Position numbers and translations under genes: made by a program | Shown here: one piece after another, positions 1 to 64,000 of the stretch | Position numbering within the stretch: position 1 is the first letter of the stretch | Layout: each line of letters begins with the position of its first letter | Source of the DNA: Candidatus Zambryskibacteria bacterium CG10_big_fil_rev_8_21_14_0_10_42_12 | GTDB taxonomy: Bacteria > Patescibacteriota > Minisyncoccia > Phycocordibacterales > 1-14-0-10-42-12 | Length of the DNA: 64,000 nucleotides | Reading direction: 5' to 3' | Assembly: GCA_002787695.1 (NCBI GenBank) | Contig: PCXL01000011.1 | Location: 138,250-202,249 of the forward strand | The notes under the pieces: model-generated | Database searches by the model: none | Told to the model about the DNA's origin: nothing | Seen by the model: the letters and a program-made list of their open reading frames with translations, nothing else

Positions 1-579
1 GCAATTACTACAGAAGACGTTAAAAAACTCCGTGACGAAACAGGTATCTCTATTATGCAGTGCAAAAAAGCACTTGAAGAGGCAGGAGGTGATTTAGAAA
101 AAGCACGTGTGATTTTAGAAAAGCAAAGCAAGGCGGTTGCTTCAAAAAAGGCGGATCGTGAACTGGGAGCAGGGGCTGTGGCTTCGTACGTTCATAATAC
201 GGGTACAGTTGGGGCTATGGTGCTTCTCTTATGCGAAACAGACTTTGTGGCACGTAATGAAGAGTTTAAGGCTCTTGCCTACGATATTGCGATGCAGGTT
301 GCGGCTACAGCACCTGAATTTAAATCACTCGATGAGATCCCTGAAGACGCTAAAGAAAAGGCAAAGGAGGTGTTTACAGAGGAGGTGAAAGATAAGCCTG
401 TGGATATGCAAGAAAAGATTTTGGCAGGCAAATTGGACAGCTATTTTAAGGAAAAAGCACTTCTAAACCAGGCCTTTATTAAGGATCCGGCAGTAACAAT
501 TAGCGAGATGCTTGAGCGCGGAACACAGAAATTTGGAGAGAAAATTGATATTGGTTCTTTCTCACGTGTCGCGGTATAA
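1..579 (+). CDS. tsf: Elongation factor Ts, 5'-truncated by the window edge (short CPR-type form)
   Basis: Frame 1 is open from base 1. The N-terminal UBA-like segment (ITTEDVKKLRDETGISIMQCKKALEEAGGDLEKA) and the EF-Ts core (GAMVLLLCETDFVARNEEF) are present. Confidence 0.85.
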   Translation, partial: AITTEDVKKLRDETGISIMQCKKALEEAGGDLEKARVILEKQSKAVASKKADRELGAGAVASYVHNTGTVGAMVLLLCETDFVARNEEFKALAYDIAMQVAATAPEFKSLDEIPEDAKEKAKEVFTEEVKDKPVDMQEKILAGKLDSYFKEKALLNQAFIKDPAVTISEMLERGTQKFGEKIDIGSFSRVAV

Positions 580-593
580 TCAATAGATACATT

Positions 594-1034
594 ATGGCCA
601 TTATATGGACATTTGGGGTTGCACTTTGTGGGATTATATTAATCTTTGCAAACAAGCTCTACGAGCTTAAGCACAGAAAAGAGACGTTTATCACACGTTT
701 CTTTTCTCGTTACGATAAAACACTTGAGCGTATGATGCTCCGGCTTTACTTTGTGTTTAGACGCATTGAAGATTGGGTAAAAATGCACACGCATAAAACG
801 TTTCCAAGTAAAGTGCGTGCGACTGAAAGGATTGTGATTGAGGCCGTAAGTGATTTTACAGATAGGTTTGTCCATTTCTGGAGAGGTAAGAAAGAATTGT
901 TGCCACGGGCTAAGGTTTCAAAATTTATTGCATCTATTCTTGAATACAGGTATCATAGCGAGCGCGAACGCAAGAAGCTTGTCGGGAACGGACGAATGGA
1001 TTTGGAGAGAGCGTTCGGATCACTGAAAGACTAG
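594..1034 (+). CDS. Hypothetical protein with an N-terminal transmembrane helix
   Basis: 146-aa ORF with a hydrophobic N-terminus (WTFGVALCGIILIFA) and no recognisable domain. Confidence 0.35.
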   Translation: MAIIWTFGVALCGIILIFANKLYELKHRKETFITRFFSRYDKTLERMMLRLYFVFRRIEDWVKMHTHKTFPSKVRATERIVIEAVSDFTDRFVHFWRGKKELLPRAKVSKFIASILEYRYHSERERKKLVGNGRMDLERAFGSLKD

Positions 1035-1057
1035 GTTTGAAAAAATATATAAGCCGC

Positions 1058-1100
1058 CCCCGCCTGCCAGCGCCTGAAGTCGCAGACAATGGCGGGCAGG
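1058..1100. repeat. ~43-nt imperfect palindromic hairpin repeat, copy 1 (cccgcctgcc...ggcgggcagg), inserted in a tRNA-Thr 5' fragment
   Basis: A 10-bp stem (cccgcctgcc / ggcgggcagg, one mismatch) with a 22-nt loop. It is preceded by gccgcc and followed by ttagctca, which match tRNA-Thr positions 1-6 and 8-15. A reverse-complement copy lies at 1498-1542. Confidence 0.5.
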
Positions 1101-1358
1101 TTAGCTCAAATAAAATGGGGTATGTACTACACATACGTTCTAAAAAGTCAGAAAGATTATAACTTATATGTTGGCTGGACTGATGATTTGAAAGCGCGTA
1201 TACTTGCTCATAATTCTGGTAAAGTAATTGCAACGAAACCCAGAACTCCTTTGAGTCTTGTTTATTACGAAGCATGCTTATCAAAGGAAAAAGCAATTGC
1301 ACGAGAAAAATATTTAAAGTCAGGATTTGGGCGTAAGTTTTTGAAAAGCAGAATATAA
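1089..1358 (+). CDS. GIY-YIG nuclease family protein (UPF0213-like, ~80-89 aa)
   Basis: YTYVLKSQKDYNLYVGWTDDLKARILAHN plus KYLKSGFGRKFLK are GIY-YIG hallmarks (GIY..YVG, then R, then H/N). The true start may be the ATG at 1120 (MYYTYVL). Confidence 0.75.
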   Translation: MAGRLAQIKWGMYYTYVLKSQKDYNLYVGWTDDLKARILAHNSGKVIATKPRTPLSLVYYEACLSKEKAIAREKYLKSGFGRKFLKSRI

Positions 1359-1431
1359 GCCGCCTTAGCTCAGTTGGTAGAGCAACGCTTTTGTAAAGCG
1401 AAGGTCCCCAGTTCGAGTCTGGGAGGCGGCT
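1359..1431 (+). tRNA. tRNA-Thr (anticodon UGU)
   Basis: Manual cloverleaf: 7-bp acceptor stem gccgcct/aggcggc, D-arm gctc-agttggta-gagc, anticodon loop tttgtaa (34-36 = TGT), 5-nt variable loop, T-arm cccag-ttcgagt-ctggg. No CCA is encoded. Confidence 0.8.
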
Positions 1432-1497
1432 CTGAGTAAAACGAAGAGGTGCCTCCCAGACGGGGAAAGGGTCGGAAAATGGGAGTTTTCCGTGAAG

Positions 1498-1542
1498 CCT
1501 GTCCGCCATTACCTGTGCGGCTTCAGGCGTTGGCAGGCAGGG
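1498..1542. repeat. ~43-nt hairpin repeat, copy 2 (inverted copy of 1058-1100, ~85% identity)
   Basis: cctgtccgccattacctgtgcggcttcaggcgttggcaggcaggg aligns to the reverse complement of copy 1. Together the two copies bracket the GIY-YIG ORF and tRNA-Thr. Confidence 0.5.
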
Positions 1543-1708
1543 AAGGATTGGGGAAACCGTGGGTGAGATATGGGACGGGACCCATATTGCAAGACCTTTT
1601 GAGACGGTACTCCGTCCAAAAGGTGTACAGAATCTGTAAGATTTCCAATTTGTCTGCGGTGGCGGCGGTTTCTATAGACTTTTATTTTATTGCGAGAAAA
1701 ACTAAAAA

Positions 1709-2470
1709 CTAGTTCTCCTCCGTACTTGTCGCACTCTCTAGTTTTGCCGCTCCCGCTTCGACTTCGTCTTGGCGAGGCGAGTCTTCACGGGCTTTTTTGA
1801 GCTCCTCTAGCTCTGGTATAAGCTCTTCCAAATCGGTGAGTGTCTTGAGACCATAATAATTCTGATTTTTGATTTTAAGTGCTGGAAATTCAGGGTCCAC
1901 ATTATGTACAGAAACAAGTGCTTCAACGGCAGGAGTATCAAGATAGTAATCAAACGGATATACACGGACTTCAGGGTAGAGTTCTTGTAGGCGTGTCAGC
2001 ACCGCTCCTTGTTTGCCGCAGTCTTCACAGTCTTCTTCTTTGTTTGAATAGAAGTAGAGTATTGTAATTGTGTCGGTATTACATTTTTCTGCAACTTGTT
2101 TTGTGAGTAATTGATCTTTTATAAGGAGGAGAGAGTAATATTTTTTAAGATTCAAAAATTCAGGATCATTAGGATCACGTTCGCGTTCCATGAATTGAAG
2201 CTGTGACCCGATTGAGGCGAGCTCCTTAGAGAGGAATGTTGATCCTATGTCACTACATGAGAGATCTTCAAGAAGAGAGAACTGTGTTTCAATAGAGAGG
2301 ATGTCTACAGCGATCTTGCTTTCGATACTGCGGATCTCCTCGAGCCTTTTTTGGTTTAGTGTATTACTCAAACCAAACGCAAGCGCAAAAATTGTGCTCG
2401 TAATAACAAAAGCTATGATATATGTGCGCCAGGCAATTCTTTTCATAAGTTGGCAATACCTTACCTCCAA
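1709..2470 (-). CDS. Membrane-anchored thioredoxin-like protein
   Basis: N-terminal transmembrane helix (IIAFVITSTIFALAFG) and a CxxC redox motif (EEDCEDCGKQG) in a thioredoxin-like context. The start may be the second Met (2446). Confidence 0.5.
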   Translation of the reverse strand: MEVRYCQLMKRIAWRTYIIAFVITSTIFALAFGLSNTLNQKRLEEIRSIESKIAVDILSIETQFSLLEDLSCSDIGSTFLSKELASIGSQLQFMERERDPNDPEFLNLKKYYSLLLIKDQLLTKQVAEKCNTDTITILYFYSNKEEDCEDCGKQGAVLTRLQELYPEVRVYPFDYYLDTPAVEALVSVHNVDPEFPALKIKNQNYYGLKTLTDLEELIPELEELKKAREDSPRQDEVEAGAAKLESATSTEEN

Positions 2471-3702
2471 GCAGGTTTTTTGGCAAGAAGTGCTTTAATT
2501 GAGGCGGAAAGCAGCCAGTATGTAGCTATAAAGCCATAAACGAAAGTATAAAAGAGTAGTCCGCGAGATATTCTAAATTTCTCTTTTGCTATGGTGAGGC
2601 CGGCCAGAAGCATGCAAAATACGAGTGCAATCATAGCGAAACCGATAATGACAGGCGTGCTTGTGTTTATGTAGAACCAATTGAAGTCAAACGATGGTAT
2701 ATTGAAATAAAAACCGGTTGCTACATATTCACCAACACGAGTCCAGACTTTGATTGCAGTATTGATGACGAGAGAAATACCAAAGTAGATCGCTGAATAA
2801 ATTGATATGGTAGAAATCGGAAGAATGAAAAATCCAAGGTTACCGTGCTGACTTCGAAAAAAGAAAGAACGATAATAGTCTTTCATGTTTCTGAGAAAGC
2901 CATAGATCCAGCGTACGCGTTGTTTGTACAGTGTTTTAAGGGTGCGAGGCGATATGGTGTATACGACAGCATCATGAGCGTTTACAATTTTCAGGTGCTT
3001 TTCTTGCATACGGAGGCAGATTTCCAGATCTTCTGTATTGTGCGCATGTCTATAAGGCCCAACGAGTTCATAAACTTCTTTTCTAAAGAATGAAAAAGGA
3101 CCTGGGGTGACAAATACAGATCCAAGCCATGAAAAGACTTTTCTGATAAAGATGCTCAGTGTGTATTCGACGGCTTGGGTATGTTGCAGTATTGTTTCGG
3201 CATTTCCTATTTTAATAGCAGGAATAACCGCCATAGTTTCTTTGTCTTCAAATCCCGCTGCAATATGTAGCAATGCATCTTGCTCAACATATGAGTCAGC
3301 ATCAAGACAACCAATTATGTCACCTTTTGCATATTGGAGACCATAGTTTAGTGCGGTAAATTTACCTCCATTTTTCTTTGAGAGCAGGCGAATTTGTGGA
3401 TGGTTCTTGTACTGCGCAAGTACTCTTTGTGTATTGTCAGTACTACCGTCGTCAATTACAAGAATTTCAAGTTTATCTTTTGGATAGGCAAGATTCAAAA
3501 GCGAACTAATCGTCTTAACAACAGTTTTTTCCTCGTTGAATACGGGGATCATTACCGTTGCAAATGGAAGCTGATTTTTAGGTAGAGCAACCTTCTTTTT
3601 TGTAAGAGAAATTTCATGGCGACGCTCTAAAAACACCAATAAAACAAACACCTCAAAAAAGAGGGACAAATATAAAAGCGCGTATACCACCATTTCGCTC
3701 AT
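2461..3702 (-). CDS. Membrane glycosyltransferase, family 2
   Basis: GT-A motifs MIPVFNEE, ILVIDDGSTDNT and DADSY, with multiple C-terminal transmembrane helices (polysaccharide-synthase-like topology). Confidence 0.8.
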   Translation of the reverse strand: MSEMVVYALLYLSLFFEVFVLLVFLERRHEISLTKKKVALPKNQLPFATVMIPVFNEEKTVVKTISSLLNLAYPKDKLEILVIDDGSTDNTQRVLAQYKNHPQIRLLSKKNGGKFTALNYGLQYAKGDIIGCLDADSYVEQDALLHIAAGFEDKETMAVIPAIKIGNAETILQHTQAVEYTLSIFIRKVFSWLGSVFVTPGPFSFFRKEVYELVGPYRHAHNTEDLEICLRMQEKHLKIVNAHDAVVYTISPRTLKTLYKQRVRWIYGFLRNMKDYYRSFFFRSQHGNLGFFILPISTISIYSAIYFGISLVINTAIKVWTRVGEYVATGFYFNIPSFDFNWFYINTSTPVIIGFAMIALVFCMLLAGLTIAKEKFRISRGLLFYTFVYGFIATYWLLSASIKALLAKKPAWR

Positions 3703-3753
3703 GTGGCCAATAATACTTGTTTTTAGCCAAATTTACAATATACTTGGGTTTAT

Positions 3754-4485
3754 ATGGTTCACGAAAAATTCACCGGCCATTTACACCCTGTGACGCATAT
3801 ATCGAGACGCATTGTTGGTATTTTGATGGATCTTGGCTTTGAGGTGGCATTAGGACCGGAACTTGAAGAAGATCACTACAATTTTAAGGCACTTAATTTC
3901 CCTGATGATCATCCAGCAAGAGACATGCAGGACACATTTTGGCTTAAAGATTTTCCGGGGCGCCTGTTGCGAACACAGACGTCAAACGTACAGGTGAGGT
4001 ATATGGAGGGTCACGAGCCGCCACTTAAAATAGTTGTTCCAGGTAAGGTCTTTCGTAATGAAGCAACAGATGCAACACATGAGATGCAGTTTCATCAGAT
4101 AGAAGGGTTGGTTGTAGGGAAAGATATTTCACTAGCAAATTTAAAATTTACCCTCGACGCATTCATTAAAAAAATGTTTGGCGAAGATGTGGAAACTCGT
4201 TTTCGTCCCGGTTACTTTCCGTTTGTGGAGCCTGGTATCGAAGTCGACATGAAGCGACCAGAGAAAGGTAACTCAAAAAAAAGTAATGAATGGATTGAAA
4301 TACTCGGGGCAGGCATGGTGCATCCAAATGTTTTGGAAAACGCTGGGGTTGATCCAAAGATATGGCAAGGATTTGCCTTTGGTGTTGGAGTAGATCGAAT
4401 AGCTATGATGAAATTTGGTCTCTCAGATGTGAGAGATTTGTATAGTGGTGATCTGCGTGTTGTTAATCAATTTCCGGGAATATGA
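3754..4485 (+). CDS. pheS: Phenylalanine--tRNA ligase alpha subunit (catalytic core only, 243 aa)
   Basis: Class II motifs FPDDHPARDMQDTFW, GKVFRNEATDATHEMQFHQIEG and GAGMVHPNVL...GFAFGVGVDRIAMM. Overlaps pheT at ATGA. Confidence 0.9.
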   Translation: MVHEKFTGHLHPVTHISRRIVGILMDLGFEVALGPELEEDHYNFKALNFPDDHPARDMQDTFWLKDFPGRLLRTQTSNVQVRYMEGHEPPLKIVVPGKVFRNEATDATHEMQFHQIEGLVVGKDISLANLKFTLDAFIKKMFGEDVETRFRPGYFPFVEPGIEVDMKRPEKGNSKKSNEWIEILGAGMVHPNVLENAGVDPKIWQGFAFGVGVDRIAMMKFGLSDVRDLYSGDLRVVNQFPGI

Positions 4486-6386
4486 AAGTAAGTTACAAAT
4501 GGCTCCAATCTTATTTTAAAGAATCCCTACCAAGTCCTCATGAGTTGGCAGATATACTTAATACACGCGCATTTGAAATCGAGAGCGTTGATGAAATTCC
4601 CGGAGGGGATGCGGTTATAGATGTTGATATTTTGCCAAATAGATCACACGATTGTTTAGCTCACCGAGGAATTGCACGCGAAATTGGTGTGCTCTTATCT
4701 CGTACCACAGAGGAACCTGTTTTTGATTTGACACAAAGTGTAGACGCTCTCGGGTTTACCGTTGATGTAGAGGATCCAATTTTTTGTACGCGTTTTGTGG
4801 GTGTGAGAATGCACAGCGTGTCCGTGACCGATTCTCCGAAGTGGATTGAAGAAAGACTGGCGACCATTGGGCAGAGATCAATCAATAATATTGTCGACAT
4901 TACAAATTTTGTGATGTTTGATCTTGGTAAACCGATGCATGCATTTGATGCAGATAAAGTTGTCGGCAATTTGGTGGTGCGTATAGCAAAAGAAGGGGAA
5001 AATATTACGACTCTCGACGGCAAAGACGTTGCTCTAAATGCTTCTATGCATGTTATTGCAGACGATATAAGCCCTCTCGCTATAGCCGGCGTAAAAGGTG
5101 GTATTCGTGCTGAAGTTACAAAAGAGACTAAAAACATTTTAATTGAATCTGCAGTTTTTGATGGTAGTACAATTCGTAAAACAAGTAGGACTGTTGGTAT
5201 TAAAACAGATTCATCTCGTCGTTTTGAAAATGGTATTGCCAACCAATTAGCCATGGATGGTTTCATGGAGACAGTCGCTCTTATTGCCGAGCATGCGAGA
5301 GGGGATGGATTTACCATCGGAGCAACAGTTGATGTGTATCCAAAGCCTGATGAGGAACATGTGGTTAATATGCGTGTTTCAAAACTACAGAGTCTGCTTG
5401 GTGTGGATCTTACTCAAAAGGAGATTGAATCTATTTTTGACCGCTTTGGATTTGTATACGAGAAGAAGGATGGCTCATACGACGTGACTATTCCCGAACT
5501 TCGGCTCGATCTTCGGATTGAAGAGGATGTGATTGAAGAGATTGGTCGTGTGTATGGGTATGAACACATACAAGCGCAACCTATTGCGGATATGGATTTT
5601 AAACCTCAGAGTACGAAGGAGTATAAAGTTATAGAAAACATAAAAAATATTCTAGCCCAGGCAGGGTTTTCAGAAGTACAGACGTATATGTTTGGTGATA
5701 AAGGAGAAGTAGAAGTCTTATATCCTGCGGCGAGTGATAAAACAAAGGTGCGAGCAGACCTCAAGACTCGTTTTGAAGAAACCTTGCAATCCAATGCACG
5801 CTACGCTGATCTTCTTGGTATTTCGGACGTGAGAGTGTTTGAGATTGGTAAAGTGGTCAAAAAAGACGGGGAACACTCACTCCTTGCTCTTGGAGTGCAA
5901 AATGTAAAAAAAGATAAAAAGAAAGAGAGTGAAAAAATTACTGAGGTATTGCAAATGCTTTCGGAAAAATTAGGTTATACGCTCGACACAGAGGTTGCTC
6001 ATCATATTGTCGAAATAGATTTGCAGGAAGTCATTGAGAAATCAGCTGACATATCTGAGCGTGAGCTACGAGACATTATTTCGCACGCAGATGACACAGT
6101 GGAAACAAAGCCAGTATCTTCATACCCGTTTGTTCTCAGAGACATTGCGGTATGGACTCCAGATGGAACACAGGAATCGGATGTGTACGACATTATAAAA
6201 GAACAGGGAGGAGAGCTGTTGGTACGTATTGCATTGTTTGATGAATTTAAAAAGGACGGAAAAACATCGTATGCTTTCAATCTTGTTTTTCAGTCTCATG
6301 AGAGAACGCTAACTGATGAGGAAATAAATCAGATTATGGAAAAAATTTCTACCGTGTTTATTAAACAAGGATGGACAGTAAGGTAG
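4482..6386 (+). CDS. pheT: Phenylalanine--tRNA ligase beta subunit
   Basis: MKVSYKWLQSYF start, B3/4 and B5 regions, and a C-terminal anticodon-binding-like region. 634 aa, translationally coupled to pheS. Confidence 0.9.
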   Translation: MKVSYKWLQSYFKESLPSPHELADILNTRAFEIESVDEIPGGDAVIDVDILPNRSHDCLAHRGIAREIGVLLSRTTEEPVFDLTQSVDALGFTVDVEDPIFCTRFVGVRMHSVSVTDSPKWIEERLATIGQRSINNIVDITNFVMFDLGKPMHAFDADKVVGNLVVRIAKEGENITTLDGKDVALNASMHVIADDISPLAIAGVKGGIRAEVTKETKNILIESAVFDGSTIRKTSRTVGIKTDSSRRFENGIANQLAMDGFMETVALIAEHARGDGFTIGATVDVYPKPDEEHVVNMRVSKLQSLLGVDLTQKEIESIFDRFGFVYEKKDGSYDVTIPELRLDLRIEEDVIEEIGRVYGYEHIQAQPIADMDFKPQSTKEYKVIENIKNILAQAGFSEVQTYMFGDKGEVEVLYPAASDKTKVRADLKTRFEETLQSNARYADLLGISDVRVFEIGKVVKKDGEHSLLALGVQNVKKDKKKESEKITEVLQMLSEKLGYTLDTEVAHHIVEIDLQEVIEKSADISERELRDIISHADDTVETKPVSSYPFVLRDIAVWTPDGTQESDVYDIIKEQGGELLVRIALFDEFKKDGKTSYAFNLVFQSHERTLTDEEINQIMEKISTVFIKQGWTVR

Positions 6387-6387
6387 C

Positions 6388-6537
6388 TTACAGGCTTTTA
6401 CCCCATTCTTCCCAGATGGGATATATAACTGCTGCAATTAAAAAAGCGGGAAATACAATGATGCCAACAAGTAGCCATGCGAATCGTTGAAGTACTTTTC
6501 CTACATCCATACAAGCAGATAAGGTAACACACTTCAT
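6388..6537 (-). CDS. Candidate 49-aa single-pass membrane peptide
   Basis: MKCVTLSACMDVGKVLQRFAWLLVGIIVFPAFLIAAVIYPIWEEWGKSL lies directly downstream (minus strand) of an intrinsic terminator. The longer ORF track call 6388..6738 runs through a GC-rich structured segment and is probably spurious upstream of this Met. Confidence 0.25.
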   Translation of the reverse strand: MKCVTLSACMDVGKVLQRFAWLLVGIIVFPAFLIAAVIYPIWEEWGKSL

Positions 6538-6567
6538 TTTCTTAACAAAATAAAACTTGTGGAATAT

Positions 6568-6715
6568 GAAAAAACGCACGTCCCCAGAGGGAGCGCGCGA
6601 TAGGTGGTGATCGCCCAAGTGGTAAGCTACCCAGGTGTCTGAGCGGTCTAGCCGCCGCATCAGTGACTCGGGTAAGAGCAATGGAATGTGGGCGACCACC
6701 GCGTACAATAATAGC
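6568..6715 (-). ncRNA. Candidate structured small RNA or cis-regulatory leader (~140 nt, GC-rich) ending in an intrinsic terminator
   Basis: On the minus strand a long closing stem GGUGGUCGCCCA...UGGGCGAUCACCACC encloses internal hairpins (GCGG-loop-CCGC; UACCC/GGGUA). It is followed by hairpin cgcgctccc-tctg-gggacgtgcg plus UUUUUU. No match to a known RNA family was established. Confidence 0.3.
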
Positions 6716-6823
6716 ATATTATCTATATTTGTAAACACACTTATTCAGTGTTTTGAACAGTAAAAATAGGTAGATTTTTAGCTGTAAATTTGCTATAATA
6801 CTTCGGTAAAAAATACAAAAAAT

Positions 6824-8908
6824 ATGGCTAAAACGGAGGCTAAAAGTGAGAAAAAAGCAGGCAGCTATGGTGCTGCCGATATTACTGTCCTTGAAGGTCT
6901 CGAGCCGGTACGTAAACGTCCGGGTATGTACATTGGTACAACGGGTCCTGACGGTCTTCACCACCTGATTTGGGAAATTTTTGATAATGCACGAGATGAA
7001 GCAATGGCGGGGCACGCCAACGATGTCGAGGTTGCTCTACTTCCCGATAACTATATCCGTGTAGTGGATAACGGTCGCGGTATTCCGGTTGATACACACA
7101 AGCAGACAAAAGTGTCTGCACTTGAAACTATCATGACGACACTGCATGCCGGCGGCAAGTTTGGTGGCGAAGGGTATAAAGTGTCTGGAGGTCTTCATGG
7201 TGTAGGTGCATCTGTAGTGAATGCGCTTTCTACTCATATGAAAGTGTTGGTGCACAAAAGCAATGGGGATGTCAAAAGCGGTGTGTACATGCAGGAGTAT
7301 GAAATCGGCAAAGCAAAAGCGAAGGTCAAAGTGGTGGGAGACACAAAACACAATGGTACCGTTGTGCTGTTTCAAGCCGACGAGACAATTTTCAAAGAAA
7401 TAAAATTTGATTTTAAGCGAGTGGTAAATCATCTGCGTCAACAGGCGTATTTGGTTAAAGGTCTTCGCATTACCGTGATAGATGCCCGTAACGCCGATTC
7501 AAAACTCAACACGGACAAAGAGTTTTATCTTCGTGAGCTTGGACTTGATATGCCAAGCATGAGTTTCTATTTTGAAGGAGGACTCAAATCACTCATTACA
7601 TTTTACAACCACACGCAAAAGCCGATTCATAAGAATATTTTTTATGTTGAGAAAGAAACGGCAGAATACGAAACCGTTGAAGTTGCTCTCCAGTATGTAG
7701 ATGATATTTCCGCACGTATTCTACCTTTTGCGAATAATATTTATAACCTCGAAGGCGGTACACATATCACCGGTTTCAAAACAGCATTGACTCGTACACT
7801 CAACTCATACGCCAAGAAGAATAAACTTGTTAAAGATGGTGAAGACGCCTTTACGGGAGATGATGTGCTCGAAGGTTTGACAGCGGTCGTGTCTGTTAAG
7901 CTCCGTGAAATTCAATTTGAAGGACAAACGAAGGGGAAGCTTGGCTCTACAGAAGCACGCGGTATGGTTGAGAGCGTTTTTGCAGACAGTTTTTCTATGT
8001 GGCTTGAAGAACACCCTGATGATGCTAAGGCAATTATCCAAAAGGTTACACTTGCACTCAAGGCACGCAAAGCGGCTAAGGCCGCAAAAGATTCTGTGCT
8101 CAGGAAGGGTGCGCTTGAAGGCATGACACTTCCGGGTAAATTGGCTGATTGTCAGACAAAATCAGCAGAAGAATCAGAACTCTTTATTGTGGAGGGAGAT
8201 TCTGCTGGTGGTACTGCAAAGACGGGGCGAGATCGTCGTACACAGGCAATTCTGCCACTGCGAGGAAAGATTTTGAACATTGAGCGTGCACGACTCGATA
8301 GGGCACTTGCATCAGAGCAGATTAAGAACTTGGTGGTGGCGCTTGGTACTGCGATTGGAGACACATTTGATATTGCGAACCTTAGGTACCACAAAGTTAT
8401 TATCGCGACAGATGCCGATGTTGACGGAGCGCACATTCGCACATTGCTTTTGACGTTATTCTACAGATATTTCAGACCGCTGATTGACGGAGGATTTATC
8501 TATATTGCGCAACCACCTCTTTATAAAATAAAGATGGGTAAGGAAATTCATTATGCATATACTGATGCAGACAAAGCAAAGATTGTTGGTGATGATGTAG
8601 ACATTGAAGAGGTAGAAAATATGTCGGAAGGTGAGGAGGTAGAAGAAACATCCGAAGAAGAAGTTGAAGAGACAAAAGGCAAGAGAGTTAGCAAACCGTC
8701 TATCCAACGATACAAAGGTCTTGGAGAAATGAATGCAGAGGAACTCTGGGAAACCACTATGGATCCAGCGCGACGCGTGCTTAAACAGGTAACAATTCAC
8801 GACGCACAAGGCGCCGATAAGATATTTGATATCTTGATGGGTACCGACGTGCCATCACGCAAAAGCTTTATTCAAAGCAACGCCAAGATGGCGAATCTGG
8901 ATCTCTAA
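6824..8908 (+). CDS. gyrB: DNA gyrase subunit B
   Basis: GHKL ATPase motifs (DNGRGIP, GLHGVGASVVNALS), TOPRIM (EGDSAGG...PLRGKILN...DADVDGAHI) and a C-terminal acidic insertion (EEVENMSEGEEVEETSEEEVEE). Confidence 0.95.
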   Translation: MAKTEAKSEKKAGSYGAADITVLEGLEPVRKRPGMYIGTTGPDGLHHLIWEIFDNARDEAMAGHANDVEVALLPDNYIRVVDNGRGIPVDTHKQTKVSALETIMTTLHAGGKFGGEGYKVSGGLHGVGASVVNALSTHMKVLVHKSNGDVKSGVYMQEYEIGKAKAKVKVVGDTKHNGTVVLFQADETIFKEIKFDFKRVVNHLRQQAYLVKGLRITVIDARNADSKLNTDKEFYLRELGLDMPSMSFYFEGGLKSLITFYNHTQKPIHKNIFYVEKETAEYETVEVALQYVDDISARILPFANNIYNLEGGTHITGFKTALTRTLNSYAKKNKLVKDGEDAFTGDDVLEGLTAVVSVKLREIQFEGQTKGKLGSTEARGMVESVFADSFSMWLEEHPDDAKAIIQKVTLALKARKAAKAAKDSVLRKGALEGMTLPGKLADCQTKSAEESELFIVEGDSAGGTAKTGRDRRTQAILPLRGKILNIERARLDRALASEQIKNLVVALGTAIGDTFDIANLRYHKVIIATDADVDGAHIRTLLLTLFYRYFRPLIDGGFIYIAQPPLYKIKMGKEIHYAYTDADKAKIVGDDVDIEEVENMSEGEEVEETSEEEVEETKGKRVSKPSIQRYKGLGEMNAEELWETTMDPARRVLKQVTIHDAQGADKIFDILMGTDVPSRKSFIQSNAKMANLDL

Positions 8909-8914
8909 AACAAT

Positions 8915-8935
8915 AAGCCCCGCAATGCGGGGCTT
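8915..8935. terminator. Bidirectional hairpin terminator between gyrB and the small basic protein gene
   Basis: aagccccgcaatgcggggctt is a perfect 8-bp GC stem, flanked by A/T runs on both sides. Confidence 0.6.
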
Positions 8936-8939
8936 ATTG

Positions 8940-9050
8940 TTATTTCTTCTTCTTTGAAGAAGCTTTCTTTTTTGCTGCAGGCTTTTTAGTTGCCTTTTTT
9001 GCTGCAGGCTTTTTAGTTGCCTTTTTTGCTGCTTTTTTCTTTGCTGGCAT
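8940..9050 (-). CDS. 36-aa lysine/alanine-rich basic protein (histone H1/Hc1-like), absent from the ORF track because it is under 60 aa
   Basis: Minus-strand ATG (9050) to TAA (8940) encodes MPAKKKAAKKATKKPAAKKATKKPAAKKKASSKKKK. It contains a perfect 27-nt tandem duplication (8974-9000 and 9001-9027). Confidence 0.5.
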   Translation of the reverse strand: MPAKKKAAKKATKKPAAKKATKKPAAKKKASSKKKK

Positions 9051-9259
9051 GATGTGATATTTACTCAAAAGAGTTAATGGTTCGACCACGTGTGTAGCCG
9101 TCTGGAGTTGGTATGAAAGTCGTGAGACTCTCAGACACTTTCACTACACTTTGATTATATGCTGTGTATAGAAACTGAAAAGATGGGGACAACGATGGCG
9201 GGTGTCAGGTACTAGTTATTAGGTTTTAGTAAAAATACTTTATAGATAAAAAAGAATGT

Positions 9260-9300
9260 CCCTCGACAACGGTTCCTCCTGGCGCCGTTCTGTCGAGGGA
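9260..9300 (-). terminator. Intrinsic terminator downstream of thrS (minus strand)
   Basis: Minus-strand stem CCCUCGACAGAACGG...CCGUUGUCGAGGG is followed by ACAUUCUUUUUUAU. Confidence 0.5.
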
Positions 9301-9401
9301 GCTTTCTTGTGGAAGGCGAGGAGAGCAAATCACCTGGCATCCACTTATCTTTTTGAACCAGATGGAGGAACCATCTTCCCACTGATTAGAATAATAAGGT
9401 T

Positions 9402-11132
9402 TTATTTTTTATTTGCAACTATTTCTTTTAGATATGAAATTGTGTCTGAGATAGATTTGGCACCAATTTTTTCTTCGCGCCCTTCAATAGTAAGTGTTTT
9501 TTCCTCAACTTCTTTGTCTCCAATGACGAGTAAATAAGGAGTTCGTTCTTCTTTTGCTGCTCTGATCTTCTTTCCAAGACTTTCTTTTCTGTCATCAAGT
9601 TCTACGCGTAGTCCCGCTTCTTTCATCTCCTTCAAGACTTCTTCTGCGTATGGGAGATGAGTGTCGCTAATAGGGAGAATCATGGCTTGTACAGGGGCGA
9701 GCCAGAGCGGAAAGTGTCCGCCAAAGTGTTCGATCATGACACCCATGAATCGTTCAAGTGAACCAGAGATGGCGCGGTGAATCACGACAGGACGTTCTTT
9801 CTCACCTTTTTCATTTGTAAACGATAGTTCGAATCTCTCTGGAAGATTGAAATCGCATTGAATGGTTGCGAGTTGCCATTCACGCCCGATCGCATCTTTG
9901 AACATGAAATCGAGTTTTGGTCCGTAAAAGGCTGCTTCGTCTCGTCCAACGACATAGTTGAGGTCATTTGCTTTTGCTGCAGATTCAAGCGCCGCTTCTG
10001 CTTTTTCCCATACATCGTCTCCGCCCAGATATTTACTAGTGTCATCTCCGCGAACAGAAAGGCGCACCCAGTAACCATCGAACATATTCATGGTGGTATA
10101 GAATTCTCGGATGATAGAGACGATAGTACTTACTTCTTGCTCTATTTGATCAACACGACAAAATAGATGTCCGTCGTCTTGTGTTATTGAGCGAACACGT
10201 GTCAGTCCTGCAAGTTGCCCAGCCTTTTCATAGCGGTACACCGTACCTGGTTCAAAATATCTCACCGGCATGTCTCGATATGAAAATGTGTTGTCTGCAA
10301 AGATTTGCATGTGGTGTGGGCAGTTCATCGGCTTCATAAAAAATTCCTCATCCCCACCTTTGACGCGGAAAAGTTCATCACCAAATTTGCTTGCATGTCC
10401 AGATGTCTCATATAAATCTTGTTTTGCGAGATGGGGTGTCCACACTCTCTGATAACCTTTGCTCTGGTGAAGATCCCATAGGTAATTCTCAATTTCTTGT
10501 CGAATAGTCATTCCTCGTGGTTGCATCAAGGGAAGTCCTGGGCCGACGAGGTCAGAGATTGTAAAGAGCTTCATTTCTTTTCCAATTTTTCGGTGATCTC
10601 TTTTTTTGGCTTCTTCCATCATCCACTCATACTTTTCAAGCGCCTCTTTATTCTCAAATGCGAGTCCATAAATACGAGTAAGCATTTTATTTTTTTCATC
10701 TCCTCGCCAGTATGCTCCTGCAATACGATCCAGTTTGAATGCGTCAGGAGAAATTTCTTTACTGAGATTCTCGCTGTGTCCACCGCGACAGAGGTCGGTG
10801 AATTCACCTGATGTATAAAAAGTTATTTTTTCTCCTTTTTCTTCGAGTTCTTTGATGAGCTCTAGTTTGTACGAGTTGTTTTTAAAGTGTTCTTTGGCTT
10901 CAGAGGCTGTCACTTCACGACCCTCAAAAGACGTCCATGAAGGCAAAATCTCTTTCATTTTCTTCTCTATTTTTGCAAGATCTTTTTCTGAAATAGGAGT
11001 AGAGAATTCAAAATCATAATAAAACCCGTTTTCGACAGCAGGACCAATTGTTGGTTTTGCATCCGGGTAAAGTTCCTTAACCGCAGCCGCAAGCAGGTGG
11101 GCTAAACTGTGTCTCATGGGTTCAAGATTCAT
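9402..11132 (-). CDS. thrS: Threonine--tRNA ligase (576 aa, lacks the N-terminal TGS region)
   Basis: Class II aaRS motifs (FRVKGGDEEFFMKPMNCPHH, RVRSITQDDGHLFC, GPKLDF) and a C-terminal anticodon-binding domain. Confidence 0.9.
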   Translation of the reverse strand: MNLEPMRHSLAHLLAAAVKELYPDAKPTIGPAVENGFYYDFEFSTPISEKDLAKIEKKMKEILPSWTSFEGREVTASEAKEHFKNNSYKLELIKELEEKGEKITFYTSGEFTDLCRGGHSENLSKEISPDAFKLDRIAGAYWRGDEKNKMLTRIYGLAFENKEALEKYEWMMEEAKKRDHRKIGKEMKLFTISDLVGPGLPLMQPRGMTIRQEIENYLWDLHQSKGYQRVWTPHLAKQDLYETSGHASKFGDELFRVKGGDEEFFMKPMNCPHHMQIFADNTFSYRDMPVRYFEPGTVYRYEKAGQLAGLTRVRSITQDDGHLFCRVDQIEQEVSTIVSIIREFYTTMNMFDGYWVRLSVRGDDTSKYLGGDDVWEKAEAALESAAKANDLNYVVGRDEAAFYGPKLDFMFKDAIGREWQLATIQCDFNLPERFELSFTNEKGEKERPVVIHRAISGSLERFMGVMIEHFGGHFPLWLAPVQAMILPISDTHLPYAEEVLKEMKEAGLRVELDDRKESLGKKIRAAKEERTPYLLVIGDKEVEEKTLTIEGREEKIGAKSISDTISYLKEIVANKK

Positions 11133-11224
11133 ATATGGCTATAGTATCAGGTTTTATGTTTATGGGGAATAAATTTTTTACAGTAGATAAATTACAAGGG
11201 GCACCCTTGTAATTTTTTGTTTTT

Positions 11225-14200
11225 TTACAACTTCTTTACTTTATCAATCTTCAGTGTTTTTTCATCGTTTCGGATTGAAACATGTCCCTTGAAAGCAACG
11301 ACTGATTCGGGTACCAGAACGGTTTTGTATTCTTCAAGTGTTTTTGGGAAGGCCACGCATTCTATAGTGTCGGTGAGGTCACGAAGTTTGATAAACGCCA
11401 TCTTATCTCCTTTCTTTGTGTAAATTTCTCGCATGTCTTCGATGATACCGCCGACAACAACTTCTTGTTCTTCTTCACCTTCTTTTTTCAGATCGGCGAG
11501 TTGTACTTTTCCATTCTCGAGCTTATCCTTGATGCGATCGAGTGGATGACCGGAAATGTAGAGACCCAAGAGTTCTTTTTCCCAGGAGAGTTTATCTTCC
11601 ATACTTGCTTGCTCACTCGGTTTTAGATTGAGTGTATTGCCACCTGGCAGAGATCCAAAAAGAGAGTCTTGTCCGGCATTCTTTTGCATCTCTTTGTTAT
11701 GAGCGAGGAGTAGGTCAAGGTTCTCGAGCATTTCACCACGTTCACCGAACTCATCCATGGCTCCTGATTTGATAAGGGACTCGAGTGATTTTTTATTGAG
11801 GTTCCGGTCTTGCACACGCTCGAGAAAGTCGGTAAGTGAAGCAAACTTTCCGCCGCGTTTACGTTCAGCAATAATGGCTTCAGAAATTCCCTCACCAAAG
11901 TTTTTTATGGTTGTGAGTCCAAAGCGGATATGATCTTCTCCTTTTTCATCTTTTACTACGGTAAAGTCACTAAAACTTTCATTAATAGCTGGTGGCATGA
12001 CGTCGATTCCCATACGCTTACATTCAGCAACCATTTCTGCGACGCGCTCTGTATCTCCTGATTCTGCAGTGAGTACGGCAGTCATATAGAGAACGGGATA
12101 GTTTGCCTTGAGATAGGACGTGAGATACGCAATACGGCCATAACTCGCGGCGTGAGCTTTGTTAAAGCCGTACGCGGCGAATGTCTCGATAGAGTCCCAC
12201 AGTTCTTGTGTTTGTTTTTCTGTGAGGCCGCCAACTTCTTGACATCCTTTAGAAAATTTTTCTTTCTGCGCCATCATCACTTCGGGAATTTTCTTACCCA
12301 TAGCTTTACGGAATTTATCGGCATCTCCCCATGAGTATCCAGCAAAATGCACGGCGATAAGCATGATGTCGTCTTGATAAATGAGGATCCCAAATGTTTG
12401 TTCTAGGATGTCTTTAAAACGATTGTCTATATAGCGAACGCGTTCGGGATTGTGTTTACGTTCAATATAGTCTGGGATAAAGGCCATCGGACCCGGACGA
12501 TAGAGAGCCACCATGGCATTGATATCAAATATGTTTGTCGGCTTTAGTTCTTTGAGAAAACGAGTCATACCATCTCCGTTTAGCTGGAATGTTGCAGCAG
12601 TTTCTCCACGTGCGAGCATGTCGTATGTTTTTGTATCATCGAGCGGAATAGTATCGATGTCGAGCTCAACTCCCTTGAGTTTATGAATGAGCTCGAGTGT
12701 GTTACCCATGATGGTCAAGTTCTTAAGACCGAGGAAGTCAAATTTCAAAAGACCGACTCCGTCTTCACCGACAGAATGCATGTCAAACTGCGTGATGAGT
12801 TTACCTTCGCCTTTTGGATCCCACTGGATGGCTGCATCTTCTGTTAGTGGGCGCGGTGAGATCACCACGCCGGCAGCGTGAACACCAATATGTCTTGCAC
12901 AGCCTTCAATTTTCTTTGCCATGTCGAGAATGTCATGTACGTCACGTTCTTTTTTATAGATTTCTTTGAGTTCAGGTACTTCGTCCATTGCACGGTCGAT
13001 AGTCATCGGAAAACCTTGTGCACCCATAGGGATCAGTTTGGCGATACGGTCTCCGGTGCTATATGGGAACCCAAGGGCTCTTGCTACGTCACGCACTGCG
13101 CCACGAGCCGCCATGGTACCGAAGGTACCGATCTGTGCTACGTTATCTTTTCCGTATTTCTCGCGTACATAGGTGATAAGTTCATCGCGTCGTGCATCGG
13201 CAAAGTCCATGTCGATATCAGGAGCAGATGGACGACCAGGGTTTAGAAAACGTTCAAAGGGAAGCCCGAGCTCTATTGGGTCAACAAGAGTAATACCGAC
13301 AAGGTATGAGACGAGAGAGCCAGCAGCGGAACCTCGGGTATTGCTCAATATTTTTGTTTTCTTTGCGTGTGCCAATATGTCCGCCACCACCAGAAAATAT
13401 TTTGAGTATCCTTTTGTTTTGATAACCTCGAGCTCATAGTCGATACGTTTCTTAAGATCTTCTGTTAGTTCCATTCCGCGCCACGAAACACCTGCGTATG
13501 CTTTGTCACGGAGTTCGTCGTCAGGAGATTTGCCACTTTCAGTTTTGAGATCGGGAAATTTCCACGCTTCTTGTCCGAGTACGATTTCCAGATTGCATGA
13601 GTCGGCTATTTTTACAGTATTTTCAAGTGTCTCTGGATTTTTTTTGAAAAGTTTTACTGCTTGTTTTTGGGTAATGAAAGAGAAATCTTCCTCACTTTCA
13701 TCAAAACCGCCGAGACTTGTTTTTCCTCCGCCGATTGAGACAAGAGTTTCTCGTGCAGAACGATCCGTAGGTTTTAAATAGTAGACATCGTGTGCAGCAA
13801 CGATAGGGACGCTCGTTTCTTGGGCAAAAGACATGATGTGTTCCATATGCTCCTCATGCATGTCGATTTCTGGATGATGGGTGATTTCGAAATATAGGTT
13901 TTCTCCATACGTTTTTTTATAAAATTCAAGAGTTTCTTTTGCACGAACAGTGTCATTGGTTTTTAGTATTTGCACAATTTCACCGGAGAACGACGGGATG
14001 ATAGCAATCAACCCTTCGCTGTAGGCTGCAAGAAGTTCTTTGTCGACTCGTGGTTTGTAGTAGAATCCCTCGAGGTACGAGAGACTCGAAAGTTTTAACA
14101 AGTTTTTCCAACCCTTTTCGTTTTGTGCCAACAAAACAAGACGTGTACTCCCTCGGTCGATTTTGCCATCTTTGTCGTGGCGGGTGCGCGGTGCAACATA

Positions 14201-14404
14201 GACATCGAGCCCGAGGATCGGTTTAATCTCTTGTTTTTTACATTCCTGATAAAACTCTATTGCCCCGTAAAGACCTCCATTGTCTGTGAGTGCGAGTGCA
14301 GTTTGTCCATCATCTTTTGCCGCTTTTACCAAGTCCGGGATCTTTGGTAGGGCATTTAAAAGACTGTAGTGGCTATGTGTATGGAGATGTACGAATTGAG
14401 ACAT
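11225..14404 (-). CDS. dnaE: DNA polymerase III alpha subunit
   Basis: N-terminal PHP domain (HLHTHSHYSLLN), polymerase core (GLLKFDFLGLKNLT) and an OB-fold C-terminus. 1059 aa. Confidence 0.95.
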   Translation of the reverse strand: MSQFVHLHTHSHYSLLNALPKIPDLVKAAKDDGQTALALTDNGGLYGAIEFYQECKKQEIKPILGLDVYVAPRTRHDKDGKIDRGSTRLVLLAQNEKGWKNLLKLSSLSYLEGFYYKPRVDKELLAAYSEGLIAIIPSFSGEIVQILKTNDTVRAKETLEFYKKTYGENLYFEITHHPEIDMHEEHMEHIMSFAQETSVPIVAAHDVYYLKPTDRSARETLVSIGGGKTSLGGFDESEEDFSFITQKQAVKLFKKNPETLENTVKIADSCNLEIVLGQEAWKFPDLKTESGKSPDDELRDKAYAGVSWRGMELTEDLKKRIDYELEVIKTKGYSKYFLVVADILAHAKKTKILSNTRGSAAGSLVSYLVGITLVDPIELGLPFERFLNPGRPSAPDIDMDFADARRDELITYVREKYGKDNVAQIGTFGTMAARGAVRDVARALGFPYSTGDRIAKLIPMGAQGFPMTIDRAMDEVPELKEIYKKERDVHDILDMAKKIEGCARHIGVHAAGVVISPRPLTEDAAIQWDPKGEGKLITQFDMHSVGEDGVGLLKFDFLGLKNLTIMGNTLELIHKLKGVELDIDTIPLDDTKTYDMLARGETAATFQLNGDGMTRFLKELKPTNIFDINAMVALYRPGPMAFIPDYIERKHNPERVRYIDNRFKDILEQTFGILIYQDDIMLIAVHFAGYSWGDADKFRKAMGKKIPEVMMAQKEKFSKGCQEVGGLTEKQTQELWDSIETFAAYGFNKAHAASYGRIAYLTSYLKANYPVLYMTAVLTAESGDTERVAEMVAECKRMGIDVMPPAINESFSDFTVVKDEKGEDHIRFGLTTIKNFGEGISEAIIAERKRGGKFASLTDFLERVQDRNLNKKSLESLIKSGAMDEFGERGEMLENLDLLLAHNKEMQKNAGQDSLFGSLPGGNTLNLKPSEQASMEDKLSWEKELLGLYISGHPLDRIKDKLENGKVQLADLKKEGEEEQEVVVGGIIEDMREIYTKKGDKMAFIKLRDLTDTIECVAFPKTLEEYKTVLVPESVVAFKGHVSIRNDEKTLKIDKVKKL

Positions 14405-14437
14405 AAGGCGTGTAACAGAAGTATTATACTAGAGAAG

Positions 14438-15055
14438 ATGGCGAAGCCGAAAAAAACATATTTTTCATATATTGTCGGGATTGATGAAGCGGGCCGTGGC
14501 CCACTTGCGGGTCCCGTGGCGGTTGGACTTGTGTGCATTCCGGTAAATTTTAATAAAAAGCTTTTTGGAAAAGCGAAAGATTCAAAACAGCTTTCCGAAA
14601 AAATACGGGAAGAAATATTTCTTGAGACAAAGAAGCTGCATAGAGATGGCGTGCTTACGTACGCAGTATCGATGGTGCATGCAGATGTGATTGATACAAA
14701 AGGTATTACATACGCCATAAAACTATGTATCAAAAGGTGTCTTAAAAAATGTGGCGTAAGCCCAGAAGAAACAATGGTGTTGCTCGATGGGTCATTAAAA
14801 GCGCCAAGGGTATATGTACACCAAAAAACAATCATAAGAGGGGATCAGAAAGAAAAAGTGATTTCGCTTGCTTCAATTATGGCGAAAGTGACAAGAGACA
14901 GATGGATGAAGAAAGTTGCTCTCAAATATCCGGAATACGGGTTTGAAATCCATAAAGGATACGGGACCAAAATACACAGAGAGAGTATTAAAAAGAATGG
15001 TTTATCCTCTGTGCATAGAAAGAGCTTCTTGACCCGTATCGAGATAGGCCCGTGA
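14438..15055 (+). CDS. rnhB: Ribonuclease HII
   Basis: YIVGIDEAGRGPLAGPVAVGLV catalytic motif. Start placed at ATG 14438 (MAKPKK), because the ORF track start at 14369 overlaps the dnaE start. Confidence 0.9.
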   Translation: MAKPKKTYFSYIVGIDEAGRGPLAGPVAVGLVCIPVNFNKKLFGKAKDSKQLSEKIREEIFLETKKLHRDGVLTYAVSMVHADVIDTKGITYAIKLCIKRCLKKCGVSPEETMVLLDGSLKAPRVYVHQKTIIRGDQKEKVISLASIMAKVTRDRWMKKVALKYPEYGFEIHKGYGTKIHRESIKKNGLSSVHRKSFLTRIEIGP

Positions 15056-15093
15056 TACTTGATTAATTTCGGAGACCTGTTAGAATAGCGCCT

Positions 15094-15345
15094 ATGGTTA
15101 TTCGAATGAGACATACCAAATCCCATACAAAAAATCGTCGATCGCATCATGCGATTAGCCGAGGTGGTGTTTCTGTGTGCCCAGAATGTGGAGCATCGAA
15201 AATGGCACACCGTGCATGTATGGCTTGTGGCTCATATCGTGGCCGTAAGGTTGTAGGTAAAAAGGAGGTTGTAAAGACAGAACCTGCAGCCAAAACAGAA
15301 CCTCAAAACAAAAAAACAAAAACAGAAGCAAAAAAGAGCAAATAA
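15094..15345 (+). CDS. rpmF: 50S ribosomal protein L32 with a lysine-rich C-terminal tail
   Basis: MRHTKSHTKNRRSHHAIS matches the L32 signature and CPECGASKMAHRACMACG is the zinc ribbon. The start may be 15106. Confidence 0.85.
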   Translation: MVIRMRHTKSHTKNRRSHHAISRGGVSVCPECGASKMAHRACMACGSYRGRKVVGKKEVVKTEPAAKTEPQNKKTKTEAKKSK

Positions 15346-15411
15346 TATCCCCATTTGTTCTTTTTTGTTAATTGCCTAAAGGAGGTATACTGTTTTTGAA
15401 GACCTCTAGTT

Positions 15412-16293
15412 ATGGCAAACAGGCACCTTGGAAGATCGATAGCACTACAAACTCTTTTTGAGTGGGATTTCCGTAATCTCTCAAAATCAGATCTGGACTC
15501 AGTTATCAAACGAAACATTGAAGAATTTGCCCCTGGGGCAAGCGACGCTTCGTTTGTTGAGAATCTGGTCAATAGTGTTGTTGAAAAACAAATTGATCTG
15601 GATGCTATTGTGACTAAGGCTGCTCCTGAGTGGCCAATTGATAAGATTTCAAATATCGATCGCAACGTCTTGCGCATCGGTCTTTACGAACTTCTCTTTG
15701 CCCCACATGACGAGGTGCCTCCTAAGGTTGCTATCAATGAAGCTATCGAGATCGCTAAATCATTTGGAGGCGAAACCTCAAGCCGTTTTGTAAACGGTGT
15801 ACTCGGTGCGGTATATAAGGAGATGGGGGAGCCAGGCAAAGATGATGGTCCCAAGGAAAAGAGGGCGCCTATCAAAGAAGATCTTGTGGGCGCAGTGGTG
15901 TACGCCAAAGACAAGGGGGAAATAAAAATTGCTCTCGTACATGATATTTTTGGCCACTGGACACTGACGAAAGGTCATTTGCCAGAAGGTGTAACCGATC
16001 TTAAAAAAGGACTTGTGCAAGCGGTACAAGATGAGCTCGGCATTGATGTTTCTGTAAAGCAGGAAATAGGGGAAAACGAGTATGGTACGTATGATCCAGA
16101 CAAGGGGAAACTAAAAAAACACGTGACCTATTTCTTGGCCGAGACTACATTTAAAAAATTGTCTCTTAAGGAAAGTGGCGGACTAGACAACGCAAAATGG
16201 TTTCCGCTTGAAGGTATTGCAGAGCTCAATTTTTACGATGACATGATGCCGATTGTTACAAAAGCAATCGAGGAACTTGCAAAAGAAGATTAA
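15412..16293 (+). CDS. nusB: NusB antitermination factor fused to a C-terminal Nudix-fold domain with a degenerate Nudix box
   Basis: The N-terminal 150 aa are NusB-like (RSIALQTLFEWDF, RNVLRIGLYELLF, PKVAINEAIEIAKSFGGE). The C-terminal 140 aa read GAVVYAKDKGEIKIALVHDIFGHWTLTKGHLPEGVTDLKKGLVQAVQDELGI...HVTYFLAE, which is Nudix-fold-like, but the box REx2EE is replaced by QAVQDE. Confidence 0.75.
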   Translation: MANRHLGRSIALQTLFEWDFRNLSKSDLDSVIKRNIEEFAPGASDASFVENLVNSVVEKQIDLDAIVTKAAPEWPIDKISNIDRNVLRIGLYELLFAPHDEVPPKVAINEAIEIAKSFGGETSSRFVNGVLGAVYKEMGEPGKDDGPKEKRAPIKEDLVGAVVYAKDKGEIKIALVHDIFGHWTLTKGHLPEGVTDLKKGLVQAVQDELGIDVSVKQEIGENEYGTYDPDKGKLKKHVTYFLAETTFKKLSLKESGGLDNAKWFPLEGIAELNFYDDMMPIVTKAIEELAKED

Positions 16294-16309
16294 TCACTAA
16301 AAGAAAGAT

Positions 16310-17014
16310 ATGTTTGATACTAATGCATGTGAAGAAAGAATAGGGGTGACATTCAAAGACAAGAGTATTTTAGAGCAAGCATTTACACACCGTTCATATT
16401 TGAATGAAAACAAAGATACGGGGCGCGAACACAACGAACGTCTCGAGTTTTTAGGGGACGCGGTTTTAGAGCTTGTTATCACTCATTTTCTGTATGAGAA
16501 ATATCCAGATAAAAATGAGGGTGAGCTTACTGCATATCGTAGTGCACTCGTAAAAACAGAAACACTTTCGAGCGTTTCTGAGAGTCTTGGGTTTAATGAC
16601 TTCCTCTTACTCTCTCGTGGTGAAGCAAAGGATACGGGGCGAGCGCGACAATATATTTTGGCGAATACGTTTGAGTCGGTTGTCGGGGCTATATATCTCG
16701 ATCAAGGATATGATACGGCAAAGCAGTTTATTTATGACCACATTACCAACTTGATCGATGCGATTTTGAAGGAGGGAACGTGGATTGATGCCAAGAGTCG
16801 TTTTCAAGAGAAGTCACAAGAAGTTGTGGGAACGACACCTTCATACAGAACGGTAAAAGAGGAAGGGCCAGATCATGACAAGCATTTCACCGTAGGTGTA
16901 TTTCTAGGAAAAGAAAAAGTTGCCGAGGGTTCTGGTAAATCAAAACAAGATGCGGAACAGGCTGCCGCTAAAGCTGCGATGGATGCGAAGGGATGGGAAT
17001 ATGATAGGTTGTAG
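16310..17014 (+). CDS. rnc: Ribonuclease III
   Basis: ERLEFLGDAVLELVITHFLY catalytic signature plus a C-terminal dsRBD (GPDHDKHFTVGVFLG...GSGKSKQDAEQAAAKAA). Confidence 0.9.
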   Translation: MFDTNACEERIGVTFKDKSILEQAFTHRSYLNENKDTGREHNERLEFLGDAVLELVITHFLYEKYPDKNEGELTAYRSALVKTETLSSVSESLGFNDFLLLSRGEAKDTGRARQYILANTFESVVGAIYLDQGYDTAKQFIYDHITNLIDAILKEGTWIDAKSRFQEKSQEVVGTTPSYRTVKEEGPDHDKHFTVGVFLGKEKVAEGSGKSKQDAEQAAAKAAMDAKGWEYDRL

Positions 17015-17040
17015 GTAGTGGGGAAATACAAAAAGAAATT

Positions 17041-17067
17041 GCGGCGCCTCCTTTCGGGGGGCGCCGC
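17041..17067. terminator. GC-rich hairpin terminator between rnc and the convergent minus-strand gene
   Basis: gcggcgcctcc-tttcgg-ggggcgccgc, with a T-run following on the minus strand. Confidence 0.55.
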
Positions 17068-17088
17068 TACTGACTCTGGTAAAATCTG

Positions 17089-17520
17089 TCATTCCGTCGT
17101 TCGTTCGAACACGAAACGGATTGTCGCAGGTCGTTCCCAGCCTACGACATAGCAGTTTTCTTTCAGCATTCCTTGGCAGGAGACTGTCAAGGTTTGAGTT
17201 TCGGCTTGCAGGTGGCTGGATTTGAGATTGCTCGACGACGGACCCTCGGTCAATGAGTAGGTCACTGTCTTCGCGACACTTTCTCCTGGACCTGTTGGAC
17301 CTCCTGTGACCGGTTCGAGCCTCGCAGGAAATTTGAACACGATAGTCCCGCCTGGTTTGCGAACCCCGTCGACTTGAGTGTCGTCAATACGGACAGTTCG
17401 CTCGGCTGACTCTGGCCACGAAGTTACCAAACTGGCGACAAAGACGCCGAATCCTAAGCATAGGAGAATTATGACGGCACGCAATATCTTCTTACTTGTC
17501 ATACGACACCTCAAGCTCAA
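17089..17520 (-). CDS. Hypothetical secreted or membrane-anchored protein in a locally GC-elevated segment
   Basis: Signal/transmembrane segment AVIILLCLGFGVFVASLV and no recognised domain. Local GC is about 50%, against roughly 40% nearby. Confidence 0.4.
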   Translation of the reverse strand: MSLRCRMTSKKILRAVIILLCLGFGVFVASLVTSWPESAERTVRIDDTQVDGVRKPGGTIVFKFPARLEPVTGGPTGPGESVAKTVTYSLTEGPSSSNLKSSHLQAETQTLTVSCQGMLKENCYVVGWERPATIRFVFERTTE

Positions 17521-17590
17521 TGGGCGATTGCCCGGCGAGCTTTCTCTAAAGAGAACTTTACATATTTTTTATCAATTGTCAATAAACAAA

Positions 17591-17610
17591 AACCACCCAG
17601 CTGGGTGGTT
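17591..17610. terminator. Bidirectional hairpin terminator
   Basis: aaccacccagctgggtggtt is a perfect palindrome flanked by A-runs and T-runs. Confidence 0.6.
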
Positions 17611-17615
17611 TTTGT

Positions 17616-19640
17616 TTAGTTAGTTGCGAGTGCCTCTGTTTGTTCTTCTAGTTTTGGAATGATGAGTTCAGTATCGTGTGAGATAAGTGCCTGTTCACCA
17701 TTTGGTAAGAATGAGATCTTGTCTGTGTTCTTGTCTCGAATAAAGATCCACTTTGAACCCTCGTTGTAATACGTAGTTGCCAAGTACCAAAGCGTTTCCC
17801 CATAAACAACACGATGAACCGCGAGAATGTCATCGTTGAAGGCGATAAATTTGTAATTATCTGAAGATAGTTCCTGATTAGCGCTTCGGTATGTTGTTGT
17901 ACTTGTGTTTCTCAAGATATCAATCTGGCTATCCGTGTTAGAACTAATACTATATAGACTCCCCGCTATTGTGCTAATAATTATTAGAACTAATATCGGT
18001 ATTGTGTATGAGCTTTTAATTTTAATTGGGTTTAAAGTAGTAACTCGCTTCAGTGCCCTTTCTCTAACATTTAGTCCGTGCCAGCTATTGATAACTGTCT
18101 GCGAGAACCCATAGATGAGAATGATAGACCATGCCCAAAGTAATATATTGGTTGTAACTTGGTCAGGCGTTAATCTTAATATACTTCCAATAATACTTAG
18201 AGATAACATAAGTATAATTATCTTTTGGACGAGAGTTTCTTTCCAATACCACGCATGTTGATGGAACTTTCTCGTCACTTTATATGCCGGTTTTCTATTA
18301 GGACCATTGAACAGTGCCTGAAAAAAGGCGGCAACAAAGACGGGAGATAGGCCTAACCAGGTTTGTCGTGCGAGTAGTTGTTCCTTGTAAGAGATTCCCC
18401 ATATTTCTGCTAAATAATAAAGTTCCATAGCAACTGTAAGAAATGCTAATGAAATAAGGAATGAGAGGGAAGTGCTATCTACTGGAGAAACTCCAAGTCC
18501 TAATGTTGTCGCTAAACTAATAGCGAAGATTAAAAATGAGAAGCTTTGTACATATGCGAATTGCAACTCAAAGAACTGCAGCTTTTGTCTCAAAGAGAAC
18601 CCCTTAACAAATAATGGATTTTTGAAGAAAAATAGACGTAGGGTATCTATTGCCCATGTACCACGTTGTTTAAAGTGGTTTGGAATATCTTCTGGTGAGA
18701 TTTGGGCAACAGTACCTACAGTATAGAGGTACTCACCCTTACCGCCTTTTCGGAGTATTTCATATCCAGATTGGAGATCTTCCACAAGGTTCCATGCAGG
18801 AAATCCACCAATTTTTTCAAGTTCTGATTTTCTCCACACAAGTCCAGTACCACAAGGGAAAGCAGCGTTTGCTGCTAATCTTGATGGCATAATACGTCGG
18901 TAAAAAACGGTTGCCATGTTGTGGAACGGGTCACCTTTAGTTGTTTGTGTTTCTTTAATTGTTTGTACGAAAGAAAGTTCTCTATCATCTGTAAGTGATC
19001 GTAGACAATACGAAAGAAAGTTCTTTGTACCAACAAGGTCGTCAGCATCTCGAGTTTCAATAAATTCTATCTTTGGATAATTCTGATTTATGAAATCAAA
19101 AGCGTAGTTTAAGTTACCTGCCTTGCTCTCTCCTTTTCGTTGCGGGTGGTCTTTTGCATGTGGCAGAACATAGTGGATATCTGCACCAGTTGTTTTTCTT
19201 AGTTTGAGAATTGCTTTTTCAAGTTCCGGATTTCTTGCGTCATCACTAACTACTATAACCATTTTTTCTTTTGGCCAGTCTTGTTCGATTACTGACTTCG
19301 CGGTGTTTATAACCATGTCTACAGGCTCTTCATATGTTGGGATAAGAGTAGCAACCAGTGGCTTCTCTTTGTCTTCAAGGAATTTAAGAGGTCTCTTAAA
19401 CTTAAAATTCCAACGATTAATGACCATGACTAGACCACCAATAGTGATCAGGGTTATTGCAAACACGAATATATATCCGTAAATAGTAGTAAAGAAAGAA
19501 GAGTGATTTATGTTTGAGATTGCCCAATTAAGGTTCCAGATAAGTGATACGGCAAAAAGAATACCTGTAAGACGTACTGCATTAACCCAAAGGGTCTCTT
19601 TGTGGGTGTTTTTCTGTATTTTAGCGTTGTTTTTCTTCAT
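17616..19640 (-). CDS. Membrane glycosyltransferase family 2 (cellulose-synthase-like) with a C-terminal LysM-like segment
   Basis: N-terminal transmembrane helices, a GT-A core (LIPTYEEP...VVSDDARNPE...TRDADD), a QRGTW motif in the Q(R/Q)xRW position, further transmembrane helices, and the C-terminal segment HRVVYGETLWYLATTYY. Confidence 0.65.
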   Translation of the reverse strand: MKKNNAKIQKNTHKETLWVNAVRLTGILFAVSLIWNLNWAISNINHSSFFTTIYGYIFVFAITLITIGGLVMVINRWNFKFKRPLKFLEDKEKPLVATLIPTYEEPVDMVINTAKSVIEQDWPKEKMVIVVSDDARNPELEKAILKLRKTTGADIHYVLPHAKDHPQRKGESKAGNLNYAFDFINQNYPKIEFIETRDADDLVGTKNFLSYCLRSLTDDRELSFVQTIKETQTTKGDPFHNMATVFYRRIMPSRLAANAAFPCGTGLVWRKSELEKIGGFPAWNLVEDLQSGYEILRKGGKGEYLYTVGTVAQISPEDIPNHFKQRGTWAIDTLRLFFFKNPLFVKGFSLRQKLQFFELQFAYVQSFSFLIFAISLATTLGLGVSPVDSTSLSFLISLAFLTVAMELYYLAEIWGISYKEQLLARQTWLGLSPVFVAAFFQALFNGPNRKPAYKVTRKFHQHAWYWKETLVQKIIILMLSLSIIGSILRLTPDQVTTNILLWAWSIILIYGFSQTVINSWHGLNVRERALKRVTTLNPIKIKSSYTIPILVLIIISTIAGSLYSISSNTDSQIDILRNTSTTTYRSANQELSSDNYKFIAFNDDILAVHRVVYGETLWYLATTYYNEGSKWIFIRDKNTDKISFLPNGEQALISHDTELIIPKLEEQTEALATN

Positions 19641-19806
19641 GAACGTTTATTTTATTGCCTCAATCTCAAATTAATAAATTTTAGAAGCAAGGCATAATTT
19701 TACATATATTTGTATAAAAGTCAACTATATGTCATAATAATATATAAAAGTGCTTTTGTAGAGCCGTATTTTTGTCACATAAAGATCAAAAAAGTCTTCT
19801 GATATA

Positions 19807-20847
19807 ATGATTCCCATGGCGTATATCGCACTCTATCGAAAATACAGACCACAGAAGTTTTCTGATGTTATTGGACAGGATGTAGTGGTCTCACAGCTCT
19901 CTGAGCAAATCAAAAATAAAACGATCGCTCATGCGCATCTCTTTTCAGGTGGACGTGGAACAGGTAAAACATCGGTGGCACGCATTTTTGCCAGAGAAAT
20001 AGGATGTAGCGATGAGGATATTTACGAAATTGACGCCGCGTCAAACAGAAGTATTGATGATGTGCGTGCCATTCGTGATGTCGTGCATATCTCTCCATTT
20101 TCTTCTCCATACAAAATTTACATAGTGGACGAGGCGCACATGCTCACCAAAGAGGCATGGAATGCGCTTCTCAAAACTCTGGAGGAACCGCCGGCACATG
20201 TCATTTTTATCTTAGCAACGACGGAAAAACACAAAGTGCCAGATACGATTATTTCCCGCTGTCAGGTATTTGATTTTCGAAAGCCGTCTCGTGCCGAGCT
20301 CGTACAAACGATAGAAAAAGTTGCTAAAGCCGAAAAATATTCATTACCCAAGGCAGGTGCTGAACATATTGCACTCCTCGGTGATGGGTCGTACCGCGAT
20401 ACGTACGGAATTTTGGAAAAAGTGATTCAATCGTCAAAAGATACAAAGATAACGCTTGATGAAATTTTAGAAGTTACTGGTGCGCCACAGAGTGACTTGG
20501 TACTGAATGTCATCAAGTATGTTGGGGAGAAAAAAGCGGATGATGCAATTGGTGAAATACAAAAGGCGAGCGTTAAGGGTGTAGATATGAAAGTGTTTAT
20601 GGAACTACTGCTCTTGAGACTTCGTCTCGTACTCTTGATCCGCTATGCTCCAAAGACGGGGAATATATTAAAAGAATCAGTTCCAGAAGAAGAACAAAAG
20701 ACACTCGAAGAAATGGCAAAGGATAAAGATCTAAAATTTACAGGAGAGACTCTCCTCGCATTTCTCGATGCTTCTAAAATGCTTTCATTTGCAACGGTGC
20801 CTGAACTCCCTATAGAACTCGCTATTATAAAATTGTGTGAAAAGTAG
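19807..20847 (+). CDS. dnaX: DNA polymerase III subunit gamma/tau (short form, 346 aa)
   Basis: YIALYRKYRPQKFSDVIGQ, Walker A GGRGTGKTS, and the clamp-loader motifs DEAHML and SRCQVFDF. The likely start is MAYIALY at 19816. Confidence 0.9.
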   Translation: MIPMAYIALYRKYRPQKFSDVIGQDVVVSQLSEQIKNKTIAHAHLFSGGRGTGKTSVARIFAREIGCSDEDIYEIDAASNRSIDDVRAIRDVVHISPFSSPYKIYIVDEAHMLTKEAWNALLKTLEEPPAHVIFILATTEKHKVPDTIISRCQVFDFRKPSRAELVQTIEKVAKAEKYSLPKAGAEHIALLGDGSYRDTYGILEKVIQSSKDTKITLDEILEVTGAPQSDLVLNVIKYVGEKKADDAIGEIQKASVKGVDMKVFMELLLLRLRLVLLIRYAPKTGNILKESVPEEEQKTLEEMAKDKDLKFTGETLLAFLDASKMLSFATVPELPIELAIIKLCEK

Positions 20848-20952
20848 AATCGGTGCCACAATGTGGTTTGCTTTCTTTTGGTTGGCTAATTCAAATCGAT
20901 TTTTTGTTAATTAGAGAGTGCCCGAGACCACGTGTGGTCCCGGGCATTGCGC

Positions 20953-21072
20953 TTAGCCGTTGTTCATCGTCAGCAGCAGTAAGACGAGTCCGAGGAAGGC
21001 AAGGAAGTTTTTGAGGATGCGTTTAGTACGGCCGATTACTGGCGGGTAGTAACGTTCGTTGACGGACATGGC
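20953..21072 (-). CDS. Candidate 39-aa hydrophobic peptide (MSVNERYYPPVIGRTKRILKNFLAFLGLVLLLLTMNNG)
   Basis: AGGAG lies 5 nt upstream of the ATG and a hairpin terminator follows (gcccgagaccac / gtggtcccgggc). Not in the ORF track because it is under 60 aa. Confidence 0.25.
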   Translation of the reverse strand, partial: AMSVNERYYPPVIGRTKRILKNFLAFLGLVLLLLTMNNG

Positions 21073-21322
21073 GGAACTCCTACTAATAGATTGAGGTTCT
21101 TCATGTATGTTGTCAAACAAAACTGTTGATATAGAAAAAAGCGTTGATTTTTGCTACACTTGCCTCGTATCTGTATTGCTCCGAGATCGCTCGCCTCGCG
21201 TCGAGGAGCTTGCGAGTCGAGGCGGGTCTAATGCTCCCATTTTGTTCAAGAGCTAAGCGATTGAATACAAAACGCAGTGCGCCGAAGCTTTAGCGGAGGC
21301 GTAGTAGGACACAGTGAAATTT

Positions 21323-21393
21323 TGCGGGATCGTCTAATGGTAGGACACCAGGTTTTGGTCCTGGGTATCTAGGTTCGAGTCCTAGTCCCGCAG
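21323..21393 (+). tRNA. tRNA-Gln (anticodon UUG)
   Basis: Manual cloverleaf: acceptor tgcggga/tcccgca with the U1-A72 pair and G73 typical of tRNA-Gln, D-arm gtct-aatggta-ggac, anticodon loop ttttggt (34-36 = TTG), T-arm ctagg-ttcgagt-cctag. It is followed by hairpin tgggatat-gac-atatccca. Confidence 0.8.
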
Positions 21394-21656
21394 CCTAAAA
21401 CAAAAGATTGGGATATGACATATCCCAAGAGTATTGTTTTACTGTAGAGACAGGACTCGAACGGCGGAGCGCACAAAGTCCGAGCATAGCAATGCGAGGG
21501 CGCGAGCCGGTGCCCAGACCTTGTATGAGTGACGACGAGTACAAGAGTCGAGGGAGAGAAGCGAAGCGGTCCTAGTCCCGCAGCAATGAACAGAAGCAAG
21601 AAATAAGTCTAATGGCCAGTCTCGCCAAAGCGTGAGCCTAGGCGGATAGGACGCTT

Positions 21657-21717
21657 GGTTTTGGTCCTGGGTATCTAGGTTCGAGTCCTAGTCCCGCAGC
21701 CTAAAACAAAAGATTGG
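21657..21717 (+). repeat. 61-bp exact direct repeat of the tRNA-Gln 3' half plus flank (ggttttggtcctgg...cccgcagcctaaaacaaaagattgg); a pseudo-tRNA attachment-site-like scar
   Basis: Identical to 21351-21412. The upstream part (gtctaatgg + 32-nt insert + aggacgcttgg) resembles the tRNA-Gln D and anticodon arms but carries mutations and lacks the acceptor 5' strand. Further tRNA-Gln fragments lie at 21569-21584 (direct) and 21462-21471 (inverted T-arm). Confidence 0.55.
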
Positions 21718-21745
21718 AATAAGTGGTATTTGATATAATAGTCAT

Positions 21746-22036
21746 ATGAAAGTACGGCACATTTTACGAGTAACACTCATTACAGGACTCATATTGCTTG
21801 TGCCTTTAGTATTGCAACTGACTATCGGTAGTGGTATAGATGGTCAAGGTTTCAACTGGAAACTGAATGACTTTGTGTTTATGGGAGGTTTGATATTTAT
21901 AGCTGGGCTTTTGATTGATGTGGCGAGAAGAAAAATGGGCAAGAATCGATTGATTGCGATTGGTGTGATTGTCGTACTGTTCCTCTGGCTCTGGGCAGAG
22001 CTTGCGGTTGGTGTGTTTACAAATTGGGGGAGTTAA
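21746..22036 (+). CDS. Hypothetical small membrane protein (3 transmembrane helices)
   Basis: 96-aa ORF with hydrophobic stretches (LITGLILLVPLVLQL; FMGGLIFIAGLLI; IGVIVVLFLWLWA). Confidence 0.4.
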   Translation: MKVRHILRVTLITGLILLVPLVLQLTIGSGIDGQGFNWKLNDFVFMGGLIFIAGLLIDVARRKMGKNRLIAIGVIVVLFLWLWAELAVGVFTNWGS

Positions 22037-22049
22037 TTTTTTAATATAT

Positions 22050-22415
22050 ATGGCTACATACGTAGATGGGTTTGTATTTTCAGTACCGAAAGATAAGCGA
22101 AACCAGTATAAGAAAATTGCGCGTGAAGCGAAAGATGTGTGGAAAAAATTTGGCGCACTCGACTATAAAGAATGCCGTGCTGACGATGTAACACCACCGT
22201 TGGTCACGTTTACATTTCCTAAAATGGCAAAGACTAAAGAAGATGAAGAGGTCTGGTTCTCTTTTATTGTTTTTAAGTCAAAAAAAGAACGTAACGAAAT
22301 AAACAAAAAAGTTATGGCATACTTTGATGAAAAATATAAAGGTAAAAATATGCCGATGCCGTTTGATATGAAGCGCTTTGCGTACGGTGGCTTTACAACA
22401 GAGGTTGAAATGTAG
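22050..22415 (+). CDS. DUF1428 (YbaA-like) family protein
   Basis: MATYVDGFVFSVPKDKRNQYKKIAREAKDVWKKFGALDYKECRADDV resembles the DUF1428 N-terminus. Start chosen at ATG 22050. Confidence 0.55.
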   Translation: MATYVDGFVFSVPKDKRNQYKKIAREAKDVWKKFGALDYKECRADDVTPPLVTFTFPKMAKTKEDEEVWFSFIVFKSKKERNEINKKVMAYFDEKYKGKNMPMPFDMKRFAYGGFTTEVEM

Positions 22416-22476
22416 AGTCTGGTAGACAAAAAATAGACCTTACATACAATGGATATGTGCGTAATTTGTTAAATGT

Positions 22477-22854
22477 ATGAAAAAGATACTTATAATTATT
22501 GTACTTATATTGGTTGTGGGCGGGTTGTGGTATGTCATGGGTAGAGGTGATAGCGCGACACCAGAAAACGCGACTGAAAATGGATCTGTAGTGAGTGGTG
22601 TAGTGATCGGAGTTGATATGGAAGGTGTGGCAGTAGATGGTCCTGCGCTTGTTATGATTGAGACGGAGGAAGGCGACGTGAAGACGATCGCGATTCCATC
22701 TATGGGAATTTTGCTCTGTGAAGCATCTCGTATTGATGATGTGTTTGCAGTAAAAGCAGGAGATCGTGTGAGAGTTCAGGGAGACATAACACCGGACGGA
22801 TACATTTTACCGTGTGAAGAGGAGGAGCATTATTTTGAAGTGAGTGCAATATAA
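22477..22854 (+). CDS. Hypothetical secreted protein
   Basis: Signal/transmembrane segment KKILIIIVLILVVGGLWYV, then an acidic, Gly/Val-rich body. Confidence 0.45.
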   Translation: MKKILIIIVLILVVGGLWYVMGRGDSATPENATENGSVVSGVVIGVDMEGVAVDGPALVMIETEEGDVKTIAIPSMGILLCEASRIDDVFAVKAGDRVRVQGDITPDGYILPCEEEEHYFEVSAI

Positions 22855-22862
22855 AAATATGT

Positions 22863-22907
22863 AAAGCACGAAAAAACCTCCTAAAATAGGAGGTTTTTTC
22901 GTGCTTT
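22863..22907 (+). terminator. Intrinsic terminator
   Basis: aaagcacgaaaaaacctcc-taaaat-aggaggttttttcgtgcttt is a long perfect stem with a T-run. Confidence 0.7.
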
Positions 22908-23876
22908 ATGGCTTTCCGAATATCTTTTTCGTATAGTGAACATATGGAAAAAGTGGCTAAACTAGGCATAAAGTGCGTACTCCATGGAAGTTTCAGAAAG
23001 CATTTTGATCTCATTCAACAAACGCGCCAGGTTTTTACGGATGCAGGCATAGAGGTTATCGCACCCAAACTGTCTGATATAGCAGGAGAAAAGGATGGTT
23101 TTGCATATCTTGAAGGAGAAGAAAACGCTGACCCAAGACTGATTGAACTTCTGTATCTCCACAATCTAAAAGATCTCGGACAAAATGGATTTAGTTATTT
23201 TGTAAATCCGGAAGGGTATATTGGAAAAAGTGTGTCGTACGAACTGGGTATTGCACAGCTCTCAAACATACGATGTTTTTTTATGGAAAACCCGAATGAT
23301 CATCCGGCTTATGTACATAAAAATTCTGTGTGGAAGCCTGAAAAACTTGCCGAATATATATTGGATAAAGGTGTACCACCCGACCCTCTCATCAAAAGAA
23401 ATGAAAAAGCACTTCATAAACTATGGGAAGATTTGATGGTGCCAGGTTCTATTGTGGCAGCAGGCGCGATGATTCAATATGAACCGAGGAAGACGACAGA
23501 TAAAAAGGAAATTCTCTTGGTAAAAACACACAAATGGGGAGACAGATATTCTATGGTGGGTGGAAAGGTGCGTCGAAATGAATTGTTTAAAGATGCTTTG
23601 TTGCGCGAAGTGAAAGAAGAAACTGGTCTTTCTGGGAAAGTTGATAGACATGTTTGTACCTTTGATCAAATAAAAAACTCCGGCTATTACAGATCAGGCA
23701 TTCAGCATATTTTTATTGATAACGTAGTAAAAGTGGACAGCAGACGAGTGACACTTAATGAAGAGGCGCAAGACTATATATGGATTACGGCAGAAGAAGC
23801 ACTGGCGTCTCTTCATATTGAACCAAATGCGCGACATACCATAGAGTTATATATAAATTTAATGCCACAACGATGA
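22908..23876 (+). CDS. Two-domain protein: N-terminal nucleoside 2-deoxyribosyltransferase-like (NDT/Rcl-like) fold fused to a C-terminal NUDIX hydrolase
   Basis: The C-terminus carries a perfect Nudix box, GGKVRRNELFKDALLREVKEETG (G-x5-E-x7-REVxEEtG). The N-terminus has VLHGSF (compare YLAGPFF) and GKSVSYELGIAQ (compare DSGTAFEIGYA), both typical of the NDT-like superfamily. The start may be 22944, since the terminator abuts 22908. Confidence 0.65.
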   Translation: MAFRISFSYSEHMEKVAKLGIKCVLHGSFRKHFDLIQQTRQVFTDAGIEVIAPKLSDIAGEKDGFAYLEGEENADPRLIELLYLHNLKDLGQNGFSYFVNPEGYIGKSVSYELGIAQLSNIRCFFMENPNDHPAYVHKNSVWKPEKLAEYILDKGVPPDPLIKRNEKALHKLWEDLMVPGSIVAAGAMIQYEPRKTTDKKEILLVKTHKWGDRYSMVGGKVRRNELFKDALLREVKEETGLSGKVDRHVCTFDQIKNSGYYRSGIQHIFIDNVVKVDSRRVTLNEEAQDYIWITAEEALASLHIEPNARHTIELYINLMPQR

Positions 23877-24072
23877 AAAATATTCTTCATAAGATTTTAA
23901 TCTGAAAATTTTATAATGGGTATGACACCAACGGATCAATAATATACATATATAAAAAGCGTTGTGTGTCTCATAAAGGGCAAACCGTTCTCGGTTTGCC
24001 CTTTATGATAGTTTTGGAAATTCCGTTAAAATATCCTGCGCAAGCCGGACCCTGTTTTGATATAATAAAGCT

Positions 24073-24366
24073 GTGCGTATCATCAAAACATATCTCGAAT
24101 ACGTAAAAGATAACCCGGAAGGGTATTGGTTTAAGAGAAAGCTTTTTGGCTGGGGTTGGACGCCTGTTACATGGCAAGGCTGGTTGATTATACTTGTATA
24201 TATAGGACTAGTGCTTGCATTTGCGTTTACCATTGATGAATCCTCATCAGATTCGGAGGTAGTATTTACTTTCATTTTGCCTGTTGTGCTACTCACCATT
24301 ACACTCATTCGTATTGGATATAAAAAAGGTGAAAAACCAAAGTGGCAATGGGGATTGCCCAAGTAA
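24073..24366 (+). CDS. Hypothetical 2-transmembrane membrane protein
   Basis: 97-aa ORF (WLIILVYIGLVLAFAF; FTFILPVVLLTITLI). An upstream hairpin at 23978-24010 (aaagggcaaaccg-ttct-cggtttgcccttt) acts as a terminator for the preceding gene. Confidence 0.4.
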   Translation: MRIIKTYLEYVKDNPEGYWFKRKLFGWGWTPVTWQGWLIILVYIGLVLAFAFTIDESSSDSEVVFTFILPVVLLTITLIRIGYKKGEKPKWQWGLPK

Positions 24367-24407
24367 GGGCAAGACTGAAGTGGTAAAAAATGGATGTATT
24401 GTAAGAA

Positions 24408-25340
24408 TTGGAAACATCAGCGTCTTATAATGTACATATGAAAAATATAAATTATATATTGGGAATTGGGGCGATAATTATTCTTACATTGATTGGATTC
24501 TTTGTGTTTTCAAATGGTTCGGCGAAGTATATATCAGAAGTAGATAGTGCTCTTGAGGATCTTGGAGAGCAATTGGCAGATGCGCAGGAAGAAATCAGTA
24601 CAGGCACACTGACGACTGATAAGGCGACAGCAATTAAAGAGAAGATTTCAGGTAGACTGACAATAATCAATAATTCAATTGCCGGCGCATCACGTAATAC
24701 ACAATTGAATACCGAACAAAGACTGCAGATTGCAGCATCTCTTACAAAAATGAAAAACATGCTCGAACAGTATATTGAGACACTGTCGGTGATTGACCAG
24801 AGTGCGGGACGTAGTGATGAACGATTGACACAGTCGTTTAATGAAGTAGTACAGACGTTTGAAGAGCATGTAGAAGAGATTGAGCGTGAAGCGGAGGCGG
24901 AAGCGATTGAGGGTGATGGTGGTGAAGAAGAAAATAACGAGGAAGATCTTGGACAGATAGTACCAGAAGAAGGTTTTGAGGGTGAGGCCGATCCGTCGGT
25001 GATGACTCTGGGAATGACTACGTGGAATTGGATTCAAACTACATACAACAATGGTGATGTTGTAGAGCCGGACACGGCAGGAGAATTTACCCTTATTTTT
25101 AATGATGATGGCACATTTTCTGCGACGACGGATTGTAACGGAGTTGGCGGGAATTATACAACTGGAGATGGGCAACAACTGACATTTGGTGAGATGGTTT
25201 CAACACTAATGTTCTGTGAAGGATCGCAAGAAACGGAGTTTAGAGAAATGCTTGAAAATACATCTTCGTATTCGTTCACGTCTCGTGGCGAATTGGTCCT
25301 CGATCTCAAGTTTGATAGCGGATCAGTGATTTTCCGATAA
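24408..25340 (+). CDS. Membrane-anchored META-domain (HslJ-like, DUF306) protein
   Basis: N-terminal transmembrane helix, a coiled-coil/acidic linker, and a C-terminal TDCNGVGGNYTTGDGQQLTFGEMVSTLMFC segment typical of META domains. The likely start is MKNINY at 24438. Confidence 0.6.
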   Translation: METSASYNVHMKNINYILGIGAIIILTLIGFFVFSNGSAKYISEVDSALEDLGEQLADAQEEISTGTLTTDKATAIKEKISGRLTIINNSIAGASRNTQLNTEQRLQIAASLTKMKNMLEQYIETLSVIDQSAGRSDERLTQSFNEVVQTFEEHVEEIEREAEAEAIEGDGGEEENNEEDLGQIVPEEGFEGEADPSVMTLGMTTWNWIQTTYNNGDVVEPDTAGEFTLIFNDDGTFSATTDCNGVGGNYTTGDGQQLTFGEMVSTLMFCEGSQETEFREMLENTSSYSFTSRGELVLDLKFDSGSVIFR

Positions 25341-25382
25341 TACGCGTATTACATCGTTAAAGAATTCGGTATCCTTTGCAGG

Positions 25383-26036
25383 ATGTCGAATTCTTTGTAT
25401 CCTAAATACATGAAAAAGAATTATCTCATCACAGTCCTTGTGCTGTTTATTGTGGTATTAGCATTTAATAAATTTACAGAGCCACAAGAAGAAGTTCCTA
25501 GTGCCGATCTTATGAGAAACGGAACGTATACTATTAATGACGAGATGCGTCGCCGAGTCACTTTAGATGATTTCGGGGGAATACAGTATGAATTTCGAAC
25601 AGAACCAAATGGTTACATACTTGTAGAGCAAGGACTCGTAGAAGGTGATGATGCGGACCTTCAAAAAATATATGTTCTCATGTTAGAAAAAGACTACGCG
25701 GAATTTACCGACAGTACAGAACCACGCGAAGGACCGCCGGCAATCACTATGTATATTTTTGAAAATTCGCAAATCATGTTTCCGTTACAATGGGCACAAA
25801 ATCATGCAATCTATTCAAACATAAATACTGCAGCACTTGATGTAGCAGAGGTGACGGTGGGAGGAGCAAATACGATTCGGTATACTGCAGATGGATTGTA
25901 TATGACGGACAATGTAGTGGTTGCACATGGAGGGTATGTATATGTGATATCTGGCGCACATCTTGCAAATAATGATGTGTATCAGCAAGGATTTGAAAAT
26001 TTGGTAAAGAGTATAAAGTTTGTCGCAACACCTTAA
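25383..26036 (+). CDS. Hypothetical secreted protein
   Basis: N-terminal transmembrane/signal segment LITVLVLFIVVLAF and no recognised domain. Confidence 0.45.
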   Translation: MSNSLYPKYMKKNYLITVLVLFIVVLAFNKFTEPQEEVPSADLMRNGTYTINDEMRRRVTLDDFGGIQYEFRTEPNGYILVEQGLVEGDDADLQKIYVLMLEKDYAEFTDSTEPREGPPAITMYIFENSQIMFPLQWAQNHAIYSNINTAALDVAEVTVGGANTIRYTADGLYMTDNVVVAHGGYVYVISGAHLANNDVYQQGFENLVKSIKFVATP

Positions 26037-26063
26037 CAGTTGGAAGGCACTGTAAACTAGTAT

Positions 26064-26187
26064 GGTCCCGTTAGAGATCACGGACGCTTGAAGGTAAAAT
26101 ATTGGATATGTATGATTACAAAAAGTTTGTTATTAATTAACTTTAGGTCGAGGACAATACGGTCCGCGTCCTATCTCTAACGGGATG
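26064..26187 (+). promoter_or_regulatory. Copy A of a ~125-nt conserved structured element: terminal inverted repeats tcccgttagagat..cggacgc / gcgtcctatctctaacggga, whose 3' arm contains the start codon of the downstream gene
   Basis: Long-range stem of about 20 bp, an internal ggac-loop-gtcc mini-hairpin just before the 3' arm, a conserved ttaattaa in the loop closing a ~10-codon uORF (MYDYKKFVIN*), and the ATG of the 26185 gene embedded in ...taacgggATGa. A second copy lies at 48269-48390. Confidence 0.5.
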
Positions 26188-26403
26188 ACAAAAAATAAAA
26201 ATATAATTGTAAGCCTTGGTAAAAATGTTTCTATTGTCGCAGGAATTGTACTTATCTGGAGAGGTATTTGGTATACGCTTGATAAAATAGATCTGGCCTT
26301 GTTTGGAGGTAGTCATGCATGGACAGCTATTGGTGGCATTATACTAGGGCTCATCATTCTTTATATCCCTGATGGCGATTGGCACGAAATTGAGAAACTT
26401 TAG
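26185..26403 (+). CDS. Hypothetical 72-aa 2-transmembrane membrane protein
   Basis: VSIVAGIVLIWRGIWY and WTAIGGIILGLIILYI. Its start codon sits inside the 3' arm of structured element A. Confidence 0.45.
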   Translation: MTKNKNIIVSLGKNVSIVAGIVLIWRGIWYTLDKIDLALFGGSHAWTAIGGIILGLIILYIPDGDWHEIEKL

Positions 26404-26420
26404 TATGAGCAATATGAACT

Positions 26421-26460
26421 AAGCCACAAAAAGAGCCTGACGAAGCCGTTTTTGTGGCTT
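26421..26460 (+). terminator. Intrinsic terminator
   Basis: aagccacaaaaa-gagcctgacgaagccg-tttttgtggctt. Confidence 0.65.
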
Positions 26461-26499
26461 ATTGGATACTGATCGCTCTAGTTTGGTACAATATAATAT

Positions 26500-27402
26500 A
26501 TGAAAAACGCAATTATTACATTGGTAGTCATTATTCTTATTGGCTTGGGGGTCTATATGTTTACTAGAGATAATGGAGAAGTGGTCGTACCGGAGGGCAA
26601 TGAAATTACAACTGAAAATGGTACACAATCAGAACAGGTACAAGATGAGACACGAACTGTTATCGGTCAGTCTGTAGAGGGTCGTGACATTGTTGCATAT
26701 CACTATACGTCGGATGCAACGACAACACCTGATACGAATGTATTGTTTGTCGGAGGTATTCACGGTGGATACGAATGGAATACAGCACTCGTTGCATTTG
26801 AGGCGATGGACTACTTTGAAAATAATCCAAATAATATTCCAGACAATGTTCGCGTGACAGTTATCCCTGTATTGAACCCAGATGGTCTTAACAAAATCGT
26901 AGGGACCAGCAGTCAATTCACAAAGGCGTATGTACGAAGTGGCGTAGATACAGTACCCGGCAGATTTAATGCAAACAATGTAGATCTCAACCGTAACTTT
27001 GATTGTGATTGGCAGGCGAAAGGTACGTGGCAGGACAAAACGGTGGATGCGGGAGACAGTGTGTTTTCTGAACCAGAAAGCCGCGCTATTCGTGATTATG
27101 TAAATGCAAATAACCCGGATGCAGTAATTGTCTGGTACAGCGCAGCGGGTGGGGTGTTTGCATCAAGTTGTCACAACGGCGTTCTTCCTGAGACACTCGC
27201 ACTTACCAATGCCTTTGCAAAAGCTTCTGGTTACAGAGCATACGAAGAATTCAACTTCTACGAAATTACCGGAGATATGGTGAACTGGCTTGCAAAAGAA
27301 AATGTACCTGCAATCAGTGTCCTTCTTACCACACATACAGATACAGAATGGAGTAAAAACCAAAAAGGTATTGATGCAATCTTAGAATATTACGCAGAAT
27401 AG
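26500..27402 (+). CDS. M14-family zinc carboxypeptidase-like protein (paralog 1), membrane-anchored
   Basis: HGGYEWN (HxxE zinc ligands), NRNFDCDWQ (the NRNF arginine motif) and FSEPESRAIRDY (substrate-binding) motifs, with an N-terminal transmembrane helix. Confidence 0.7.
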   Translation: MKNAIITLVVIILIGLGVYMFTRDNGEVVVPEGNEITTENGTQSEQVQDETRTVIGQSVEGRDIVAYHYTSDATTTPDTNVLFVGGIHGGYEWNTALVAFEAMDYFENNPNNIPDNVRVTVIPVLNPDGLNKIVGTSSQFTKAYVRSGVDTVPGRFNANNVDLNRNFDCDWQAKGTWQDKTVDAGDSVFSEPESRAIRDYVNANNPDAVIVWYSAAGGVFASSCHNGVLPETLALTNAFAKASGYRAYEEFNFYEITGDMVNWLAKENVPAISVLLTTHTDTEWSKNQKGIDAILEYYAE

Positions 27403-28272
27403 ATGAATCTTACTTCTAAAACAAAATTTGGTGTAGTCGCAATCCTGCTAATAATAATTGGCGGGATTGTGTGGTTTGTAAATACACGCCCGGAGCCGAT
27501 TGTGGTGCCGGAAGTCGTGGAAGAGCCGACATATTCAGAACAGGTAATTGGCACATCGGTTGAAGGGCGCGAGATCGAAGCTATTTCATTTGGAAATGGC
27601 GAGAGGAAGCTACTTTTTGTGGGAGGTATTCATGGCGGATACGAGTGGAATAGTGTGTATTTGGCATATCGTGCCATTGATTATCTCAAGGAAAATCCAA
27701 TGATAGTACCAGCGGATGTGCAAGTTACTATTATTCCGAATCTCAACCCTGACGGACTATATATAGGTATTGGTGCTGAAGGGCGCTTTGATCCAAACAC
27801 AACGCCTTCTATAGAAGAAACTGTTTCGGGCAGGTTCAATGCAAATGACGTTGATCTCAATCGCAATTTTGATTGCAAATGGCAGCCATCTGCAACATGG
27901 CGAAGTGCAACTATCAGCGCTGGTGATGCGCCATTTTCAGAACCGGAAGCGAGAATATTGCGAGACTATATTTTAGAGACAAATCCAGACCTCGTAACAT
28001 TTTGGCACAGTCAAGGGGGAGCGGTGTATGGGGCGGAGTGTGAAGAAGAAATTTTGCCGGCAACCAAACAAGCTGTGGATCTGTACGCAACAGCATCAGG
28101 ATACAGTGGGCACGATGTTTTCGACGCCTATCCGGTAACGGGCGATGCCGAAGCGTGGCTTGCATCAATCGGTATCCCGGCGATTACGGTAGAGCTCGAA
28201 ACTCATGAGACTATTGAATGGAATCAAAATTTAGCGGGAATCAAAGCGTTGTTGCAATATTACGGAAAATAG
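27403..28272 (+). CDS. M14-family zinc carboxypeptidase-like protein (paralog 2), membrane-anchored
   Basis: Same motifs as the upstream paralog (GGIHGGYEWN, DLNRNFDCKWQ, FSEPEARILRDY). The two are tandem and abutting (stop at 27402, start at 27403). Confidence 0.7.
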   Translation: MNLTSKTKFGVVAILLIIIGGIVWFVNTRPEPIVVPEVVEEPTYSEQVIGTSVEGREIEAISFGNGERKLLFVGGIHGGYEWNSVYLAYRAIDYLKENPMIVPADVQVTIIPNLNPDGLYIGIGAEGRFDPNTTPSIEETVSGRFNANDVDLNRNFDCKWQPSATWRSATISAGDAPFSEPEARILRDYILETNPDLVTFWHSQGGAVYGAECEEEILPATKQAVDLYATASGYSGHDVFDAYPVTGDAEAWLASIGIPAITVELETHETIEWNQNLAGIKALLQYYGK

Positions 28273-28278
28273 AATTGT

Positions 28279-30021
28279 ATGCAACTCCTTTTCGCTGAGG
28301 TTAAAAAATATAAGAAGACGCTTGCGGGCGCGCTTGTGCTTGCGACTGTCAACCAGGTTTTTTCTTTGCTTGATCCGCAGATTTTCCGAATTATTATTGA
28401 TAACTATGCGACAAGAGTTACAGAGCTTACGAGGCAAGAATTTCTAACTGGAGTACTCCTTATGCTCCTCGCCTACATGGGTGTTGCATTTATTTCTCGG
28501 ACTGCAAAAGCGTTTCAAGACTACTATACGAATGTCATGACCCAGCGAGTTGGGACCAACCTCTACGCGCAAAGTGTTGCGCATGCATTTTCACTTCCGT
28601 TTTCCGTTTTTGAAGACGAGAGGAGTGGAGAGCTTCTCAATAAATTGCAGAAGGCGCGTACCGATACTCAGACACTCATTCAAAATTTGGTGAATATTTT
28701 GTTTCTCTCAGTTATTGGTATTGTTTTTGTGCTTATTTACGCGGCGACTATACATTGGCTCATTGGACTTGTATTTTTCTTGATGATTCCAACACTCGGA
28801 TTCATTATTTTTTTCTTGAGCAAGAAGATAAAGGAAGCGCAGGCAATGATCGTGAAAGAAACTGCTGCACTTTCAGGGTCTACGACGGAGACACTTCGTA
28901 ATGTAGAGCTGGTAAAGAGTTTAGGGCTTGAGGGGCAAGAAATCGGACGACTAAACTCTGTAAACGAAAAAATTCTTGACCTTGAGCTCAAGAAAGTGCA
29001 AATGGTGAGAAAGCTCGATTATATCCAGGGCACACTCATCAATGCGCTCCGGAGCCTTGTATTGTTTGTCATCCTCTGGCTTGTCTTTACACAGGTGGTC
29101 TCAATCGGTGAGTTTTTGACACTGTGGATCTATACATTTTTCGTCTTCGGGCCGCTCTCTATGATAGGCCAGGTGACCGCTTCATATCAGGAGGCCAAGG
29201 CGAGTTTGGAACAGCTTGAAGCAGTATTTAAGATAAAGCCCGAACCAGTGCCGGCTGATGCGGTGCGTATCGAACACGTGGAGTCTGTGGCTTACGAACA
29301 GGTATCACTCTCCTATGAAGAGAAAGGCAAAGCGGCACTAGATGGTATTAGTCTCAACATCAAAGCGGGAGAGACGGTGGCGTTTGTTGGCCCATCTGGA
29401 TCCGGAAAAAGTACCATGGTGAAATTACTTGCAGGATTGTATACACCTACGGAAGGTACGATACGTATCAATGATACTGACATGCGCAAGCTTGATATCA
29501 CCAGTCTCCGCCATAAAGTGGGACTTGTGGTGCAAGAAACGCAGTTGTTTGCCGGAACACTTCGAGAAAATTTGTTGTTTGTAAAACCAGACGCAACAGA
29601 TGAGCGGTGTTTGGAAGTTTTGAAAGCGGCACAAGCGCAGAGCATTCTAGACCGCGGAGAAGGACTCGATACGGTTATTGGTGAAGGAGGTATCAAACTT
29701 TCTGGTGGAGAAAAGCAGCGTCTTGCTATTGCGCGAGCACTTTTGCGTGATCCTGATTTGATCGTCTTTGATGAAGCAACATCGAGCCTTGATTCAATCA
29801 CAGAAAAATCTATCACCGATACCATTAAAAAAATTGAAGAGACGCATCCGAATATGATCAAGGTGCTTGTGGCACACAGACTTTCAACGATTATGCATGC
29901 CGATCGGATTTACGTATTTGAAAAAGGGAAAATTGTAGAGATGGGCCGACATGATGAACTTGTTCAACGCGGCGGCCTTTACAACGCCCTCTGGCGCGAA
30001 CAGATAGCAGCAAACTCATAG
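28279..30021 (+). CDS. ABC transporter, fused permease/ATPase (MsbA/exporter type)
   Basis: Six-transmembrane N-terminal domain, then Walker A GPSGSGKST, the LSGGEKQRLAIARA signature, Walker B LIVFDEATSSLD and an H-loop. Confidence 0.9.
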   Translation: MQLLFAEVKKYKKTLAGALVLATVNQVFSLLDPQIFRIIIDNYATRVTELTRQEFLTGVLLMLLAYMGVAFISRTAKAFQDYYTNVMTQRVGTNLYAQSVAHAFSLPFSVFEDERSGELLNKLQKARTDTQTLIQNLVNILFLSVIGIVFVLIYAATIHWLIGLVFFLMIPTLGFIIFFLSKKIKEAQAMIVKETAALSGSTTETLRNVELVKSLGLEGQEIGRLNSVNEKILDLELKKVQMVRKLDYIQGTLINALRSLVLFVILWLVFTQVVSIGEFLTLWIYTFFVFGPLSMIGQVTASYQEAKASLEQLEAVFKIKPEPVPADAVRIEHVESVAYEQVSLSYEEKGKAALDGISLNIKAGETVAFVGPSGSGKSTMVKLLAGLYTPTEGTIRINDTDMRKLDITSLRHKVGLVVQETQLFAGTLRENLLFVKPDATDERCLEVLKAAQAQSILDRGEGLDTVIGEGGIKLSGGEKQRLAIARALLRDPDLIVFDEATSSLDSITEKSITDTIKKIEETHPNMIKVLVAHRLSTIMHADRIYVFEKGKIVEMGRHDELVQRGGLYNALWREQIAANS

Positions 30022-30156
30022 ACAATAATGAATATGAAAACGATCATTGTCATGATCACCGAATTTATTTTGTGGAGAAATCTGTAAAAAGAGCACAATA
30101 ATTAGGTTACGATACGACAAGTATTATGATCTGATTTCTGATATTATCAATATAGT

Positions 30157-30903
30157 ATGAAAACATTTTATATTATTTTAGGTATATTACTCGTAGTATT
30201 AGGTGGTTTTTGGCTATTGGGTAGTAGGGAGGCTGGGGACGATACTCAGAACATAACGACAGAATTAACAGAATATTTTGCAGAGAGAATGACAACCCTT
30301 GGCGTACGTGGAGGCATGATGCCGATTGAAGGATTTGATGCAGGGCTACTTATAGGAGCATTTCCAGGATTGATAAAAGCTGACTTTCAGGACGTGGAGA
30401 CATTTGAAGGCCACTATGAGATTCAGGCGGGAGAATTGGTATTTGTTCGAGATCAAGAACAGCCAATTTCTTCAGCTGAACGAACAGTCTCTAATGAAGG
30501 ATATGGTACATTACTGCAAAACCTGTCTACACGTCTTGATATGACTGTAAACTCTGAGAGTGATATTGATGCAATTATTGATACTATTAATATCAGTGAG
30601 ATAATTGAAACAAAGATTGATCAAGGTGCATCCGCCTACAGCATCACAATAGTTCCTCAGGAAGTACTAGAGGACAGCAGGTGTCCAATAGATGTTGAAT
30701 GTATTCAAGCAGGAACAGTGAGGGTAAAAGCGGTGGTAGAGAGTGATACAGGATCTGCAGAATATATATTTGAACCATTTAGTACGCTTACAATTGATGC
30801 GATAGATGTAACTCTTGTGCAGGTTGCACCCATGCCGGAAAGTGGAGTGACGATTGATCAAGATACATACGCATTTGTCTTTGAAGTTGTTGATAGAACG
30901 TAG
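30157..30903 (+). CDS. Hypothetical secreted protein
   Basis: N-terminal transmembrane/signal segment YIILGILLVVLGGFWLL and no recognised domain. Confidence 0.4.
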   Translation: MKTFYIILGILLVVLGGFWLLGSREAGDDTQNITTELTEYFAERMTTLGVRGGMMPIEGFDAGLLIGAFPGLIKADFQDVETFEGHYEIQAGELVFVRDQEQPISSAERTVSNEGYGTLLQNLSTRLDMTVNSESDIDAIIDTINISEIIETKIDQGASAYSITIVPQEVLEDSRCPIDVECIQAGTVRVKAVVESDTGSAEYIFEPFSTLTIDAIDVTLVQVAPMPESGVTIDQDTYAFVFEVVDRT

Positions 30904-30980
30904 AACCATACACCGCGCACGCGGTGTATAGTCCTAACTTCTTCATGAAAAATTCATATGAATAGCATTAATATAAAGGT

Positions 30981-31652
30981 ATGCGCATAGCACTTGTTGA
31001 AGATGAGGAAAAATTGGCAGACGTATTAAGTAATGGACTGGAACAAAAAGGGTATGCAGTAGATGTGTTTCATCACGGAGATAAAGCACTTAAGCATATG
31101 TCTGTTAACCATGCAGATTATGATGTAATGCTCCTGGATTTAATGTTGCCTGGTGCAGATGGCTTAACGATATGTAAGTCTCTTCGTGATGTGGGATCCA
31201 CGATACCAATTTTGATTCTCACTGCGCGTGACGAGATTGACACCAAGGTTGATCTGTTGATGACAGGTGCAGACGATTATATTGTTAAACCTTTTTCATT
31301 CAATGAGCTTGTGGCTCGTATCGCGGCAATTTCACGTAGACCTACGCATATGTCTCCTACAAAGCTTGTGGTAGGAGGTATTGTATTAGATCCCAAGACA
31401 CGTACCGTCAAAAAGGATGGTAAAGAAGTGCCACTTACACTAAAAGAGTTTGTGATGCTCGAATATTTTATGAAAAGACCAAATGAAGTCGTAAACAGAG
31501 AAGATCTATTGACTCATTTATGGGATTTTAATTTTTCATCATTTAGCAATGTAGTCGATGTCCATGTTAAAAACCTTAGGAAAAAGCTTGGTGATGATAA
31601 CCAAGACATATTGGAGACAATTCGCGGGGTGGGTTATCGCCTTAAAGCATAA
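30981..31652 (+). CDS. Two-component response regulator, OmpR/PhoB family
   Basis: Receiver domain (LVEDEE, LLDLMLPGADG, TARDE, DDYIVKPF) plus a winged-helix DNA-binding domain (VVDVHVKNLRKKLG...TIRGVGYRL). Confidence 0.9.
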   Translation: MRIALVEDEEKLADVLSNGLEQKGYAVDVFHHGDKALKHMSVNHADYDVMLLDLMLPGADGLTICKSLRDVGSTIPILILTARDEIDTKVDLLMTGADDYIVKPFSFNELVARIAAISRRPTHMSPTKLVVGGIVLDPKTRTVKKDGKEVPLTLKEFVMLEYFMKRPNEVVNREDLLTHLWDFNFSSFSNVVDVHVKNLRKKLGDDNQDILETIRGVGYRLKA

Positions 31653-32727
31653 ATACGGCACCGATCCATTTTTCAAGACTGAATTTAATGTTGTCAGTTT
31701 ACAAATATTATTTGCGACATGTTTAATCATCATTGTTGCAATTTATTTCAATAGTCTCTTTCAAGATACTACGGAGTCATTATTGGAAAATATTATTTCT
31801 GTTGTAGAAGGGAGACAAAATGTTGATTCTGCGAGCATCATCGAATTATCGCGGCAAGAAATGAAAAAAAGTCTCTTTTCTTTTTTTGGTGTTGCTATAG
31901 CACTGACAGTTGTATTTAGTTATGTGATCGGACGTATTACGCTCAAGCCAGCTCGAACTGCTCTCAAAACGCAAAAACGGTTTATTAGTGATATTGCACA
32001 CGAACTCAGGACACCAATTTCTGTGATTAAGACGAATATTGAAGTAACGCTCATTGATCAAAACATTGACCCGCGTATTAAAGCAATGCTTGAAAGTAAT
32101 ATTGAAGAACTTGACCGGACATCAGAAATTATCAATAACCTTCTCAGTTTTAACCAATTAATTCGTCCAGGTAAGATGCGGTTTGCAGAGGTGCATGTGG
32201 GACACGTAATCGATAAAAGTGTGGCACACCTTAAGCAGTTGGCAGCGAAGAAGCATATTGAAATCACTGTACATAAAGTTGAATCGTGCGTTGTTTTTGG
32301 TAATGCTACGGCAATTGAGCAAATAGTGACTAATTTGGTAAAAAATGCGATTACGTATACTTCTGATGGTGGTTTTATAAAAATAGTGGTGGAACCGTAT
32401 TATGGAGAAAACGTACTTATTTCGGTGGAGGATACTGGGGTAGGTATATCACAAGATGATTTGGCGCATATATTTGAACCATTTTATCGTGCGGAGCGAT
32501 CACGAAACAAAAATATAGGTTCTGGCGGCAGTGGTCTTGGTCTCACAATCGTGAGTGAGCTTGTAAAGTTACATTCAGGTAGAATTTCAATTCGTAGTTA
32601 TCCTAATAAAGGTACAACTGTTAACGTGCTGTTGCCTATTAATAATGCTACGCATCTACGCATTAAGGAAAAAGTTAACCAGAAAAATGAAGTTACGGTT
32701 GATTTTTATAATACACACAATACGTAA
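31558..32727 (+). CDS. Sensor histidine kinase (HisKA + HATPase_c), membrane-bound
   Basis: H-box ISDIAHELRTPISVI, N-box LVKNAITYT, and G boxes DTGVGI and GGSGLGLTIV, with two N-terminal transmembrane helices. The start is uncertain (the ORF overlaps the response-regulator 3' end); a later Met such as 31591 is possible. Confidence 0.85.
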   Translation: MSMLKTLGKSLVMITKTYWRQFAGWVIALKHKYGTDPFFKTEFNVVSLQILFATCLIIIVAIYFNSLFQDTTESLLENIISVVEGRQNVDSASIIELSRQEMKKSLFSFFGVAIALTVVFSYVIGRITLKPARTALKTQKRFISDIAHELRTPISVIKTNIEVTLIDQNIDPRIKAMLESNIEELDRTSEIINNLLSFNQLIRPGKMRFAEVHVGHVIDKSVAHLKQLAAKKHIEITVHKVESCVVFGNATAIEQIVTNLVKNAITYTSDGGFIKIVVEPYYGENVLISVEDTGVGISQDDLAHIFEPFYRAERSRNKNIGSGGSGLGLTIVSELVKLHSGRISIRSYPNKGTTVNVLLPINNATHLRIKEKVNQKNEVTVDFYNTHNT

Positions 32728-32944
32728 CTTTGTTTCATATTTTCTTCACGCACTATCTTTATAATAAGAAACAGAACAGATGGTGCACTCTGTAAGTTCC
32801 TATCTATTACTTGACTAATAAATTACCAAATTACTTATTGGTTTTATAATATTCTTTATATAATATGAAATACGTAAACACTATGGTGTGTGCGTGTGGT
32901 GTTTTAGAAGGTGGTGTGCATATATACACAATTAGCAATTTGTA

Positions 32945-32982
32945 GGGGAGGTCACGCGTTGTTCGCCACGCGTGACCTCCCC
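32945..32982 (+). terminator. Very stable 14-bp perfect hairpin (ggggaggtcacgcg / cgcgtgacctcccc) followed by gcttttata, about 70 nt upstream of typA
   Basis: Perfect GC-rich inverted repeat with a 10-nt loop and a T-rich tail on the + strand only. It is either the terminator of an upstream transcript or small RNA, or an attenuator in the typA leader. Confidence 0.55.
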
Positions 32983-33054
32983 GCTTTTATATACTCCTTC
33001 CTAAAATTGCATAAATATGCTTTAATTCACCTCTTTGTGCAAAAGCACTAAGGG

Positions 33055-34854
33055 GTGAATTACATTATGGAAATCAGAAACATAGCCATTATTGCTCACG
33101 TTGACCACGGTAAGACTACGCTTACTGATGCTTTAATGCGTGAGACCGGAATGGTTGAAGAAGGAGTGAGTATGGACTCAAATACGCTTGAAAAGGAGCG
33201 CGGTATTACGATTTACTCAAAAAATACCTCAATCAACTACAAAGGGACGAAGATAAATATTGTTGATACACCAGGACACGCCGACTTTAGTTCAGAGGTT
33301 GAGCGTGTACTCCGGTCTATCGATTCTGTCGTGTTGCTTGTTGACGCACAGGAAGGTCCTATGCCACAGACTCGGTTTGTGCTCAAAAAATCTCTTGAAC
33401 TCGGCCATAAGCCTATTGTCGTACTTAACAAAATAGACAAACCGGCCGCAGACCCAAAACGAGTGCATGACGAAATCCTAGAGCTCTTTTTTGATCTGGG
33501 AGCAAGTGAGAACCAGGTAGAATTTACTACGGTCTATGCTATTGGCCGCGATGGTGTAGCGATGAAAAACATCGACGATGAACGAAAGAATCTCGAACCA
33601 TTACTCGATGTGATTCTTGAAGAAGTTCCTGCGGCTTCAGGTAAGAATGATGCGCCTCTCCGTGCCCAACCATTTAACCTCGGATACGATAACTTCCTTG
33701 GACGTCTCGCTATTGCACGTGTCTATGAAGGAACACTCTCCGTCGGAGATCAGGTATTTAGGCACAAAGTTTCTGGAGGTGTTGAGAAAGGAAAAATCAC
33801 GAAATTATTTACCTTTGAAGGGCTTACTCGAAGAGAAGTTAATACTGTCGAATCGGGTGATATTGTAATGATCGCTGGTATACCAGAGGTTTATATTGGA
33901 GATACTATTTCAAAAGACGAGAACACAGAACCGCTACCAGCTATTTCGGTTGATGAACCAACCATTGCGCTGACATTTTTAGTAAACGATTCTCCATTTG
34001 CAGGACGAGAAGGCAAATTTGTCACTGGTCGACAGATTCGTGAACGACTGGAAAAAGAACTTGAAGTAAATGTCGGACTCAAAGTATTTTTCATAGATGA
34101 TGGGATTAAGGTGTTGGGTCGTGGTGAACTTCATATTGCAATTTTACTTGAAAACATGAGCCGTGAAGGGTATGAGGTACAAGTCTCACAACCACAAGTT
34201 ATTATTAAAAACATTCTCGGTGTACGAAAAGAGCCGTTTGAAGAAGTGACTATTGATGTACCAGCGGGTGTCGAAGGATCTATCATTGAAAAGCTTTCAA
34301 AGCGAGGATCTATCATGACCAATATGAAGCAGGATGGAAACGTCGTGCGCCTGACCTTTGAAGGACCAACACGAGGACTTCTCGGATATCGTGGTCAGTT
34401 TATTGTTGATACAAAAGGTGAAGGTATTTTTGCGTCTCGTGTGATTGGCTTTAAACCATACGCAGGTGTTATCGAGAAACGACAAGTTGGCTCTATGATA
34501 TCTATGGAAAATGGTAAGGCGCTTGCTTTTGCACTCGACAACCTTCAGACACGCGGAACACTTTATATCGAACCGGGAACAGAAGTATACGAAGGTATGG
34601 TTGTAGGTAACACCGTCAAAGGAGAAGAAATGACAGTGAATCCAACGAAAGGAAAACAGCTCACTAACATGCGTGCATCTGGGTCTGACGGCTCTGTTTA
34701 TCTCAATCCTGCACTTAAAATAACTATTGAACGAGGACTTGAGATCATGTCTGATGACGAATATCTCGAAGTGACTCCTAAAAACGTCCGCCTCCGTAAA
34801 AAATATCTCACCGAAACAGAGCGTAAGAAGCATGAGAGGAAGAGTGAAGTATAG
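33055..34854 (+). CDS. typA: Translational GTPase TypA/BipA
   Basis: IAIIAHVDHGKTTLTDALM, DTPGHADF and NKIDK G-motifs. The domain order and 599-aa length match BipA. The start may be 33067 (MEIRN). Confidence 0.9.
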   Translation: MNYIMEIRNIAIIAHVDHGKTTLTDALMRETGMVEEGVSMDSNTLEKERGITIYSKNTSINYKGTKINIVDTPGHADFSSEVERVLRSIDSVVLLVDAQEGPMPQTRFVLKKSLELGHKPIVVLNKIDKPAADPKRVHDEILELFFDLGASENQVEFTTVYAIGRDGVAMKNIDDERKNLEPLLDVILEEVPAASGKNDAPLRAQPFNLGYDNFLGRLAIARVYEGTLSVGDQVFRHKVSGGVEKGKITKLFTFEGLTRREVNTVESGDIVMIAGIPEVYIGDTISKDENTEPLPAISVDEPTIALTFLVNDSPFAGREGKFVTGRQIRERLEKELEVNVGLKVFFIDDGIKVLGRGELHIAILLENMSREGYEVQVSQPQVIIKNILGVRKEPFEEVTIDVPAGVEGSIIEKLSKRGSIMTNMKQDGNVVRLTFEGPTRGLLGYRGQFIVDTKGEGIFASRVIGFKPYAGVIEKRQVGSMISMENGKALAFALDNLQTRGTLYIEPGTEVYEGMVVGNTVKGEEMTVNPTKGKQLTNMRASGSDGSVYLNPALKITIERGLEIMSDDEYLEVTPKNVRLRKKYLTETERKKHERKSEV

Positions 34855-34901
34855 ACACATCCTGATAATCAAATGTAAATAGGAGAAAATAAAACGTAAT
34901 T

Positions 34902-35687
34902 ATGGATCCTAATATAAAGTTAAATAGGGCACGAAAACGCCTTGATGAGCTTCAAATCTGGATCGATAAGTATTTTTCTGTGACTCCATATAAAGTGTCA
35001 GTGCGTACCAACTCAGAAAATAGATCAGAATATTACCTGTGTGACGTAGTACCTGTTCCGGTCGATATTACATTACTGGCTTGTGAAGTCATACAAAACT
35101 TAAGAAGTTCACTAGATCATCTTGTGTATAAAGCTTTTAAAACTGATCCTGCAAATAATAAAAAGGATGGGTCACGTATTTGTTTTCCCATAAATGATAG
35201 TAAAGAAGGATATGATCTTGAAAAGAATAAAAAAATTGTAGGTGTGCCACAAGCAATTAGAGACAAAATTGACGTGTATAAACCGTATAAAGAAGGAAAT
35301 ATTATACTTTGGCAGCTACATAAGCTAAATAATATTGATAAACACCGCTTACCTGTGACGGTTGGTTCAAGAAATGGTGGGGTTGATATAATGCCTAGTA
35401 TTTTGCAGACAATGGGCGCAATAACAAATCTAAAAAAATTTGATGAACTTCAAAAAAATACGGGACCACTTTATCTTGTTCCCTCTGACAATTCTCCAGT
35501 AAAGAAGGGAGATATACTCTTCGTTGATTTACCGGGTAAATCTCCGATACAAATGGATTTCCAATTTTTCATAACTTTTTATGAGCCTGGAATAATAATG
35601 GGAAGTGAAATTAAAATAACTCTAGAAAGTATGTATTCGGAAGTATCAAAAATCGTGCGTGAAGTTAATGAATTGTTTGTTGTTTAG
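34902..35687 (+). CDS. Hypothetical protein in a low-GC island, with a candidate N-terminal HEPN-like Rx4H motif (LRSSLDHLVYKAF)
   Basis: 261 aa and about 35% GC against roughly 43% for the window. No family recognised. The R-x4-H motif and a predicted alpha-helical N-terminus suggest HEPN. Confidence 0.4.
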   Translation: MDPNIKLNRARKRLDELQIWIDKYFSVTPYKVSVRTNSENRSEYYLCDVVPVPVDITLLACEVIQNLRSSLDHLVYKAFKTDPANNKKDGSRICFPINDSKEGYDLEKNKKIVGVPQAIRDKIDVYKPYKEGNIILWQLHKLNNIDKHRLPVTVGSRNGGVDIMPSILQTMGAITNLKKFDELQKNTGPLYLVPSDNSPVKKGDILFVDLPGKSPIQMDFQFFITFYEPGIIMGSEIKITLESMYSEVSKIVREVNELFVV

Positions 35688-36045
35688 CGTTGATTATACA
35701 CACAAGAATTCTAGTATTGAATTAGACAAATATTGACTTTTATCTAAATACTTGCTATTGTGGCTTGCGTAAGGAATCTCCCCACATGCTTAGGGCATTT
35801 TAGAAAGAGAAGCCCTACAGCAGATAATCGAAGCTTTATATCTATTACTGCTTTATTTAACCAGAACTTTGTTTAAAATTCTGGACTACTACGAATTCGT
35901 ATAACGGGCTGCAAACCAGCGCTTCGAAAACCTCAACGTAACGCTGTTATGTTTCGCTTTTCTCAGCGAGTTTTCGCCTCGTTCTACATCTTCTCGTTAC
36001 GTCAATAATTTTAAACAAAGTTCTTATCCCTAAGGGTGCTTATTT

Positions 36046-37350
36046 ATGTATAAAACAAAAAACAATTTTAAAAGTGGCAAGCGGTCATTTGGTGGTCGCG
36101 GCTCATTTCAGAAACGACGTGGCAGCCAGAATCATGGTTCTCGCGGTCGTGGTCCGAAACCTTCGTATATCGATGAATCGAAGCTTATTAATCGTGCAGA
36201 AGTAGAAACTGTTACTGAAGCGTATGTACCGACACATACGTTTAATGACTTTGCGGTTGATGAACGGATTAAACAAAACTTGTCACGAAGCGGTTTTGTA
36301 ACGCCAACACCTATTCAGGATCAGACAATTCCACATGCGCTCAAAGGAAGAGATGTCGTAGGTATTGCAAACACCGGAACAGGAAAAACGCTCGCGTTTA
36401 TCTTGCCGCTTTTGGATAAGGCACTCAAAAACCCACGTGAGAAAATGCTCATCGTAGCGCCGACTCGTGAGCTTGCACAACAGATCGAAGCAGAGCTATT
36501 TAAGTTTACAAAAGGACTTAATATCTTTTCTGTTGTGGGTGTAGGTGGTCTGCCTATTTACAAGCAAATATCGTTCTTGAAGCGCGGGTATACATTTGTG
36601 ATCGGTACACCAGGGCGCCTCATGGACTTGCGAGACCGCAAAGCACTTGATTTTTCAAAGTTCAATACAGTTGTACTCGACGAAGCAGACCGCATGTTAG
36701 ACATGGGATTTATTAAAGACATTGAATCGATGCTTAAAGAAATGCCGGCGAATCGTCAGACACTCTTTTTCTCAGCGACTATGTCACGAGAAATCGAAGC
36801 ACTTATCGGACGATTTTTGAAAGACCATGTGACCGTATCTGTAAAGACACGCGAGACATCAAAGACTATTGATCAGGACGTGGTGCGTATTAACGGAGGT
36901 GCATCAAAACTTGAAACTTTGGCAGAAATGCTCATTAAAGAAGAATTTGAAAAAGTACTTATCTTCGGAAAAACAAAACGAGGTGTAGAAGATCTGTCAC
37001 GATCACTCGTAGCGAAAGGTTTTAAATCCGAATCTGTTCATGGTGATAAGGCACAGTCACAAAGACAGCGATCCCTCCTTGCCTTTAAACGAAACAATGT
37101 GCAAATCCTTGTTGCAACGGATGTGGCCGCACGTGGTCTTGATATCCCAAATGTGAGTCATGTGATCAACTTTGATATGCCAGCAACATATGAAGACTAT
37201 GTGCACCGTATCGGACGAACTGGTCGTGGTGGTAAAACAGGAAAGGCACTTACGTTTGTTGAAGAACGTGCACCTAGACATTCACAAGGAGACAGACCAA
37301 AAAGGCAGTTTACACCACAAAGACACGCAGCAAACCGCTATAGTCGGTAA
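36046..37350 (+). CDS. DEAD-box ATP-dependent RNA helicase with an N-terminal Arg/Gly-rich tail
   Basis: Q-motif (FAVDERIKQNL...PTPIQ), motif I ANTGTGKTLAF, motif II VLDEADRML, SAT, and motif VI HRIGRTGRGG. The N-terminal tail is GKRSFGGRGSFQKRRGSQNHGSRGRG. Confidence 0.9.
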   Translation: MYKTKNNFKSGKRSFGGRGSFQKRRGSQNHGSRGRGPKPSYIDESKLINRAEVETVTEAYVPTHTFNDFAVDERIKQNLSRSGFVTPTPIQDQTIPHALKGRDVVGIANTGTGKTLAFILPLLDKALKNPREKMLIVAPTRELAQQIEAELFKFTKGLNIFSVVGVGGLPIYKQISFLKRGYTFVIGTPGRLMDLRDRKALDFSKFNTVVLDEADRMLDMGFIKDIESMLKEMPANRQTLFFSATMSREIEALIGRFLKDHVTVSVKTRETSKTIDQDVVRINGGASKLETLAEMLIKEEFEKVLIFGKTKRGVEDLSRSLVAKGFKSESVHGDKAQSQRQRSLLAFKRNNVQILVATDVAARGLDIPNVSHVINFDMPATYEDYVHRIGRTGRGGKTGKALTFVEERAPRHSQGDRPKRQFTPQRHAANRYSR

Positions 37351-37360
37351 ACAAAATTGA

Positions 37361-37705
37361 GTGTTTGTGGTAGGTTGGGTATACTATTGGTATATGTCAG
37401 CAGAAAGTGAACTAAAAATGGTAGAGAGTCGTATTGAGCGTTTAGTCCAAGAAATTGAGAAGCTTCAATTTAATTTGGAGGCTGAAGAAAATAAACAGAA
37501 ACAGGTGCAACAACAAATCGATAAACAAACTCAAGAACTTGATAAGCACAACAAAGAAGTCAGCAGGATCAAACAATTAATTTTAAAAATGGATAAAGAT
37601 CGTATCCAAGAAGAAAATCGTAAAAATAAGCTTGCTACAGAAGTTGCAAACGAGGAAAGAAAAAAACAGGAAGAAGACATGGCAAAACGTAATAAAGCAG
37701 CATAA
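37361..37705 (+). CDS. Hypothetical coiled-coil protein
   Basis: Heptad-rich, charged sequence (ERLVQEIEKLQFNLEAEENKQKQVQQQIDKQTQELDKHNKE). The start may be 37394. Confidence 0.4.
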   Translation: MFVVGWVYYWYMSAESELKMVESRIERLVQEIEKLQFNLEAEENKQKQVQQQIDKQTQELDKHNKEVSRIKQLILKMDKDRIQEENRKNKLATEVANEERKKQEEDMAKRNKAA

Positions 37706-37712
37706 AACAAAT

Positions 37713-37748
37713 AACCCCTCACATGGGTCCCATGTGAGGGGTTATTTT
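37713..37748. terminator. Bidirectional intrinsic terminator
   Basis: aacccctcacatggg-tcc-catgtgaggggtt, flanked by A/T runs. Confidence 0.7.
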
Positions 37749-37769
37749 GTGTACACGGAGTTGAGTTAA

Positions 37770-39479
37770 TTAGTCATCATCTTCCTCATCGCCGTCATTA
37801 TCATCATTGAGCTTCTTAATCTTTTTGATGAAATCGAAAGCGTCATCTAATCGGTCAAACCTGTTAGCATTATATCGTGCGTAGTATGAGGTTTTGCCAG
37901 ATGCTACATAACTTACACACTGACCTTGGTTCTTGAATCCTAGATCTGGGTAGTTTTGCCACCCGCCTTTCTTACAATCATCCTTGTCCTCTGGCTCATC
38001 ACCGTGGTCGTCATTGTCGTCATCATCGTCATCTCCGTTTTCATCATCTTCTACTGTAGTGGTATGAGAATCACTGTTGTTTGAGAGATTCGTATCAGTG
38101 TCGTCATCACTACTATCTGCTGTTGCAGTGTTTATGATAGTACCAGTTGCGTTTGCTAGTACACGTATATGAAGTGTTGCAGATTCATCATCGGCAAGTG
38201 TGCCAACTATCCACTTGCTCGTAGATGCCGTGTATGTACCTTTCGTAGATGAAGCACTCTTGAATTCAAGACCACTAGGTAATACATCTGTCACTACAAC
38301 GTCTGTCGCTTCTTCAGGACCATTATTTGTAACGATAATGGTGTATGTGAATTTGTGATCAATTTCTACTGTATTTGTTGCTGTCTTTGAGATAGCAAGG
38401 TCAATGTTGTTATCTTCCTCTACAACTGTTTCGTCGATGTTGAATTCACGAGTGAGGCGAAGATCTGGCTGACCCGCATCATCTGTTGGATTAAAGATGA
38501 AACAATATGTACCAGGAGTGGTGGTGCTAGTATCAATCGTTGCACTGAATGATGCTCCGTTCCATGAGAATACATCACTTTTACCATCTACGTTTCCAAA
38601 GACTGTCGTCGTTGCTGCTACACAAGTTCCTGCGCGTACGGCCCACTGCACTGCGTCGTCGTTTATATCATCCCCATCATCATATGTTGCGGACAATGTT
38701 GTTGTGCCAGTAACATGTTGATTTTCGGTGGGAGCAGTAATAGCGCCAACTGGTTCAATCATCGTTTCACTTGGCTCAAAGTCAAAGATATTGGTATGCT
38801 CGTCAATTTCAATGATGAAATTGTCTACATTACCTTCAAATCCTCCTGCCCAGGGTCCGCCTGCTTTGAATTGAATAGCGCCTGTTGTTGTGCCTGCATT
38901 TCGTACGCCTGCATTAGGGAATGCCGTGAGTACCTCAGTCCATGTACATGGATTGCTTTGAGGACATGTTGCGTCACCTGGGGCGCCTGAAAACCACCAG
39001 TTTCCGTCAGGTGCATTGTCGAGCGTGTTCCATGTCTGCCATTCTCCTGTGTTAACGGTATTCGTAAAGTATGGTTCGTACACGAGACGACCTTGCCATG
39101 TGGTTGTTGCGTCTGTGGTGTCCGTGTCAATATCTAACTGGAGTGATGGAGCTAGTGCGGCTGTACCTGTTGCGCGGTAGCTGTTGTACGCAAGTGTTTC
39201 AATAGTATCAAGTCGTATTCCTTGGAATGAAAATGTACCAAGAAGGAGACGGCCTGTATCGTCAACACTCATATGAGCGCTACCTTCGCCTGCAGGCGCT
39301 GTCAAAGGTCCGAGCTCAAATGAGCCGTTACCTTCTGCTATTTCCTCATAAAACCACCAGTCATTCATGTTGTCCGGAGAAACTACTGTGGTGGTGCTAT
39401 GATCGGCGAGCACAAACAGTGGACCCGCGATCAGTGCAGTAGCAGCTCCTATTGATATAAGAATTTTTTTATATGTCAT
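37770..39479 (-). CDS. Secreted surface protein with a DUF11 repeat domain and a C-terminal poly-Asp/Glu tail
   Basis: Signal peptide (KKILISIGAATALIAGPLFVLA). A DUF11-like segment (TYTIIVTNNGPEEATDVVVTDVLPSGLEF...GTL..ESATLHIRV). A C-terminus of ENGDDDDDDNDDHGDEPEDKDD...DDNDGDEEDDD. Confidence 0.6.
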   Translation of the reverse strand: MTYKKILISIGAATALIAGPLFVLADHSTTTVVSPDNMNDWWFYEEIAEGNGSFELGPLTAPAGEGSAHMSVDDTGRLLLGTFSFQGIRLDTIETLAYNSYRATGTAALAPSLQLDIDTDTTDATTTWQGRLVYEPYFTNTVNTGEWQTWNTLDNAPDGNWWFSGAPGDATCPQSNPCTWTEVLTAFPNAGVRNAGTTTGAIQFKAGGPWAGGFEGNVDNFIIEIDEHTNIFDFEPSETMIEPVGAITAPTENQHVTGTTTLSATYDDGDDINDDAVQWAVRAGTCVAATTTVFGNVDGKSDVFSWNGASFSATIDTSTTTPGTYCFIFNPTDDAGQPDLRLTREFNIDETVVEEDNNIDLAISKTATNTVEIDHKFTYTIIVTNNGPEEATDVVVTDVLPSGLEFKSASSTKGTYTASTSKWIVGTLADDESATLHIRVLANATGTIINTATADSSDDDTDTNLSNNSDSHTTTVEDDENGDDDDDDNDDHGDEPEDKDDCKKGGWQNYPDLGFKNQGQCVSYVASGKTSYYARYNANRFDRLDDAFDFIKKIKKLNDDNDGDEEDDD

Positions 39480-39596
39480 ATAAGATTTTAAATAATAAAA
39501 TAATAATGAGAGGGATACACACCCTTCAAAGTAAAGACGTATGAGAAATATAAATATTACCTCTCAAGTAAATTAGACAACCAAATACGTAAATGT

Positions 39597-40286
39597 CTAT
39601 CCTTGTAAAATTCCGAGGGCAGTGAGGAAACGAGAAAGTTCATCACCCTCAAGGTATCGGTATTCACCAGGTTTTAGATTGCCCAGCTTGATGTTCATAA
39701 TACGAATGCGACAGAGCTCTCTGACTTCATTAAACAAAGCAACGACCATGCGTCGTATTTGGTGGCGCTTGCCTTCGGTTAGTATAATTTTGAATTTATT
39801 TTCACCGAGTATATCTACACGGGTTGGTTTTGTAGTATATCCTTCGATTTTTACGCCGCCTTCCATCTTCTCTTTAAAGCTTGAGCGAAGTTTATCTTTG
39901 GTTGTGACGAGATATTCTTTTTCGTGTCCTGATTCTGGGTTGAGTAATTTGTCAGTAAGACGCCCGTCATTGGTGAGGATAATGAGTCCGTGAGAATTTT
40001 TATCGAGTCTGCCAACTGGAAATACTCCTTTGATATCAAGTATGTCTTTTATTTCTTGCTCAGATCCTTGCGGAGAGTGAGTTACGATTCCTACCGGTTT
40101 GTTAAAGGCTAGGTATACGTATTTATTCTTTTGCTTCCTTCGTACTTCGACTTTGTCAGTTTTTGAGATTGTTTGACCCAAGACAGCTTTTTTCCCATTC
40201 ACAAATACAAATCCTTTTTCAATAAGATTATCGGCCTCTCGTCTAGTCGCGATACCTGTATGGGCTAGGTATTTATTTATGCGCAT
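39597..40286 (-). CDS. Pseudouridine synthase, RsuA/RluB family (S4 domain + catalytic domain)
   Basis: MRINKYLAHTGIATRREADNLIEKGFVFVNGK is the S4 domain. The catalytic Asp motif is HGLIILTNDGRLTDKL, with a conserved KEY region. Start chosen at MRINKYL (40286). Confidence 0.8.
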   Translation of the reverse strand: MRINKYLAHTGIATRREADNLIEKGFVFVNGKKAVLGQTISKTDKVEVRRKQKNKYVYLAFNKPVGIVTHSPQGSEQEIKDILDIKGVFPVGRLDKNSHGLIILTNDGRLTDKLLNPESGHEKEYLVTTKDKLRSSFKEKMEGGVKIEGYTTKPTRVDILGENKFKIILTEGKRHQIRRMVVALFNEVRELCRIRIMNIKLGNLKPGEYRYLEGDELSRFLTALGILQG

Positions 40287-40394
40287 GGGATATTTCTCCG
40301 GTTCCATAAGAGGCGAGTATAACACTATTTATCTAAAATTTGAATTATTTTTTAAATATGGTAAAAATATGTTGGGTTTGATCTAGGAGGAAGC

Positions 40395-40586
40395 TTGAAA
40401 ATCGATACGTATGAAATTGCGGGAGAGCTAGGAGGATTCGTGATTCTCTTCGTTTGGCCACCTTACTGGCTCAGCGGGTTGAAAACTGAATCTGGCGCCG
40501 CAAAGAAGGCACTGCTCTCAGGTGTGCTCGTCGCAAACAGTGCGATTATCGGAGCAGGCTTGATGGCGCTCTCTTTGTTTTGGTAG
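40395..40586 (+). CDS. Candidate 63-aa membrane peptide
   Basis: Two hydrophobic stretches, followed by a GC hairpin terminator (cggccgcaacc-tacg-ggttgcggccg, 40597-40625). Confidence 0.25.
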   Translation: MKIDTYEIAGELGGFVILFVWPPYWLSGLKTESGAAKKALLSGVLVANSAIIGAGLMALSLFW

Positions 40587-40660
40587 CTCTCACAGACGGC
40601 CGGCCGCAACCTACGGGTTGCGGCCGTACCTATTTTATTTGTTACAATAAAGTAACTGGT

Positions 40661-41242
40661 ATGACTCATGCGACACGAAAAATTTTTCTGCAAATTATTG
40701 CAGTCGCGCTCATTTTAATATTTGCGCTCTACATAGCGTATCTAGCACAAGGGAGTGATACGATCCAACAAATCGTTCTTGATTATGGATACGTCGGTAT
40801 TTTTCTACTTGCCTTTGCTACCGGTTTTAATCTGGTGGTACCTATTCCGGCTATCGCTTTTATGCCACTCTTTTTGGAATCTGGACTCGATTTTTGGGTC
40901 ACGATTATGCTCATTACTGTTGGTATTACAGCAGCTGATTCATTTGCGTATCTAATCGGCGGCATAGGTCATGACATGCTTATGAAAAATGAAAAATACA
41001 GAAGGGAACGATCGATATTTCAGAAACTTCTTATATTAAAGAAAAAGCATGTATATGCACCACTCATTTTTCTTTTTTTCTACTCAATTATAGCCCCGCT
41101 TCCAAACGAACTCATGGTTATTCCGCTCGCGCTTTTGGGTTATAGGTATCTACAAATTTTCCCCATAGTCCTTGTGGGCAATTTCATCTTTAATATTATT
41201 TATGCACAGGGAGTTGAGGGTTTATTTGAACTTTTTATGTAA
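40661..41242 (+). CDS. DedA/VTT-like integral membrane protein (putative)
   Basis: YGYVGIFLLAFATGFNLVVPIPAIAFMPLFLESG resembles the DedA/TVP38 core. About 5 transmembrane helices. Confidence 0.45.
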   Translation: MTHATRKIFLQIIAVALILIFALYIAYLAQGSDTIQQIVLDYGYVGIFLLAFATGFNLVVPIPAIAFMPLFLESGLDFWVTIMLITVGITAADSFAYLIGGIGHDMLMKNEKYRRERSIFQKLLILKKKHVYAPLIFLFFYSIIAPLPNELMVIPLALLGYRYLQIFPIVLVGNFIFNIIYAQGVEGLFELFM

Positions 41243-41328
41243 GTTGTTCTCAATATAGATTGAGGTAGCTTTTGAATCTTAGATAGATTATAATATAAAG
41301 TTGTTTAGTATTTAAAATACTGTTTTTT

Positions 41329-44300
41329 ATGTATATCGGCACTACCAGAGAAAAAATGCTTTTGATCATATCTAGTATACTGTTCGTTGGTGGTTTATTT
41401 TTTTATTTTACAATATTTCGTATTGCGCATGCGGCGGCGATAACATCTGCACAAACTGGAAACTGGTCTGATACGTCGACGTGGACCGGTGGTGTGGTGC
41501 CAGGTGATGGAGATACAGTCACTATTTCAAATGGACATACAGTGACGGTGAATACTGATACTATCGTAGGGGCGAGTGGAGCGGCACTTAGAGGTTCGCT
41601 CACTACAGTGGGTCAGCAGGATTCTGGTTCGGGCTATACGGGGGCATCGTCTTGCTCTGCTGCATTTAGTGGAGGATCTGGTTCAGGTGCTACGGCATCA
41701 TGTGCTATCAATGGCGATGGTGTAACGGTGACTCTAACATCTGGTGGCACATGGTATTCTTCTGATCCTACAATCACTATTAGTTGTACGGGTTGTGGTG
41801 GCACGCCCACACAACCGACTTTTGATCCATCCGGTAATTATGGTGGAACAGCTGCTATCACTTTGTCAGGTACAGGGAGGATTAATGTTGCGGAAGATGT
41901 AAGTTTAACAGTTAAGGGTGATATTGCCTACACAACCGGCAGTGTGCAAAATACATATTTTTATATGAATCCGGGTAGCAGTTTAATTTTTGATGCAAGT
42001 GACTCTGCGGACCCAACAAATTATAGGTATGTTATCGGACAGCACAATACTGGATTTGGGTATAGAGAATTTTTTGCTGATTGTACGAGCGCTAAACGAT
42101 GTACAGTCACATCAGATGCGGGGGGAGCAAATGCTATGTTTGGTATGAGAGGAAATGCCTATGGGGGCACAGTCATTGCTCATTATACTGATTTTTCTCG
42201 GTTGGGTACTGCGACCGTAAACGCGTTTGAAGCATGGAGTTTTGCCAGTGCAGTCGGTAAGCCTAATTGGAATGTTACAAACTCCACATTTGATTCAATA
42301 GGTGGCATTTATCTCATAGCAATGCCGCAGGCAGATGAAGACATGATACACAATTATAATGTACATACGAATAGTCTTGTTGACAACAGTCTTTATTTTG
42401 GGGCTAGTGCAACCGTAACAACGGGTACTCGAGAATTGATAGGCAATGTTTTTGATAAGATAGTAGGAAAAAGTATAAACAATGCAACATCTCTTTGGAC
42501 TGGTTTTACGGTTACAGATAATTATTTTGCGTTTGCGCCTAGTATATCTGTTACCGGGGATACTATTAGATGGACAGAATTTACAAGAAACCTCATTCGT
42601 TCTCTTGGTGGTATAACTGCTGGCGGAAATATTAGTTGGACCTATATGATCAATGACCATGATAATGGGGATCCACATTATTTTGCTACGCCAGCTACGT
42701 ATACGTCTGGTGTGACACATACGTACAATATTTTTGAATTATCTGGGGAAGAAGCAATTAGTGGTGGCGATGGTTGTCTTGACCCTTCCTCAAATCCATC
42801 AAGCTTGGTGACTATGGAATGTTCGTATACACTGTCTTTGCCGAGTTCTGAAACAACATCAGGAGTACAAGGTTCTACTGCAAACATTATTACTATGTAT
42901 GGTGGTAAGACTAATAACAGAGTTATTGGAAACCACAATACTGCAATGAATAACAACATTCTCTTTCTTGCGACCGCAGGCGGAAATAACCCTTCTGGGA
43001 GTATAACGTCTTTGAGAAGTAATATGATCTATAGCTTTGCGTCGACTACTGCAAAGATTTTTGATAACAATGTAGGTGGAACACCTAGTACTGATCTTTG
43101 TGAAAGCGAAGGTGTTTGTGATTATAACTTTGGATATAATTTTAAAGAAACAACGGGTTCAGTTAATTATACCAATGAAGAAAATGGGTATCTCGCTGCG
43201 TGGAGTGCTCTTGATATGGGGCCACCCTCCGGTGTAGGTGCTAACGATGTTACAGCTGACCCAGAATTTCTTGATCCAACAAGAAGTTTTGTAAACTTTG
43301 ACACTGGATATCTAAGTAAGGCAACAGGTACACCGTGGTCTTCGGGCACTTCATATAGTGTAGGCGATATTGTGTCGCATTCAGACTCAACCGTTTATTC
43401 AGGAAGGACTATTAATTTTCGTGCCACATCAACACATATTGCTTCTACTGATAATGAACCAGGTGTAGGTGCCAATTGGCGTGGTTATTGGGAGTGGTCA
43501 GCACTGTACTGGGTAAGACAAGGTGTTGCCAATCAAGATACATATACTGATACAACGATTGGGGCTACAGACGACGGTATTATTGAAACGCTCATGAAGT
43601 GGGTACGATATGGTTATTCACCAACCAACGCAGCGTATCGCAACGCAGGACATGACGGTGTTACTGTAGGTGCTGTTGAATTTGTTGATACGACTGCCCC
43701 AACTGTTTCTATATCTGCTCCAACAAATGCCGCATCTGTGAGTGGAACAGTTACACTCACTGCGTCTGCAACTGATGATGTGTCCGTTTCTTTGGTTCAG
43801 TTTAAACTGGATGGTTCAAACATTGCTTCGAGTTTATCTTCAAGCCCGTATACAACTACGTGGGATAGCACAACTGTTTCTGATGGTACATATACACTGA
43901 TAGCAGTAGCGTCCGATGGTACAAATACTGCTACATCTACATCAATTTCAATCACTGTTTCAAATACAAGTTCTGACATAGTCGAAAGTGGTCGAGGTGC
44001 TGGCGCACTGTACACGGCAGAAGAAGAGAAAGAACGGACACTATTGCGAGAAATGGAAAGGCAGGTCCGTGATCTCCAAGAAAAGTTGAAAGCTCTTCTA
44101 TCTGGTAGCAATTTATCAGATACAATTAATAATTCATCTACGTGTCTGTTTGAGAAAGACTTATATGTAGGATCTCAAGGGGAGGATGTTCGTTGTTTAC
44201 AACAATATTTAAATAATAATGGGTATGTACTTGCAGAATCAGGGATTGGTTCGCCAGGCAATGAGAGTACGTTTTTTGGGTTGTTAACAAAAAATACACT

Positions 44301-44424
44301 CAAGACATTCCAAGAATTTTATGGAGATGTTATTCTTAAACCACTCGGGTTAACCTCTGGCACTGGCTATTTTGGTGAGTCTACACGTACATTTATAAAT
44401 AAAACTATAACCAATGAAAATTAA
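41329..44424 (+). CDS. Large (1031 aa) cell-surface protein: N-terminal anchor, Gly/Thr/Ser-rich beta-helix-like region, Ig-like (Big) domains, C-terminal peptidoglycan-binding domain
   Basis: Signal/transmembrane segment (LLIISSILFVGGLFFYFTIF). Repeats of the form SGxG/TxTxT. Ig-like segments (APTVSISAPTNAASVSGTVTLTASATDDVSVSLVQFKLDG...TYTLIAVASDG). The C-terminal LYVGSQGEDVRCLQQYLNNNGYVL...FGLLTKNTLKTFQEFYG matches PG_binding_1. Confidence 0.65.
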   Translation: MYIGTTREKMLLIISSILFVGGLFFYFTIFRIAHAAAITSAQTGNWSDTSTWTGGVVPGDGDTVTISNGHTVTVNTDTIVGASGAALRGSLTTVGQQDSGSGYTGASSCSAAFSGGSGSGATASCAINGDGVTVTLTSGGTWYSSDPTITISCTGCGGTPTQPTFDPSGNYGGTAAITLSGTGRINVAEDVSLTVKGDIAYTTGSVQNTYFYMNPGSSLIFDASDSADPTNYRYVIGQHNTGFGYREFFADCTSAKRCTVTSDAGGANAMFGMRGNAYGGTVIAHYTDFSRLGTATVNAFEAWSFASAVGKPNWNVTNSTFDSIGGIYLIAMPQADEDMIHNYNVHTNSLVDNSLYFGASATVTTGTRELIGNVFDKIVGKSINNATSLWTGFTVTDNYFAFAPSISVTGDTIRWTEFTRNLIRSLGGITAGGNISWTYMINDHDNGDPHYFATPATYTSGVTHTYNIFELSGEEAISGGDGCLDPSSNPSSLVTMECSYTLSLPSSETTSGVQGSTANIITMYGGKTNNRVIGNHNTAMNNNILFLATAGGNNPSGSITSLRSNMIYSFASTTAKIFDNNVGGTPSTDLCESEGVCDYNFGYNFKETTGSVNYTNEENGYLAAWSALDMGPPSGVGANDVTADPEFLDPTRSFVNFDTGYLSKATGTPWSSGTSYSVGDIVSHSDSTVYSGRTINFRATSTHIASTDNEPGVGANWRGYWEWSALYWVRQGVANQDTYTDTTIGATDDGIIETLMKWVRYGYSPTNAAYRNAGHDGVTVGAVEFVDTTAPTVSISAPTNAASVSGTVTLTASATDDVSVSLVQFKLDGSNIASSLSSSPYTTTWDSTTVSDGTYTLIAVASDGTNTATSTSISITVSNTSSDIVESGRGAGALYTAEEEKERTLLREMERQVRDLQEKLKALLSGSNLSDTINNSSTCLFEKDLYVGSQGEDVRCLQQYLNNNGYVLAESGIGSPGNESTFFGLLTKNTLKTFQEFYGDVILKPLGLTSGTGYFGESTRTFINKTITNEN

Positions 44425-44845
44425 AAGAGCATTTCTCGCTAGTATGTATACATACCTCGCTTCACTTGCGGTAGCTATTATTGGTGCATTTATTTTTAAT
44501 GCAGGAACGGCAGATCCAAACGAGATTCATCCGGTATTGTGGATTGTTGGCGTGCTTGGTCCGATTGTTTTCGCATGGATTTTTTCTACGTGGTATTTTC
44601 GAGGATCACATGTGGCCCAAGGTCGCGGACAAGGTTTGTTGCTCGGAATCCTGATGATTATTACTGGATTTGTACTCGATGTTATAACAGTTTTACCTAC
44701 GGCAGGAGGGTTTGATAACGCGATTACATTGCTCGTCTCATATTACACACAGTGGGCATTTTGGGTTACTGCTGTACTCGTCATTTTTATGTGTGTTCTT
44801 GTTGGTGGCAATGTCCGCCAAGCAGCAAGCTCTAGTTCATCATAA
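44414..44845 (+). CDS. Hypothetical 4-transmembrane membrane protein
   Basis: Hydrophobic helices and a Ser-rich C-terminus; no recognised domain. Confidence 0.4.
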   Translation: MKIKRAFLASMYTYLASLAVAIIGAFIFNAGTADPNEIHPVLWIVGVLGPIVFAWIFSTWYFRGSHVAQGRGQGLLLGILMIITGFVLDVITVLPTAGGFDNAITLLVSYYTQWAFWVTAVLVIFMCVLVGGNVRQAASSSSS

Positions 44846-44850
44846 TTAAT

Positions 44851-45264
44851 ATGTGGATTGTCTATGCGTTACTTGCAGCCTTGTTTGCTGCACTTGTCGC
44901 ACTATTTGGAAAGGTGGGACTTAAAAATGTAGACTCAACACTTGCTACCGCAGTACGTAGTATTGTTATGGCCGGTTTTTTGGTTGTTACCGCAGTTAGT
45001 CTAGGCAAGATAAAACTTCTTGGCACGATTGATTCTAAAGCACTCACCTTTATTATTCTCTCTGGTATTGCAGGAGCTTTATCATGGCTCTGCTATTTTT
45101 TGGCACTTAAAATCGGCCCAACTTCTGGAGTAGCAGCACTCGATAGGCTAAGTGTTGTCTTCGTCGTGATTCTTGCCGCTTTATTTCTCGCAGAATCCAT
45201 TACATGGAAAACTGGTCTTGGTGCTAGTTTAATCACAATTGGCGCTTTATTATTTGTACTATAG
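44851..45264 (+). CDS. EamA-like (DMT superfamily) half-size 4-transmembrane transporter
   Basis: 137 aa with 4 transmembrane helices, and GALSWLCYFLALKIGPTSGVAALDRLSVVFVVILAALFLAE, which resembles the EamA repeat. Confidence 0.5.
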   Translation: MWIVYALLAALFAALVALFGKVGLKNVDSTLATAVRSIVMAGFLVVTAVSLGKIKLLGTIDSKALTFIILSGIAGALSWLCYFLALKIGPTSGVAALDRLSVVFVVILAALFLAESITWKTGLGASLITIGALLFVL

Positions 45265-45268
45265 ATAT

Positions 45269-46156
45269 ATGGCAGTTATCACAATCATCGGTAGTGGACG
45301 CATAGGTGATGCGCTCTATAAAACACTCACGGTGCGTGAGGATCATGATGTTCGCATGTGGGATGTTGATCCTACAAAACTAGAAATACCAATGACTCTT
45401 GAAGAATCTTTGCGAGACTCCGCGTATGTTCTGATGTGTGTATCATCCTGGGCTCTAAAGGCGGCATGTGACGAAATTGCATCATATATAGATGATGACA
45501 CCAAGGTCATCGCACTCACTAAAGGAATCGAGCCAACAACTCATTTATTTGTTAATGAGTATTTAGAAACTAGATTTCCAGGAAGATACGCATTGCTTAT
45601 TGGTCCCATGATCGCAGAGGAGATGGATGGTGAAAAACCTTCGGTTGCACTCTGTGCTACGGAGCATGTGTGGGATGAAAATATTTTTGAGGGCACAGCA
45701 TTGACGGCACTTTTTACAACAGATATTACAGGGACCGCTCTTTCTGGTATTTTAAAAAATGTATATGCTCTGGGTCTCGGTATTACCGACGCATTGAATC
45801 TCGGACAAAATTTTAAAGCAAGTTTTGCTGTGAGGGCGATTCACGAAATGGAACAGATTATTGTAAGTCTCGGCGGCAAAAAAGAAACAGTCTACTCGTT
45901 CGCCGGTCTTGGAGATTTGATCGTCACCGGATGGAGTCCTACATCCCGCAATAGAACACTTGGTGAAAAAATCGCCAAAGAAGGAGTCGAGGTTTTGAAA
46001 GGTGGGGAAGGAAGCGAGGGTATGCAGTCCATTGTTCATTTGGCACGGAGAATAAAAGGTGGTATTCCGCCGCTCTACAGCGTAGTACTCGACATTATCG
46101 AAGGGCAAGAGAAACAGCCGCGTGAACGTTTTATGAAAGTTGTGCAGGAGGGATAG
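45269..46156 (+). CDS. gpsA: NAD(P)H-dependent glycerol-3-phosphate dehydrogenase
   Basis: IGSGRIGDAL Rossmann motif, the C-terminal signature GLGDLIVTGWSPTSRNRTLGEKIAKEG, and the GMQSIVHL motif. Confidence 0.8.
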   Translation: MAVITIIGSGRIGDALYKTLTVREDHDVRMWDVDPTKLEIPMTLEESLRDSAYVLMCVSSWALKAACDEIASYIDDDTKVIALTKGIEPTTHLFVNEYLETRFPGRYALLIGPMIAEEMDGEKPSVALCATEHVWDENIFEGTALTALFTTDITGTALSGILKNVYALGLGITDALNLGQNFKASFAVRAIHEMEQIIVSLGGKKETVYSFAGLGDLIVTGWSPTSRNRTLGEKIAKEGVEVLKGGEGSEGMQSIVHLARRIKGGIPPLYSVVLDIIEGQEKQPRERFMKVVQEG

Positions 46157-46170
46157 TCGGAGGTTGTTTT

Positions 46171-46458
46171 GTGTGGTATGATATCGCCATGGTTACTATA
46201 CAAGGTAAAAAACTTTATCGGTCACAGACAGACAAAGTCTTCACAGGGCTTCTTGGGGGTATTGGTGAATTTTTTGATCTTGACCCTGTACTGTTGCGAC
46301 TCGGTTTTGTGGTGTTGGTGTTACTCAGCGGCTTTTGGCCAGGGGTAGTCGTGTATATTATCGGTGCACTTATTGTACCGGTGGCGCCAGGAGGTGCTCG
46401 GGTGCACGAGCAGGAAAAAGAAGAGAAATCAGAAAAAGAGGGCGAAAAAACAGAGTAA
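46171..46458 (+). CDS. PspC-domain protein
   Basis: LYRSQTDKVFTGLLGGIGEFFDLDPVLLRLGFVVL is the PspC motif, followed by a transmembrane helix and an acidic tail. A hairpin terminator (cagagta-loop-tactctg + T8) overlaps the stop codon at 46451-46482. Confidence 0.65.
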   Translation: MWYDIAMVTIQGKKLYRSQTDKVFTGLLGGIGEFFDLDPVLLRLGFVVLVLLSGFWPGVVVYIIGALIVPVAPGGARVHEQEKEEKSEKEGEKTE

Positions 46459-46489
46459 TACACAGTACTCTGTTTTTTTATTTGACATC

Positions 46490-47045
46490 TAACAGTAATA
46501 GCGGTACGGTATTAAGCGGTACCTGCCAGGAGTCACCTTGGTAGGAAGCAATGGAGGTACGAAAGTTGTATTCACATGTAGGTCGTGTGCCACAGAGCGA
46601 CGGCAAGGTCGTTCGTCTTAATCCTTCGCAAGGAAGAAGGATGAACAGGCCTGTTCCCCCTCCGGTGTTTCGGCAGGAAGTCGGCGACATTGGAGATCTC
46701 ATCGCGCTGCTTCAACACATTCGGTCGCGTCATGGAAGGAAGGTGAGAGCATGGCTCGATCCTAAGATCTGTGGCGTACTGTGTGTACTCACTGGATTCG
46801 AAGTCCAAGGGGCGAAAGATGCAGTGTGTGCGCCTGATCAGCCACCTCTGTTGTTACTCGATGATGCAAAGGGAAGTCTTTGCGCACCGAGCAGCTTCAG
46901 AGATGCGAAGGCGGATGACCCGAAGCTCCAAGAGTGGGTTCTCAGCGCCATCGTGGGACGAGCGTTTAAGCTGCGGCACTAACGAAGCCCGGTGGTCGCC
47001 TAGCCGCGACCACCGGCACCAGAAGCTTTCCGTTCGAAAGAAAAA
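46490..47045. other. GC-elevated ~550-bp segment without a convincing ORF, bounded by intrinsic terminators; candidate structured ncRNA or foreign or decayed DNA
   Basis: All six frames carry only short, overlapping ORFs with no protein-like motifs. Strong hairpins include gcccggtggtcgc-ctagc-cgcgaccaccggc (46988-47017) and a T-arm-like tgga-ttcgaag-tcca (46792). It ends at a bidirectional terminator at 47045-47075. Confidence 0.25.
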
Positions 47046-47075
47046 AGTCCAGCATGTGCTGGGCGCTTTTTTTAT
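47045..47075. terminator. Bidirectional intrinsic terminator
   Basis: aaaaaagtccagcatgtgctgggcgcttttttt. Confidence 0.65.
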
Positions 47076-48175
47076 TCTAATTTTTTACCTGAAAAGATAT
47101 CCGTTTCTATTGCATCAATTTTGGCTGCCATAATAAAGTCGTTTTCGGTGAGGCCTTTTACCGCATGAGTAGAGAGTGTTACGTCTACACGATTCCAATC
47201 ATGCACTGAAAAATCCGGATGATGTCCTTCTTCATCTGCGATATCTGCCATGTTTTCGACAAAATCCATTGCTTCTTCAAAGTTTTTAAATACAAAGTAT
47301 TTATGAAGTCTCTTATTCTCGATCAAATCCCAGCCAGAAATATTGTCCATGTAGTCTTCGCATGCTTCTCGAGTGAGAGGTTCACCACCTGATTCGCACG
47401 GTACACAATGTTGTTTTTCAAGATCAAATGGATGGCTGGCACTAGCACTATCGCGTTCGAGTTCACCGTGTCTACCGTGTCTGAGACCGTTTCTTACCGG
47501 AGTTTTACCAATGAGCTCAACAATTTCATCTTCATCATCCAAGACTGTAAACAAATCGAGGTCTTCTTTAGAAATATTGTGCTCATTTTCATAAAGAGTG
47601 TCTTTAATATAGGAGACGAGAGGATCCCAAAATTCACTTCCGACAAGCACGACTGGTACATGAGGTATTTTACCCGTCTGAACAAGTGTCAGGATCTCAA
47701 ATAATTCATCAAGCGTACCGAATCCACCTGGAAAATATACATATGCTTCAGCTGCAAATGACAGCATTACTTTTCTACTAAAGAAATAGTGGAACATGAT
47801 TTCGTCAGTGACAAATTTGTTTGTTGCCTGTTCTTTAGGTAAGCGAATCGTAAAACCAACTGCATGTCCGTCTGCTTCTTTAGCCCCTTTGTGTGCTGCC
47901 TCCATGATGCCTGGTCCACCGCCAGTGATAACAGAGAACCCTTGTTCTTTTGCAAGTCTATAACCAAGACGTTCTGCCTTCTTGTAATACATATTGTCTT
48001 CTGGTGTTCGAGCGCTGCCAAAAAACGTAACCGATTTAGGGTGTTTTACCAAAAAATCAAAACCCATTTTAAACTCTTTGGTAATAAGAGAGACTCGCTT
48101 GCGTGTTGCATCATGGATTTCGGCAACAGTTAGAGGTTTGTATTTTGGGTCGAGTGGAGTGTTAATATCTTCCAT
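47072..48175 (-). CDS. Fusion protein: LOG-family (TIGR00730) Rossmann domain + C-terminal pterin-4a-carbinolamine dehydratase (PCD/DCoH) domain
   Basis: LOG motifs: FGSARTPEDNMYY, ITGGGPGIMEA and PGGFGTLDELFE. C-terminal PCD signature: EEGHHPDFSVHDWNRVDVTLSTHA. Confidence 0.75.
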   Translation of the reverse strand: MEDINTPLDPKYKPLTVAEIHDATRKRVSLITKEFKMGFDFLVKHPKSVTFFGSARTPEDNMYYKKAERLGYRLAKEQGFSVITGGGPGIMEAAHKGAKEADGHAVGFTIRLPKEQATNKFVTDEIMFHYFFSRKVMLSFAAEAYVYFPGGFGTLDELFEILTLVQTGKIPHVPVVLVGSEFWDPLVSYIKDTLYENEHNISKEDLDLFTVLDDEDEIVELIGKTPVRNGLRHGRHGELERDSASASHPFDLEKQHCVPCESGGEPLTREACEDYMDNISGWDLIENKRLHKYFVFKNFEEAMDFVENMADIADEEGHHPDFSVHDWNRVDVTLSTHAVKGLTENDFIMAAKIDAIETDIFSGKKLE

Positions 48176-48268
48176 AAAAACGTTAAAAATTGTCTATTTA
48201 TTGTACCGATAAGTGCTCATGTAAGCAAAACAGTTATGCACGGTTTTGTGATACAATAGCTCTCGTAT

Positions 48269-48390
48269 GAGTCCCGTTAGAGATAGCGGACGCTCAAGGA
48301 TAAAGACAGTGAATATATTAAAAGTACATTATCAACTTAATTAAGATAGGATTAAGGACACTGTGTCCGCGTCCTATCTCTAACGGGATG
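48269..48390 (+). promoter_or_regulatory. Copy B of the ~125-nt structured element (arms tcccgttagagatagcggacgc / gtccgcgtcctatctctaacggga) overlapping the start codon of the FKBP gene
   Basis: Same terminal arms as copy A (26064-26187), the ggac-actgt-gtcc mini-hairpin, a conserved ttaattaa in the loop, and the ATG of the 48388 gene embedded in ...taacgggATGa. Confidence 0.5.
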
Positions 48391-48879
48391 AGAAAATTAC
48401 ATACGCATGAATGGATTGGCGTTATTATCGCCATCACGGTGGTTGCTTTTTTAGTAATAGAAGGGGTGTTTGGTGATCTATTCAAAATTGAAGACGATCA
48501 TTCGCTTGTTAATTTAGAAAATCAAGGGGAACTTATGGATAATGAAAATACTCAGTCGCTCGGAGGACTCACTATAGAAACAATTGCAGAGGGTACTGGT
48601 GCTGAAGTGCGTGCGTTTGATGAGCTTACGGTACATTACACAGGGACACTCACAAATGGAACCGTGTTTGATAGTTCAGTTACGCGAGGTACGCCATTTA
48701 CATTTGTAATTGGTCAAGGCAGTGTTATTGCTGGTTGGGAAGAAGGTTTACTTGGTATGAAAGTTGGTGAAAAGCGACGACTTACTATTGCGCCTGAGAA
48801 AGCGTATGGCAGAGCGCAGGGACACGAATTGCAGAACGAGACGCTTGTATTTGAAGTCGAATTGCTAGACATTCAGTAA
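48388..48879 (+). CDS. FKBP-type peptidyl-prolyl cis-trans isomerase, membrane-anchored
   Basis: N-terminal transmembrane helix (WIGVIIAITVVAFLVI), then an FKBP core (VHYTGTLTNGTVFDSS...FTFVIGQGSVIAGWEEGLLGMKVGEKRRLTIAPEKAYG). Confidence 0.8.
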   Translation: MRKLHTHEWIGVIIAITVVAFLVIEGVFGDLFKIEDDHSLVNLENQGELMDNENTQSLGGLTIETIAEGTGAEVRAFDELTVHYTGTLTNGTVFDSSVTRGTPFTFVIGQGSVIAGWEEGLLGMKVGEKRRLTIAPEKAYGRAQGHELQNETLVFEVELLDIQ

Positions 48880-48899
48880 TCGTCTAGTATGGAGCTCTT

Positions 48900-50111
48900 A
48901 TGAGCCAACCTATCTCGTTTACAAAAACAAAGGATATACCCGATGCGTTAGGACGCGCGGGTATTATTCATACTCAACATGGTGATATCGAGACACCGGC
49001 ATTTGTAACTGTGGGGACAAAAGCAACGGTAAAGTCTCTTACGCCAGAACAGGTTAAAGACCTCGGGGCGCAGGTGGTGCTTGCAAACACGTATCATTTA
49101 TATCTAGAACCTGGCGATGAGATAGTAAAAGAAGCAGGAGGACTCCATGCGTTTATGAATTGGAAAGGACCAACGATTACTGATTCCGGAGGGTTCCAAG
49201 TTTTTTCACTCGGTGAGGCGCTCGGCAAAGGTGTCTCAAAAGTAGCGACTGGTGAAGCAGTAACGGACGCGGGTGATGTGGCTCGGACGGATGAGTTTAC
49301 AAACAAGAGGGCGAAAATAGATGAAGAGGGGGTTACGTTTGTATCACATAAAGATGGCAAAAAACATCGTATGACCCCTGAAGACTCCATGCGTATTCAA
49401 CACAATATTGGAGCAGATATTATGTTTGCATTTGATGAGTGTACTTCTCCGCATGCAAAGAAGGAGTACCAAAAAGAAGCAATGGAACGGACGCACAGAT
49501 GGGCAGAAAGATGTATTGCGTATCACAAAGAAAGCGGTCAAGACAAAACACAAGGTCTTTTTGCTGTGGTACAAGGTGGAAGATTTGAAGAACTGCGTAA
49601 AGAGAGTGCAAAAGTATTGAGTGAAATGGATTTTGCCGGATTTGGTGTCGGCGGATCGTTTGTTAAAGAGGATATGGATACTGCGGTTGGGTGGGTAAAT
49701 GAAATCTTGCCCGCAGATAAACCGCGGCATTTGCTCGGCATTGGTGAGCCACTCGATATTTTGAAAGGAGTAGAACAAGGGTGTGACACATTTGATTGTG
49801 TAGCAGCAACACGCATGGCGCGTAATGGTGGAGTATATATTGACGGAGGAAAAATAAATCTGCTGAATGCACAGTTTAAAAAAGATTTTACTCCCATAAT
49901 GGATACTTGTGATTGTTATACGTGTGCGCACTATACGCGTGCGTATATAGCCCATCTCTTTCGAGCAAAAGAAATGTTAGCGGCCACACTCGCGTCTATT
50001 CACAATTTACGATTCATAATCAGATTTACTGATGAAATAAGAGAATCTATAAAAGAAGGAACATTTACAGAACATAAAAAGGAGATATTGCAAAAATACG
50101 GCTTATTGTAG
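48900..50111 (+). CDS. tgt: Queuine tRNA-ribosyltransferase
   Basis: TIM-barrel Tgt motifs (LANTYHL, DSGGFQV, GVGG) and the zinc site CDCYTC...H. Confidence 0.9.
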   Translation: MSQPISFTKTKDIPDALGRAGIIHTQHGDIETPAFVTVGTKATVKSLTPEQVKDLGAQVVLANTYHLYLEPGDEIVKEAGGLHAFMNWKGPTITDSGGFQVFSLGEALGKGVSKVATGEAVTDAGDVARTDEFTNKRAKIDEEGVTFVSHKDGKKHRMTPEDSMRIQHNIGADIMFAFDECTSPHAKKEYQKEAMERTHRWAERCIAYHKESGQDKTQGLFAVVQGGRFEELRKESAKVLSEMDFAGFGVGGSFVKEDMDTAVGWVNEILPADKPRHLLGIGEPLDILKGVEQGCDTFDCVAATRMARNGGVYIDGGKINLLNAQFKKDFTPIMDTCDCYTCAHYTRAYIAHLFRAKEMLAATLASIHNLRFIIRFTDEIRESIKEGTFTEHKKEILQKYGLL

Positions 50112-50163
50112 GCGTATCCACAGTTGTATTTACAAAATTTAAAAAATATGGTAAAAACACTAT

Positions 50164-50745
50164 ATGAGTAAACTAGGTGTCTGGGTAAAATCAATTTGGT
50201 ATATAACCAAAGCGCTTTTGCAGGGCAATGATCCTCTGAAAGATATTGCTCGTCTCAACACTGATCCTTTAACAGGCTTGGACAATAGACGTGGTGCACT
50301 TACGATATTAAGTATTGAGTTAGCACAAGCGGCAGATGCGAAAGGCTCTATCACGATTGCATTTATTGATCTTGATGGACTCAAAAAAATAAATGATACA
50401 GAAGGCCATGCTGCAGGAGATGAACACATTAAGAGTTTTGCTGACGTATTTCCTCACTATTTTAGACGATATGGTGAGATTGCAACCTTTGCTCGCTTAG
50501 GGGGAGATGAGTTTTTGGCTGTTACCACAATGAATCCTAAATCGTTTGAAAATCGTGTGGCATGGATTCAAGAAAATAGTGGCACATCATTTAGTTTTGG
50601 AGTACATACACGACAATTTAGAGAACAAAAACGCCTATCACGTGATGAGGCCTATACTATGGCAGAACATATGATCTCTCATGCAGATAAAAAAATGTAT
50701 GCTGACAAAACGGCACGCAAGGCAGGAAGAGATTTTGAAAAATAA
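50164..50745 (+). CDS. Stand-alone GGDEF-domain protein (putative diguanylate cyclase)
   Basis: LTGLDNRRG, IAFIDLDGLKKINDTEGHAAGDE and the intact RLGGDEFLAV active-site motif. No sensor domain. Confidence 0.8.
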   Translation: MSKLGVWVKSIWYITKALLQGNDPLKDIARLNTDPLTGLDNRRGALTILSIELAQAADAKGSITIAFIDLDGLKKINDTEGHAAGDEHIKSFADVFPHYFRRYGEIATFARLGGDEFLAVTTMNPKSFENRVAWIQENSGTSFSFGVHTRQFREQKRLSRDEAYTMAEHMISHADKKMYADKTARKAGRDFEK

Positions 50746-50782
50746 AAATGAGCGAGCGCGCGTCCAGGGACGCGCGCTTTGC

Positions 50783-50926
50783 TTATCTCATCCATTTGAA
50801 CCAGGTGTACGGCCAGAACAGCGCCTGAAAAAGTGGATGTTTTTCTCCAGAAAGAACTGAAGTAAGAAATGTGAGTGCAACCATAACGAGGTATAGGCAC
50901 CCCATTTGCATGTAGGTTATGTCCAT
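50783..50926 (-). CDS. Candidate 47-aa hydrophobic peptide (MDITYMQMGCLYLVMVALTFLTSVLSGEKHPLFQALFWPYTWFKWMR)
   Basis: Minus-strand ORF with GAGGTG 7 nt upstream. It is followed by the GC hairpin agcgcgcgtcc..ggacgcgcgct (50755-50778). Not in the ORF track because it is under 60 aa. Confidence 0.25.
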   Translation of the reverse strand: MDITYMQMGCLYLVMVALTFLTSVLSGEKHPLFQALFWPYTWFKWMR

Positions 50927-50967
50927 ATAGGCACCTCTTCTTCAATTAACTTAACACACTGAAGAAT

Positions 50968-51690
50968 TTATTTCCCGAGCATCTTTTTGATAGTAAACAT
51001 CATGTCGTCTACCATAGGATCGATGCCGTCTGATTCTTTTTGATTCCAAAGCCACTCGAGATATCCTGCATCTCTTGTCGCAATATTCTCAATACTTTCT
51101 CCTTTGTATTTTCCAAAGGTAAATTTTTTAAGGAGTGATGGTTCCATGGAAACACGAAGCATTTCTGCTACCGCAGAATCTTCATCACCTGTTTCTGCTT
51201 GCATCTTTGTAAAAAGTCTTTCAAAAAGTGCACGGAGTACCTTGACGTCTCCTGTGGCGTCATGGGCGATAGCATCTTTCACGTCTAGATCTAGATAGTA
51301 CCGGAGGAATTGTAAATTATATTCAGGAATAATTGCATCTTTATCTAAATATCTCGCAACACGCATGGTACAAATGAATTGTGGAACCTCTAATCCCTCC
51401 GCTTCTATAATTGCTTTATCAAAGAGTGCATTATGTGCAACAAAAATATGATCTTTGAGGAGTTCTTCTAACTGCTTGTATAAATCACTTCCTTGAAATG
51501 GGGACTCGTTTTCAACCATCTTGTTGGTAATGTGAGTAATACTCATTGATTTAACCGAGATAGGGAGCGGTGGTTTGAACATGCCACTGTACATCGTGTC
51601 TTCAACCTCAAAAGAAACTTGCGCAAGGCGATCTTTTTCTGGTTCGTTGCCTGTTGTTTCCGTATCTAAAAAAATGAATTTGTGTGCCAT
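50968..51690 (-). CDS. DEDDh 3'-5' exonuclease (DnaQ/epsilon-like) with a C-terminal extension
   Basis: Exo I FLDTETTG, Exo II VAHNALFDKAII, and Exo III HDATGDVKVL. Start chosen at MAHKF. Confidence 0.75.
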   Translation of the reverse strand: MAHKFIFLDTETTGNEPEKDRLAQVSFEVEDTMYSGMFKPPLPISVKSMSITHITNKMVENESPFQGSDLYKQLEELLKDHIFVAHNALFDKAIIEAEGLEVPQFICTMRVARYLDKDAIIPEYNLQFLRYYLDLDVKDAIAHDATGDVKVLRALFERLFTKMQAETGDEDSAVAEMLRVSMEPSLLKKFTFGKYKGESIENIATRDAGYLEWLWNQKESDGIDPMVDDMMFTIKKMLGK

Positions 51691-51958
51691 ACGAGCATTG
51701 TACCACGGCACCATTCGGGATATAGTCCGCGCACTTAAGGAACTATATTAATGATCTATATCCACGTGTTCTTAAGTGCGGGATTCCGTGTTTTATATAA
51801 GCAATTTTAAATATGTTTTGTGATAGAGTGTAACTGTGCTTATATAAAACACTTCATACTTCCATGTCTGTTTGTAATATCAAAAGTGAATTTGCGCCTG
51901 CAGGTGACCCAAGCACTATCGGAAAAGTGCTGGGCGCGACGTGGTAATGTAGATATCT

Positions 51959-54106
51959 ATGGCAGACTCGAACATTTTCAATTTGGTCTCTGAATTTAAG
52001 CCTTCTGGAGATCAGCCGCAGGCTATAAAGGCTCTGACAGAAGGTGTTAAATCTGGTCTCAAACACCAGACGCTGTTGGGTGTGACCGGGTCGGGTAAAA
52101 CATTTACGGCGGCAAACGTGATTCAAAATATTGGCAAACCGACTCTTGTTATTGCACATAATAAAACACTCGCCGCGCAGCTCGCTCAAGAATACAAAGA
52201 ATTTTTCCCTGAAAACGCAGTGCATTATTTTGTCTCTTATTATGACTATTATCAGCCGGAGGCCTATATGCCGGTTACTGATACATATATCGAAAAAGAA
52301 GCGATGATCAATGAGGAGATTGAGCGCCTTCGTCATGCGACAACGCAAGCACTCCTTACAAGACAAGACTGTATTATTGTCGCGTCTGTTTCGTGTATCT
52401 ATGGTTTGGGTTCTCCTATTGAATACGAAAAAGTAAATATGCGGATTGAGGTCGGACAAGCAATTTCTCGTAATGACTTTGCACGAAAGCTCATTGATAT
52501 TTTTTATAAACGAACGAATGCCGACCTCACACCAGGAGAATTTCGCGCGCTTGGAAATACGGTTGAGATTATGCCGGTATCAGAGAAAATCGTGTATCGC
52601 ATAGAATTTGCCGGAAATAATATAGAACATATTACAATAATCGATGCGATTACAAGAAGTGTGTACGAAGATAATGTGCCATCCTTCTTCCTTTTTCCTG
52701 CAAAGCACTTTGTGACGCCGGAAAACGAAATAAAGCGTGCAATAAAAAGTATTAAAGAAGAACTTGCTGATAGGCTTGCGGTTTTAGAAAAAGAAGGAAA
52801 GATCTTGGAGGCTGAACGACTCAAACGTCGGACAAACTATGATCTCGCCATGATCAAAGAAGTTGGATATACAAATGGTATTGAAAATTATTCTCGCCAT
52901 TTTGATAACAGAGCTCCTGGTGAACCACCTTATACACTCCTTTCATATTTTCCACATAAATCGGATGGGAGTCCGGATTTCCTCACCATCATTGATGAAT
53001 CGCACGTCACTATTCCGCAACTCGGTGGCATGTATGCGGGGGATCAGTCTCGTAAACAAAATTTGGTAGATCACGGATTCCGTCTGCCGAGTGCCCGAGA
53101 TAACAGACCTCTTAACTTTGAAGAAGTTGAAGAGAGGCTAGGACAGCGGATTTATACGAGTGCTACACCTGGAGAATATGAGAAAGAACATTCAAAGGAT
53201 CCGGCAGGGCAAGCCCGCCTGTCAGCGCCTGAAGGCTTAGTCGATGGCGGACAGGTCGTGGAACAAGTTATTCGTCCGACAGGACTGATTGATCCGCCTA
53301 TTTTTGTGCGCGGTGTTGTAGAGAGTGGTCCGTATAAAGGTCAGATTCAAGATTTCATAAAAGAGACAGTTGAGGTAGTAAAAGGGGATGGACGAGTAAT
53401 CGCAACGACGCTCACCAAGAAAATGGCAGAAGATCTCTCTGAATATTTGAAAGAGAAAAAAATAAAAGCAGAGTATCTACACAGCGACATTAAAACCATT
53501 GAGCGTATTGAGATTTTGACCGATTTTCGCCGTGGAAAGTTTGATTGTTTGGTTGGCGTGAATCTCCTTCGAGAAGGCCTCGATCTTCCCGAGGTTGAAT
53601 TTATTGGCATTCTGGATGCAGACAAAGAAGGATTTTTGAGGAGTGAGACGTCACTTATTCAAATCATTGGTCGAGCGGCGCGAAATATAAAGGGGCGCGT
53701 AGTTCTCTATGCCGACAACATAACCGGTTCAATGGAGAGGGCAATTGGCGAGACGAATCGTCGCAGAGATATTCAGATTGCGTATAACAAAAAACATAAT
53801 ATTACGCCGAAGACAATTATCAAGAAAATTGCCGATATCACCGAGCACATGAAAAGTGATCATGATAAGGCGGTCGCGGCAGATCTCAAGCGTGATGAAA
53901 AAATCTATAAGAAAAATCCAGAAAAACTGATTCGCATCAAAGAGAAACAAATGAATGCGTCAGTGAAAATCTTGGACTTCGAAACGGCAGCGCTCTTGCG
54001 TGATGAAATTACAGTGATAATGCAAAAACTAAAACAAGAGGAAAAAGAAAGTAATAAAGTGATAAAACAGGAGAAGGAAAGGAGTCAAAAAAGGAATACT
54101 CTGTAA
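51959..54106 (+). CDS. uvrB: Excinuclease ABC subunit B
   Basis: GVTGSGKTFT Walker A, DESH, helicase motifs, and a C-terminal UVR domain (ETAALLRDEITVIMQKLKQ). Confidence 0.95.
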   Translation: MADSNIFNLVSEFKPSGDQPQAIKALTEGVKSGLKHQTLLGVTGSGKTFTAANVIQNIGKPTLVIAHNKTLAAQLAQEYKEFFPENAVHYFVSYYDYYQPEAYMPVTDTYIEKEAMINEEIERLRHATTQALLTRQDCIIVASVSCIYGLGSPIEYEKVNMRIEVGQAISRNDFARKLIDIFYKRTNADLTPGEFRALGNTVEIMPVSEKIVYRIEFAGNNIEHITIIDAITRSVYEDNVPSFFLFPAKHFVTPENEIKRAIKSIKEELADRLAVLEKEGKILEAERLKRRTNYDLAMIKEVGYTNGIENYSRHFDNRAPGEPPYTLLSYFPHKSDGSPDFLTIIDESHVTIPQLGGMYAGDQSRKQNLVDHGFRLPSARDNRPLNFEEVEERLGQRIYTSATPGEYEKEHSKDPAGQARLSAPEGLVDGGQVVEQVIRPTGLIDPPIFVRGVVESGPYKGQIQDFIKETVEVVKGDGRVIATTLTKKMAEDLSEYLKEKKIKAEYLHSDIKTIERIEILTDFRRGKFDCLVGVNLLREGLDLPEVEFIGILDADKEGFLRSETSLIQIIGRAARNIKGRVVLYADNITGSMERAIGETNRRRDIQIAYNKKHNITPKTIIKKIADITEHMKSDHDKAVAADLKRDEKIYKKNPEKLIRIKEKQMNASVKILDFETAALLRDEITVIMQKLKQEEKESNKVIKQEKERSQKRNTL

Positions 54107-54150
54107 AGAGACAAGTGAAACGAAGTCCCGCACATGTCCGCTTGTGCGGG

Positions 54151-54231
54151 ATGATGAAAAAAGAAGAGAAAGAAGTTGGTAAGGTTATTAAAGCAGAGGG
54201 GGAACGAGATAAAAAACGAAATAAACTGTAA
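54151..54231 (+). repeat. Degenerate tandem duplicate of the uvrB 3' end (a 26-codon ORFlet, MMKKEEKEVGKVIKAEGERDKKRNKL)
   Basis: Nucleotide and peptide similarity to the uvrB C-terminus (KQEEKESNKVIKQEKERSQKRNTL). It follows the hairpin tcccgcacatgtccgcttgtgcggga. Confidence 0.4.
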
Positions 54232-54293
54232 TTATGGTATAGTATTTCTACCCTAATAACCCCTATACGTCAGAGACGGGGAGTTTTTGCCTT

Positions 54294-56906
54294 ATGACAC
54301 CTAATAAAAAGAAAGAAGAAAACGAGGATAAAATTATCGTAAAAGGTGCTCGCACACACAATCTAAAAGACATTACGGTAGAAATGCCTCGAAATAAAAT
54401 GGTGGTGTTTACCGGACTTTCCGGAAGTGGAAAGTCGTCTTTGGCATTTGACACTATTTTTGCCGAAGGGCAACGGCGCTATGTTGAGTCACTTTCTTCT
54501 TATGCTCGTCAGTTTTTGCGACAAATGCAAAAACCAGATGTAGATGAAATCGTGGGACTTTCTCCTGCTATTTCTATTGATCAAAAATCTCGATCAAACA
54601 ACCCTCGATCTACAGTGGCAACCATCACTGAAATTCATGATTATCTTCGTGTGCTCTATGCGCGTATAGGGAAGCCTCATTGTTTAGTGTGTGGACGTGA
54701 AATAGAGCGACTTTCAACAGATGAAATCAGAAAGTTTATTGTAGAGCGGATTGAAAAAGTTTCTAAGGACGTGGCGGCTAAAAAAACTCTTCTCCCTACA
54801 TACATTGAACTATGGGCACCTGTCGTACGTGGACGCAAAGGTGAATATTATCAATTACTCTATGACCTTTTGGGTTCTGGATATACAGAAGTGATGGTGG
54901 ACGGGGTGCGCAAAAAACTGCGTGAGCAAATCACGCTTTCAAAAACTAAACGACATGATATTGATGTGCTTATCGATGCGATCAGTATTGAGGAATGGCA
55001 AGAAGACAAAAAAAGTGCCGGAGAGCGTCTTGTTGAATCACTTGAAAAATCAATGGAAGAATCAGAAGGGCTCGTACGGATTGTCATAAACGAAATGACT
55101 CGCCAGAAGGAAAAAGAGTATGTGCCAGAGAGTTTTGTCATGTCGTCAAAATTCTCTTGTCCGCATGATGGCTTTTCTTTCCCTGAAATAGAGCCTCGCC
55201 TCTTCTCATTCAACTCTCCATATGGCGCATGTCCAGAATGTAATGGGCTTGGTACGAAGTATTTCTTTGGTGATGAAAAATGTCCTGTGTGTGATGGTGC
55301 GCGACTTCGTCCTGAGGCGCTCAAGGTACTTATTGGCGGGAAAAATATAGTGGAGTTTGCATCTCTTTCCATTAAGGATGCATATGACTTTTTCGTAGAA
55401 CTCGACCTTTCAAAAAGAGATCAGGAAATTTCAAAGGTTGTTGTGAAAGAAATCACATCACGACTGGAGTTTATGTTGAACGTCGGTATTGAGTATCTTT
55501 CGCTCGACAGGCGCGCCCATACACTTTCAGGTGGTGAGGCTCAGCGTATCAGGCTTGCCAGTCAGCTTGGCTCAGGGCTCGTAGGAGCGCTCTACGTGCT
55601 CGATGAACCAACGATTGGTCTTCACTCTCGTGATAACGATAGACTTATTGAAACGCTGCTACATCTGCGTGACTTAGGAAATACGATTATTGTGGTTGAG
55701 CACGATGAAGATACTATTTATGCATCAGACTATATTGTCGATATTGGACCTGGTGCAGGTGTACACGGAGGAGAAGTTGTAGTTTCTGGGTGGCTTGATG
55801 AACTGCTTTCAAAAAAGAAATTAGAGAAAGGTGAAGAATCACTTACTCTTGAATACCTCCGTAAAGAAAAAGAAGTTCCTATCCCAGACGAACGAAGAAT
55901 GCAAGATAAAGGATCACTCAAAATAAAAGGGGGTAAGGTGTTTAATATTCAAAATATGAACATAGACGTACCGCTCAGCCGTTTTGTTTCTGTGACGGGT
56001 GTGTCGGGATCCGGTAAGTCTTCGTTTGTGTACGAGATTCTCTACAAAAACTTACAGGCACGATTTGAGAAAAAATATCGTTCAAATGATGTGTACAATT
56101 GTTCAAGTTTTACCGGGACTGAATATATCAGTCGTTCTATCTTGATCGATCAGTCGCCGATCGGGAGAACGCCACGCAGTAACCCGGCGACATACACGGG
56201 TTCGTGGACCTATATCAGGCAACTGTTTGCAGAGACTAGTGAAGCGCGTGTGCGTGGTTGGGGACCTGGAAGATTCTCATTTAATACCAAAGGCGGTCGT
56301 TGTGAGACGTGTCAGGGCAATGGAGAGATTGCCGTTGAAATGCATTTTTTGCCAACGGTGTATGTGCCGTGTGATGTATGTAACGGAAAACGATTTACCA
56401 AAGATACACTTGAGGTTAAATATAAAAAGAAAAATATCTTTGAAGTTTTGAAGATGACTGTCGAAGAAGCCGTTACATTCTTCGAAGACATTCCTGCTAT
56501 TTATGACAGACTCAAAACACTTGAGGAAGTGGGTCTCGGCTATCTAGAGCTCGGTCAATCAGCAACCACACTCTCTGGTGGTGAGGCACAACGTGTGAAG
56601 ATCTCTTCAGAGCTCTATAGACCACACATGCAAAAGACTTTGTATATTCTCGATGAACCGTCTATCGGTCTTCATTATGAAGACGTACGGAAATTGATTG
56701 AGATTCTTGATCGTCTCGTACAAAAAGGCAACTCGGTCATCGTGATCGAGCACAATATGGATATTATAAAAAGTTCGGACTATGTGATCGACATTGGACC
56801 AGAAGGTGGTGAAGGTGGTGGAAAAATTGTAGCAAAGGGTACTCCAGAAGAAGTAGCTAACAATAAAAATTCTTATACAGGGCAGTATTTAAAGAAAATT
56901 TTATAA
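54294..56906 (+). CDS. uvrA: Excinuclease ABC subunit A (compact, 870 aa)
   Basis: Two ABC modules ([12 protein letters not shown]; [11 protein letters not shown]; two LSGGE signatures), zinc-finger cysteine clusters, and DEPTIGLH / DEPSIGLH. Confidence 0.9.
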
Positions 56907-56928
56907 ACGAGAAACAGCCAACTCATTT

Positions 56929-57273
56929 TCACAAGTTGGCCGTTGTGTAGATTTTCACTATCCGTAGAGGTGATTCACAGGGAAGGGGGAAGTGCTTGAC
57001 TTGTTCCCCGACAAACTCTTCGATTCGTATGAGAGCTTTCTCCTCCATGAGATTGCTGAGTATCCGATCGAACGATCTTTTGTCGGCTTCCTCAAATAAA
57101 TCATAGGGACGATTTGTCCAGGTCAGCCGTGCACCCAATCTGCCCGCCCTGTGTACTGCCGTCACCACGGTGTTTTCACCGAGATACACGAGAAAGTAAA
57201 GATTGACCTTCTTGCGCATCACTAAGTACCACAACCGTAGATCTTGAAGTTTGCGTAGTATAAGAGATAGCAT
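56929..57273 (-). CDS. Hypothetical 114-aa protein (the N-terminal 120 codons of the ORF track call are probably spurious)
   Basis: A minus-strand intrinsic terminator at 57313-57357 lies inside the 234-aa ORF track call. The Met at 57273 is preceded by AAGGAG. No recognised domain. Confidence 0.3.
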   Translation of the reverse strand: MLSLILRKLQDLRLWYLVMRKKVNLYFLVYLGENTVVTAVHRAGRLGARLTWTNRPYDLFEEADKRSFDRILSNLMEEKALIRIEEFVGEQVKHFPLPCESPLRIVKIYTTANL

Positions 57274-57312
57274 ACCTCTCTTTCTCCTTTGTACAGACTG
57301 TTCCACATTGTA

Positions 57313-57357
57313 ACAAAAAACAAGCCGGCGCGGAGTTTCGGGCAACTCCGGCCGGTT
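57313..57357 (-). terminator. Intrinsic terminator (minus strand) located upstream of the 56929-57273 gene; terminator/attenuator of a ~360-nt GC-rich minus-strand RNA
   Basis: Minus strand reads accggccggag-ttgcccgaaa-ctccgcgccggc followed by UUGUUUUUUGUU. Confidence 0.55.
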
Positions 57358-57723
57358 AGGAGCAAACTTACTCTCCAGATGTGTTAGTTTGGTCCTTATC
57401 TTTTGGGGGTGCTGGGTGAGAAGGCACCACCTGTATTTCCCTTTGAACAGTAATTGGTCGTGGCCGACTGGATCGCGCGACCAGATCAGGATCTGTGTCA
57501 GAGGGGGGTTGTGGTACGCCAGCTGTTCCGATGAAGTACATTTTCTATCCTCCCGAAGTGTCAGGGGTCCAAGGAAAGATGATAACATATTTTTTAAATG
57601 AATGGATGCCGGATCGTCCGAGCTGGCACCCACCTTTGTGCCTCCTTGGGCGCTTTAGCACCCAGCCATTCCGCGCTGAATCGTGCGCAAGAATGAGTCT
57701 TCTTGTTTTGATGTTTCGGGCAT

Positions 57724-59061
57724 ATGTCACCTACCTGTATTGATTTATATCATTTTTTGTTTTATTGTCAATATGTGCACACTGCTCAATTTAAAAAAAT
57801 AACAGCAAATTTACCAGATACTCCTGGTGTTTATTTTTTCATTGGCTCGCCGAAACAACGTGAAGGCGGCTCGGGGAAAAACTTGTCTACAGAGTCATCT
57901 AAAATCCTCTATATCGGCAAAGCAACGTCTCTCAAGAGTCGTGTTAAAAGTTATTTTGCTTCTGATCTATTTGAGCGTCGCGGGCCAAAGATAGTCAAAA
58001 TGATTGAAGAGGCACATGATGTTACGTTTGAAAAAACAGAGTCTGCACTTGAGGCGATGATTTTAGAAGCGGTTCTTATCAAAAAACACAAGCCGCTCTA
58101 TAACACGCTTGGCATTGATGACAAGAGCTACCAGTATGTGGTGATAACTGATGAAGAGTTTCCGCGTGTTGTGCTCGTGCGTGCAAATGATCTCATGCAG
58201 GCTGAAATGGGTGCCTATGAATTGCCGTACAAAATTAAAAAGAAATTTGGACCGTATCCTTACGGATCTTCGCTTAAAGAGGCACTTCGTATTATTCGGA
58301 AAATTTTTCCATTTCGTGATGAAAAAGCAGTAATCGCACACAATGAACGTTTTTATCGAACACTAGGGTTGTCTCCAAACATTGATGGTGCGGAAGCAAA
58401 AAAAACATATGCAAGAACTATTCGTCACATCATCTTGTTTTTTGAAGGTAAAAAGAAAACGTTGATAAAAGAGCTTGAGCGAGAGATGAAAAGTTTGGCG
58501 CGTGAGCAAAAATTTGAAGAAGCAGAGAGAGCAAAACATACCATGTTTGCTCTTACACATATTCGTGATATTTCACTCATAAAACGAGATTTTTATGCAG
58601 ACGAGACACGCACACAAACTGGTTTCAGGATCGAGGCATACGACATTGCGCATACTGCAGGTAAAGACGTTGTCGGGGTCATGACCGTGCTTGTTGACGG
58701 TGAGCCGGACAAAGGTCAATACAGAAAATTTAATATAAAGGGTGGTACGGGAAATAACGACGTGGCGGCGCTTAAAGAAATTTTAAACAGGCGCCTGGAA
58801 CGAACTGAGTGGCCAATGCCAAAACTTATTGTGGTAGATGGTGGAAAACCGCAGATGAATGCGGCAGAAGATGTACTAGAAAAAGCGGGTGTGCAGATAC
58901 CAGTTGTATGTGTGACAAAGGATGAATTTCATCGACCGAGAACTATTGGCGGTTCAAAAGAAGTGATAAAAAATCAAGAAGACGATATTATTTTTGCAAA
59001 CGCAGAAGCGCACCGATTCGCACTCGCATTTCATAAAAATAAAAGAGGAAAAATAAAATAA
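57724..59061 (+). CDS. uvrC: Excinuclease ABC subunit C (short form: GIY-YIG + UVR + RNase-H-like endonuclease, no HhH)
   Basis: GIY-YIG (PGVYFF...ILYIGKATSLKSRVKSYF...E), a UVR domain (MKSLAREQKFEEAERAKHTMFALTHI), and the endonuclease motif EAYDIAHTAG. The exact start is uncertain. Confidence 0.8.
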   Translation: MSPTCIDLYHFLFYCQYVHTAQFKKITANLPDTPGVYFFIGSPKQREGGSGKNLSTESSKILYIGKATSLKSRVKSYFASDLFERRGPKIVKMIEEAHDVTFEKTESALEAMILEAVLIKKHKPLYNTLGIDDKSYQYVVITDEEFPRVVLVRANDLMQAEMGAYELPYKIKKKFGPYPYGSSLKEALRIIRKIFPFRDEKAVIAHNERFYRTLGLSPNIDGAEAKKTYARTIRHIILFFEGKKKTLIKELEREMKSLAREQKFEEAERAKHTMFALTHIRDISLIKRDFYADETRTQTGFRIEAYDIAHTAGKDVVGVMTVLVDGEPDKGQYRKFNIKGGTGNNDVAALKEILNRRLERTEWPMPKLIVVDGGKPQMNAAEDVLEKAGVQIPVVCVTKDEFHRPRTIGGSKEVIKNQEDDIIFANAEAHRFALAFHKNKRGKIK

Positions 59062-59311
59062 AACATAAGGCGCCGCACGACTAACTTCACGGGGAGGTGT
59101 GAAATACTAATCGTGCGGCGCTGCCTCTCGGTCTCCGACACGCGCCGGGCGCGAGAGCGAAGGAGGAGGAACCAAGAGGCGAACTAAAATCTGCTAACAT
59201 AGATGATATATACATGTACCACAGATTTCAATTGATTTTTTTACTATTTTATTTTATAAAAGATAATCTTCCACATCACGAAAATTGTTCAAGTGATATA
59301 TAATAAAGCAT

Positions 59312-60274
59312 ATGTCAAAACTTACCGTCGGTGTTTTACGTGGTGGACCATCGCATGAATACGAAGTCTCTCTCAATACTGGTAGAACAGTTCTTCAGCA
59401 TATGCCCGATACATATAGACCAGTAGACATTTTTATCTCCAAAGATGGCGAGTGGCATATTGATGGCATTGTGAGAAAACCAATGGATGCACTTCGTGGT
59501 GTAGATGTTGCTTTTAATGCGCTCCATGGTGAATATGGGGAAGATGGTCAGGTACAACGACTGCTTGAAGATATCGGCATTCCGTTTACTGGCTCTGATG
59601 CTATAGGAGCAGCGCTTTCTATGCACAAGGCACAGGCAAAAGAAATGTTTAAAAAAGCAGGTATTAAGGTTCCATCACATAGAATTGTGCAAAGAGAAGA
59701 ACCTCGCAATAATCTTGTTAGAGAAGTCTTTGAAACAATGTTTTTACCTCTTATGATCAAGCCGGTAGCCGCAGGTTCGTCTGTCGGCATGACTATTTTA
59801 TTTAATTATCACGATATTCCAAAAGCACTTGATGATGCATTTGAATTTAGTGATAGTGTATTAATTGAACATTTTATTAGAGGACGTGAAGCAACATGTA
59901 GTATCGTTGAGGACTTTAGAAACAGTCGTCATTACGCACTTTTACCAATCGAGATCGTGTGTCATCCGCATAAGAAGTTTTTAGATTACGAAGCAAAATA
60001 CGATACGGGTGCTGATTCATTTTGTCCGGGTAATTTTTCATACGAAGAAAAACAGAGAATTGAACAAGCCGCAATCTTGGCGCATGATGTGCTTGGACTT
60101 CGACATTATTCTCGATCCGATTTTATACTGACCCCTAAGGGAGAAGTTTATATTTTAGAAACAAATTCACTTCCTGGACTAACTGACCATTCATTTTTAC
60201 CAAAATCACTCACCGCTGTTGGGTCCAACATGCCCGAGTTTCTAGATCATGTAATACATTTAGCAGTGAGATAG
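59312..60274 (+). CDS. ddl: D-alanine--D-alanine ligase
   Basis: ATP-grasp motifs (LHGEYGEDG, KPVAAGSSVGM, EIVCHPHKKFLDYEAKY, LETNSLPGLT). Confidence 0.9.
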   Translation: MSKLTVGVLRGGPSHEYEVSLNTGRTVLQHMPDTYRPVDIFISKDGEWHIDGIVRKPMDALRGVDVAFNALHGEYGEDGQVQRLLEDIGIPFTGSDAIGAALSMHKAQAKEMFKKAGIKVPSHRIVQREEPRNNLVREVFETMFLPLMIKPVAAGSSVGMTILFNYHDIPKALDDAFEFSDSVLIEHFIRGREATCSIVEDFRNSRHYALLPIEIVCHPHKKFLDYEAKYDTGADSFCPGNFSYEEKQRIEQAAILAHDVLGLRHYSRSDFILTPKGEVYILETNSLPGLTDHSFLPKSLTAVGSNMPEFLDHVIHLAVR

Positions 60275-60279
60275 GGTTC

Positions 60280-61348
60280 TCACCTAATATTGAGTACATT
60301 TTGGTCAGTAATGGCTTGATCAAGTGATTGACTCCATGAATTATCAGTAAAGGTCAACTCCTGTAGTTCCTGACTACTTGTGTACACTATAAATGAATTC
60401 TTATTTCGAACATCAGTTTTGTATGTAAACGTGTTGTTGCGTATAACAACGTCATTAGAAAGTTCAAACCATAAAAGGGTAGTACGTGGCGCATCCGTTT
60501 CAGGAGTACTCATGTGGCGAACCGTATTTTCAGTTATAAAAACATTGTCTGTATTTGTTAGTAATATTTCAAGAGCATTATTTTCAAGAATGTTATTCTC
60601 AATATATATATATCTTTTATACGTTCATGTGCATTATAAGCGTGTATACCGGCACCCGCATGTTCACGTATTATATTTCCCTTAATTACAATATCGGACA
60701 TACTTTTTTGTAATAATCGGACAGATAAATTCCGTGAACATGCCATGGACTGTAATTGGTTAAACCGTTTTGTTCAATACGATTATTTTCAATAAGGATG
60801 TCGTGTGCAGATACAACGAGAATGCCTTGTCCGCAAAATTCTTTTACTACGCATGAGTCTCCATTATTATGAATATAGTTGTTTCTTACGATATTATGTG
60901 AACCGTTTACAACGATTCCATCCCATCCGTTTCGAATTTCAAATCCGTCAATTATTTGCCACTCTCCATTTAGAGCAACAAAATCTTTGTATGTCGTTCC
61001 ACGAGGTTCGATTATCGGATTTTCATCTGTAAAATTCTTTAATGTAATAGGTGCATTTTTGGTTCCACTAGTGTTCCATTCAATTTTTTCATTATAAACT
61101 CCTTCTCGAACTAAGATCGTATCACCTGGCTTGGCATTATCGAGGGCTTCTTGAATAGTTGAAAATTGTGCGTTTGGTATTTTGGCTACGATCAAAGGGT
61201 CATCTGACTCGGCCTGTACAGTAGCTGTTTCGTTTGTATGTTGCAGTGTTACCTCCGAATCAGTTTGTTTTGACGTACTGCTACGTACAATGATTACGAG
61301 TAAAACACACACGAGAATCAACAAAATCCCTTTTTTAATCATGCTCAT
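60280..61348 (-). pseudogene. Secreted right-handed beta-helix (pectate-lyase/NosD-like) protein, apparently split across three frames; probable pseudogene or frameshifted gene
   Basis: 60686-61348 carries a signal peptide plus beta-helix repeats (IVVNGSHNIVRNNYIHNNGDSC). The ORFs at 60558-60746 (NIIREHAGAGIHAYNAHE) and 60280-60513 (VVIRNNTFTY) continue the beta-helix in shifted frames, with a repetitive atatatat stretch near the junction. Confidence 0.4.
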
Positions 61349-61445
61349 ATTGTATATCAGATCTAGGAATAATCCTTTGGAGAGCAGTTTAGTGTACTTG
61401 CTTACCTAGTTTTGCTCTTTTAGTATTACATTTGTAGCACTTCGT

Positions 61446-62156
61446 ATGAAGCGGATCAAAACAAACAATCAGAAAAAAGTTGCCATATTTGATATAGACG
61501 GAACAATTTTCCGGTCTAGTTTATTGATCGAAGTAGTAGAGGCACTTATTGATAAGGGTATTTTTCCTGATACTGCCAGAAAAACATATATTCGTGCACA
61601 AAAGGCGTGGCATGATCGTACCGGTAGTTATGAAGATTATATTGATAAAGTAGTTGCAAGTTTTTTAAAACATATAAAAGGTGTGTACTATAAAGATTTT
61701 ATTAATACTGCTGAAGAAGTTGTAGAACGAGAAAAATTTACCGTATATCGATACACTAGAGATCTTATTGCTGAGTTAAAAAAGAAAAAGTATTTTCTTT
61801 TGGCAATATCGCAGTCTCCGAAAGGAATACTTGATAAATTTTGCAAACATTTAGGATTCGATAAAGTGTATGGCAGATTTTATGAAACTGGACCCATGGA
61901 TGCATTTACGGGGCGTGTTGTTGATGAACATTTGATAGGGAATAAAGCCAATATAGTTTGGCGGGCAGTTGAGAAAGAGAACCTTACTTTAAAAGATTCT
62001 ATTGGCGTAGGAGATACTGAGGGTGACATTCCGGTCTTGGAGCTTGTCGATAGGCCAATCTGTTTTAATCCAAATGCACTCCTCTATAAATGGGCCAAGA
62101 AATCAGGTGCCGAAGTGATAGTTGAGCGCAAGGATGTTGTATACAAAATACAATAA
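61446..62156 (+). CDS. HAD-superfamily hydrolase, subfamily IB (SerB-like)
   Basis: Motif I VAIFDIDGTI, motif II ISQSP, and motif IV GVGDTEGDIP. Confidence 0.75.
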   Translation: MKRIKTNNQKKVAIFDIDGTIFRSSLLIEVVEALIDKGIFPDTARKTYIRAQKAWHDRTGSYEDYIDKVVASFLKHIKGVYYKDFINTAEEVVEREKFTVYRYTRDLIAELKKKKYFLLAISQSPKGILDKFCKHLGFDKVYGRFYETGPMDAFTGRVVDEHLIGNKANIVWRAVEKENLTLKDSIGVGDTEGDIPVLELVDRPICFNPNALLYKWAKKSGAEVIVERKDVVYKIQ

Positions 62157-62186
62157 ATTCAAACACAACGGTGACATTATTTTAAG

Positions 62187-63392
62187 CTAGTTTGGTAGAG
62201 ACACGATGTCTTCGCCAGGGAACAGTTTATCTTCAGTGTTACCAGTCTTGAAGTAGATACCCACCTTTGGAAATGTGGGAGCTATGTATTGTGGTAGCCA
62301 GCCATTATCACAATTGTTTTGGTTTACAACTGCACTTGTATGATCCCATGTTGGAATTTCACCAGCGGCTCTATTTTCATTAGGAACCTTTTTCACACAG
62401 TACCATGCGCCGATCGGCACAGACAGCTCGTTCCGTGCAGTGGGATTTTCAGGACCGTAGTGACTCACTTCTAATCGCCGTTTAAGACCAAAGGCACCAG
62501 TTTTGTTCCATGTGTCCTTATTCATAATATCCCCCTTGTGTTCATCTGGAATAAAGAATGTGGATGCTTCACAAATAGTTAAACCAAAATCCCATGAAAG
62601 AAAACTGTTTGCCGTTCCATACCATTGTTCACATCTCTTATAATCATTCCAGTCTTCTTGGTCGGGTGATGCAATAATAAATTGGTCACGGCCAGGCCAT
62701 GTGATGCCATACGTGTCGTCGTATCCACCAAATTCTCCTGCGCGCGTCATTCGTTGATTGCGCATTTCTGGATATCCAAAAAACATCCATCCTTGCCAGA
62801 AGGAAACTCCTCCAGACTGATCCTTTGCGTACACCTCATATGAGTGAAGCGGACCACTTCTTCCGTGTGGATTACTTTGTGCGTGGAAACGGATATAGAG
62901 CTCAACACCGCTGGCTGTCATTGAGTAACCCTTGTATGCCTGGTGTTTCATCTCGTTTTCTTTTGGAGTTGATTCATCTCCGCCCCAAATGACGGGGTGG
63001 CCAAATTTTTCTATACTCCATTCGTTTGCCCATGCCGGCGGTTCATCTCCGTGTTCGTGTGGATTGAGTCCATCGTGTGCGCCTGGTGCATGCCAGCGTG
63101 TCATTGACAATGCTTCTGTGTTGTATGAAATGGGAGCATGAGTAACTTGATTTTTAGATGTTGTTTCTAGGTTATCTTTTATTTTTTCTGTGTGAGTAGT
63201 CGTTTCTAGAACAGCATCATGTTCATATACTTTTGTATTAGTTACAAGGTTGTTATCCTGTTTTTCTTGTATCCGTTCTGTTTTTTCAGATGCTTCAATT
63301 GGTTTGTTATTTTTAGAAACTATATGTGCCCCTAAACCTATAAGTAACAAGATAACTACGGCGACAATCAATTGTATTTTTGAAAATATCAT
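62187..63392 (-). CDS. Hypothetical secreted Trp/His-rich protein
   Basis: Signal/transmembrane segment (QLIVAVVILLLIGLGAHIV). No recognised domain. Confidence 0.5.
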   Translation of the reverse strand: MIFSKIQLIVAVVILLLIGLGAHIVSKNNKPIEASEKTERIQEKQDNNLVTNTKVYEHDAVLETTTHTEKIKDNLETTSKNQVTHAPISYNTEALSMTRWHAPGAHDGLNPHEHGDEPPAWANEWSIEKFGHPVIWGGDESTPKENEMKHQAYKGYSMTASGVELYIRFHAQSNPHGRSGPLHSYEVYAKDQSGGVSFWQGWMFFGYPEMRNQRMTRAGEFGGYDDTYGITWPGRDQFIIASPDQEDWNDYKRCEQWYGTANSFLSWDFGLTICEASTFFIPDEHKGDIMNKDTWNKTGAFGLKRRLEVSHYGPENPTARNELSVPIGAWYCVKKVPNENRAAGEIPTWDHTSAVVNQNNCDNGWLPQYIAPTFPKVGIYFKTGNTEDKLFPGEDIVSLPN

Positions 63393-63568
63393 AGAACCAG
63401 ATTATCTCATTAATTAAGTCTTGCAAAGAATATGGATTGTTGTGTATTTATATAATAAAAATGATGCCGAGTTAAAAATCAGGAATTCATCTTTTCTTAA
63501 TGATTATCTTCATATACTTAAAAGGAGTTAGTATTATTAGTCTCGCTAATGTTTCTTTTAAACAAAAT

Positions 63569-63811
63569 ATGAATTATCAAAAAGGAAATGGTCTCGTGTG
63601 GACGACGCTTGTTATTGCAATTATTGCTCTCATCCTCGCCTGGGTTGCATACAATAGAACTGGTGTAAATATTGAGGAGCAGGTGCAGGCAGAAATAAAT
63701 GAGGCGTTTGCAGAGCTTAATATTGAGCTCGATACACTCGAGAGGCAAATACGCGAAGGGACAGCGGATACTCTGCAGGATGGCGCAGATGAAGTTCGGA
63801 CAGATGAATAG
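63569..63811 (+). CDS. Hypothetical small membrane protein with an acidic coiled-coil tail
   Basis: MNYQKGNGLVWTTLVIAIIALILAWVAY, followed by EEQVQAEINEAFAELNIELDTLERQ. Confidence 0.35.
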   Translation: MNYQKGNGLVWTTLVIAIIALILAWVAYNRTGVNIEEQVQAEINEAFAELNIELDTLERQIREGTADTLQDGADEVRTDE

Positions 63812-63822
63812 ATAAAAAATTC

Positions 63823-63846
63823 AAAAAGGGGCATAACCCCTTTTTG
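63823..63846 (+). terminator. Intrinsic terminator
   Basis: aaaaagggg-cataa-cccctttttg. Confidence 0.6.
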
Positions 63847-64000
63847 AATTCATGGCTTCTTCATGATGTTTAGTGTATTGTTGTAATTACGACTAACAAA
63901 AAAATAAAAAAAGGGGATACCCCTGATCCTTTAAATGATCCAGAATACGGCCATATTCTGACGCGCGCAATAATTGACACTATCCACGAACCACTTATTG

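Follow-up and report, generated by a model that had tools for sequence, protein, structure and literature searches.

A conserved fusion of NDT/DNPH1-like and Nudix domains in CPR bacteria and DPANN archaea: a candidate bifunctional nucleotide-degrading enzyme

The window analyzed here, a stretch of 64,000 nucleotides from Candidatus Zambryskibacteria bacterium CG10_big_fil_rev_8_21_14_0_10_42_12, a member of the CPR or Patescibacteria, contains seven small ORFs (g1-g7), all on the plus strand, at the coordinates where an earlier note on this DNA had placed them, and gene calls made independently on other contigs agree with their delineation (Table 1). The features ascribed to their products were likewise recovered, namely three hydrophobic segments in g1, two in g5 and a single N-terminal one in each of g3, g6 and g7, along with the DUF1428 and META domains of g2 and g6 respectively. 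The products of g1-g3 are small membrane, secreted or DUF proteins specific to this lineage, g4 encodes a two-domain fusion protein, and g5, g6 and g7 run on into a conserved backbone with two M14 carboxypeptidases and an ABC transporter. One relative retains g5, the META-domain gene (g6) in synteny, g7, the M14 peptidases and the ABC transporter, and has no fusion at that place; other small genes are found there instead of g1-g4, and its contig ends 2.7 kb upstream.

Table 1. Features of the g1-g7 region, in window coordinates
Feature	Coordinates	Strand	Description
tRNA-Gln (UUG), intact	21323..21395	+	ARAGORN; Rfam 60.9 bits
tRNA-Gln 3' remnants	21569..21721	+	16-nt copy at 21569-21584; 75-nt copy (95%) at 21647-21721
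g1	21746..22036	+	96 aa; three hydrophobic segments; no family match
g2	22050..22415	+	121 aa; DUF1428 (Pfam E 2.4e-30)
g3	22477..22854	+	125 aa; N-terminal signal/anchor, one hydrophobic segment
Hairpin g3/g4	22862..22908		23-bp perfect palindrome with A-run and U-run flanks; -38.4 kcal/mol, z -9.1
g4 (fusion)	22944..23876	+	310 aa from M13 (likely start); annotated from 22908, 322 aa
g4 N-terminal NDT/DNPH1-like domain	22944..23453	+	GSFRK loop after strand 1; Glu100 codon 23241-23243
g4 C-terminal Nudix domain	23460..23876	+	Pfam E 7e-13; PDB profile match NudI, E 1.3e-9
Hairpin 3' of g4	23971..24008	+	Terminator-like, 17-bp stem; z -6.6
g5	24073..24366	+	97 aa; two TM segments; 55% homologue in the relative's backbone
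g6	24438..25340	+	300 aa; N-terminal anchor, acidic coiled-coil-like region, C-terminal META (Pfam E 1e-15)
Hairpin 3' of g6	25358..25396	+	-22.9 kcal/mol, z -5.3; covers an upstream alternative g7 ATG
g7	25410..26036	+	208 aa (likely start); N-terminal anchor, one hydrophobic segment
g7-g8 long-range inverted repeat	26065..26186	+	Stem of ~14+6 bp closing ~90 nt; z -3.6

Strong intrinsic terminators had been claimed between each of these genes, but significant hairpins are present only after g3, g4 and g6. The stem following g7 is weaker and long-range, with no matching Rfam family, g1 and g2 lie 13 nt apart, and in the g2-g3 and g5-g6 spacers folding is no stronger than in shuffled sequences (z -0.6 and -0.4). 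The palindrome between g3 and g4 is terminator-like in both directions, and the annotated ATG of g4 falls within it. Given that this ATG sits in a terminator stem and that homologues start at M13, the fusion likely begins at 22944 rather than at 22908. The start of g7 is likewise likely to be the downstream one, at 25410.

The tRNA-Gln scars described upstream of g1 are genuine, with two partial copies of the 3' end against a chance expectation of approximately zero. A pseudo-tRNA overlapping the longer copy (21630-21698) reaches 19.4 bits where the threshold is 29, Rfam shows nothing besides tRNA in the dnaX-g1 spacer, and the linkage of dnaX to tRNA-Gln recurs in nine related metagenome loci. 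However, the idea that these scars mark a small-gene island is not supported. The remnants enclose just ~230 bp upstream of g1-g7, and all three copies of the tRNA 3'-end repeat lie at 21379-21721; no further copy occurs in the 64 kb window to bracket the genes. No integrase or recombinase family is found among these genes, the GC content of the seven genes (0.37-0.42) lies inside the surrounding range (0.36-0.48), and g5-g7 belong to the conserved backbone. Relatives recovered by a metagenome scan with DnaX, at about 50% identity, were too distant for an island comparison.

The C-terminal domain of g4 is a bona fide Nudix hydrolase, as had been proposed, with a PF00293 match of 49.2 bits (gathering score 21.1) and a perfect Nudix box of the form GX5EX7REUXEEXGU (GKVRRNELFKDALLREVKEETGL, 23562-23630). 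Across 40 orthologues G207, E213, R221, E225 and E226 of this box are invariant and E222, G228 and L229 nearly so. The best PDB profile match, spanning the whole domain, is the nucleoside triphosphatase NudI, which also leads the top NCBIfam matches, all of these being NTP-type Nudix families. The family thus resembles the NudI-like house-cleaning (d)NTP pyrophosphohydrolases, but has its own motifs (LLVKTHKW, FDQIKNSGYY and IEPNARHT), and g4 is no NudI orthologue, since its 33.7 bits fall far below the cut-off of 95 for the NudI equivalog NF012016.

Structural comparison supports the NDT-like fold proposed for the N-terminal domain of g4, which is a three-layer α/β Rossmannoid domain superposable on NDT, Rcl and MilB. 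A glutamate (Glu100) in an E-x-G motif after strand 4 aligns with the nucleophile in the ELG motif of the NDTs 7o62 and 6evs and with Glu93 of Rcl (hhalign probability 81%, E 1.3e-5). This residue is invariant across 117 diverse relatives, as are P41 and G94, and likewise in a set of 34; the domain has the NDT-superfamily fold with the catalytic Glu. In Rcl the catalytic triad is Tyr13/Asp69/Glu93, and the loop GSIRGG binds the 5'-phosphate. The corresponding consensus loop in the g4 family is GSFRK, with G15 and S16 invariant, its likeness to GSIRGG being judged by eye outside the hhalign alignment. The Tyr13 equivalent is not conserved, with Val or Ile at this position (by eye) beside a near-invariant His14, and the conserved acidic residue E68 is offset by three positions from Asp69 in the hhalign alignment. 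A full-length AF2 model built with 40 close orthologues reached a pLDDT of 74.9, with values below 50 in the catalytic region, and domain packing is unreadable in it.

At the sequence level the N-terminal domain is divergent. Neither PF05014 nor any other Pfam NDT model matches the g4 protein of the window at E<0.01, trimmed-profile matches to PDB NDTs are weak (E 0.2-1.4), a single-sequence PDB search detects the Nudix domain alone, and a first profile search was dominated by MazG columns. Identity to DNPH1/Rcl, a 2'-deoxynucleoside 5'-phosphate N-hydrolase, and to the CMP/hmCMP hydrolases MilB and BcmB is ~13-20%, and the g4 family is distinguished from them by an added β-hairpin and the motifs GIEVLAP, NPEGYIGKS and DHPAY. 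Moreover, DNPH1 and MilB are single-domain proteins, whereas in g4 this domain is covalently fused to a pyrophosphatase; the NDTs (PF05014; 6evs, 7o62 and 1f8x) act on nucleosides and also lack such a fusion. With the g4 family, the NDT/DNPH1 superfamily gains a divergent branch that is invisible to Pfam.

Examination of the 117 distant relatives of the N-domain recovered PF05014 matches in 30 (E<1e-3), the three displayed scores being 17.8-22.8 bits, under the 28.8-bit cut-off. The fusion partners among the 117 were MazG (20), NUDIX (5), MazG-like (2) and NTPase_I-T (1), the last being an ITPase/XTPase-type family, and in all fusions inspected (seven with MazG and one with NUDIX) the partner follows the N-domain on its C-terminal side. 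A regulator of the NrtR type is the partner in one relative, and the conflict-system domain SMEK (SMEK_N) in another. MazG and NUDIX are recognized superfamilies of house-cleaning NTP pyrophosphatases (PMC12887539). The fusion of the N-domain in the same order to MazG, Nudix and, in one protein, an ITPase/XTPase-type domain suggests a coupled reaction from NTP to NMP and then to base and sugar phosphate.

Orthologues of the complete fusion, with 50-74% identity, were detected in no fewer than 110 GTDB species belonging to the Patescibacteria and the DPANN archaea. They do not occur throughout the CPR, having been detected in about 110 of 185,579 species genomes, which is a pattern-limited lower bound. 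The best 120 matches are all full-length orthologues (64-74% identity), those from DPANN archaea show 50-56% identity, and the gene is retained even in complete genomes of 0.69-0.78 Mb. Its syntenic partners depend on the lineage, being ArgRS and CTP synthase, MreB and holB, or nrdB-nrdA, and within lineages its divergence tracks that of its syntenic housekeeping neighbors. The commonest neighboring Pfam families are housekeeping or nucleotide-related, with MreB, holB, RNR, aminoacyl-tRNA synthetases and CTP synthase among the neighbors. The high identity between classes raised the possibility of recent horizontal spread, but this is largely rejected, the tree being broadly congruent with taxonomy and divergence following the syntenic neighbors; one old transfer between bacteria and archaea is still implied. 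Literature searches yielded no account of an enzyme in which an NDT-like domain is fused to Nudix or MazG, nor of this family in CPR or DPANN. Among ultra-small symbiotic bacteria and archaea, g4 represents a strongly conserved, uncharacterized fusion enzyme.

These architectural and contextual observations lead us to propose, with a probability of roughly 55%, that g4 is a bifunctional nucleotide-degrading enzyme converting a triphosphate to free base, sugar phosphate and pyrophosphate. The NudI-like Nudix domain would first hydrolyze a (d)NTP to the monophosphate and pyrophosphate, and the DNPH1/MilB/NDT-like domain would then use Glu100 to cut the N-glycosidic bond of the monophosphate, releasing the base and (deoxy)ribose 5-phosphate. 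The predicted net reaction, (d)NTP + 2 H2O -> base + sugar 5-phosphate + PPi, would irreversibly remove the nucleotide from the pool, with base and sugar passing to salvage or central metabolism. For CPR bacteria and DPANN archaea, which live on scavenged nucleotides, such an activity might serve to clean the pool or to catabolize nucleotides. In humans the nucleotide sanitizers DCTPP1 (MazG-type) and DNPH1 are directly coupled, and follow the logic that is proposed here, in which an aberrant dNTP is converted to a dNMP that is destroyed by the N-hydrolase. The N-domain-MazG fusions pair the domain types of DCTPP1 and DNPH1 in one polypeptide, and g4 might likewise represent a natural single-polypeptide form of this logic. 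However, the human proteins are separate enzymes, while those described here are fused and prokaryotic. Kept at such identity across CPR and DPANN in genomes of 0.7 Mb, and with its N-domain independently fused to several kinds of NTP pyrophosphatase, this protein of about 300 aa is an assayable candidate for maintaining a clean, balanced nucleotide pool.

In a more specific and doubtful proposal, ultra-small episymbionts would use the fusion as a lifestyle-linked "quarantine" enzyme, which CPR and DPANN would share through ancient inter-domain transfer. Nucleotides scavenged from hosts could bring methylated, hydroxymethylated, oxidized or phage-hypermodified bases into DNA and RNA building, and a single protein with the two domains joined head to tail might pull the aberrant (d)NTPs from the pool and destroy the monophosphate, thereby blocking its re-phosphorylation. 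In a variant of this proposal the N-domain would swap bases on dNMPs, which, if true, would constitute a new means of dNTP pool balancing without de novo synthesis.

More generally, the N-domain might move deoxyribosyl(-5-phosphate) between bases for pool balancing, with the Nudix domain supplying the monophosphate donor. True NDTs perform such a transfer with nucleosides, and sequence does not separate transfer from hydrolysis. However, the known members of the superfamily acting on NMPs (DNPH1, MilB and BcmB) are hydrolases, and the fusion partners are irreversible house-cleaning pyrophosphatases that better fit disposal, making base exchange unlikely. Alternatively, the N-domain could hydrolyze NAD+ as a TIR-like glycohydrolase, leaving ADP-ribose for the Nudix domain to cleave. 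This reading is similarly improbable: NDT, MilB and Rcl all outscore every TIR as matches to the N-domain, and no TIR family is present among the 12 families listed for its relatives, 30 of which match PF05014. On the Nudix side the nearest match is NudI, that to an ADP-ribose pyrophosphatase in the PDB being marginal (E 0.009). ADPRase-type Nudix domains are marked by a Pro ~16 residues past the box, but no Pro occurs in the 20 residues following that of g4. Further, the MazG and NTPase_I-T partners of the relatives use NTPs, not ADP-ribose.

The earlier note had raised a candidate defense or toxin function; in this reading g4 would deplete (d)NTPs upon infection from a tRNA-adjacent island. 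NDT/DrHyd/TIR-like and Nudix domains are indeed found in conflict systems (PMC9503650). Also compatible with this are the position of g4 ~1.2 kb downstream of the tRNA-Gln remnants, the absence of g1-g4 from the corresponding place in the relative, the less than universal distribution of the fusion and the SMEK_N domain fused to one N-domain relative. The sole PADLOC match of g4 itself is a weak one to the candidate system PDC-S07, in the generic Nudix region (26.6 bits, E 9e-7). However, PADLOC applied to 135 immediate neighbors in 75 loci returned essentially other Nudix domains only, and searches of IMG/VR and of GenBank phages turned up no relatives of the fusion. The gene stands without a partner gene, sensor or regulatory domain, and its locus shows no downstream att repeat, integrase or GC shift. 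Together with the housekeeping neighborhoods, the largely vertical, syntenic inheritance and the retention in highly reduced genomes, this makes defense very unlikely. The note had named conserved homologues in syntenic housekeeping surroundings as grounds against its reading, and this is largely what is seen. The combination of a neighboring tRNA with nucleotide-acting domains gave no sign of defense here, which counsels caution in similar cases.

The view of g1-g7 as a functional operon or envelope module including the fusion, as the co-oriented, closely spaced genes and the membrane or secretion signals in five of the seven might suggest, is scarcely credible: the window neighbors do not co-occur with the fusion at 80 other loci save for one g5-like protein (locus L029), its orthologues occur in genomes without the other six genes, strong terminators flank g4 on both sides as a stand-alone gene, and the relative keeps the g5-g7 backbone without it. 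The seven genes thus form no single system or unit. Ten homologues of g7 were recovered, all lineage-restricted, and in relatives g7 is syntenic with the M14 peptidases.

The product of the fourth gene (g4; residue numbers from the annotated 322 aa) combines an N-terminal NDT/DNPH1-like domain (the N-domain) with a C-terminal Nudix domain. A phmmer search of 1.84 billion representatives with residues 13-182 recovered 497 relatives of the N-domain, many of them stand-alone and 130-180 aa long. Pfam gave no match for the N-terminal half of g4 itself, and 30 of 117 relatives matched PF05014 (E<1e-3). Listed for the N-domain are the CMP/hmCMP hydrolase MilB (10.1), the uncharacterised protein 1t1j (10.0), Rcl, i.e. 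DNPH1 (9.9), and YtoQ (9.9). P41, G94 and E100 are invariant in all 117 relatives, and G15 and S16 in a trimmed set of 34. The putative catalytic glutamate E100 lines up with the ELG nucleophile of NDTs and, in an hhalign comparison (probability 81%, E 1.3e-5) for which the rat Rcl sequence had been checked against PDB 2khz, with Glu93 of Rcl. The NDT-like fold predicted earlier is confirmed. By eye, the GSFRK loop of the fusion, after strand 1, is similar to the GSIRGG loop of Rcl, a part of the 5'-phosphate site in that enzyme, and may play a like role. The C-terminal domain carries a perfect Nudix box, as had been read from the sequence, and its best match is the NudI nucleoside triphosphatase (40-sequence profile, E 1.3e-9, whole domain); it is thus NudI-like, yet falls far below the NudI equivalog cut-off.

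The recurrent pyrophosphatase-type fusion partners of the N-domain are the strongest clue to its function. Among the 117 relatives it is fused to MazG in 20, NUDIX in five, a MazG-like domain in two and NTPase_I-T in one, and the partner is C-terminal to the N-domain in all eight fusions inspected (seven MazG, one NUDIX). MazG and NUDIX have unrelated folds and a common activity, the conversion of (d)NTP to (d)NMP and PPi. The characterised NDT-fold enzymes acting on monophosphates (DNPH1, MilB and BcmB) split the base from the sugar phosphate. Given this activity shared by the partners, and the removal of the base by the monophosphate-acting enzymes, we propose that the fusion might catalyze two steps, for disposal or salvage, that together would yield base, (deoxy)ribose 5-phosphate and PPi. 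Its substrates would be nucleotides, and its role may be to keep the nucleotide pool clean, to break nucleotides down for carbon or to balance the pool. Alternatively, and less probably, the N-domain might perform base exchange rather than hydrolysis; the sequence does not tell the two apart. The possibility that the fusion processes NAD+/ADPR is disfavored, because the N-domain ranks NDT over TIR, the Nudix domain is NudI-like, the fusion lacks the ADPRase proline and the N-domain relatives carry MazG partners. In the proposed two-step reaction the enzyme kinds are otherwise known, and what is new is the fusion and a divergent subfamily; MazG and NUDIX both count among the four superfamilies recognised as house-cleaning (PMC12887539). 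Two further relatives, the pair P0245 / P0201, show other architectures: one joins the N-domain to NUDIX and an NrtR winged helix, as in a regulator, and the other, of 769 aa, has an N-terminal SMEK_N and a C-terminal N-domain, as in a conflict system. The occurrence of the NrtR and SMEK_N architectures implies that the N-domain family has been put to use in different biological contexts.

A hypothetical protein from Candidatus Zambryskibacteria bacterium CG10_big_fil_rev (CPR/Patescibacteria) matches the g4 product at 100% identity. The best 120 database matches, named from Paceibacteria, Daviesbacteria, Sungbacteria, Nealsonbacteria and others, are all full-length (283-368 aa, nearly all 296-340) and, the self-hit aside, show 64-74% identity. 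Scanning one genome per GTDB species confirmed at least 110 fusion loci, a pattern-limited lower bound, and among the carriers are complete genomes (0.69 and 0.78 Mb). DPANN carriers (Woesearchaeota, Nanoarchaeota, Parvarchaeota) have 50-56% identity; in a neighbor-joining tree the archaeal fusions are monophyletic, and Saccharimonadia-, Paceibacteria- and Uhrbacteria-labelled sequences form mostly separate clades. Within syntenic groups the pairwise identity of the fusion tracks that of its neighbors (73% versus 46-76%, 81% versus 60-92%, 68% versus 63-70% and 59% versus 63-64%), which indicates vertical inheritance under strong constraint. Two contigs of one Nanoarchaeota MAG (L071 and L072; JAUYDG01) each bear a fusion copy and may represent paralogs within one DPANN genome. 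Two fusion contigs labelled Binatia and Gammaproteobacteria (L017 and L063) have 63-66% GC, unusual for CPR; mis-binning, Patescibacteria with high GC or a rare transfer beyond CPR could explain them.

The synteny of the fusion is lineage-specific: it lies between ArgRS and CTP synthase in six loci, where DnaG and an RNase T-like gene are also close by, between MreB and holB in four, and beside nrdB-nrdA in three, and the most recurrent neighbor family occurs in at most 11 of 81 loci. The commonest Pfam families among 135 immediate neighbors are NUDIX, MreB, DNA pol III delta', RNR small chain, ArgRS and CTP synthase, and the two closest homologs (72%) have small accessory enzymes around them or lie close to Mur ligase, RuvA and S20. 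This housekeeping context, the vertical inheritance and the absence of partners contradict the suggestion of the earlier note that the fusion is a candidate defense or toxin function. PADLOC, run on the 135 neighbors, returned essentially other Nudix domains only, and neither IMG/VR nor GenBank phages yielded phage or viral relatives. In the window, the genes around the fusion code for small envelope proteins of an ordinary, lineage-specific kind.

The seven + strand ORFs proposed between 21746 and 26036 (g1-g7) were all recovered, and the same gene calls were made independently on two other contigs bearing these genes. Pfam agrees on DUF1428 for g2, META for g6 and NUDIX for g4, and a hydrophobicity scan found three hydrophobic segments in g1, two in g5, and one apiece, at the N-terminus, in g3, g6 and g7. 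Terminators had been posited between all genes, which holds only in part: hairpins far more stable than shuffled sequences follow g3, g4 and g6 (z -9.1, -6.6 and -5.3), and nothing stands out in the spacers g2-g3 and g5-g6. The g1-g2 spacing is 13 nt. A single seven-gene operon is contradicted by the terminators flanking g4 and by the absence of the window neighbors from the 80 fusion loci of other genomes, save one g5-like match in locus L029. The hairpin upstream of g4 has the predicted shape of a bidirectional terminator, and the database-annotated ATG of g4 (22908) lies inside its 3' arm, at the last base-paired position. Since the orthologs begin at the equivalent of M13, the true start is likely to be 22944. 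An Rfam search with the inverted repeat between g7 and g8 (the 72-aa gene 3' of g7) found no family.

Structural features around the gene set (window positions)
Feature	Position	Remarks
tRNA-Gln	21323-21395	
tRNA-Gln 3' partial copy, 16 nt	21569-21584	
tRNA-Gln 3' partial copy, 75 nt, 95%	21647-21721	includes 20 nt downstream flank
Palindromic hairpin, perfect 23 bp	22862-22908	-38 kcal/mol; A-run one side, U-run other
Long-range inverted repeat, ~20 bp in two blocks closing ~90 nt	26065-26186	between g7 and g8; z -3.6

The tRNA-Gln repeats enclose only ~230 bp of non-coding DNA, all upstream of g1. The 75-nt copy, offset 306 nt downstream with the 16-nt copy falling between, is a degenerate, sub-threshold pseudo-tRNA (19.4 bits). 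The ~230 bp could be what is left of an integrated element that was excised or has decayed. In other samples, two contigs with these genes start 58-88 nt upstream of g1; therefore the assemblies break at the tRNA-Gln repeat. The dnaX/tRNA-Gln spacer (20848-21322), with no convincing ORF and no Rfam match, measures 475 bp versus only 20-85 nt in several relatives. The dnaX-tRNA-Gln linkage is kept in nine more distant relatives, which are too divergent to inform on downstream content.

The notion of a seven-gene island is not supported: there is no compositional anomaly across the gene set, no recombinase among the genes and no further copy of the tRNA-Gln 3' end, downstream or elsewhere, in the 64 kb window. 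It is not a unit, because g5-g7 belong to a conserved backbone and the neighbors, the g5-like match in L029 aside, do not accompany the fusion in the 80 other loci. Just ten g7 homologs were found among 5.8 billion protein clusters. On three contigs bearing one of 56% identity (L098-L100), a g5 homolog (55%) is followed by three genes that the window lacks, one of them for an ECF sigma factor, then META (41%), g7 (56%), two M14 peptidases (72% and 73%) and an ABC transporter (85%), with BipA (94%) and a DEAD helicase (83%) farther along. In a further contig, L101, the order is g7, a DUF6653 gene, a 72-aa gene and both M14 peptidases. The gene order of L098-L101 thus places g5-g7 in a conserved backbone. 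Only g1-g4 differ from the related contig, which has MliC-like, PF06983 and glyoxalase genes at the same place and stops 2.7 kb upstream. The block conserved in relatives (window 24073-30021), namely g5-META-g7-(g8)-tandem M14 carboxypeptidase paralogs-ABC exporter, may serve this lineage as a module for the envelope or for processing peptidoglycan peptides. Beyond it, the ~2.1 kb at 30900-33070 (ORFs 30981-31652 and 31558-32727), between a 248-aa gene and BipA, have no counterpart in L098, where the homologs of these two genes are 83 nt apart.

Follow-up and report, generated by a model that had tools for sequence, protein, structure and literature searches.

The two elements and the genes behind them

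Two short elements lie on the plus strand of the window, by which the whole 64-kb stretch of DNA analysed here is meant, copy A at 26066-26185 (120 nt) and copy B at 48272-48388 (117 nt). Copy A is followed by a 72-aa open reading frame (26185-26403, plus strand) predicted to encode a protein with two transmembrane segments and without confident family assignment, copy B by the gene of an FKBP-type peptidyl-prolyl isomerase (48388-48879, plus strand; PF00254, E 1.6e-31) with an N-terminal hydrophobic segment. A preliminary description had reported two inverted-repeat elements of about 125 nt, which is confirmed with regard to strand and arms: the 13-nt inverted arms TCCCGTTAGAGAT and ATCTCTAACGGGA match exactly in both copies, with the 5' arm, the 5' strand of helix P1, at 26066-26078 and 48272-48284 and the 3' arm at 26173-26185 and 48376-48388. 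Its placement of the downstream start codon inside the 3' arm of the long stem likewise stands, the last base of the arm (26185; 48388) being the A of the ATG in both copies.

Between the arms, the fold pairs GGACGC (26082-26087 in copy A, 48288-48293 in copy B), the 5' strand of helix P2, with its distal partner GCGTCC (26166-26171 and, by sequence and fold, 48369-48374). The previously reported mini-hairpins, GGAC-AATACG-GTCC at 26152-26165 and GGAC-ACTGT-GTCC at 48356-48368 (sequence and fold), and the central TTAATTAA (26133-26140 and 48337-48344) are present in both copies, all on the plus strand. The AT-rich interior of copy A (26088-26151) has no nuclease-coding capacity detectable by tblastn, and tblastn with the GIY-YIG protein described below found no nuclease remnant in either window copy. 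Open reading frames inside the copies are short, of 10 to 26 codons; such frames had been noted for both copies and do exist, but the 10-codon frame of copy A (26108-26140) encodes MYDYKKFVIN* and not MYYDYKKFVIN*. Folding energies amount to -43.7 kcal/mol for copy A and -45.3 kcal/mol for copy B (z = -4.6 and -6.3 versus shuffles), and the reverse strands of both copies fold about as stably as the forward strands.

Direct repeats that the preliminary description does not mention flank both copies and are part of the conserved unit; they read ATGAG/TGAG in the case of copy B, ATG in that of copy A. At copy B the target-site duplication TGAG is perfect (48268-48271 and 48389-48392), and the A at 48267 together with the left TGAG represents the former ATG of the locus. 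At copy A the duplication is imperfect, with ATGG on the left (26062-26065) and ATGA on the right, and the left-flank ATGG is a copy of the former start codon, stranded upstream of the insertion. From the duplicated 5' ATG, short open reading frames run through the 5' arm (26062-26091 in copy A, 48267-48344 in copy B). An extended -10-like box, TGaTACAAT (48249-48257, plus strand), is located 9 nt upstream of the 5' ATG copy of copy B; a simple promoter scan gave no call for it, and its sequence and position are consistent with a host gene that was leaderless, or nearly so, before the insertion. Among CPR loci, 22 of 54 have a -10-like box 6-9 nt before the 5' ATG, compared with about 8.6 expected.

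The interiors of copies A and B are each other's best match (73% versus 56 +/- 5% for random pairs) and, after each other, are closest to copies from other genomes with the same layout, in which the 5' strand of P2 adjoins the 5' arm. This layout, named type B, is that of copy A and is also found in L114, L083, L064, L036, L090, L029 and L092. The divergence of the interiors pointed out earlier is thus real, but the interior belongs to a sub-family common to other genomes. A 12-mer search with at most two mismatches and a covariance model both retrieved these two copies only, so that the model search brought no further copies in the window. A 72% match at 53872 was considered as a third copy and is taken as a chance match, since the region reads as coding, lacks a partner arm and is missed by the covariance model. 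Of four contigs that carry the copy-A locus, the two whose alignments were listed show no difference from the window across the stretch aligned.

Family members, insertion sites and the full-length form

The pattern CCGTTAGAGAT-N75-105-ATCTCTAACGG occurs at no fewer than 120 genome loci in many phyla, among them Patescibacteria, Omnitrophota, Planctomycetota and Elusimicrobiota; as the loci were gathered by their exact arms, the apparent conservation of the arms is inflated. Viral contigs gave no match to the arm pattern, hence no sign of a phage vector. The genes downstream have nothing evident in common: among the matches listed, 90 downstream proteins contain 170 Pfam families, the commonest of which is found in four of the 90, and they include typA, aminoacyl-tRNA synthetases, RRF, ribosomal protein S8, glycosyltransferases and SMC. 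The link to membrane-protein genes that had been drawn from the window is an accident of two cases, and the proposed check whether other copies always precede genes for membrane-anchored proteins turned up unrelated families.

An open reading frame of at least 50 aa begins exactly at the ATG or GTG that follows CGGG in 70 of the 125 copies among the matches listed, while the remainder includes copies 7-20 nt ahead of a Shine-Dalgarno sequence plus ATG. In Patescibacteria the insertion is usually exactly on the start codon; here the terminal A of the element and the duplicated TG rebuild the host ATG at the 3' end, and the former ATG is kept at the 5' end. Genes upstream often run into the 5' repeat and stop there (ATGA, TAATG), or they stop at the TAG of the 5' arm. 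The P2 strand matches the gene strand (proximal) in 66 of 76 cases among the matches listed and is distal in the other 10. Some copies are read in frame, and in L112 the 3' arm provides a prepilin leader; such a leader was rejected as a general target, since of 123 exact-arm copies only two, that of L071 and one in L112, are followed by G-F-T-L-x-E.

Insertion is accompanied by a target duplication of about 4 bp (TGAA, TGGA, TGAG, TAAA and similar), and flank repeats across the 125 listed copies exceed those of permuted controls (0 of 2000). An occupied typA locus, L042, reads tttttttATGGA, followed by the element (T...A) and TGGAAATC, and a typA locus 91% identical to it (L203) has the empty site tttttttATGGAAATC, which reveals a duplication of TGGA. 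The typA loci 84% and 83% identical to L042 (L204 and L205 which, with L203, make up the empty loci) are empty too, while at 70% identity L005 is occupied at the same nucleotide by an inverted element. Close relatives thus differ in whether they carry the element, and two insertions of opposite orientation have struck one and the same site. For the copy-B gene, the element was absent from all 80 FKBP-homologue loci, and the metagenome relatives retrieved gave no empty site because their full-length identity is at most 46%.

Longer elements with the same ends exist outside the window. This full-length form of about 285 bp has 13-nt inverted repeats (YCCCGTTAGAGAT ... ATCTCTAACGGGR) and, as the sole gene between them, encodes an 86-codon stand-alone GIY-YIG nuclease of the UPF0213/YhbQ type. 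Elements with matching arms are L208, L213, L218/L223, L112 (2566-2841), L003 (3775-4158, where a short copy is nested inside the full-length open reading frame), L007 and L021, and the open reading frames match Pfam GIY-YIG (PF01541) with E values from 1.5e-16 to 3.4e-19. The last five codons of the nuclease (L-S-L-T-G) are the 3' repeat itself: the 3' arm, whose counterpart in copy A is 26173-26185, encodes (L)SLTG of the conserved C-terminus ...KRFLSLTG, and the GCGTCC of copy A corresponds to the K-R-F codons. In the full-length form, L-R-K-R-F codons pair with K-R-F-L codons as P2, a second long-range helix, and the nuclease gene ends on a stop codon that shares bases with the host ATG (ATGA). 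In an alignment of 27 sequences, conservation within the C-terminal NRLKRFLSLTG is complete or reaches at least 90% in most columns, and over-called N-termini of the nuclease read ...PVRD..., the translated 5' arm. At E<=1e-10, relatives fall into 4569 protein clusters, the majority of the best 120 being exactly 86 aa long, and the nearest UPF0213/YhbQ structures by sequence are PDB 1ZG2 (BH0048, E 1.3e-09) and 1YWL (EF2693, E 7e-04).

The short forms relate to this element by deletion. The common form of about 116 nt, type A, is what remains of the full-length element once the loop that separates the P2 strands is removed; the full-length profile aligns colinearly to a short copy with positions 3-98 plus 250-282 (E 6e-11), evidence which applies to type A, as only the last 24 nt of the type-B window copies align to the profile. 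The interior length of short copies is constant (73-77 nt), and the forms of about 116 nt are, as internal-deletion derivatives, MITE-like. Copies A and B are short and without coding of their own and have terminal inverted repeats and target duplications, imperfect at copy A, and for the family empty sites are documented at typA. The fallback of the preliminary description, which had allowed for a small mobile element bounded by terminal inverted repeats, is accordingly supported, target-site duplications included. That description had associated a MITE with duplications at random positions; the duplications were found, yet the positions are not random and coincide with start codons. Copies A and B very probably derive by deletion from a very small mobile element and are MITE-like and non-autonomous. 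Candidates for their partner gene were sought in the 64-kb window alone, which has no full-length 86-aa gene with an FLSLTG tail; a 78-aa GIY-YIG gene (1122-1358, plus strand), which belongs to the same protein family and is 56% identical over 78 aa to the nuclease of one full-length element, lacks both the ...LKRFLSLTG tail and the TCCCGTTAGAGAT arms and is for these reasons not the autonomous partner.

Covariation, orientation and alternative readings

Covariation in the long stems, proposed earlier as a check, is borne out: each of the seven P2 pairs varies in both of its bases, pairing is kept in 90.6% of cells and the covariation score is 0.29, compared with 0.124 for shuffles and at most 0.09 for slid partners, while P1 variants such as GAGAC/GTCTC, GAAGT/ACTTC and GATAGTGTT/AACACTATC are compensatory. 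Together with the stable folds (z = -4.6 and -6.3), the start codon at the base of the helix and the agreement of P2 and gene strand in 66 of the 76 listed cases, this can be read as a cis-regulatory leader RNA, in which the hairpin sequesters the start codon of genes without Shine-Dalgarno sequence and is opened by a ligand, by temperature or when a short upstream open reading frame is translated. The short frame that the duplicated 5' ATG opens across the 5' arm (26062-26091, 48267-48344), and an interior YGGGA of some CPR copies able to pair with the 5' arm in an alternative helix, would suit such a device. Against it, YGGGA corresponds to the L-R codons of a decayed GIY motif, the arms and P2 are nuclease coding sequence in the full-length form, and the conserved nucleotides are in perfect helices and not in junctions. 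The element is moreover missing from close orthologues (the empty typA site) and from the 80 FKBP-homologue loci, and the downstream genes are functionally unrelated, a diversity on account of which a ligand riboswitch was rejected. The comparison with Rfam matched no described family: at gathering scores Rfam 15 found two tRNAs only in the whole window, and a search at E<=10 around both copies gave chance-level matches only. A leader RNA is highly unlikely on this evidence. The earlier argument for a functional RNA, that pairing is conserved more than sequence, can be explained in another way, since the arms form the termini of a mobile element and, in full-length copies, the 3' arm doubles as coding sequence; the position at start codons follows from how the element inserts and does not reflect a regulatory circuit. 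The covariation of P2 and P1 also fits a requirement for single-stranded or cruciform DNA. A role at the level of host RNA could likewise explain why P2 is conserved and why orientation is biased 66:10.

The inverted repeats around an AT-rich segment immediately upstream of genes might also be recombinase sites that flip a promoter segment and switch the downstream gene. Both orientations occur (66 proximal and 10 distal among those listed), even at the orthologous typA loci L042 and L005. However, the typA relatives nearer to L042 than L005 is (91%, 84% and 83% identity) are empty, so that the two orientations are independent insertions; the best sigma-70-like score of the interiors, 5.34 forward (6.03 reverse), equals that of shuffled interiors (5.36), target duplications are present, the segment has only about 95 bp, and a non-systematic look saw no recombinase association, all of which makes such an inverton extremely unlikely. 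A further alternative is that of immobile relics, each a full-length insertion that lost its interior in place: the short copies are colinear deletion products, deletion between complementary P2 strands would be easy slippage, and a trans-acting partner was not seen in the window. But P2 sub-types recur across genomes and loci, examples being GGAAATC-TAAA-GATTTCC in L014, L066, L091 and L092 and GGTCGTC...GACGACC in L018, L038 and L090, and these variants are non-coding and incompatible with the R-K-R-F codons. Copies A and B, both of the unusual type B and mutual best matches, and the short copy nested in the full-length open reading frame of L003 speak in the same direction, and decay in place is very unlikely as the origin of the short copies.

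Other identities were rejected. Core sites of integron attC have the order 5'-RYYYAAC ... GTTRRRY-3', whereas the core-like heptamers of the elements stand as 5'-GTTAGAG ... CTCTAAC-3' on either strand, reversed relative to the consensus. IS1380-like ends begin with CC and are associated with duplications of 4-5 bp; in the loci examined no arm pair spans a transposase-sized open reading frame, and the idea of a DDE-transposase partner was dropped when the GIY-YIG open reading frame was found between the arms. A homing endonuclease would account for the catalytic domain present in the full-length form, but neither terminal repeats nor duplications are expected of it, while inverted ends and duplications of about 4 bp are present here and insertion takes place before genes of 170 families (90 listed proteins).

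Proposed mobility and relation to known systems

For copies A and B as trans-mobilised, non-autonomous derivatives, a mechanism can be sketched. The nuclease would recognise the hairpin or cruciform into which the inverted ends and P2 fold and provide the cleavage for mobility, in trans for copies without the gene. Insertion would target T(G/A)AA-type sites at translation starts, by which the last base of the element and the duplication would rebuild the host ATG. The full-length nuclease is probably expressed from the host promoter, starting at the host's own, often leaderless, 5' start codon in its duplicated form; its stop codon (TGA or TAA from the flank) would overlap or abut the host start, and the host gene may in consequence still be translated by coupling. 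The window copies appear to encode nothing and, if transcribed, would place a hairpin of about -44 kcal/mol before a gene without Shine-Dalgarno sequence that was probably once leaderless. Such a hairpin is presumably tolerated and not regulatory, be it that the stem loops the insert out or that a short upstream open reading frame opens the stem. The joint reading, in which an autonomous element of about 285 bp employs its 86-aa GIY-YIG protein as a transposase-like enzyme, inserts at start sites, is translated from the host start and mobilises the hairpins in trans, is put forward tentatively, with the odds somewhat against all its parts holding together; we know of no GIY-YIG nuclease demonstrated to act as a transposase. 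The literature, with limited coverage of subscription journals, yielded no account of the element.

Bacterial MITEs transcribed into mRNA hairpins include Correia/NEMIS of Neisseria, ERIC/IRU of enterobacteria and RUP of pneumococcus. The elements described here resemble them in size (about 100-150 bp), terminal inverted repeats, short target duplications, several copies per genome, positions adjoining or overlapping gene ends and long hairpins if co-transcribed. Those MITEs are believed to rely on the DDE transposases of insertion sequences, and each family of them is restricted to one genus or one bacterial family, whereas here no gene other than that of an 86-aa GIY-YIG nuclease has turned up between the ends, whose sequence hardly differs from phylum to phylum; one of the two ends is coding, and insertion is exactly at start codons. 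REPINs, REP doublets mobilised by a domesticated HUH transposase (RAYT), are likewise non-coding hairpin repeats of about 100 nt associated with one small nuclease gene, and as here the short forms far outnumber the gene; RAYTs, on the other hand, are single-copy HUH/Y1 enzymes not flanked by their own repeats as here, and REPINs are species-specific and lack target duplications. Rickettsia palindromic elements, too, are small palindromic mobile repeats, which essential genes tolerate inside them or at their margins; these elements insert within coding regions and are translated, and a nuclease-encoding full-length form of them is not known to us.

GIY-YIG homing endonucleases such as the phage T4 Seg proteins and the intron-encoded I-TevI have an added DNA-binding domain, one cognate site and homology-directed repair, without inverted repeats or duplications. 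With the free-standing homing genes the full-length element shares the character of a selfish gene with a GIY-YIG nuclease as sole product, sporadic among close relatives and located between host genes in co-orientation. Its nuclease is in contrast a bare 86-aa catalytic domain, and the element precedes scores of unrelated genes; duplications of about 4 bp and insertion into many genes are unlike the movement of classical homing endonucleases. The likeness to UPF0213/YhbQ (1ZG2, 1YWL) consists in small single-domain proteins, for which, to our knowledge, neither mobility nor inverted repeats nor a C-terminal ...KRFLSLTG tail has been described; the mobile-element reading, if true, would give proteins of this type a testable role.

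The form of about 285 bp may rank among the smallest autonomous mobile elements in bacteria. If true, a one-gene element of 86 codons with one end consisting of its own coding sequence would extend the concept of a minimal mobile element, and insertion exactly at start codons would make it more notable. The pattern also amounts to a natural experiment in which genes without Shine-Dalgarno sequence or leader tolerate a hairpin of about -44 kcal/mol on the start codon. Owing to their covariation and fixed position at gene starts, the hairpins would easily be mistaken for riboswitches in comparative RNA screens. In Patescibacteria, Omnitrophota, Planctomycetota and other uncultured phyla both the hairpins and their parent genes are common, and the parent nuclease genes are currently mislabelled, being annotated as 'excinuclease ABC subunit C' or 'GIY-YIG nuclease family protein'.

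The two copies of the window and their relatives

Copy A (26066-26185, + strand) and copy B (48272-48388, + strand), as delimited from the sequence, are opened by TCCCGTTAGAGAT and closed by ATCTCTAACGGGA, and the last A of each copy also opens the earliest possible start codon of the ORF that follows, which encodes a 72-aa two-helix protein behind copy A (26185-26403, +) and an FKBP isomerase behind copy B (48388-48879, +; PF00254, E 1.6e-31). In the folds, GGACGC beside the 5' arm pairs with GCGTCC beside the 3' arm, and the previously proposed mini-hairpin GGAC-N5/6-GTCC was recovered in both copies immediately 5' of GCGTCC. The folds reach z = -4.6 and -6.3 against shuffles, and the reverse strands fold almost equally well. 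Neither a mismatch search nor a covariance model detected a further or degenerate copy within the 64 kb, and no Rfam family matches the window copies.

When one genome per species was searched for exact matches to CCGTTAGAGAT-N75-105-ATCTCTAACGG, at least 120 genome loci were retrieved, a collection which, by its exact arms, overstates arm conservation and stems mostly from MAGs. Among the loci listed are many Patescibacteria lineages, Omnitrophota, Planctomycetota, Elusimicrobiota, Ignavibacteria, Ratteibacteria and one Clostridia MAG. Common to the 125 copies in these loci are the arms (helix P1), an outer pair which is T:A in Patescibacteria and C:G elsewhere, a second hairpin, P2 ('AC-GG....CC-T'), which immediately precedes one arm, and an AT-rich interior of nearly constant length (73-77 nt). 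All seven modelled P2 pairs vary on both sides, with 90.6% of cells paired. Trained on these copies, a covariance model finds diverged ones whose arms have changed yet are complementary (GAGAC/GTCTC, GAAGT/ACTTC, GAAGC/GCTTC, GATAGTGTT/AACACTATC and GTACGAAC/GTTCGTAC).

The type B layout of the window copies, with the 5' strand of P2 beside the 5' arm, recurs in seven of the loci collected from other genomes (L114, L083, L064, L036, L090, L029 and L092). Copies A and B are each other's best interior match, with 73% identity as compared with 56 +/- 5% for random pairs, followed by L114, L064 and L083 (66-73%). Shorter derivatives of 59-91 nt retain little beyond the paired arms (L081 3620-3678, L086 1963-2053 and L204 4428-4500, the last seen only as a model match), the 59-nt copy of L081 additionally possessing a P2-like stem. 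Nested, tandem or clustered copies are found in L003 (3775-4158), L100 (3371-3615; two copies 8 nt apart), L022 (1137-1445) and L090 (896-6418; four copies in 7.6 kb).

In 70 of the 125 copies, CGGG|ATG or GTG is the exact start of an ORF of 50 codons or more, and many of the remaining copies are followed by a Shine-Dalgarno sequence and ATG 7-20 nt further on. The 90 downstream proteins match 170 Pfam families, including glycosyltransferases, EF-G/TypA, SMC, ABC ATPases, aminoacyl-tRNA synthetases, RRF and ribosomal protein S8, with no family in more than four proteins, and the element is absent from all 80 FKBP-homologue loci (0/80). The association with membrane proteins noted in the preliminary description is therefore a matter of chance in two cases, and the element is not a gene-specific regulator.

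The full-length element and its GIY-YIG nuclease

In a few loci the same arms enclose longer elements, which in L112 (2566-2841) and L003 (3775-4158) encode a small GIY-YIG protein (PF01541, E 1.5e-16 to 3.4e-19) on the strand ending ...AAGCGTTTCCTATCTCTAACGGGG. At E<=1e-10 a protein search yielded 4569 clusters. Of the 120 best, most have a length of exactly 86 aa and share 71-91% identity with the query; the sources of these 120 are Omnitrophota, Planctomycetota, Elusimicrobiota, WOR-3, several CPR lineages and Flavobacteriales. Database names are 'excinuclease ABC subunit C', 'GIY-YIG nuclease family protein' and 'endonuclease containing a URI domain'. The closest solved relatives are the UPF0213 proteins 1ZG2 and 1YWL.

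In an alignment of 27 sequences, the C-terminal NRLKRFLSLTG is invariant or conserved to at least 90% in most of its columns, and gene starts set too early yield ...PVRD..., the translated 5' arm. In three members whose DNA was read, the nuclease ORF starts 6-8 nt past the 5' arm and the 3' arm represents its final codons, as in locus L208 with the layout GATGAA|TCCCGTTAGAGAT-CATGCTAT-ATG...(86 codons)...CTATCTCTAACGGGA|TGAAAA, where the stop TGA overlaps the ATG of a downstream VWA gene. P2 of the full-length form is a 13-bp long-range helix of TTACGGAAACGCTTTAG (L-R-K-R-F) with CTAAAGCGTTTTCT (L-K-R-F-L). No 86-aa gene ending in the FLSLTG tail lies in the 64-kb window; protein-family comparison identified a tail-less and arm-less relative at 1122-1358 (+).

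An element also precedes each of the consecutive pseudopilin genes in an Omnitrophota-type locus (L112 1510-2821 and 3313-3436, L071 52-175), one of these genes being a 245-aa ORF that fuses GIY-YIG with a pseudopilin. There the frame through the 3' arm gives ...KRFLSLTG immediately before the prepilin motif FTLLE/FTFLE, and the element seems to provide the prepilin leader peptide.

The full-length profile is colinear with the short copy of L103 (positions 3-98 and 250-282, E 6e-11), and other short copies align more weakly in the same register. The common short form, type A, is thus the full element minus the P2 loop. Loss of this loop accounts for an interior that hardly varies in length, for the consensus 'TAC|GG' (L-R codons) and for the motifs YGGGA and GTCG within the interior. 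The derivation of the window copies is less clear than that of type A, since their match to this profile is confined to the last 24 nt.

Mobility and competing readings

The flanks of copies repeat each other (ATGAAT...ATGAA, ATGGAT...ATGGA, GTCAAC...GTCAAC, ACTGAT...ACTGAT) beyond permuted pairs (0/2000), and close upstream genes either have their stop in the 5' repeat (ATGA, TAATG) or extend in frame to a TAG inside the 5' arm. Decisive evidence that the element is mobile comes from typA. In two orthologues, L042 and L005 (70% identity), the insertion point agrees to the nucleotide and the element faces opposite ways; L203, with a TypA that shares 91% identity with that of L042, has an empty site, ...gggtcttttttt-ATGGAAATCAG, where L042 reads ...gggtcttttttt-ATGGA|TCCCG...CGGGA|TGGAAATCAG, and the site is also empty in relatives at 84% and 83% identity. 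By this sequence comparison the event is an insertion duplicating TGGA, sporadic in close relatives and recurrent at one site. Mobility is thereby demonstrated at one orthologous site and by statistics elsewhere rather than at the two window loci themselves. At these, a target-site duplication, proposed beforehand as a mark of a mobile element, is perfect for copy B (TGAG, 48268-48271 and 48389-48392), removal of the element giving ...GTATGAGAAAATTA, i.e. M-R-K-L; at copy A the repeat is present but degraded (ATGG vs ATGA).

The structure and position of the element fit a regulatory RNA, the reading first preferred, but it is opposed by the diversity of the genes, by the empty sites and by the derivation of the conserved parts from coding sequence; the former fallback, a small mobile element with terminal inverted repeats, is instead borne out by the typA empty site, the flank repeats and the nuclease-bearing longer elements. 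An inverton is disfavoured, as the interior holds no promoter signal and empty relatives separate the two typA orientations. Short forms might also be in-situ relics which never spread. In many short copies, however, P2 is no longer compatible with the R-K-R-F codons, yet recurs in different genomes (GGAAATC-TAAA-GATTTCC, GGTCGTC...GACGACC), and in L003 a short copy is nested in, and interrupts, the full-length nuclease ORF, which contradicts such relics and argues that the short forms spread themselves in a MITE-like manner. An attC site was rejected by its wrong core order, and a phage vector by the lack of a match of the arm pattern in viral contigs.

No description of the element was found in the literature searched, the coverage of which was incomplete; in one paper GIY-YIG domain proteins are listed among genes transferred from Patescibacteria (PMC12455944). 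The mobile element is best placed with two known kinds, MITEs and free-standing genes for GIY-YIG endonucleases, rather than in a category of its own.

Proposed working and neighbouring sequences

The duplicated tetranucleotide, usually T(G/A)AA-like, supplies the stop of the nuclease ORF directly after ...LTG and, in Patescibacteria, forms ATG together with the terminal A of the element. The best -10-like hexamer (TACAAT, TATAAT or TATACT; e.g. L049, L054, L068 and L089) lies 6-9 nt upstream of the 5' ATG copy in 22 of 54 CPR loci, with about 8.6 expected, and copy B has TGaTACAAT at 48249-48257, 9 nt upstream of the 5' ATG; this position suggests that many target genes were formerly leaderless. 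After insertion, the transcript would start at the old ATG and encode M-N-P-V-R-D through the 5' arm, a frame which with 6- or 9-nt spacers would run into the nuclease ORF, and the host gene would be translated through coupling at ATGA. The old ATG opens only a short ORF at copy A (26062-26091, MVPLEITDA*) and at copy B (48267-48344, 25 codons), translation of which would melt P1; such melting or breathing of the stem are candidate routes to translation of the host genes. From its exclusive association with these ends we infer that the nuclease itself may drive insertion.

The 78-aa GIY-YIG gene at 1122-1358 stops one base before tRNA-Thr (1359-1432) and is enclosed by two direct copies of a 12-nt repeat, ATATAAGCCGCC (1047-1058 and 1353-1364), with the first 6 nt of the tRNA contained in the second; the region 1047-1364 resembles another, distinct GIY-YIG cassette that entered the 5' end of a tRNA gene. 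A GC-rich 43-nt segment just upstream of this gene (1059-1101) is 84% identical to 53214-53256 within an apparently coding region. Duplicated tRNA 3' ends often signal integrated elements; the 3' part of tRNA-Gln (21323-21395) and the next 20 nt or so recur at 21647-21721 (95%) and a shorter piece at 21569-21608, only one tRNA being called in 21323-21724. Three tandem 27-nt units, two identical and the third 70%, occupy 8967-9047, and a perfect 22-nt inverted repeat with a 3-nt loop at 22862-22908, TAAAGCACGAAAAAACCTCCTA / TAGGAGGTTTTTTCGTGCTTTA, may be a bidirectional terminator.

Follow-up and report, generated by a model that had tools for sequence, protein, structure and literature searches.

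A 261-aa protein encoded between typA and a DEAD-box RNA helicase gene was found to belong to a large family of unannotated proteins, and its gene to be an acquired, GC-poor insert that the sister species lacks at the same place. Members of the family travel as solo cargo of mobile elements, and the predicted structure of the protein is a four-helix bundle that resembles HEPN domains. Our leading explanation, which we hold tentatively and with slightly less than even confidence, is that the protein is a mobile, solo, non-canonical HEPN-like nuclease, acquired as single-gene cargo, that would act as an abortive-infection effector.

The window, by which we mean the whole 64,000-nucleotide stretch of DNA that was analysed, comes from a metagenome-assembled genome of Candidatus Zambryskibacteria (CPR/Patescibacteria). 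The gene and its surroundings are laid out as follows.

33055-34854, + strand: typA/bipA, the left housekeeping flank (strong Pfam match; 94% amino-acid identity to the sister species)
34848-35730, + strand: acquired cassette without counterpart in the sister species (GC 33.2%; from blastn against the sister contig L195 and alignment; no family homolog in the sister contigs L195-L198)
34902-35687, + strand: 261-aa ORF of the large unannotated family (homolog searches, AlphaFold2 (AF2) model, predicted four-helix bundle)
36046-37350, + strand: DEAD-box RNA helicase, the right housekeeping flank (strong Pfam match; 83% amino-acid identity to the sister species)

The ORF is intact in the ORF listing of the window, and its product is 100% identical to the NCBI hypothetical protein COV34_01760. 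An earlier note on this DNA had put the GC content of the gene at about 35%, clearly below that of the typA and helicase genes, and the measured values agree with it: 34.0% for the ORF against 42.9% for typA, 43.5% for the DEAD-box gene and 41.6% for the window as a whole. Since this places the ORF at the 0.5th percentile among 786-bp windows of the 64-kb stretch, and since its GC3 is also reduced (24.8% vs about 35% for the neighbour genes), the low GC is genuine and not a chance fluctuation. The gene begins 47 nt downstream of typA. A sequence scan gave neither a convincing promoter for the gene nor a terminator downstream of it, and co-transcription with typA is probable.

Next to base composition, the acquisition of the gene was evident from comparison with a sister species, which was reached in a large protein database via its 83%-identical helicase. 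The window and the sister share the order typA, slot, DEAD-box helicase, small coiled-coil gene, CLIPPER-domain gene and RluA pseudouridine synthase gene. In the sister the slot is a 422-nt segment from the typA stop to the helicase promoter, and it holds an unrelated 107-aa ORF with a GC content of 44%. Kinship of this ORF with the 261-aa protein was considered and rejected (BLASTP E = 7). As the sister keeps the gene order and has an unrelated ORF in the slot, the 261-aa gene was acquired as a cassette. With blastn of the window against L195, homology stops at 34847 and restarts at 35731, a point that coincides with the -35 box of the helicase promoter, and from this break the segment 34848-35730 is read as having replaced, in this lineage, the content of a variable slot that lies between typA and the helicase promoter.

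No homolog of the 261-aa protein was present at any of about 175 CPR helicase loci, and its nearest homolog shares 50% identity and lies in an unrelated neighbourhood. Helicase scans of representative genomes and JGI metagenomes yielded only relatives with at most 60% identity and showed that adjacency of typA and the DEAD-box gene is not general across CPR. A third helicase relative with 65% identity has a different genomic context. Within the species, three samples were 100% identical over the compared 3.8-5.5 kb (approximately) around the gene. Horizontal acquisition, which the earlier note had suggested from GC content, is thus backed by the absence of the gene from the syntenic slot of the sister, by the patchy occurrence of the family over phyla, phages and plasmids, and by the low GC of its genes in other hosts (see below). 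The pattern that the note had named as speaking against its proposal, homologs conserved throughout the lineage in housekeeping synteny, was not what we found at the sister slot or at the CPR helicase loci.

The family proved to be very large. Searching with the single sequence gave 105 homologs and searching with a profile 1,759, all of them hypothetical proteins of about 250-290 aa without a precomputed Pfam domain. A HMMER scan of 1.84 billion representatives of 50%-identity clusters returned 22,241 matches at E<=1e-3, with 7,411 at E<=1e-30. The family is spread over many phyla, at least eight of them bacterial including CPR, and named hosts include Ktedonobacteraceae, Methylotenera, Vulcanimicrobiaceae, Binatus, Dormiibacterota and Rhodanobacteraceae. 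The earlier remark that the protein belongs to no recognised family held throughout. Pfam gave no family and no HEPN model, either for the query at E<=1 or for 95 members at E<=0.1; NCBIfam had no match to the protein, and no family of PADLOC-DB v2.0.0 matched it at E<=10. With PHROGs, the query and 95 members gave nothing informative, only two unnamed PHROGs at E about 1e-3. Over Pfam, NCBIfam, PADLOC and PHROGs, the protein is matched by no HMM of a HEPN, Abi or defence family, and the 95 members gave no informative family in any of the four. A profile search against PDB sequences had 0 matches at E<=10, and a domain scan of the longer members for fusions showed no more than a DUF6941 fusion, seen once, and a zinc ribbon. 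The literature was also searched for the family, both in CPR and as a HEPN protein that stands alone, and yielded nothing specific.

We then looked at where the members are encoded. Members were detected in the Gordonia phages ZiggyZoo and Samba (gp32 in ZiggyZoo), in the Mycobacterium abscessus prophage prophiGD13-2, on 15 IMG/VR contigs and on conjugative or mobilizable plasmids of Arthrobacter. In ZiggyZoo and Samba the gene sits among small ORFs of the same strand, between the structural and tail genes and a serine integrase, the immunity repressor lying beyond, and ZiggyZoo gp32 is transcribed in the direction opposite to the structural genes. Such a position is the classical site of prophage-expressed accessory genes, and what temperate actinophages carry at the equivalent place is typically a defence gene expressed from the prophage (compare Butters gp57r). 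One member was located in an integrative element with ParB, DnaB and an integrase, with a SIR2_2 gene one ORF away, and another in a prophage-like island with an S24 repressor, a weak PycTM match, an M48 peptidase and an integrase. A further member has a ThsB_TIR gene nearby and shares its island with SLFN_AlbA_2 and a DUF433/DUF5615 gene pair. Some members lie among housekeeping genes (L008), like the copy in the window.

The family gene was GC-poorer than its surroundings in 25 of 26 loci, with a mean gap of 7.6 points in hosts of 44-71% GC. The only neighbours to recur over 28 loci were IS1595 transposases (in 4 of them), serine recombinases (in 3) and phage packaging genes, and PADLOC recognised among 103 neighbours in 14 viral loci only one methyltransferase and one SIR2. 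The family is therefore robustly described as solo mobile-element cargo. The earlier note had also called the setting of the gene typical of Abi-like defence genes. This does not describe the family: known defence neighbours are occasional, and the consistent context is mobile-element cargo. Defence genes were seen beside the homologs in part only, at the SIR2_2 and ThsB_TIR/SLFN loci and, by a weak match, at the PycTM locus, so that a defence-island setting fits a minority of the family loci.

The structure of the protein was predicted with AlphaFold2 from a 95-sequence alignment, with a mean pLDDT of 96.0 and a pTM of 0.90. The model is a four-helix bundle (H1 3-26, H2 54-79, H3 134-147, H4 237-256) with a beta-hairpin at 30-49, a helical-hairpin insert with short helices at 101-111 and 117-125, and a variable alpha/beta insert at about 154-236 between H3 and H4. 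The up-down arrangement of the predicted helices resembles that of solved HEPN domains. What sets HEPN apart from other bundles of four helices is an insert that follows helix 2 and precedes helix 3 (PMC3710099), and the model has such an insert between its core helices 2 and 3 (residues 80-133). In the model, the protein thus has the fold and the topology by which HEPN is recognised. Foldseek against the PDB gave nothing significant for the model. A fold like the one that the earlier note had proposed was recovered at the level of predicted structure, but not as a significant Foldseek match to the PDB or as a profile link. In BFVD, Foldseek found one full-length unnamed phage protein of the same fold (A0A514TZW7, TM 0.66); as it is itself a member of the family, it was set aside as a functional lead.

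Conservation was counted in an alignment of 337 family members. It peaked in H2 (residues 61-80) and towards the end of H3 (141-150) and was lowest at 161-190, and two short segments stood out.

35097-35120, + strand: helix-2 motif N66-L-R68-S-S-L-D72-H73, the R-x4-H string of the earlier note (R68 in 325, D72 in 335 and H73 in 289 of 337)
35337-35348, + strand: loop D146-K147-H148-R149, where helix 3 ends; proposed catalytic centre (K147 and H148 in 337 of 337)

Besides the invariant K147 and H148, near-complete conservation was seen for D/E62 (336/337), P96 (335/337), L71 (334/337), R149 and G61 (329/337 each) and D146 (326/337). The string R68-x4-H73 (NLRSSLDH) had been read in the earlier note as the RNase motif of a HEPN protein in a helical N-terminal region. 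The string is there, and within a confidently predicted helix (54-79), but not at the canonical HEPN position, which is the end of helix 3 (PMC3710099). As a HEPN RNase motif it is not supported: it lies in helix 2, its histidine is replaced by Tyr, Gln or other residues in 14% of members (kept in 86%), and the invariant pair is K147-H148. The canonical position carries [ND]-[NIR]-I-D-K-H-R in the family, and in the model it is the D-K-H-R loop that occupies the canonical catalytic position of HEPN (PMC3710099). The canonical Rx4-6H is absent at this site, as the residues four to six positions before H148 are L142, N143 and N144. The protein does not have the canonical HEPN motif, and neither the scans with family models nor the profile search of PDB sequences showed a link to HEPN.

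The lengths of the predicted helices would place the end of H3 level with residues 62-68 (approximately) of H2, and for this reason R68, D72 and H73 on helix 2 and the K147-H148 loop probably form one site. D/E62 and D72 are both on helix 2, and their closeness to H148 is deduced from helix geometry. Where a conserved acidic residue is present in HEPN proteins, it is also on helix 2 and adjoins the catalytic motif (PMC3710099). An invariant Lys-His with conserved Arg and Asp has, as a sequence pattern, the look of a catalytic phosphoryl-transfer site.

In comparison with the HEPN superfamily (PMC3710099), the protein shares the helical insert between core helices 2 and 3 of the model, the invariant His where helix 3 ends or the next loop starts, the conserved polar or acidic helix-2 residues that in the model would face this His, and the association with conflict systems and mobile elements. 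It differs in that no HEPN Pfam model matches it, in having Leu or Asn instead of Arg before the invariant His, in carrying its Arg-x4-His string on helix 2, and in the beta-hairpin between H1 and H2 and the alpha/beta insert of about 85 residues between H3 and H4. We infer that the protein may work like a HEPN nuclease, as a candidate member of the superfamily.

Among the known systems, HepS was taken as the working model by analogy. HepS is a solo HEPN abortive-infection anticodon nuclease of the Salmonella prophage Gifsy-1, which is constitutively made as an auto-inhibited oligomer and activated by a phage structural protein (PMC13043305). HepS and the family are alike in being single-gene, prophage-borne and below 300 aa and in having no partner. 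However, HepS has a canonical motif (R100-x4-H105) from which that of the family differs, and no sequence similarity between them was detected. Butters gp57r is a standalone, prophage-expressed mycobacteriophage protein with a weak HEPN-like Rx4H, which blocks heterotypic phages and is not toxic alone, and for which a mechanism similar to that of HepS was suggested (bioRxiv 10.1101/2023.01.03.522681). Its motif, RDRCAH at residues 94-99, is again different from the family motif, and Butters was not recovered with tblastn of family members against the phage collection. The lactococcal HEPN Abi proteins (AbiD/AbiF Abi_2, AbiV, the C-terminal domain of AbiA, AbiJ and AbiU2) showed no Pfam or PADLOC match at E<=1-10, and they have canonical R[ND]xxxH motifs unlike that of the family.

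In the mechanism that we favour, the protein would be a putative metal-independent endoribonuclease with H148 as general acid/base. The scissile phosphate would be bound, and the transition state stabilised, by K147, R149 and R68; D72 and D146 would hold the basic residues in the right orientation. The less conserved H73 and the near-invariant R68 and D72 would be on helix 2, facing K147-H148. The enzyme would be made constitutively and kept inactive in uninfected cells, until a phage component, sensed via the poorly conserved alpha/beta insert (about 154-236), switched it on. Once activated, it would cut tRNA, rRNA or mRNA, and the infection would be aborted.

An alternative that we consider unlikely, and still take seriously, is that the HEPN-like scaffold serves the mobile element that carries it, and is not a host-defence RNase. 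It could then act in anti-defence, superinfection exclusion or addiction, or as an RNA- or nucleotide-binding regulator, and it may use a different kind of substrate (DNA, a second messenger made of nucleotides, a modified nucleotide). The most consistent context of the family, cargo of phages, plasmids and integrative elements and not clusters of known defence genes, agrees with such a role, and a function beneficial to the phage (anti-defence, exclusion) would yield an identical genomic context. HEPN domains were moreover first described as nucleotide-binding, some of them are non-catalytic, and the canonical motif is missing at the canonical site of our protein. Yet the invariant Lys-His with its conserved Arg and Asp looks catalytic, as for phosphoryl transfer. 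The chromosomal copies outside recognisable elements (the window and L008) and the copies that adjoin SIR2 or ThsB fit defence cargo, as does the typical role of prophage-expressed genes at the equivalent position in actinophages.

It was also considered whether the protein is the toxin of a toxin-antitoxin (TA) pair, the antitoxin being a small unannotated ORF or RNA next door, for example in the flanking non-coding DNA. Several homologs do occur in TA-rich patches with IS1595 transposase, HEPN toxins of the HepT type are classically paired with MNT antitoxins, and a structured non-coding region follows the gene in the window. Nevertheless, when all ORFs of 45 aa or more, on either strand and within 2.5 kb, were compared with one another over 28 loci, no conserved partner gene emerged, and a conserved antitoxin was accordingly dropped as a candidate. 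The single-gene architecture that the earlier note had described is hereby supported. At one locus with an MNT/HepT pair (L005), the pair is a module separate from the family gene. HepT proteins (5yep, 7ae2, 1ylm) have about 130 aa and an Rx4HxY motif and never occur without an MNT antitoxin, by which they are (poly)adenylylated, whereas the window protein has twice the size, another motif and no adjacent MNT gene, its flanks being typA and the DEAD-box helicase. ORFs of at least 40 aa in the flanking spacers are all on the opposite strand and mostly inside the coding sequence of typA or the helicase. Together with the separation of the gene from the structured RNA by the helicase promoter, described next, this leaves a toxin-antitoxin pair improbable.

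The earlier note had described a 355-nt AT-rich non-coding stretch as following the low-GC island. A stretch of low GC is present downstream of the gene, but it measures 358 nt (35688-36045) and, with a GC content of 36.9% at the 10th percentile of windows of the same size, it is mildly AT-rich and no statistical outlier. Only 35688-35730 is the tail of the cassette. As homology with the sister resumes at 35731, most of the spacer is outside the island and belongs to the DEAD-box helicase gene as its promoter and leader.

35731-35851, + strand: helicase promoter and proximal 5' leader (79% identical to the sister; -35 TTGACT at 35733-35738, -10 TATTGT at 35756-35761)
35852-36040, + strand: lineage-specific 189-nt insertion in the helicase 5' UTR (21 nt in the sister; from alignment, blastn and folding)

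The promoter is sigma-70-like (TTGACT-17-TATTGT, 35733-35761), and a conserved leader hairpin (TAGGGC...GCCCTA) follows within 35731-35851. Compared with shuffled sequence, the spacer has a far more stable fold (z -5.7), and so has the insertion, which forms one long imperfect hairpin at 35863-36024 with 24-nt inverted-repeat arms that are 92% complementary (MFE -53.9 kcal/mol, z -6.1; 0 of 200 shuffles equally stable). No RNA family was found with Rfam at E<=1 on 34000-37000, no homolog or second copy of the spacer with nhmmer against 189 loci and the window, and no copies of the arms in a mismatch search of the window other than the two arms themselves. The hairpin did not vary among three samples of the species. 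The insertion lies in the helicase leader, beyond a promoter that is conserved in the sister, and is an event independent of the gene cassette; it may have come in as a MITE-like element, or it may extend the helicase leader as a regulatory part.

Quite improbable, too, is that the protein is a generic four-helix bundle unrelated to HEPN, such as a metal-binding, hemerythrin-like or DinB-like protein, with a merely convergent topology. Several conserved His and Asp residues (H13, D62, D72, H73, H140, D146 and H148) could suggest metal binding, but H13 (80%), H140 (72%) and H73 are too variable among members for metal ligands, and the invariant set includes Lys and Arg, which fits phosphate chemistry. 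HEPN proteins ranked first and second and were strongly over-represented among the top matches, and the insert between H2 and H3 is a hallmark of HEPN (PMC3710099). Finally, that the gene is a housekeeping gene of the Zambryskibacteria lineage, its low GC coming from low expression or amino-acid bias and not from transfer, would suit its same-strand position between two housekeeping genes, shortly past typA and without an obvious promoter, but is effectively refuted and very improbable in view of the slot without the gene in a sister with 94%-identical TypA, the zero homologs at CPR helicase loci, the distant closest homolog in another context and the homologs in phages and plasmids.

Returning to the HEPN-like nuclease, a bolder form of this explanation is possible, although we find it doubtful. 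The protein would then be the founding example of a widespread unnamed nuclease family of more than 20,000 50%-identity clusters, HEPN-derived or convergent, with a rearranged site made of the D-K-H-R loop and a helix-2 Arg. Its members would be self-contained sensor-effector proteins of abortive infection, in which the alpha/beta insert reads the trigger. Should the prediction fail, the family would be one more mobile ORFan family. Cultivable carriers are at hand in the Gordonia phages ZiggyZoo and Samba (gp32) and the M. abscessus prophage prophiGD13-2. If the prediction is right, a family of tens of thousands of clusters of hypothetical proteins would gain a function, and a differently arranged catalytic site would be added to those of the solo immune effectors of HEPN type. 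This would help to define what the HEPN fold needs for RNA cleavage and to annotate defence cargo in phages and plasmids. For the organism, it would mean candidate defence cargo in an ultra-small CPR genome, with the replacement of the cassette documented against the sister species.

The slot between typA and the DEAD-box helicase gene, which holds the family gene in the window, was compared with that of the sister species, which has the same gene order around it. There the slot holds a 107-aa ORF with 44% GC that is unrelated to the slot gene of the window, has no Pfam match and has a terminator-like hairpin after it. In its behavior the slot is a hotspot where insertion or replacement recurs. 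The 5' side of typA also differed. At the corresponding location the sister species has no counterpart of the window's two-component system, and its gene upstream of typA is separated from typA by about 150 nt (L195 5435-5582). The two-component system is a second indel, directly upstream of typA, so typA is variable on both sides. The features are as follows.

L195 7459-7782, 107-aa ORF in the slot of the sister species
about 30775-33000, two-component system region of the window
30981-31652, response regulator
31558-32727, histidine kinase
35765-35851, leader of the DEAD-box helicase gene
35852-36040, 189-nt stretch inserted into the helicase 5' UTR (21 nt at the same place in the sister species)
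36046-37350, DEAD-box helicase gene
L199 5574-6000, non-coding region upstream of the helicase gene in the 65% relative
37770-39479 (-), 569-aa CLIPPER-domain protein

The 189-nt insertion folds as one long hairpin (35863-36024, z -6.1) that ends 21 nt before the helicase start codon. It had no Rfam match and no further copy within the window; it may be MITE-like or may serve as a regulatory stem specific to the lineage. The helicase genes of the window species, the sister species and the 65% relative are all preceded by long non-coding regions (about 220-430 nt), and a leader hairpin TAGGGC...GCCCTA is common to the first two. The leader may be autoregulatory or cold-responsive. The CLIPPER-domain protein, also conserved in the sister species, looks secreted and has a highly acidic, Asp/Glu-rich C-terminal tail.

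Across the family, the GC content of the gene was below that of its surroundings in 25 of the 26 loci compared (L001-L192; mean 7.6 points), in hosts ranging from 44% to 71% GC; low relative GC is a compositional signature of the whole family. At four independent loci an IS1595-family (ISXO2-like) transposase lies about 1 kb or less from the family gene.

L005 8944-9810, IS1595-family transposase
L095 5985-6971, IS1595-family transposase
L098 1340-2272, IS1595-family transposase
L101 6280-7509, IS1595-family transposase

Two rare fusions were found, one joining the family domain to a C-terminal DUF6941 (P0053, 410 aa) and one carrying an N-terminal zinc ribbon (P0210, 306 aa); these may give hints to partners or regulation of the family. 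The neighboring transposases suggest that the IS1595 family is one vehicle by which the family gene has spread.

Follow-up and report, generated by a model that had tools for sequence, protein, structure and literature searches.

A probable MITE-type insertion at the start codon of a Zambryskibacteria FKBP gene, from a family of very small elements whose full-length form carries a GIY-YIG nuclease

What kind of sequence folds into a long hairpin, occurs twice within one stretch of a bacterial genome, and holds the start codon of a protein-coding gene in one of its arms? The question is raised by an FKBP-type peptidyl-prolyl isomerase gene of a Zambryskibacteria metagenome-assembled genome (MAG), where an inverted-repeat element runs into the first codon. 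The analysis was centered on the window, a 64-kb stretch of contig PCXL01000011.1, in which the element at the FKBP gene is termed copy B and a second one copy A. We consider it very probable that copy B is a non-autonomous MITE-type copy from a family of very small elements with terminal inverted repeats (TIRs) at both ends, the full-length form of which carries a GIY-YIG nuclease.

An insertion at the FKBP start codon

The original prediction of a repeated, hairpin-forming inverted-repeat element at 48269-48390 proved genuine as to the element: the arms are inverted, the fold is strong, and the 13-nt arm core has four exact matches in the 64-kb window, all at the four arms of copies A and B. 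The predicted limits needed correction, as the exact ends are 48272-48388, giving an element of 117 bp. Its 5' arm (48272-48293, + strand, 22 nt) comprises the core TCCCGTTAGAGAT and the subfamily extension AG-CGGACGC, and its 3' arm (48365-48388, + strand, 24 nt) reads GTCCGCGTCC-T-ATCTCTAACGGGA. The 13-nt cores of these inverted arms are exactly complementary, confirming them as TIRs. An AT-rich interior (48294-48355, + strand) is unconserved among copies, and a mini-hairpin (48356-48368, + strand), formed by GGAC (48356-48359), an ACTGT loop, and GTCC (48365-48368), abuts the 3' arm. Folded as RNA, copy B reaches a predicted -45.3 kcal/mol (z = -6.6), and none of 200 shuffled sequences was equally stable; the two DNA strands yielded z values of -6.4 and -5.8. 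This hairpin structure can be attributed to the TIRs of a transposon.

A TGAG tetranucleotide flanks the element on both sides, at 48268-48271 and 48389-48392, as a target-site duplication. The FKBP gene (48388-48879, + strand; Pfam PF00254) encodes a protein with an N-terminal membrane anchor, and its orthologues cover the full 163 aa. As had been predicted, its start codon lies within the 3' arm: the ATG at 48388-48390 is composed of the last base of that arm (A) and the TG of the right-hand TGAG. Together, the element's terminal A and the duplicated TG rebuild the ATG, leaving the FKBP reading frame untouched. The original start codon persists at 48267-48269, where it now opens a 25-codon upstream ORF, MSPVRDSGRSRIKTVNILKVHYQLN, that extends into copy B (48267-48344, + strand) and ends at a TAA (48342-48344) located 43 nt 5' of the FKBP ATG. 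This fortuitous ORF is the entire coding content of copy B, which holds no transposition gene. A promoter-like extended -10 box, TGATACAAT (48249-48257, + strand), lies outside the element and belongs to the host, 9 nt 5' of the original ATG. A scan of the copy B interior for a promoter consensus found none, which gives no support to an outward-facing promoter within this copy. In the public record of the MAG, the FKBP gene begins at an internal Met, 49 codons late, and is given as 114 aa, even though orthologues align over 163 aa including the membrane anchor; the start-codon insertion probably misled the gene caller.

Orthologous loci reveal the site before insertion. All seven fetched syntenic FKBP loci (five distinct sequences, from L203, L204, L132, L128-130, and L131; 68-84% protein identity) are without the element, lacking exactly the 117 bp and one TGAG, such that a single TGAG stands at this position in the relatives. 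With ^ marking the junction, the empty sites read ...GTTATGCACGGTTTT(A/G)TG(C/A)TACAAT-N9-ATGAG^AAAATTACA..., where ATGAG runs straight into the FKBP coding sequence, and the filled site in the window reads ...TGATACAAT-N9-ATGAG[117 bp]TGAGAAAATTACA.... The -10 motif and spacing of the window are shared by the element-free loci L203, L204, and L131, while L128 has TGTTATGAT at unchanged spacing. Had the element been ancestral, it would be expected with the same flanks in all close relatives; the opposite was found, and the relatives are empty. The insertion of copy B thus took place at A^TGAG, within the first FKBP codons, and duplicated TGAG. Given seven empty orthologous loci, the 117-bp insertion and extra TGAG are, as judged from these alignments, specific to the lineage of the window.

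Copy A (26066-26185, + strand, 120 bp) belongs to the same subfamily and sits at the ATG of a gene for a membrane protein of 72 aa. The repeat flanking copy A is imperfect (ATGG / TGAC), and the copy contains a promoter-like TTGAAG-17-TATGAT. The architecture predicted to be shared with 26064-26187 is indeed common to both copies in the layout of arms and mini-hairpin, and the arms are nearly identical, as claimed (20/22 and 24/24 positions). An alignment of the two copies, proposed along with the prediction as a means of setting arm conservation against loop divergence, gave 61% identity over the interior. Since this value comes from a gapped alignment in which shuffled sequence averaged 53% and reached at most 61%, interior identity is no better than background. 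The mini-hairpin had been described as carrying stem-preserving changes. The loops do differ between copies, but the GGAC/GTCC stem is identical, so there is no covariation signal and no sign of selection for structure; across 37 distinct subfamily members, the mini-hairpin is not conserved.

A dispersed family of start-codon elements

Relatives of copy B were sought by scanning one genome per species for two arm cores spaced 75-105 nt apart. This search retrieved at least 120 loci from many classes of Patescibacteria and from Omnitrophota, Planctomycetota, Elusimicrobia, Ratteibacteria, and others. Family statistics were compiled on 123 copies with enough flanking sequence; these database copies were picked for intact arm cores, so arm conservation among them is partly built in. 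Two end types account for most of the set, T...A (66 copies) and C...G (54 copies). An exact 4-bp flanking repeat is present in 68/123 copies and a match of at least 3/4 positions in 82/123, compared with 0-2 exact matches in shifted control registers; TGAA/TTCA is the most commonly duplicated sequence among the 123. Arm variants change on both sides together, as in AGAGAC/GTCTCT, AGAAAT/ATTTCT, AGAGAA/TTCTCT, and AGAGAG/CTCTCT. A perfect, GC-rich subterminal hairpin of at least 5 bp, no more than 3 nt from one arm, occurs in 88/123 copies versus approximately 11 in shuffled interiors, and one of at least 7 bp in 62 copies versus approximately 1. The sequence of the stem varies from copy to copy.

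An ORF of at least 60 codons starts at the junction ATG in 57 of the 66 T...A copies, with the old ATG retained in the left flank of 46 of these 57. Among the 41 T...A copies that could be oriented, the hairpin is gene-proximal in 37 and gene-distal in 4.

The subfamily represented in the window, in which the arms are extended by CGGACGC/GCGTCCG, was found at 54 metagenome loci. Its members occupy the start codons of topA, murC, murG, lepA, rplI, secE, dnaE, pgk, parB, dus, and other genes, targets that are unrelated and have only A^TGRR in common. For this subfamily, an exact 4-bp repeat was counted in 36/56 copies, interiors are unconserved, and in two sequence lineages near-identical copies are located at different genes. 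Insertion into essential genes implies that the element must be nearly neutral for expression. No viral contig matched either the MITE pattern or the full-length pattern, and plasmids yielded two weak protein matches only. Copy B therefore combines the features by which MITEs are recognized: TIRs, a short target-site duplication, small size without a transposition gene, filled and empty versions of the site, and dispersed copies at unrelated loci.

Full-length elements and related nuclease systems

Full-length elements with the same ends as the short copies occur in other genomes. Each is ~290 bp long and carries one gene only, for a GIY-YIG nuclease of 86 aa with a single domain. Between the 5' repeat, (T/C)CCCGTTAGAGAT, and the start codon of this gene there are 7-8 nt; its final six codons, (F)LSLTG, fall within the 3' repeat; and the stop codon (TGA or TAA) is provided by the duplicated target. 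The clearest case, locus L121 from Giovannonibacteria, reads gaTGAA^TCCCGTTAGAGATcatgctatATG ... AAGCGTTTTCTATCTCTAACGGGA^TGAAaaat, with the 5' arm 8 nt before the ATG. Here, the stop codon TGA is the beginning of the duplicated TGAA and overlaps the downstream host ATG as ATGA. The same design was observed in L133, L138, L141, L196, L110, L005 (before ftsW), and L001, and both arms are present at 6/7 full-length genes examined. The subterminal hairpin of the short copies matches the full-length stretch encoding GKRYLKNRLKRFL, and short and full-length copies are adjacent in L005, L019, L001, L110, and L169/L196. In the fetched loci, neither a larger element nor a conventional transposase was found between such arms.

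The nuclease matches the Pfam GIY-YIG family (PF01541) over residues 1-69 with E = 1.5e-16; a match to TIGR01453 is weak and below cut-off (E = 1e-5). The closest solved structure is 1ZG2, a stand-alone GIY-YIG protein. A homology search returned 4584 homologues; the 120 listed are 71-91% identical and for the most part exactly 86 aa long, with source names from several phyla.

At L110 (1500-3470), an element occupies the G^FT prepilin cleavage site in each of three neighboring pseudopilin genes. One of these elements is a full-length GIY-YIG ORF fused in frame to the pilin leader (...KRFLSLTG^FTFLE), an arrangement from which prepilin peptidase could release the nuclease together with a normal pilin. 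A general hypothesis by which type IV pilin leaders are the targets and the arms specify a prepilin-peptidase site (SLTG^FT) was rejected, as it holds at L110 only, 1/54 C...G copies.

The most similar published system is that of the Ssn enzymes (cd10448, single-domain GIY-YIG), which bind hairpin repeats, termed NTS or SRM, on either side of the genes encoding them (Chenal et al., Nat Commun 2025, PMC11893778). Those characterized cut only single-stranded DNA, just upstream of the bound hairpin (PMC11893778), and are not known to mediate transposition. The authors noted the insertion sequence-like NTS-ssnA-NTS layout and drew an analogy to REP/RAYT systems, in a RefSeq survey where Patescibacteria go unmentioned (PMC11893778). 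In common with the present family are a stand-alone GIY-YIG protein of ~90 aa, a gene between inverted hairpin repeats in an insertion sequence-like layout, and repeats scattered near genes. Moreover, the Ssn repeats place a conserved, oriented sequence directly before a GC-rich hairpin, on its 5' side, which corresponds to arm plus hairpin here, read on the bottom strand. However, the SRM consensus (HGTCWY..YYVSBRH..WNVSBRG..RNCYNB) matches 0/123 elements and 0/5 full-length elements, while an NTS positive control matches. The ends of the elements described here also pair with each other as 13-24-nt TIRs, 4-bp duplications flank them, empty sites exist in relatives, copies lie exactly on start codons, and the C terminus of the nuclease is encoded in the repeat, whereas the Ssn study reports no end-to-end pairing terminal repeats, target duplications, empty sites, start-codon targeting, or repeat-encoded nuclease C terminus (PMC11893778).

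Within the window, there is no full-length partner with these ends. The sole GIY-YIG gene (1122-1355) is an arm-less paralogue encoding 78 aa, with 49-54% identity to the TIR-element nucleases; it lacks CCCGTTAGAGAT arms and abuts tRNA-Thr (1359-1432). Gene and tRNA together are bracketed by an inverted 43-nt GC-rich repeat at 1059-1101 (+) and approximately 1499-1541 (-), a third copy of which falls within a UvrB-like ORF, in frame, at 53214-53256. A 12-nt sequence, ATATAAGCCGCC, is directly repeated at 1042-1053 and 1347-1358 and includes the first 6 nt of tRNA-Thr. The layout of 1042-1541, with repeats enclosing the GIY-YIG and tRNA genes, resembles NTS-ssnA-NTS.

Other features of the window were recorded in passing. 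The 3' part of tRNA-Gln (21323-21395) is partially duplicated at 21569-21584 and at 21647-21721, the latter with 95% identity across 75 nt, 20 nt of them downstream sequence; this arrangement (21323-21724) may be what an integrated or excised element left behind. Between PspC-like and LOG/pterin genes, 46500-47070 has 53-58% G+C against ~40-45% in the surroundings and no convincing ORF. This region returned nothing from Rfam at E ≤ 1, and at the syntenic place relatives have a called gene of 127-129 aa without a Pfam match; it could be an unrecognized structured RNA or an odd protein gene. A 27-bp tandem repeat at 8967-9047 has two exact copies and one 70% copy. The palindrome at 22862-22908, perfect over 22 bp and with 3 nt as its spacer, has the appearance of a bidirectional terminator.

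Among better-known mobile sequences, bacterial MITEs are similar in form. The Correia elements of Neisseria are non-coding, ~100-150 bp long, and present in many copies near gene starts, with TIRs, a short target duplication, and transcripts whose hairpins RNase III can cleave; size, TIRs, duplication, non-coding nature, copy number, and proximity to gene starts all recur here. Known MITEs nevertheless derive from insertion sequences with DDE transposases and are confined to a genus or family, whereas the only candidate enzyme here is a GIY-YIG nuclease and the family spans several phyla. The present family also differs in inserting inside the start-codon region and rebuilding the ATG. The HUH (Y1) systems, namely REP/REPIN-RAYT and IS200/IS605, are similar in that a tiny single-domain nuclease gene sits between palindromic repeats on which the enzyme presumably acts, subterminal hairpins serve in recognition, and non-coding derivatives are distributed genome-wide. 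Their nucleases have the HUH fold rather than GIY-YIG, and IS200/IS605 elements have neither TIRs nor target duplications, both of which are present here. GIY-YIG homing endonucleases such as I-TevI and Seg share the catalytic domain and selfish spread into otherwise intact genes, but they possess a separate DNA-binding domain, recognize one long target, are copied by repair, and lack terminal repeats and duplications. With a single domain of 86 aa, many unrelated target genes, TIRs, and target-site duplications, the present elements fall outside the homing category.

Small GIY-YIG ORFs have also been described in CPR rRNA-gene insertions that are unlike group I/II introns, in a study that mentions many short insertions (<200 bp) devoid of ORFs as well, analyzing neither in more depth (PMC11270868). 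Going by that description, they resemble the present family in organism group, GIY-YIG ORFs, and short ORF-less forms, but terminal repeats, target duplications, and start-codon insertions are not among the features described (PMC11270868). Our search of the literature for GIY-YIG with transposon, MITE, pilin, or CPR did not return a description of the element, although papers beyond that search could exist, and a full-text search by arm sequence retrieved unrelated primers only.

Leaderless starts, mobility, and alternative readings

The host genes of the family share a distinctive type of start. In the 66 distinct left flanks, the motif TANNNT peaks 6-9 nt before the old ATG and falls at 5-10 nt in 32/66, versus 9-11 in control windows; an SD-like motif is present in 1/66. 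Among long ORFs of the window, 5/49 are preceded by an SD-like motif and 21/49 by TANNNT 5-11 nt before the ATG. By these motif counts, the host genes look mostly leaderless, and leaderless-type starts appear common in the Zambryskibacteria genome of the window.

The FKBP gene itself would natively be leaderless, with a -10 box, 9 nt, and the ATG. If so, transcription would now begin at the old ATG (48267), and the 121-nt insertion would form a leader in which the arms are predicted to pair (-45 kcal/mol) and bury the real FKBP AUG, which has no SD. Expression is probably kept, whether by ribosomes that engage the 5'-terminal AUG and unwind the stem as they read the 25-codon upstream ORF or by RNase III, which might cut the ~22-bp stem. 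An upstream ORF that extends to the TAA of the 3' arm, with 4 nt left to the host ATG, occurs in 12/67 copies (300 shuffles: mean 2.7, maximum 8). Copy B is not one of them, and translational coupling through an upstream ORF ending at the host ATG was accordingly set aside as a general rule. The stop codon of its upstream ORF and the FKBP ATG are 43 nt apart, so that copy B has not kept simple termination-reinitiation coupling.

From the association of the short copies with full-length elements, we infer that the GIY-YIG nuclease is the transposase of the family. The 86-aa enzyme would mobilize MITE copies in trans, recognizing the 13-nt end and the adjacent GC-rich hairpin. On the bottom strand, each copy presents 5'-TCCCGTTAGAGAT-(N)-hairpin, a layout comparable to the single-stranded DNA bound by Ssn and cut just upstream (PMC11893778). 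The preference for positions +2 to +5 of leaderless genes might, speculatively, reflect access to melted promoter DNA. We know of no precedent for an 86-aa nuclease performing a 4-bp staggered integration. A bolder proposal, which we offer tentatively and hold to be somewhat more doubtful than probable, is that the ~290-bp relatives are autonomous DNA transposons with one 86-residue single-domain GIY-YIG protein, the host supplying the rest, and that the window copy is a deletion derivative mobilized in trans. Under this proposal, insertion at +2 to +5 of leaderless genes would take place possibly into single-stranded DNA of the open promoter complex; the host promoter would transcribe the element; the duplicated TGA would end its ORF; and the ribosome would be passed on via the ATGA overlap, which could explain tolerance even in essential genes. 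To our knowledge, the smallest insertion sequences are ~0.7 kb, and elements of ~290 bp would be shorter.

Several alternatives to a mobile element were weighed. The original prediction implied a purpose-built, RNA-like structured element, and a cis-regulatory leader acting as a translational switch, which uses a long stem to hide the start codons of genes for membrane proteins, would account for the strong predicted fold, the AUG at the base of the stem, and the occurrence of both window copies before genes for membrane-anchored proteins. That implication is contradicted by the flanking 4-bp duplication, the orthologous FKBP loci that lack the element, an interior that is unconserved and shows no covariation beyond the arms, downstream genes that are unrelated (including topA, murC, lepA, and dnaE) and spread across many phyla, and ends held in common with the GIY-YIG elements. 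Rfam likewise offers no match: at gathering thresholds, the 64-kb window contains two tRNAs only, and at E ≤ 10 the element returns only noise. An RNA leader is thus largely refuted as the origin of the element and very improbable as its explanation, while translation may well be influenced by the stem as a by-product of the insertion.

A different possibility retains the nuclease but not the movement. The copies could be domesticated target repeats of an Ssn-like single-strand nuclease, immobile and kept for modulating DNA uptake or recombination near particular genes, as proposed for the Neisseria NTS. Partner single-domain GIY-YIG genes flanked by the repeat and the Ssn/NTS precedent (PMC11893778) favor this reading, as do the arms of copies A and B, intact while the interiors diverged to background. 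Patescibacteria in general often have type IV pili and competence genes, a further point in its favor. Against it stand the absence of the published SRM consensus from all 123 copies and the signs of recent movement given by 4-bp duplications and near-identical copies at different genes, and it leaves the exact start-codon position unexplained. We judge it very unlikely as the primary explanation; such a role is possible as a secondary one. The four gene-distal hairpins among the 41 orientable T...A copies raised the idea of an inverton, whose arms would be recombinase sites and whose AT-rich interior would flip to switch the gene on or off. Inverted repeats around an AT-rich segment directly 5' of a gene fit this idea, as does the TTGAAG-17-TATGAT in copy A. 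Yet copy B has no internal promoter consensus, the host promoter lies outside the element and is kept at empty sites, no recombinase is found among the adjacent ORFs, and two orientations can arise by plain insertion either way. Target duplications and empty sites are unexpected for an inverton, which was set aside on these grounds and seems to us very improbable.

A MITE-type insertion from a GIY-YIG-associated family remains our preferred reading. TIRs, 4-bp duplications, empty sites, and near-identical copies together constitute sequence-level evidence that repeats tied to tiny stand-alone GIY-YIG nucleases are mobile, a property previously raised for the Ssn family as an analogy only. Were the autonomous-transposon proposal true, Ssn-like nucleases would be shown to be transposases. 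For genome annotation, insertions of this kind mislead gene callers, and to motif hunters they look like structured RNAs. With its defined DNA hairpin partner and precise site of integration, a nuclease this small might also serve as a tool. For Patescibacteria, Omnitrophota, Planctomycetota, and other phyla, the family supplies a candidate for a minimal transposon, ~290 bp long and with a single 86-aa protein, which may reside harmlessly in the starts of essential genes by rebuilding the ATG, taking its stop codon from the target, and exploiting leaderless starts.
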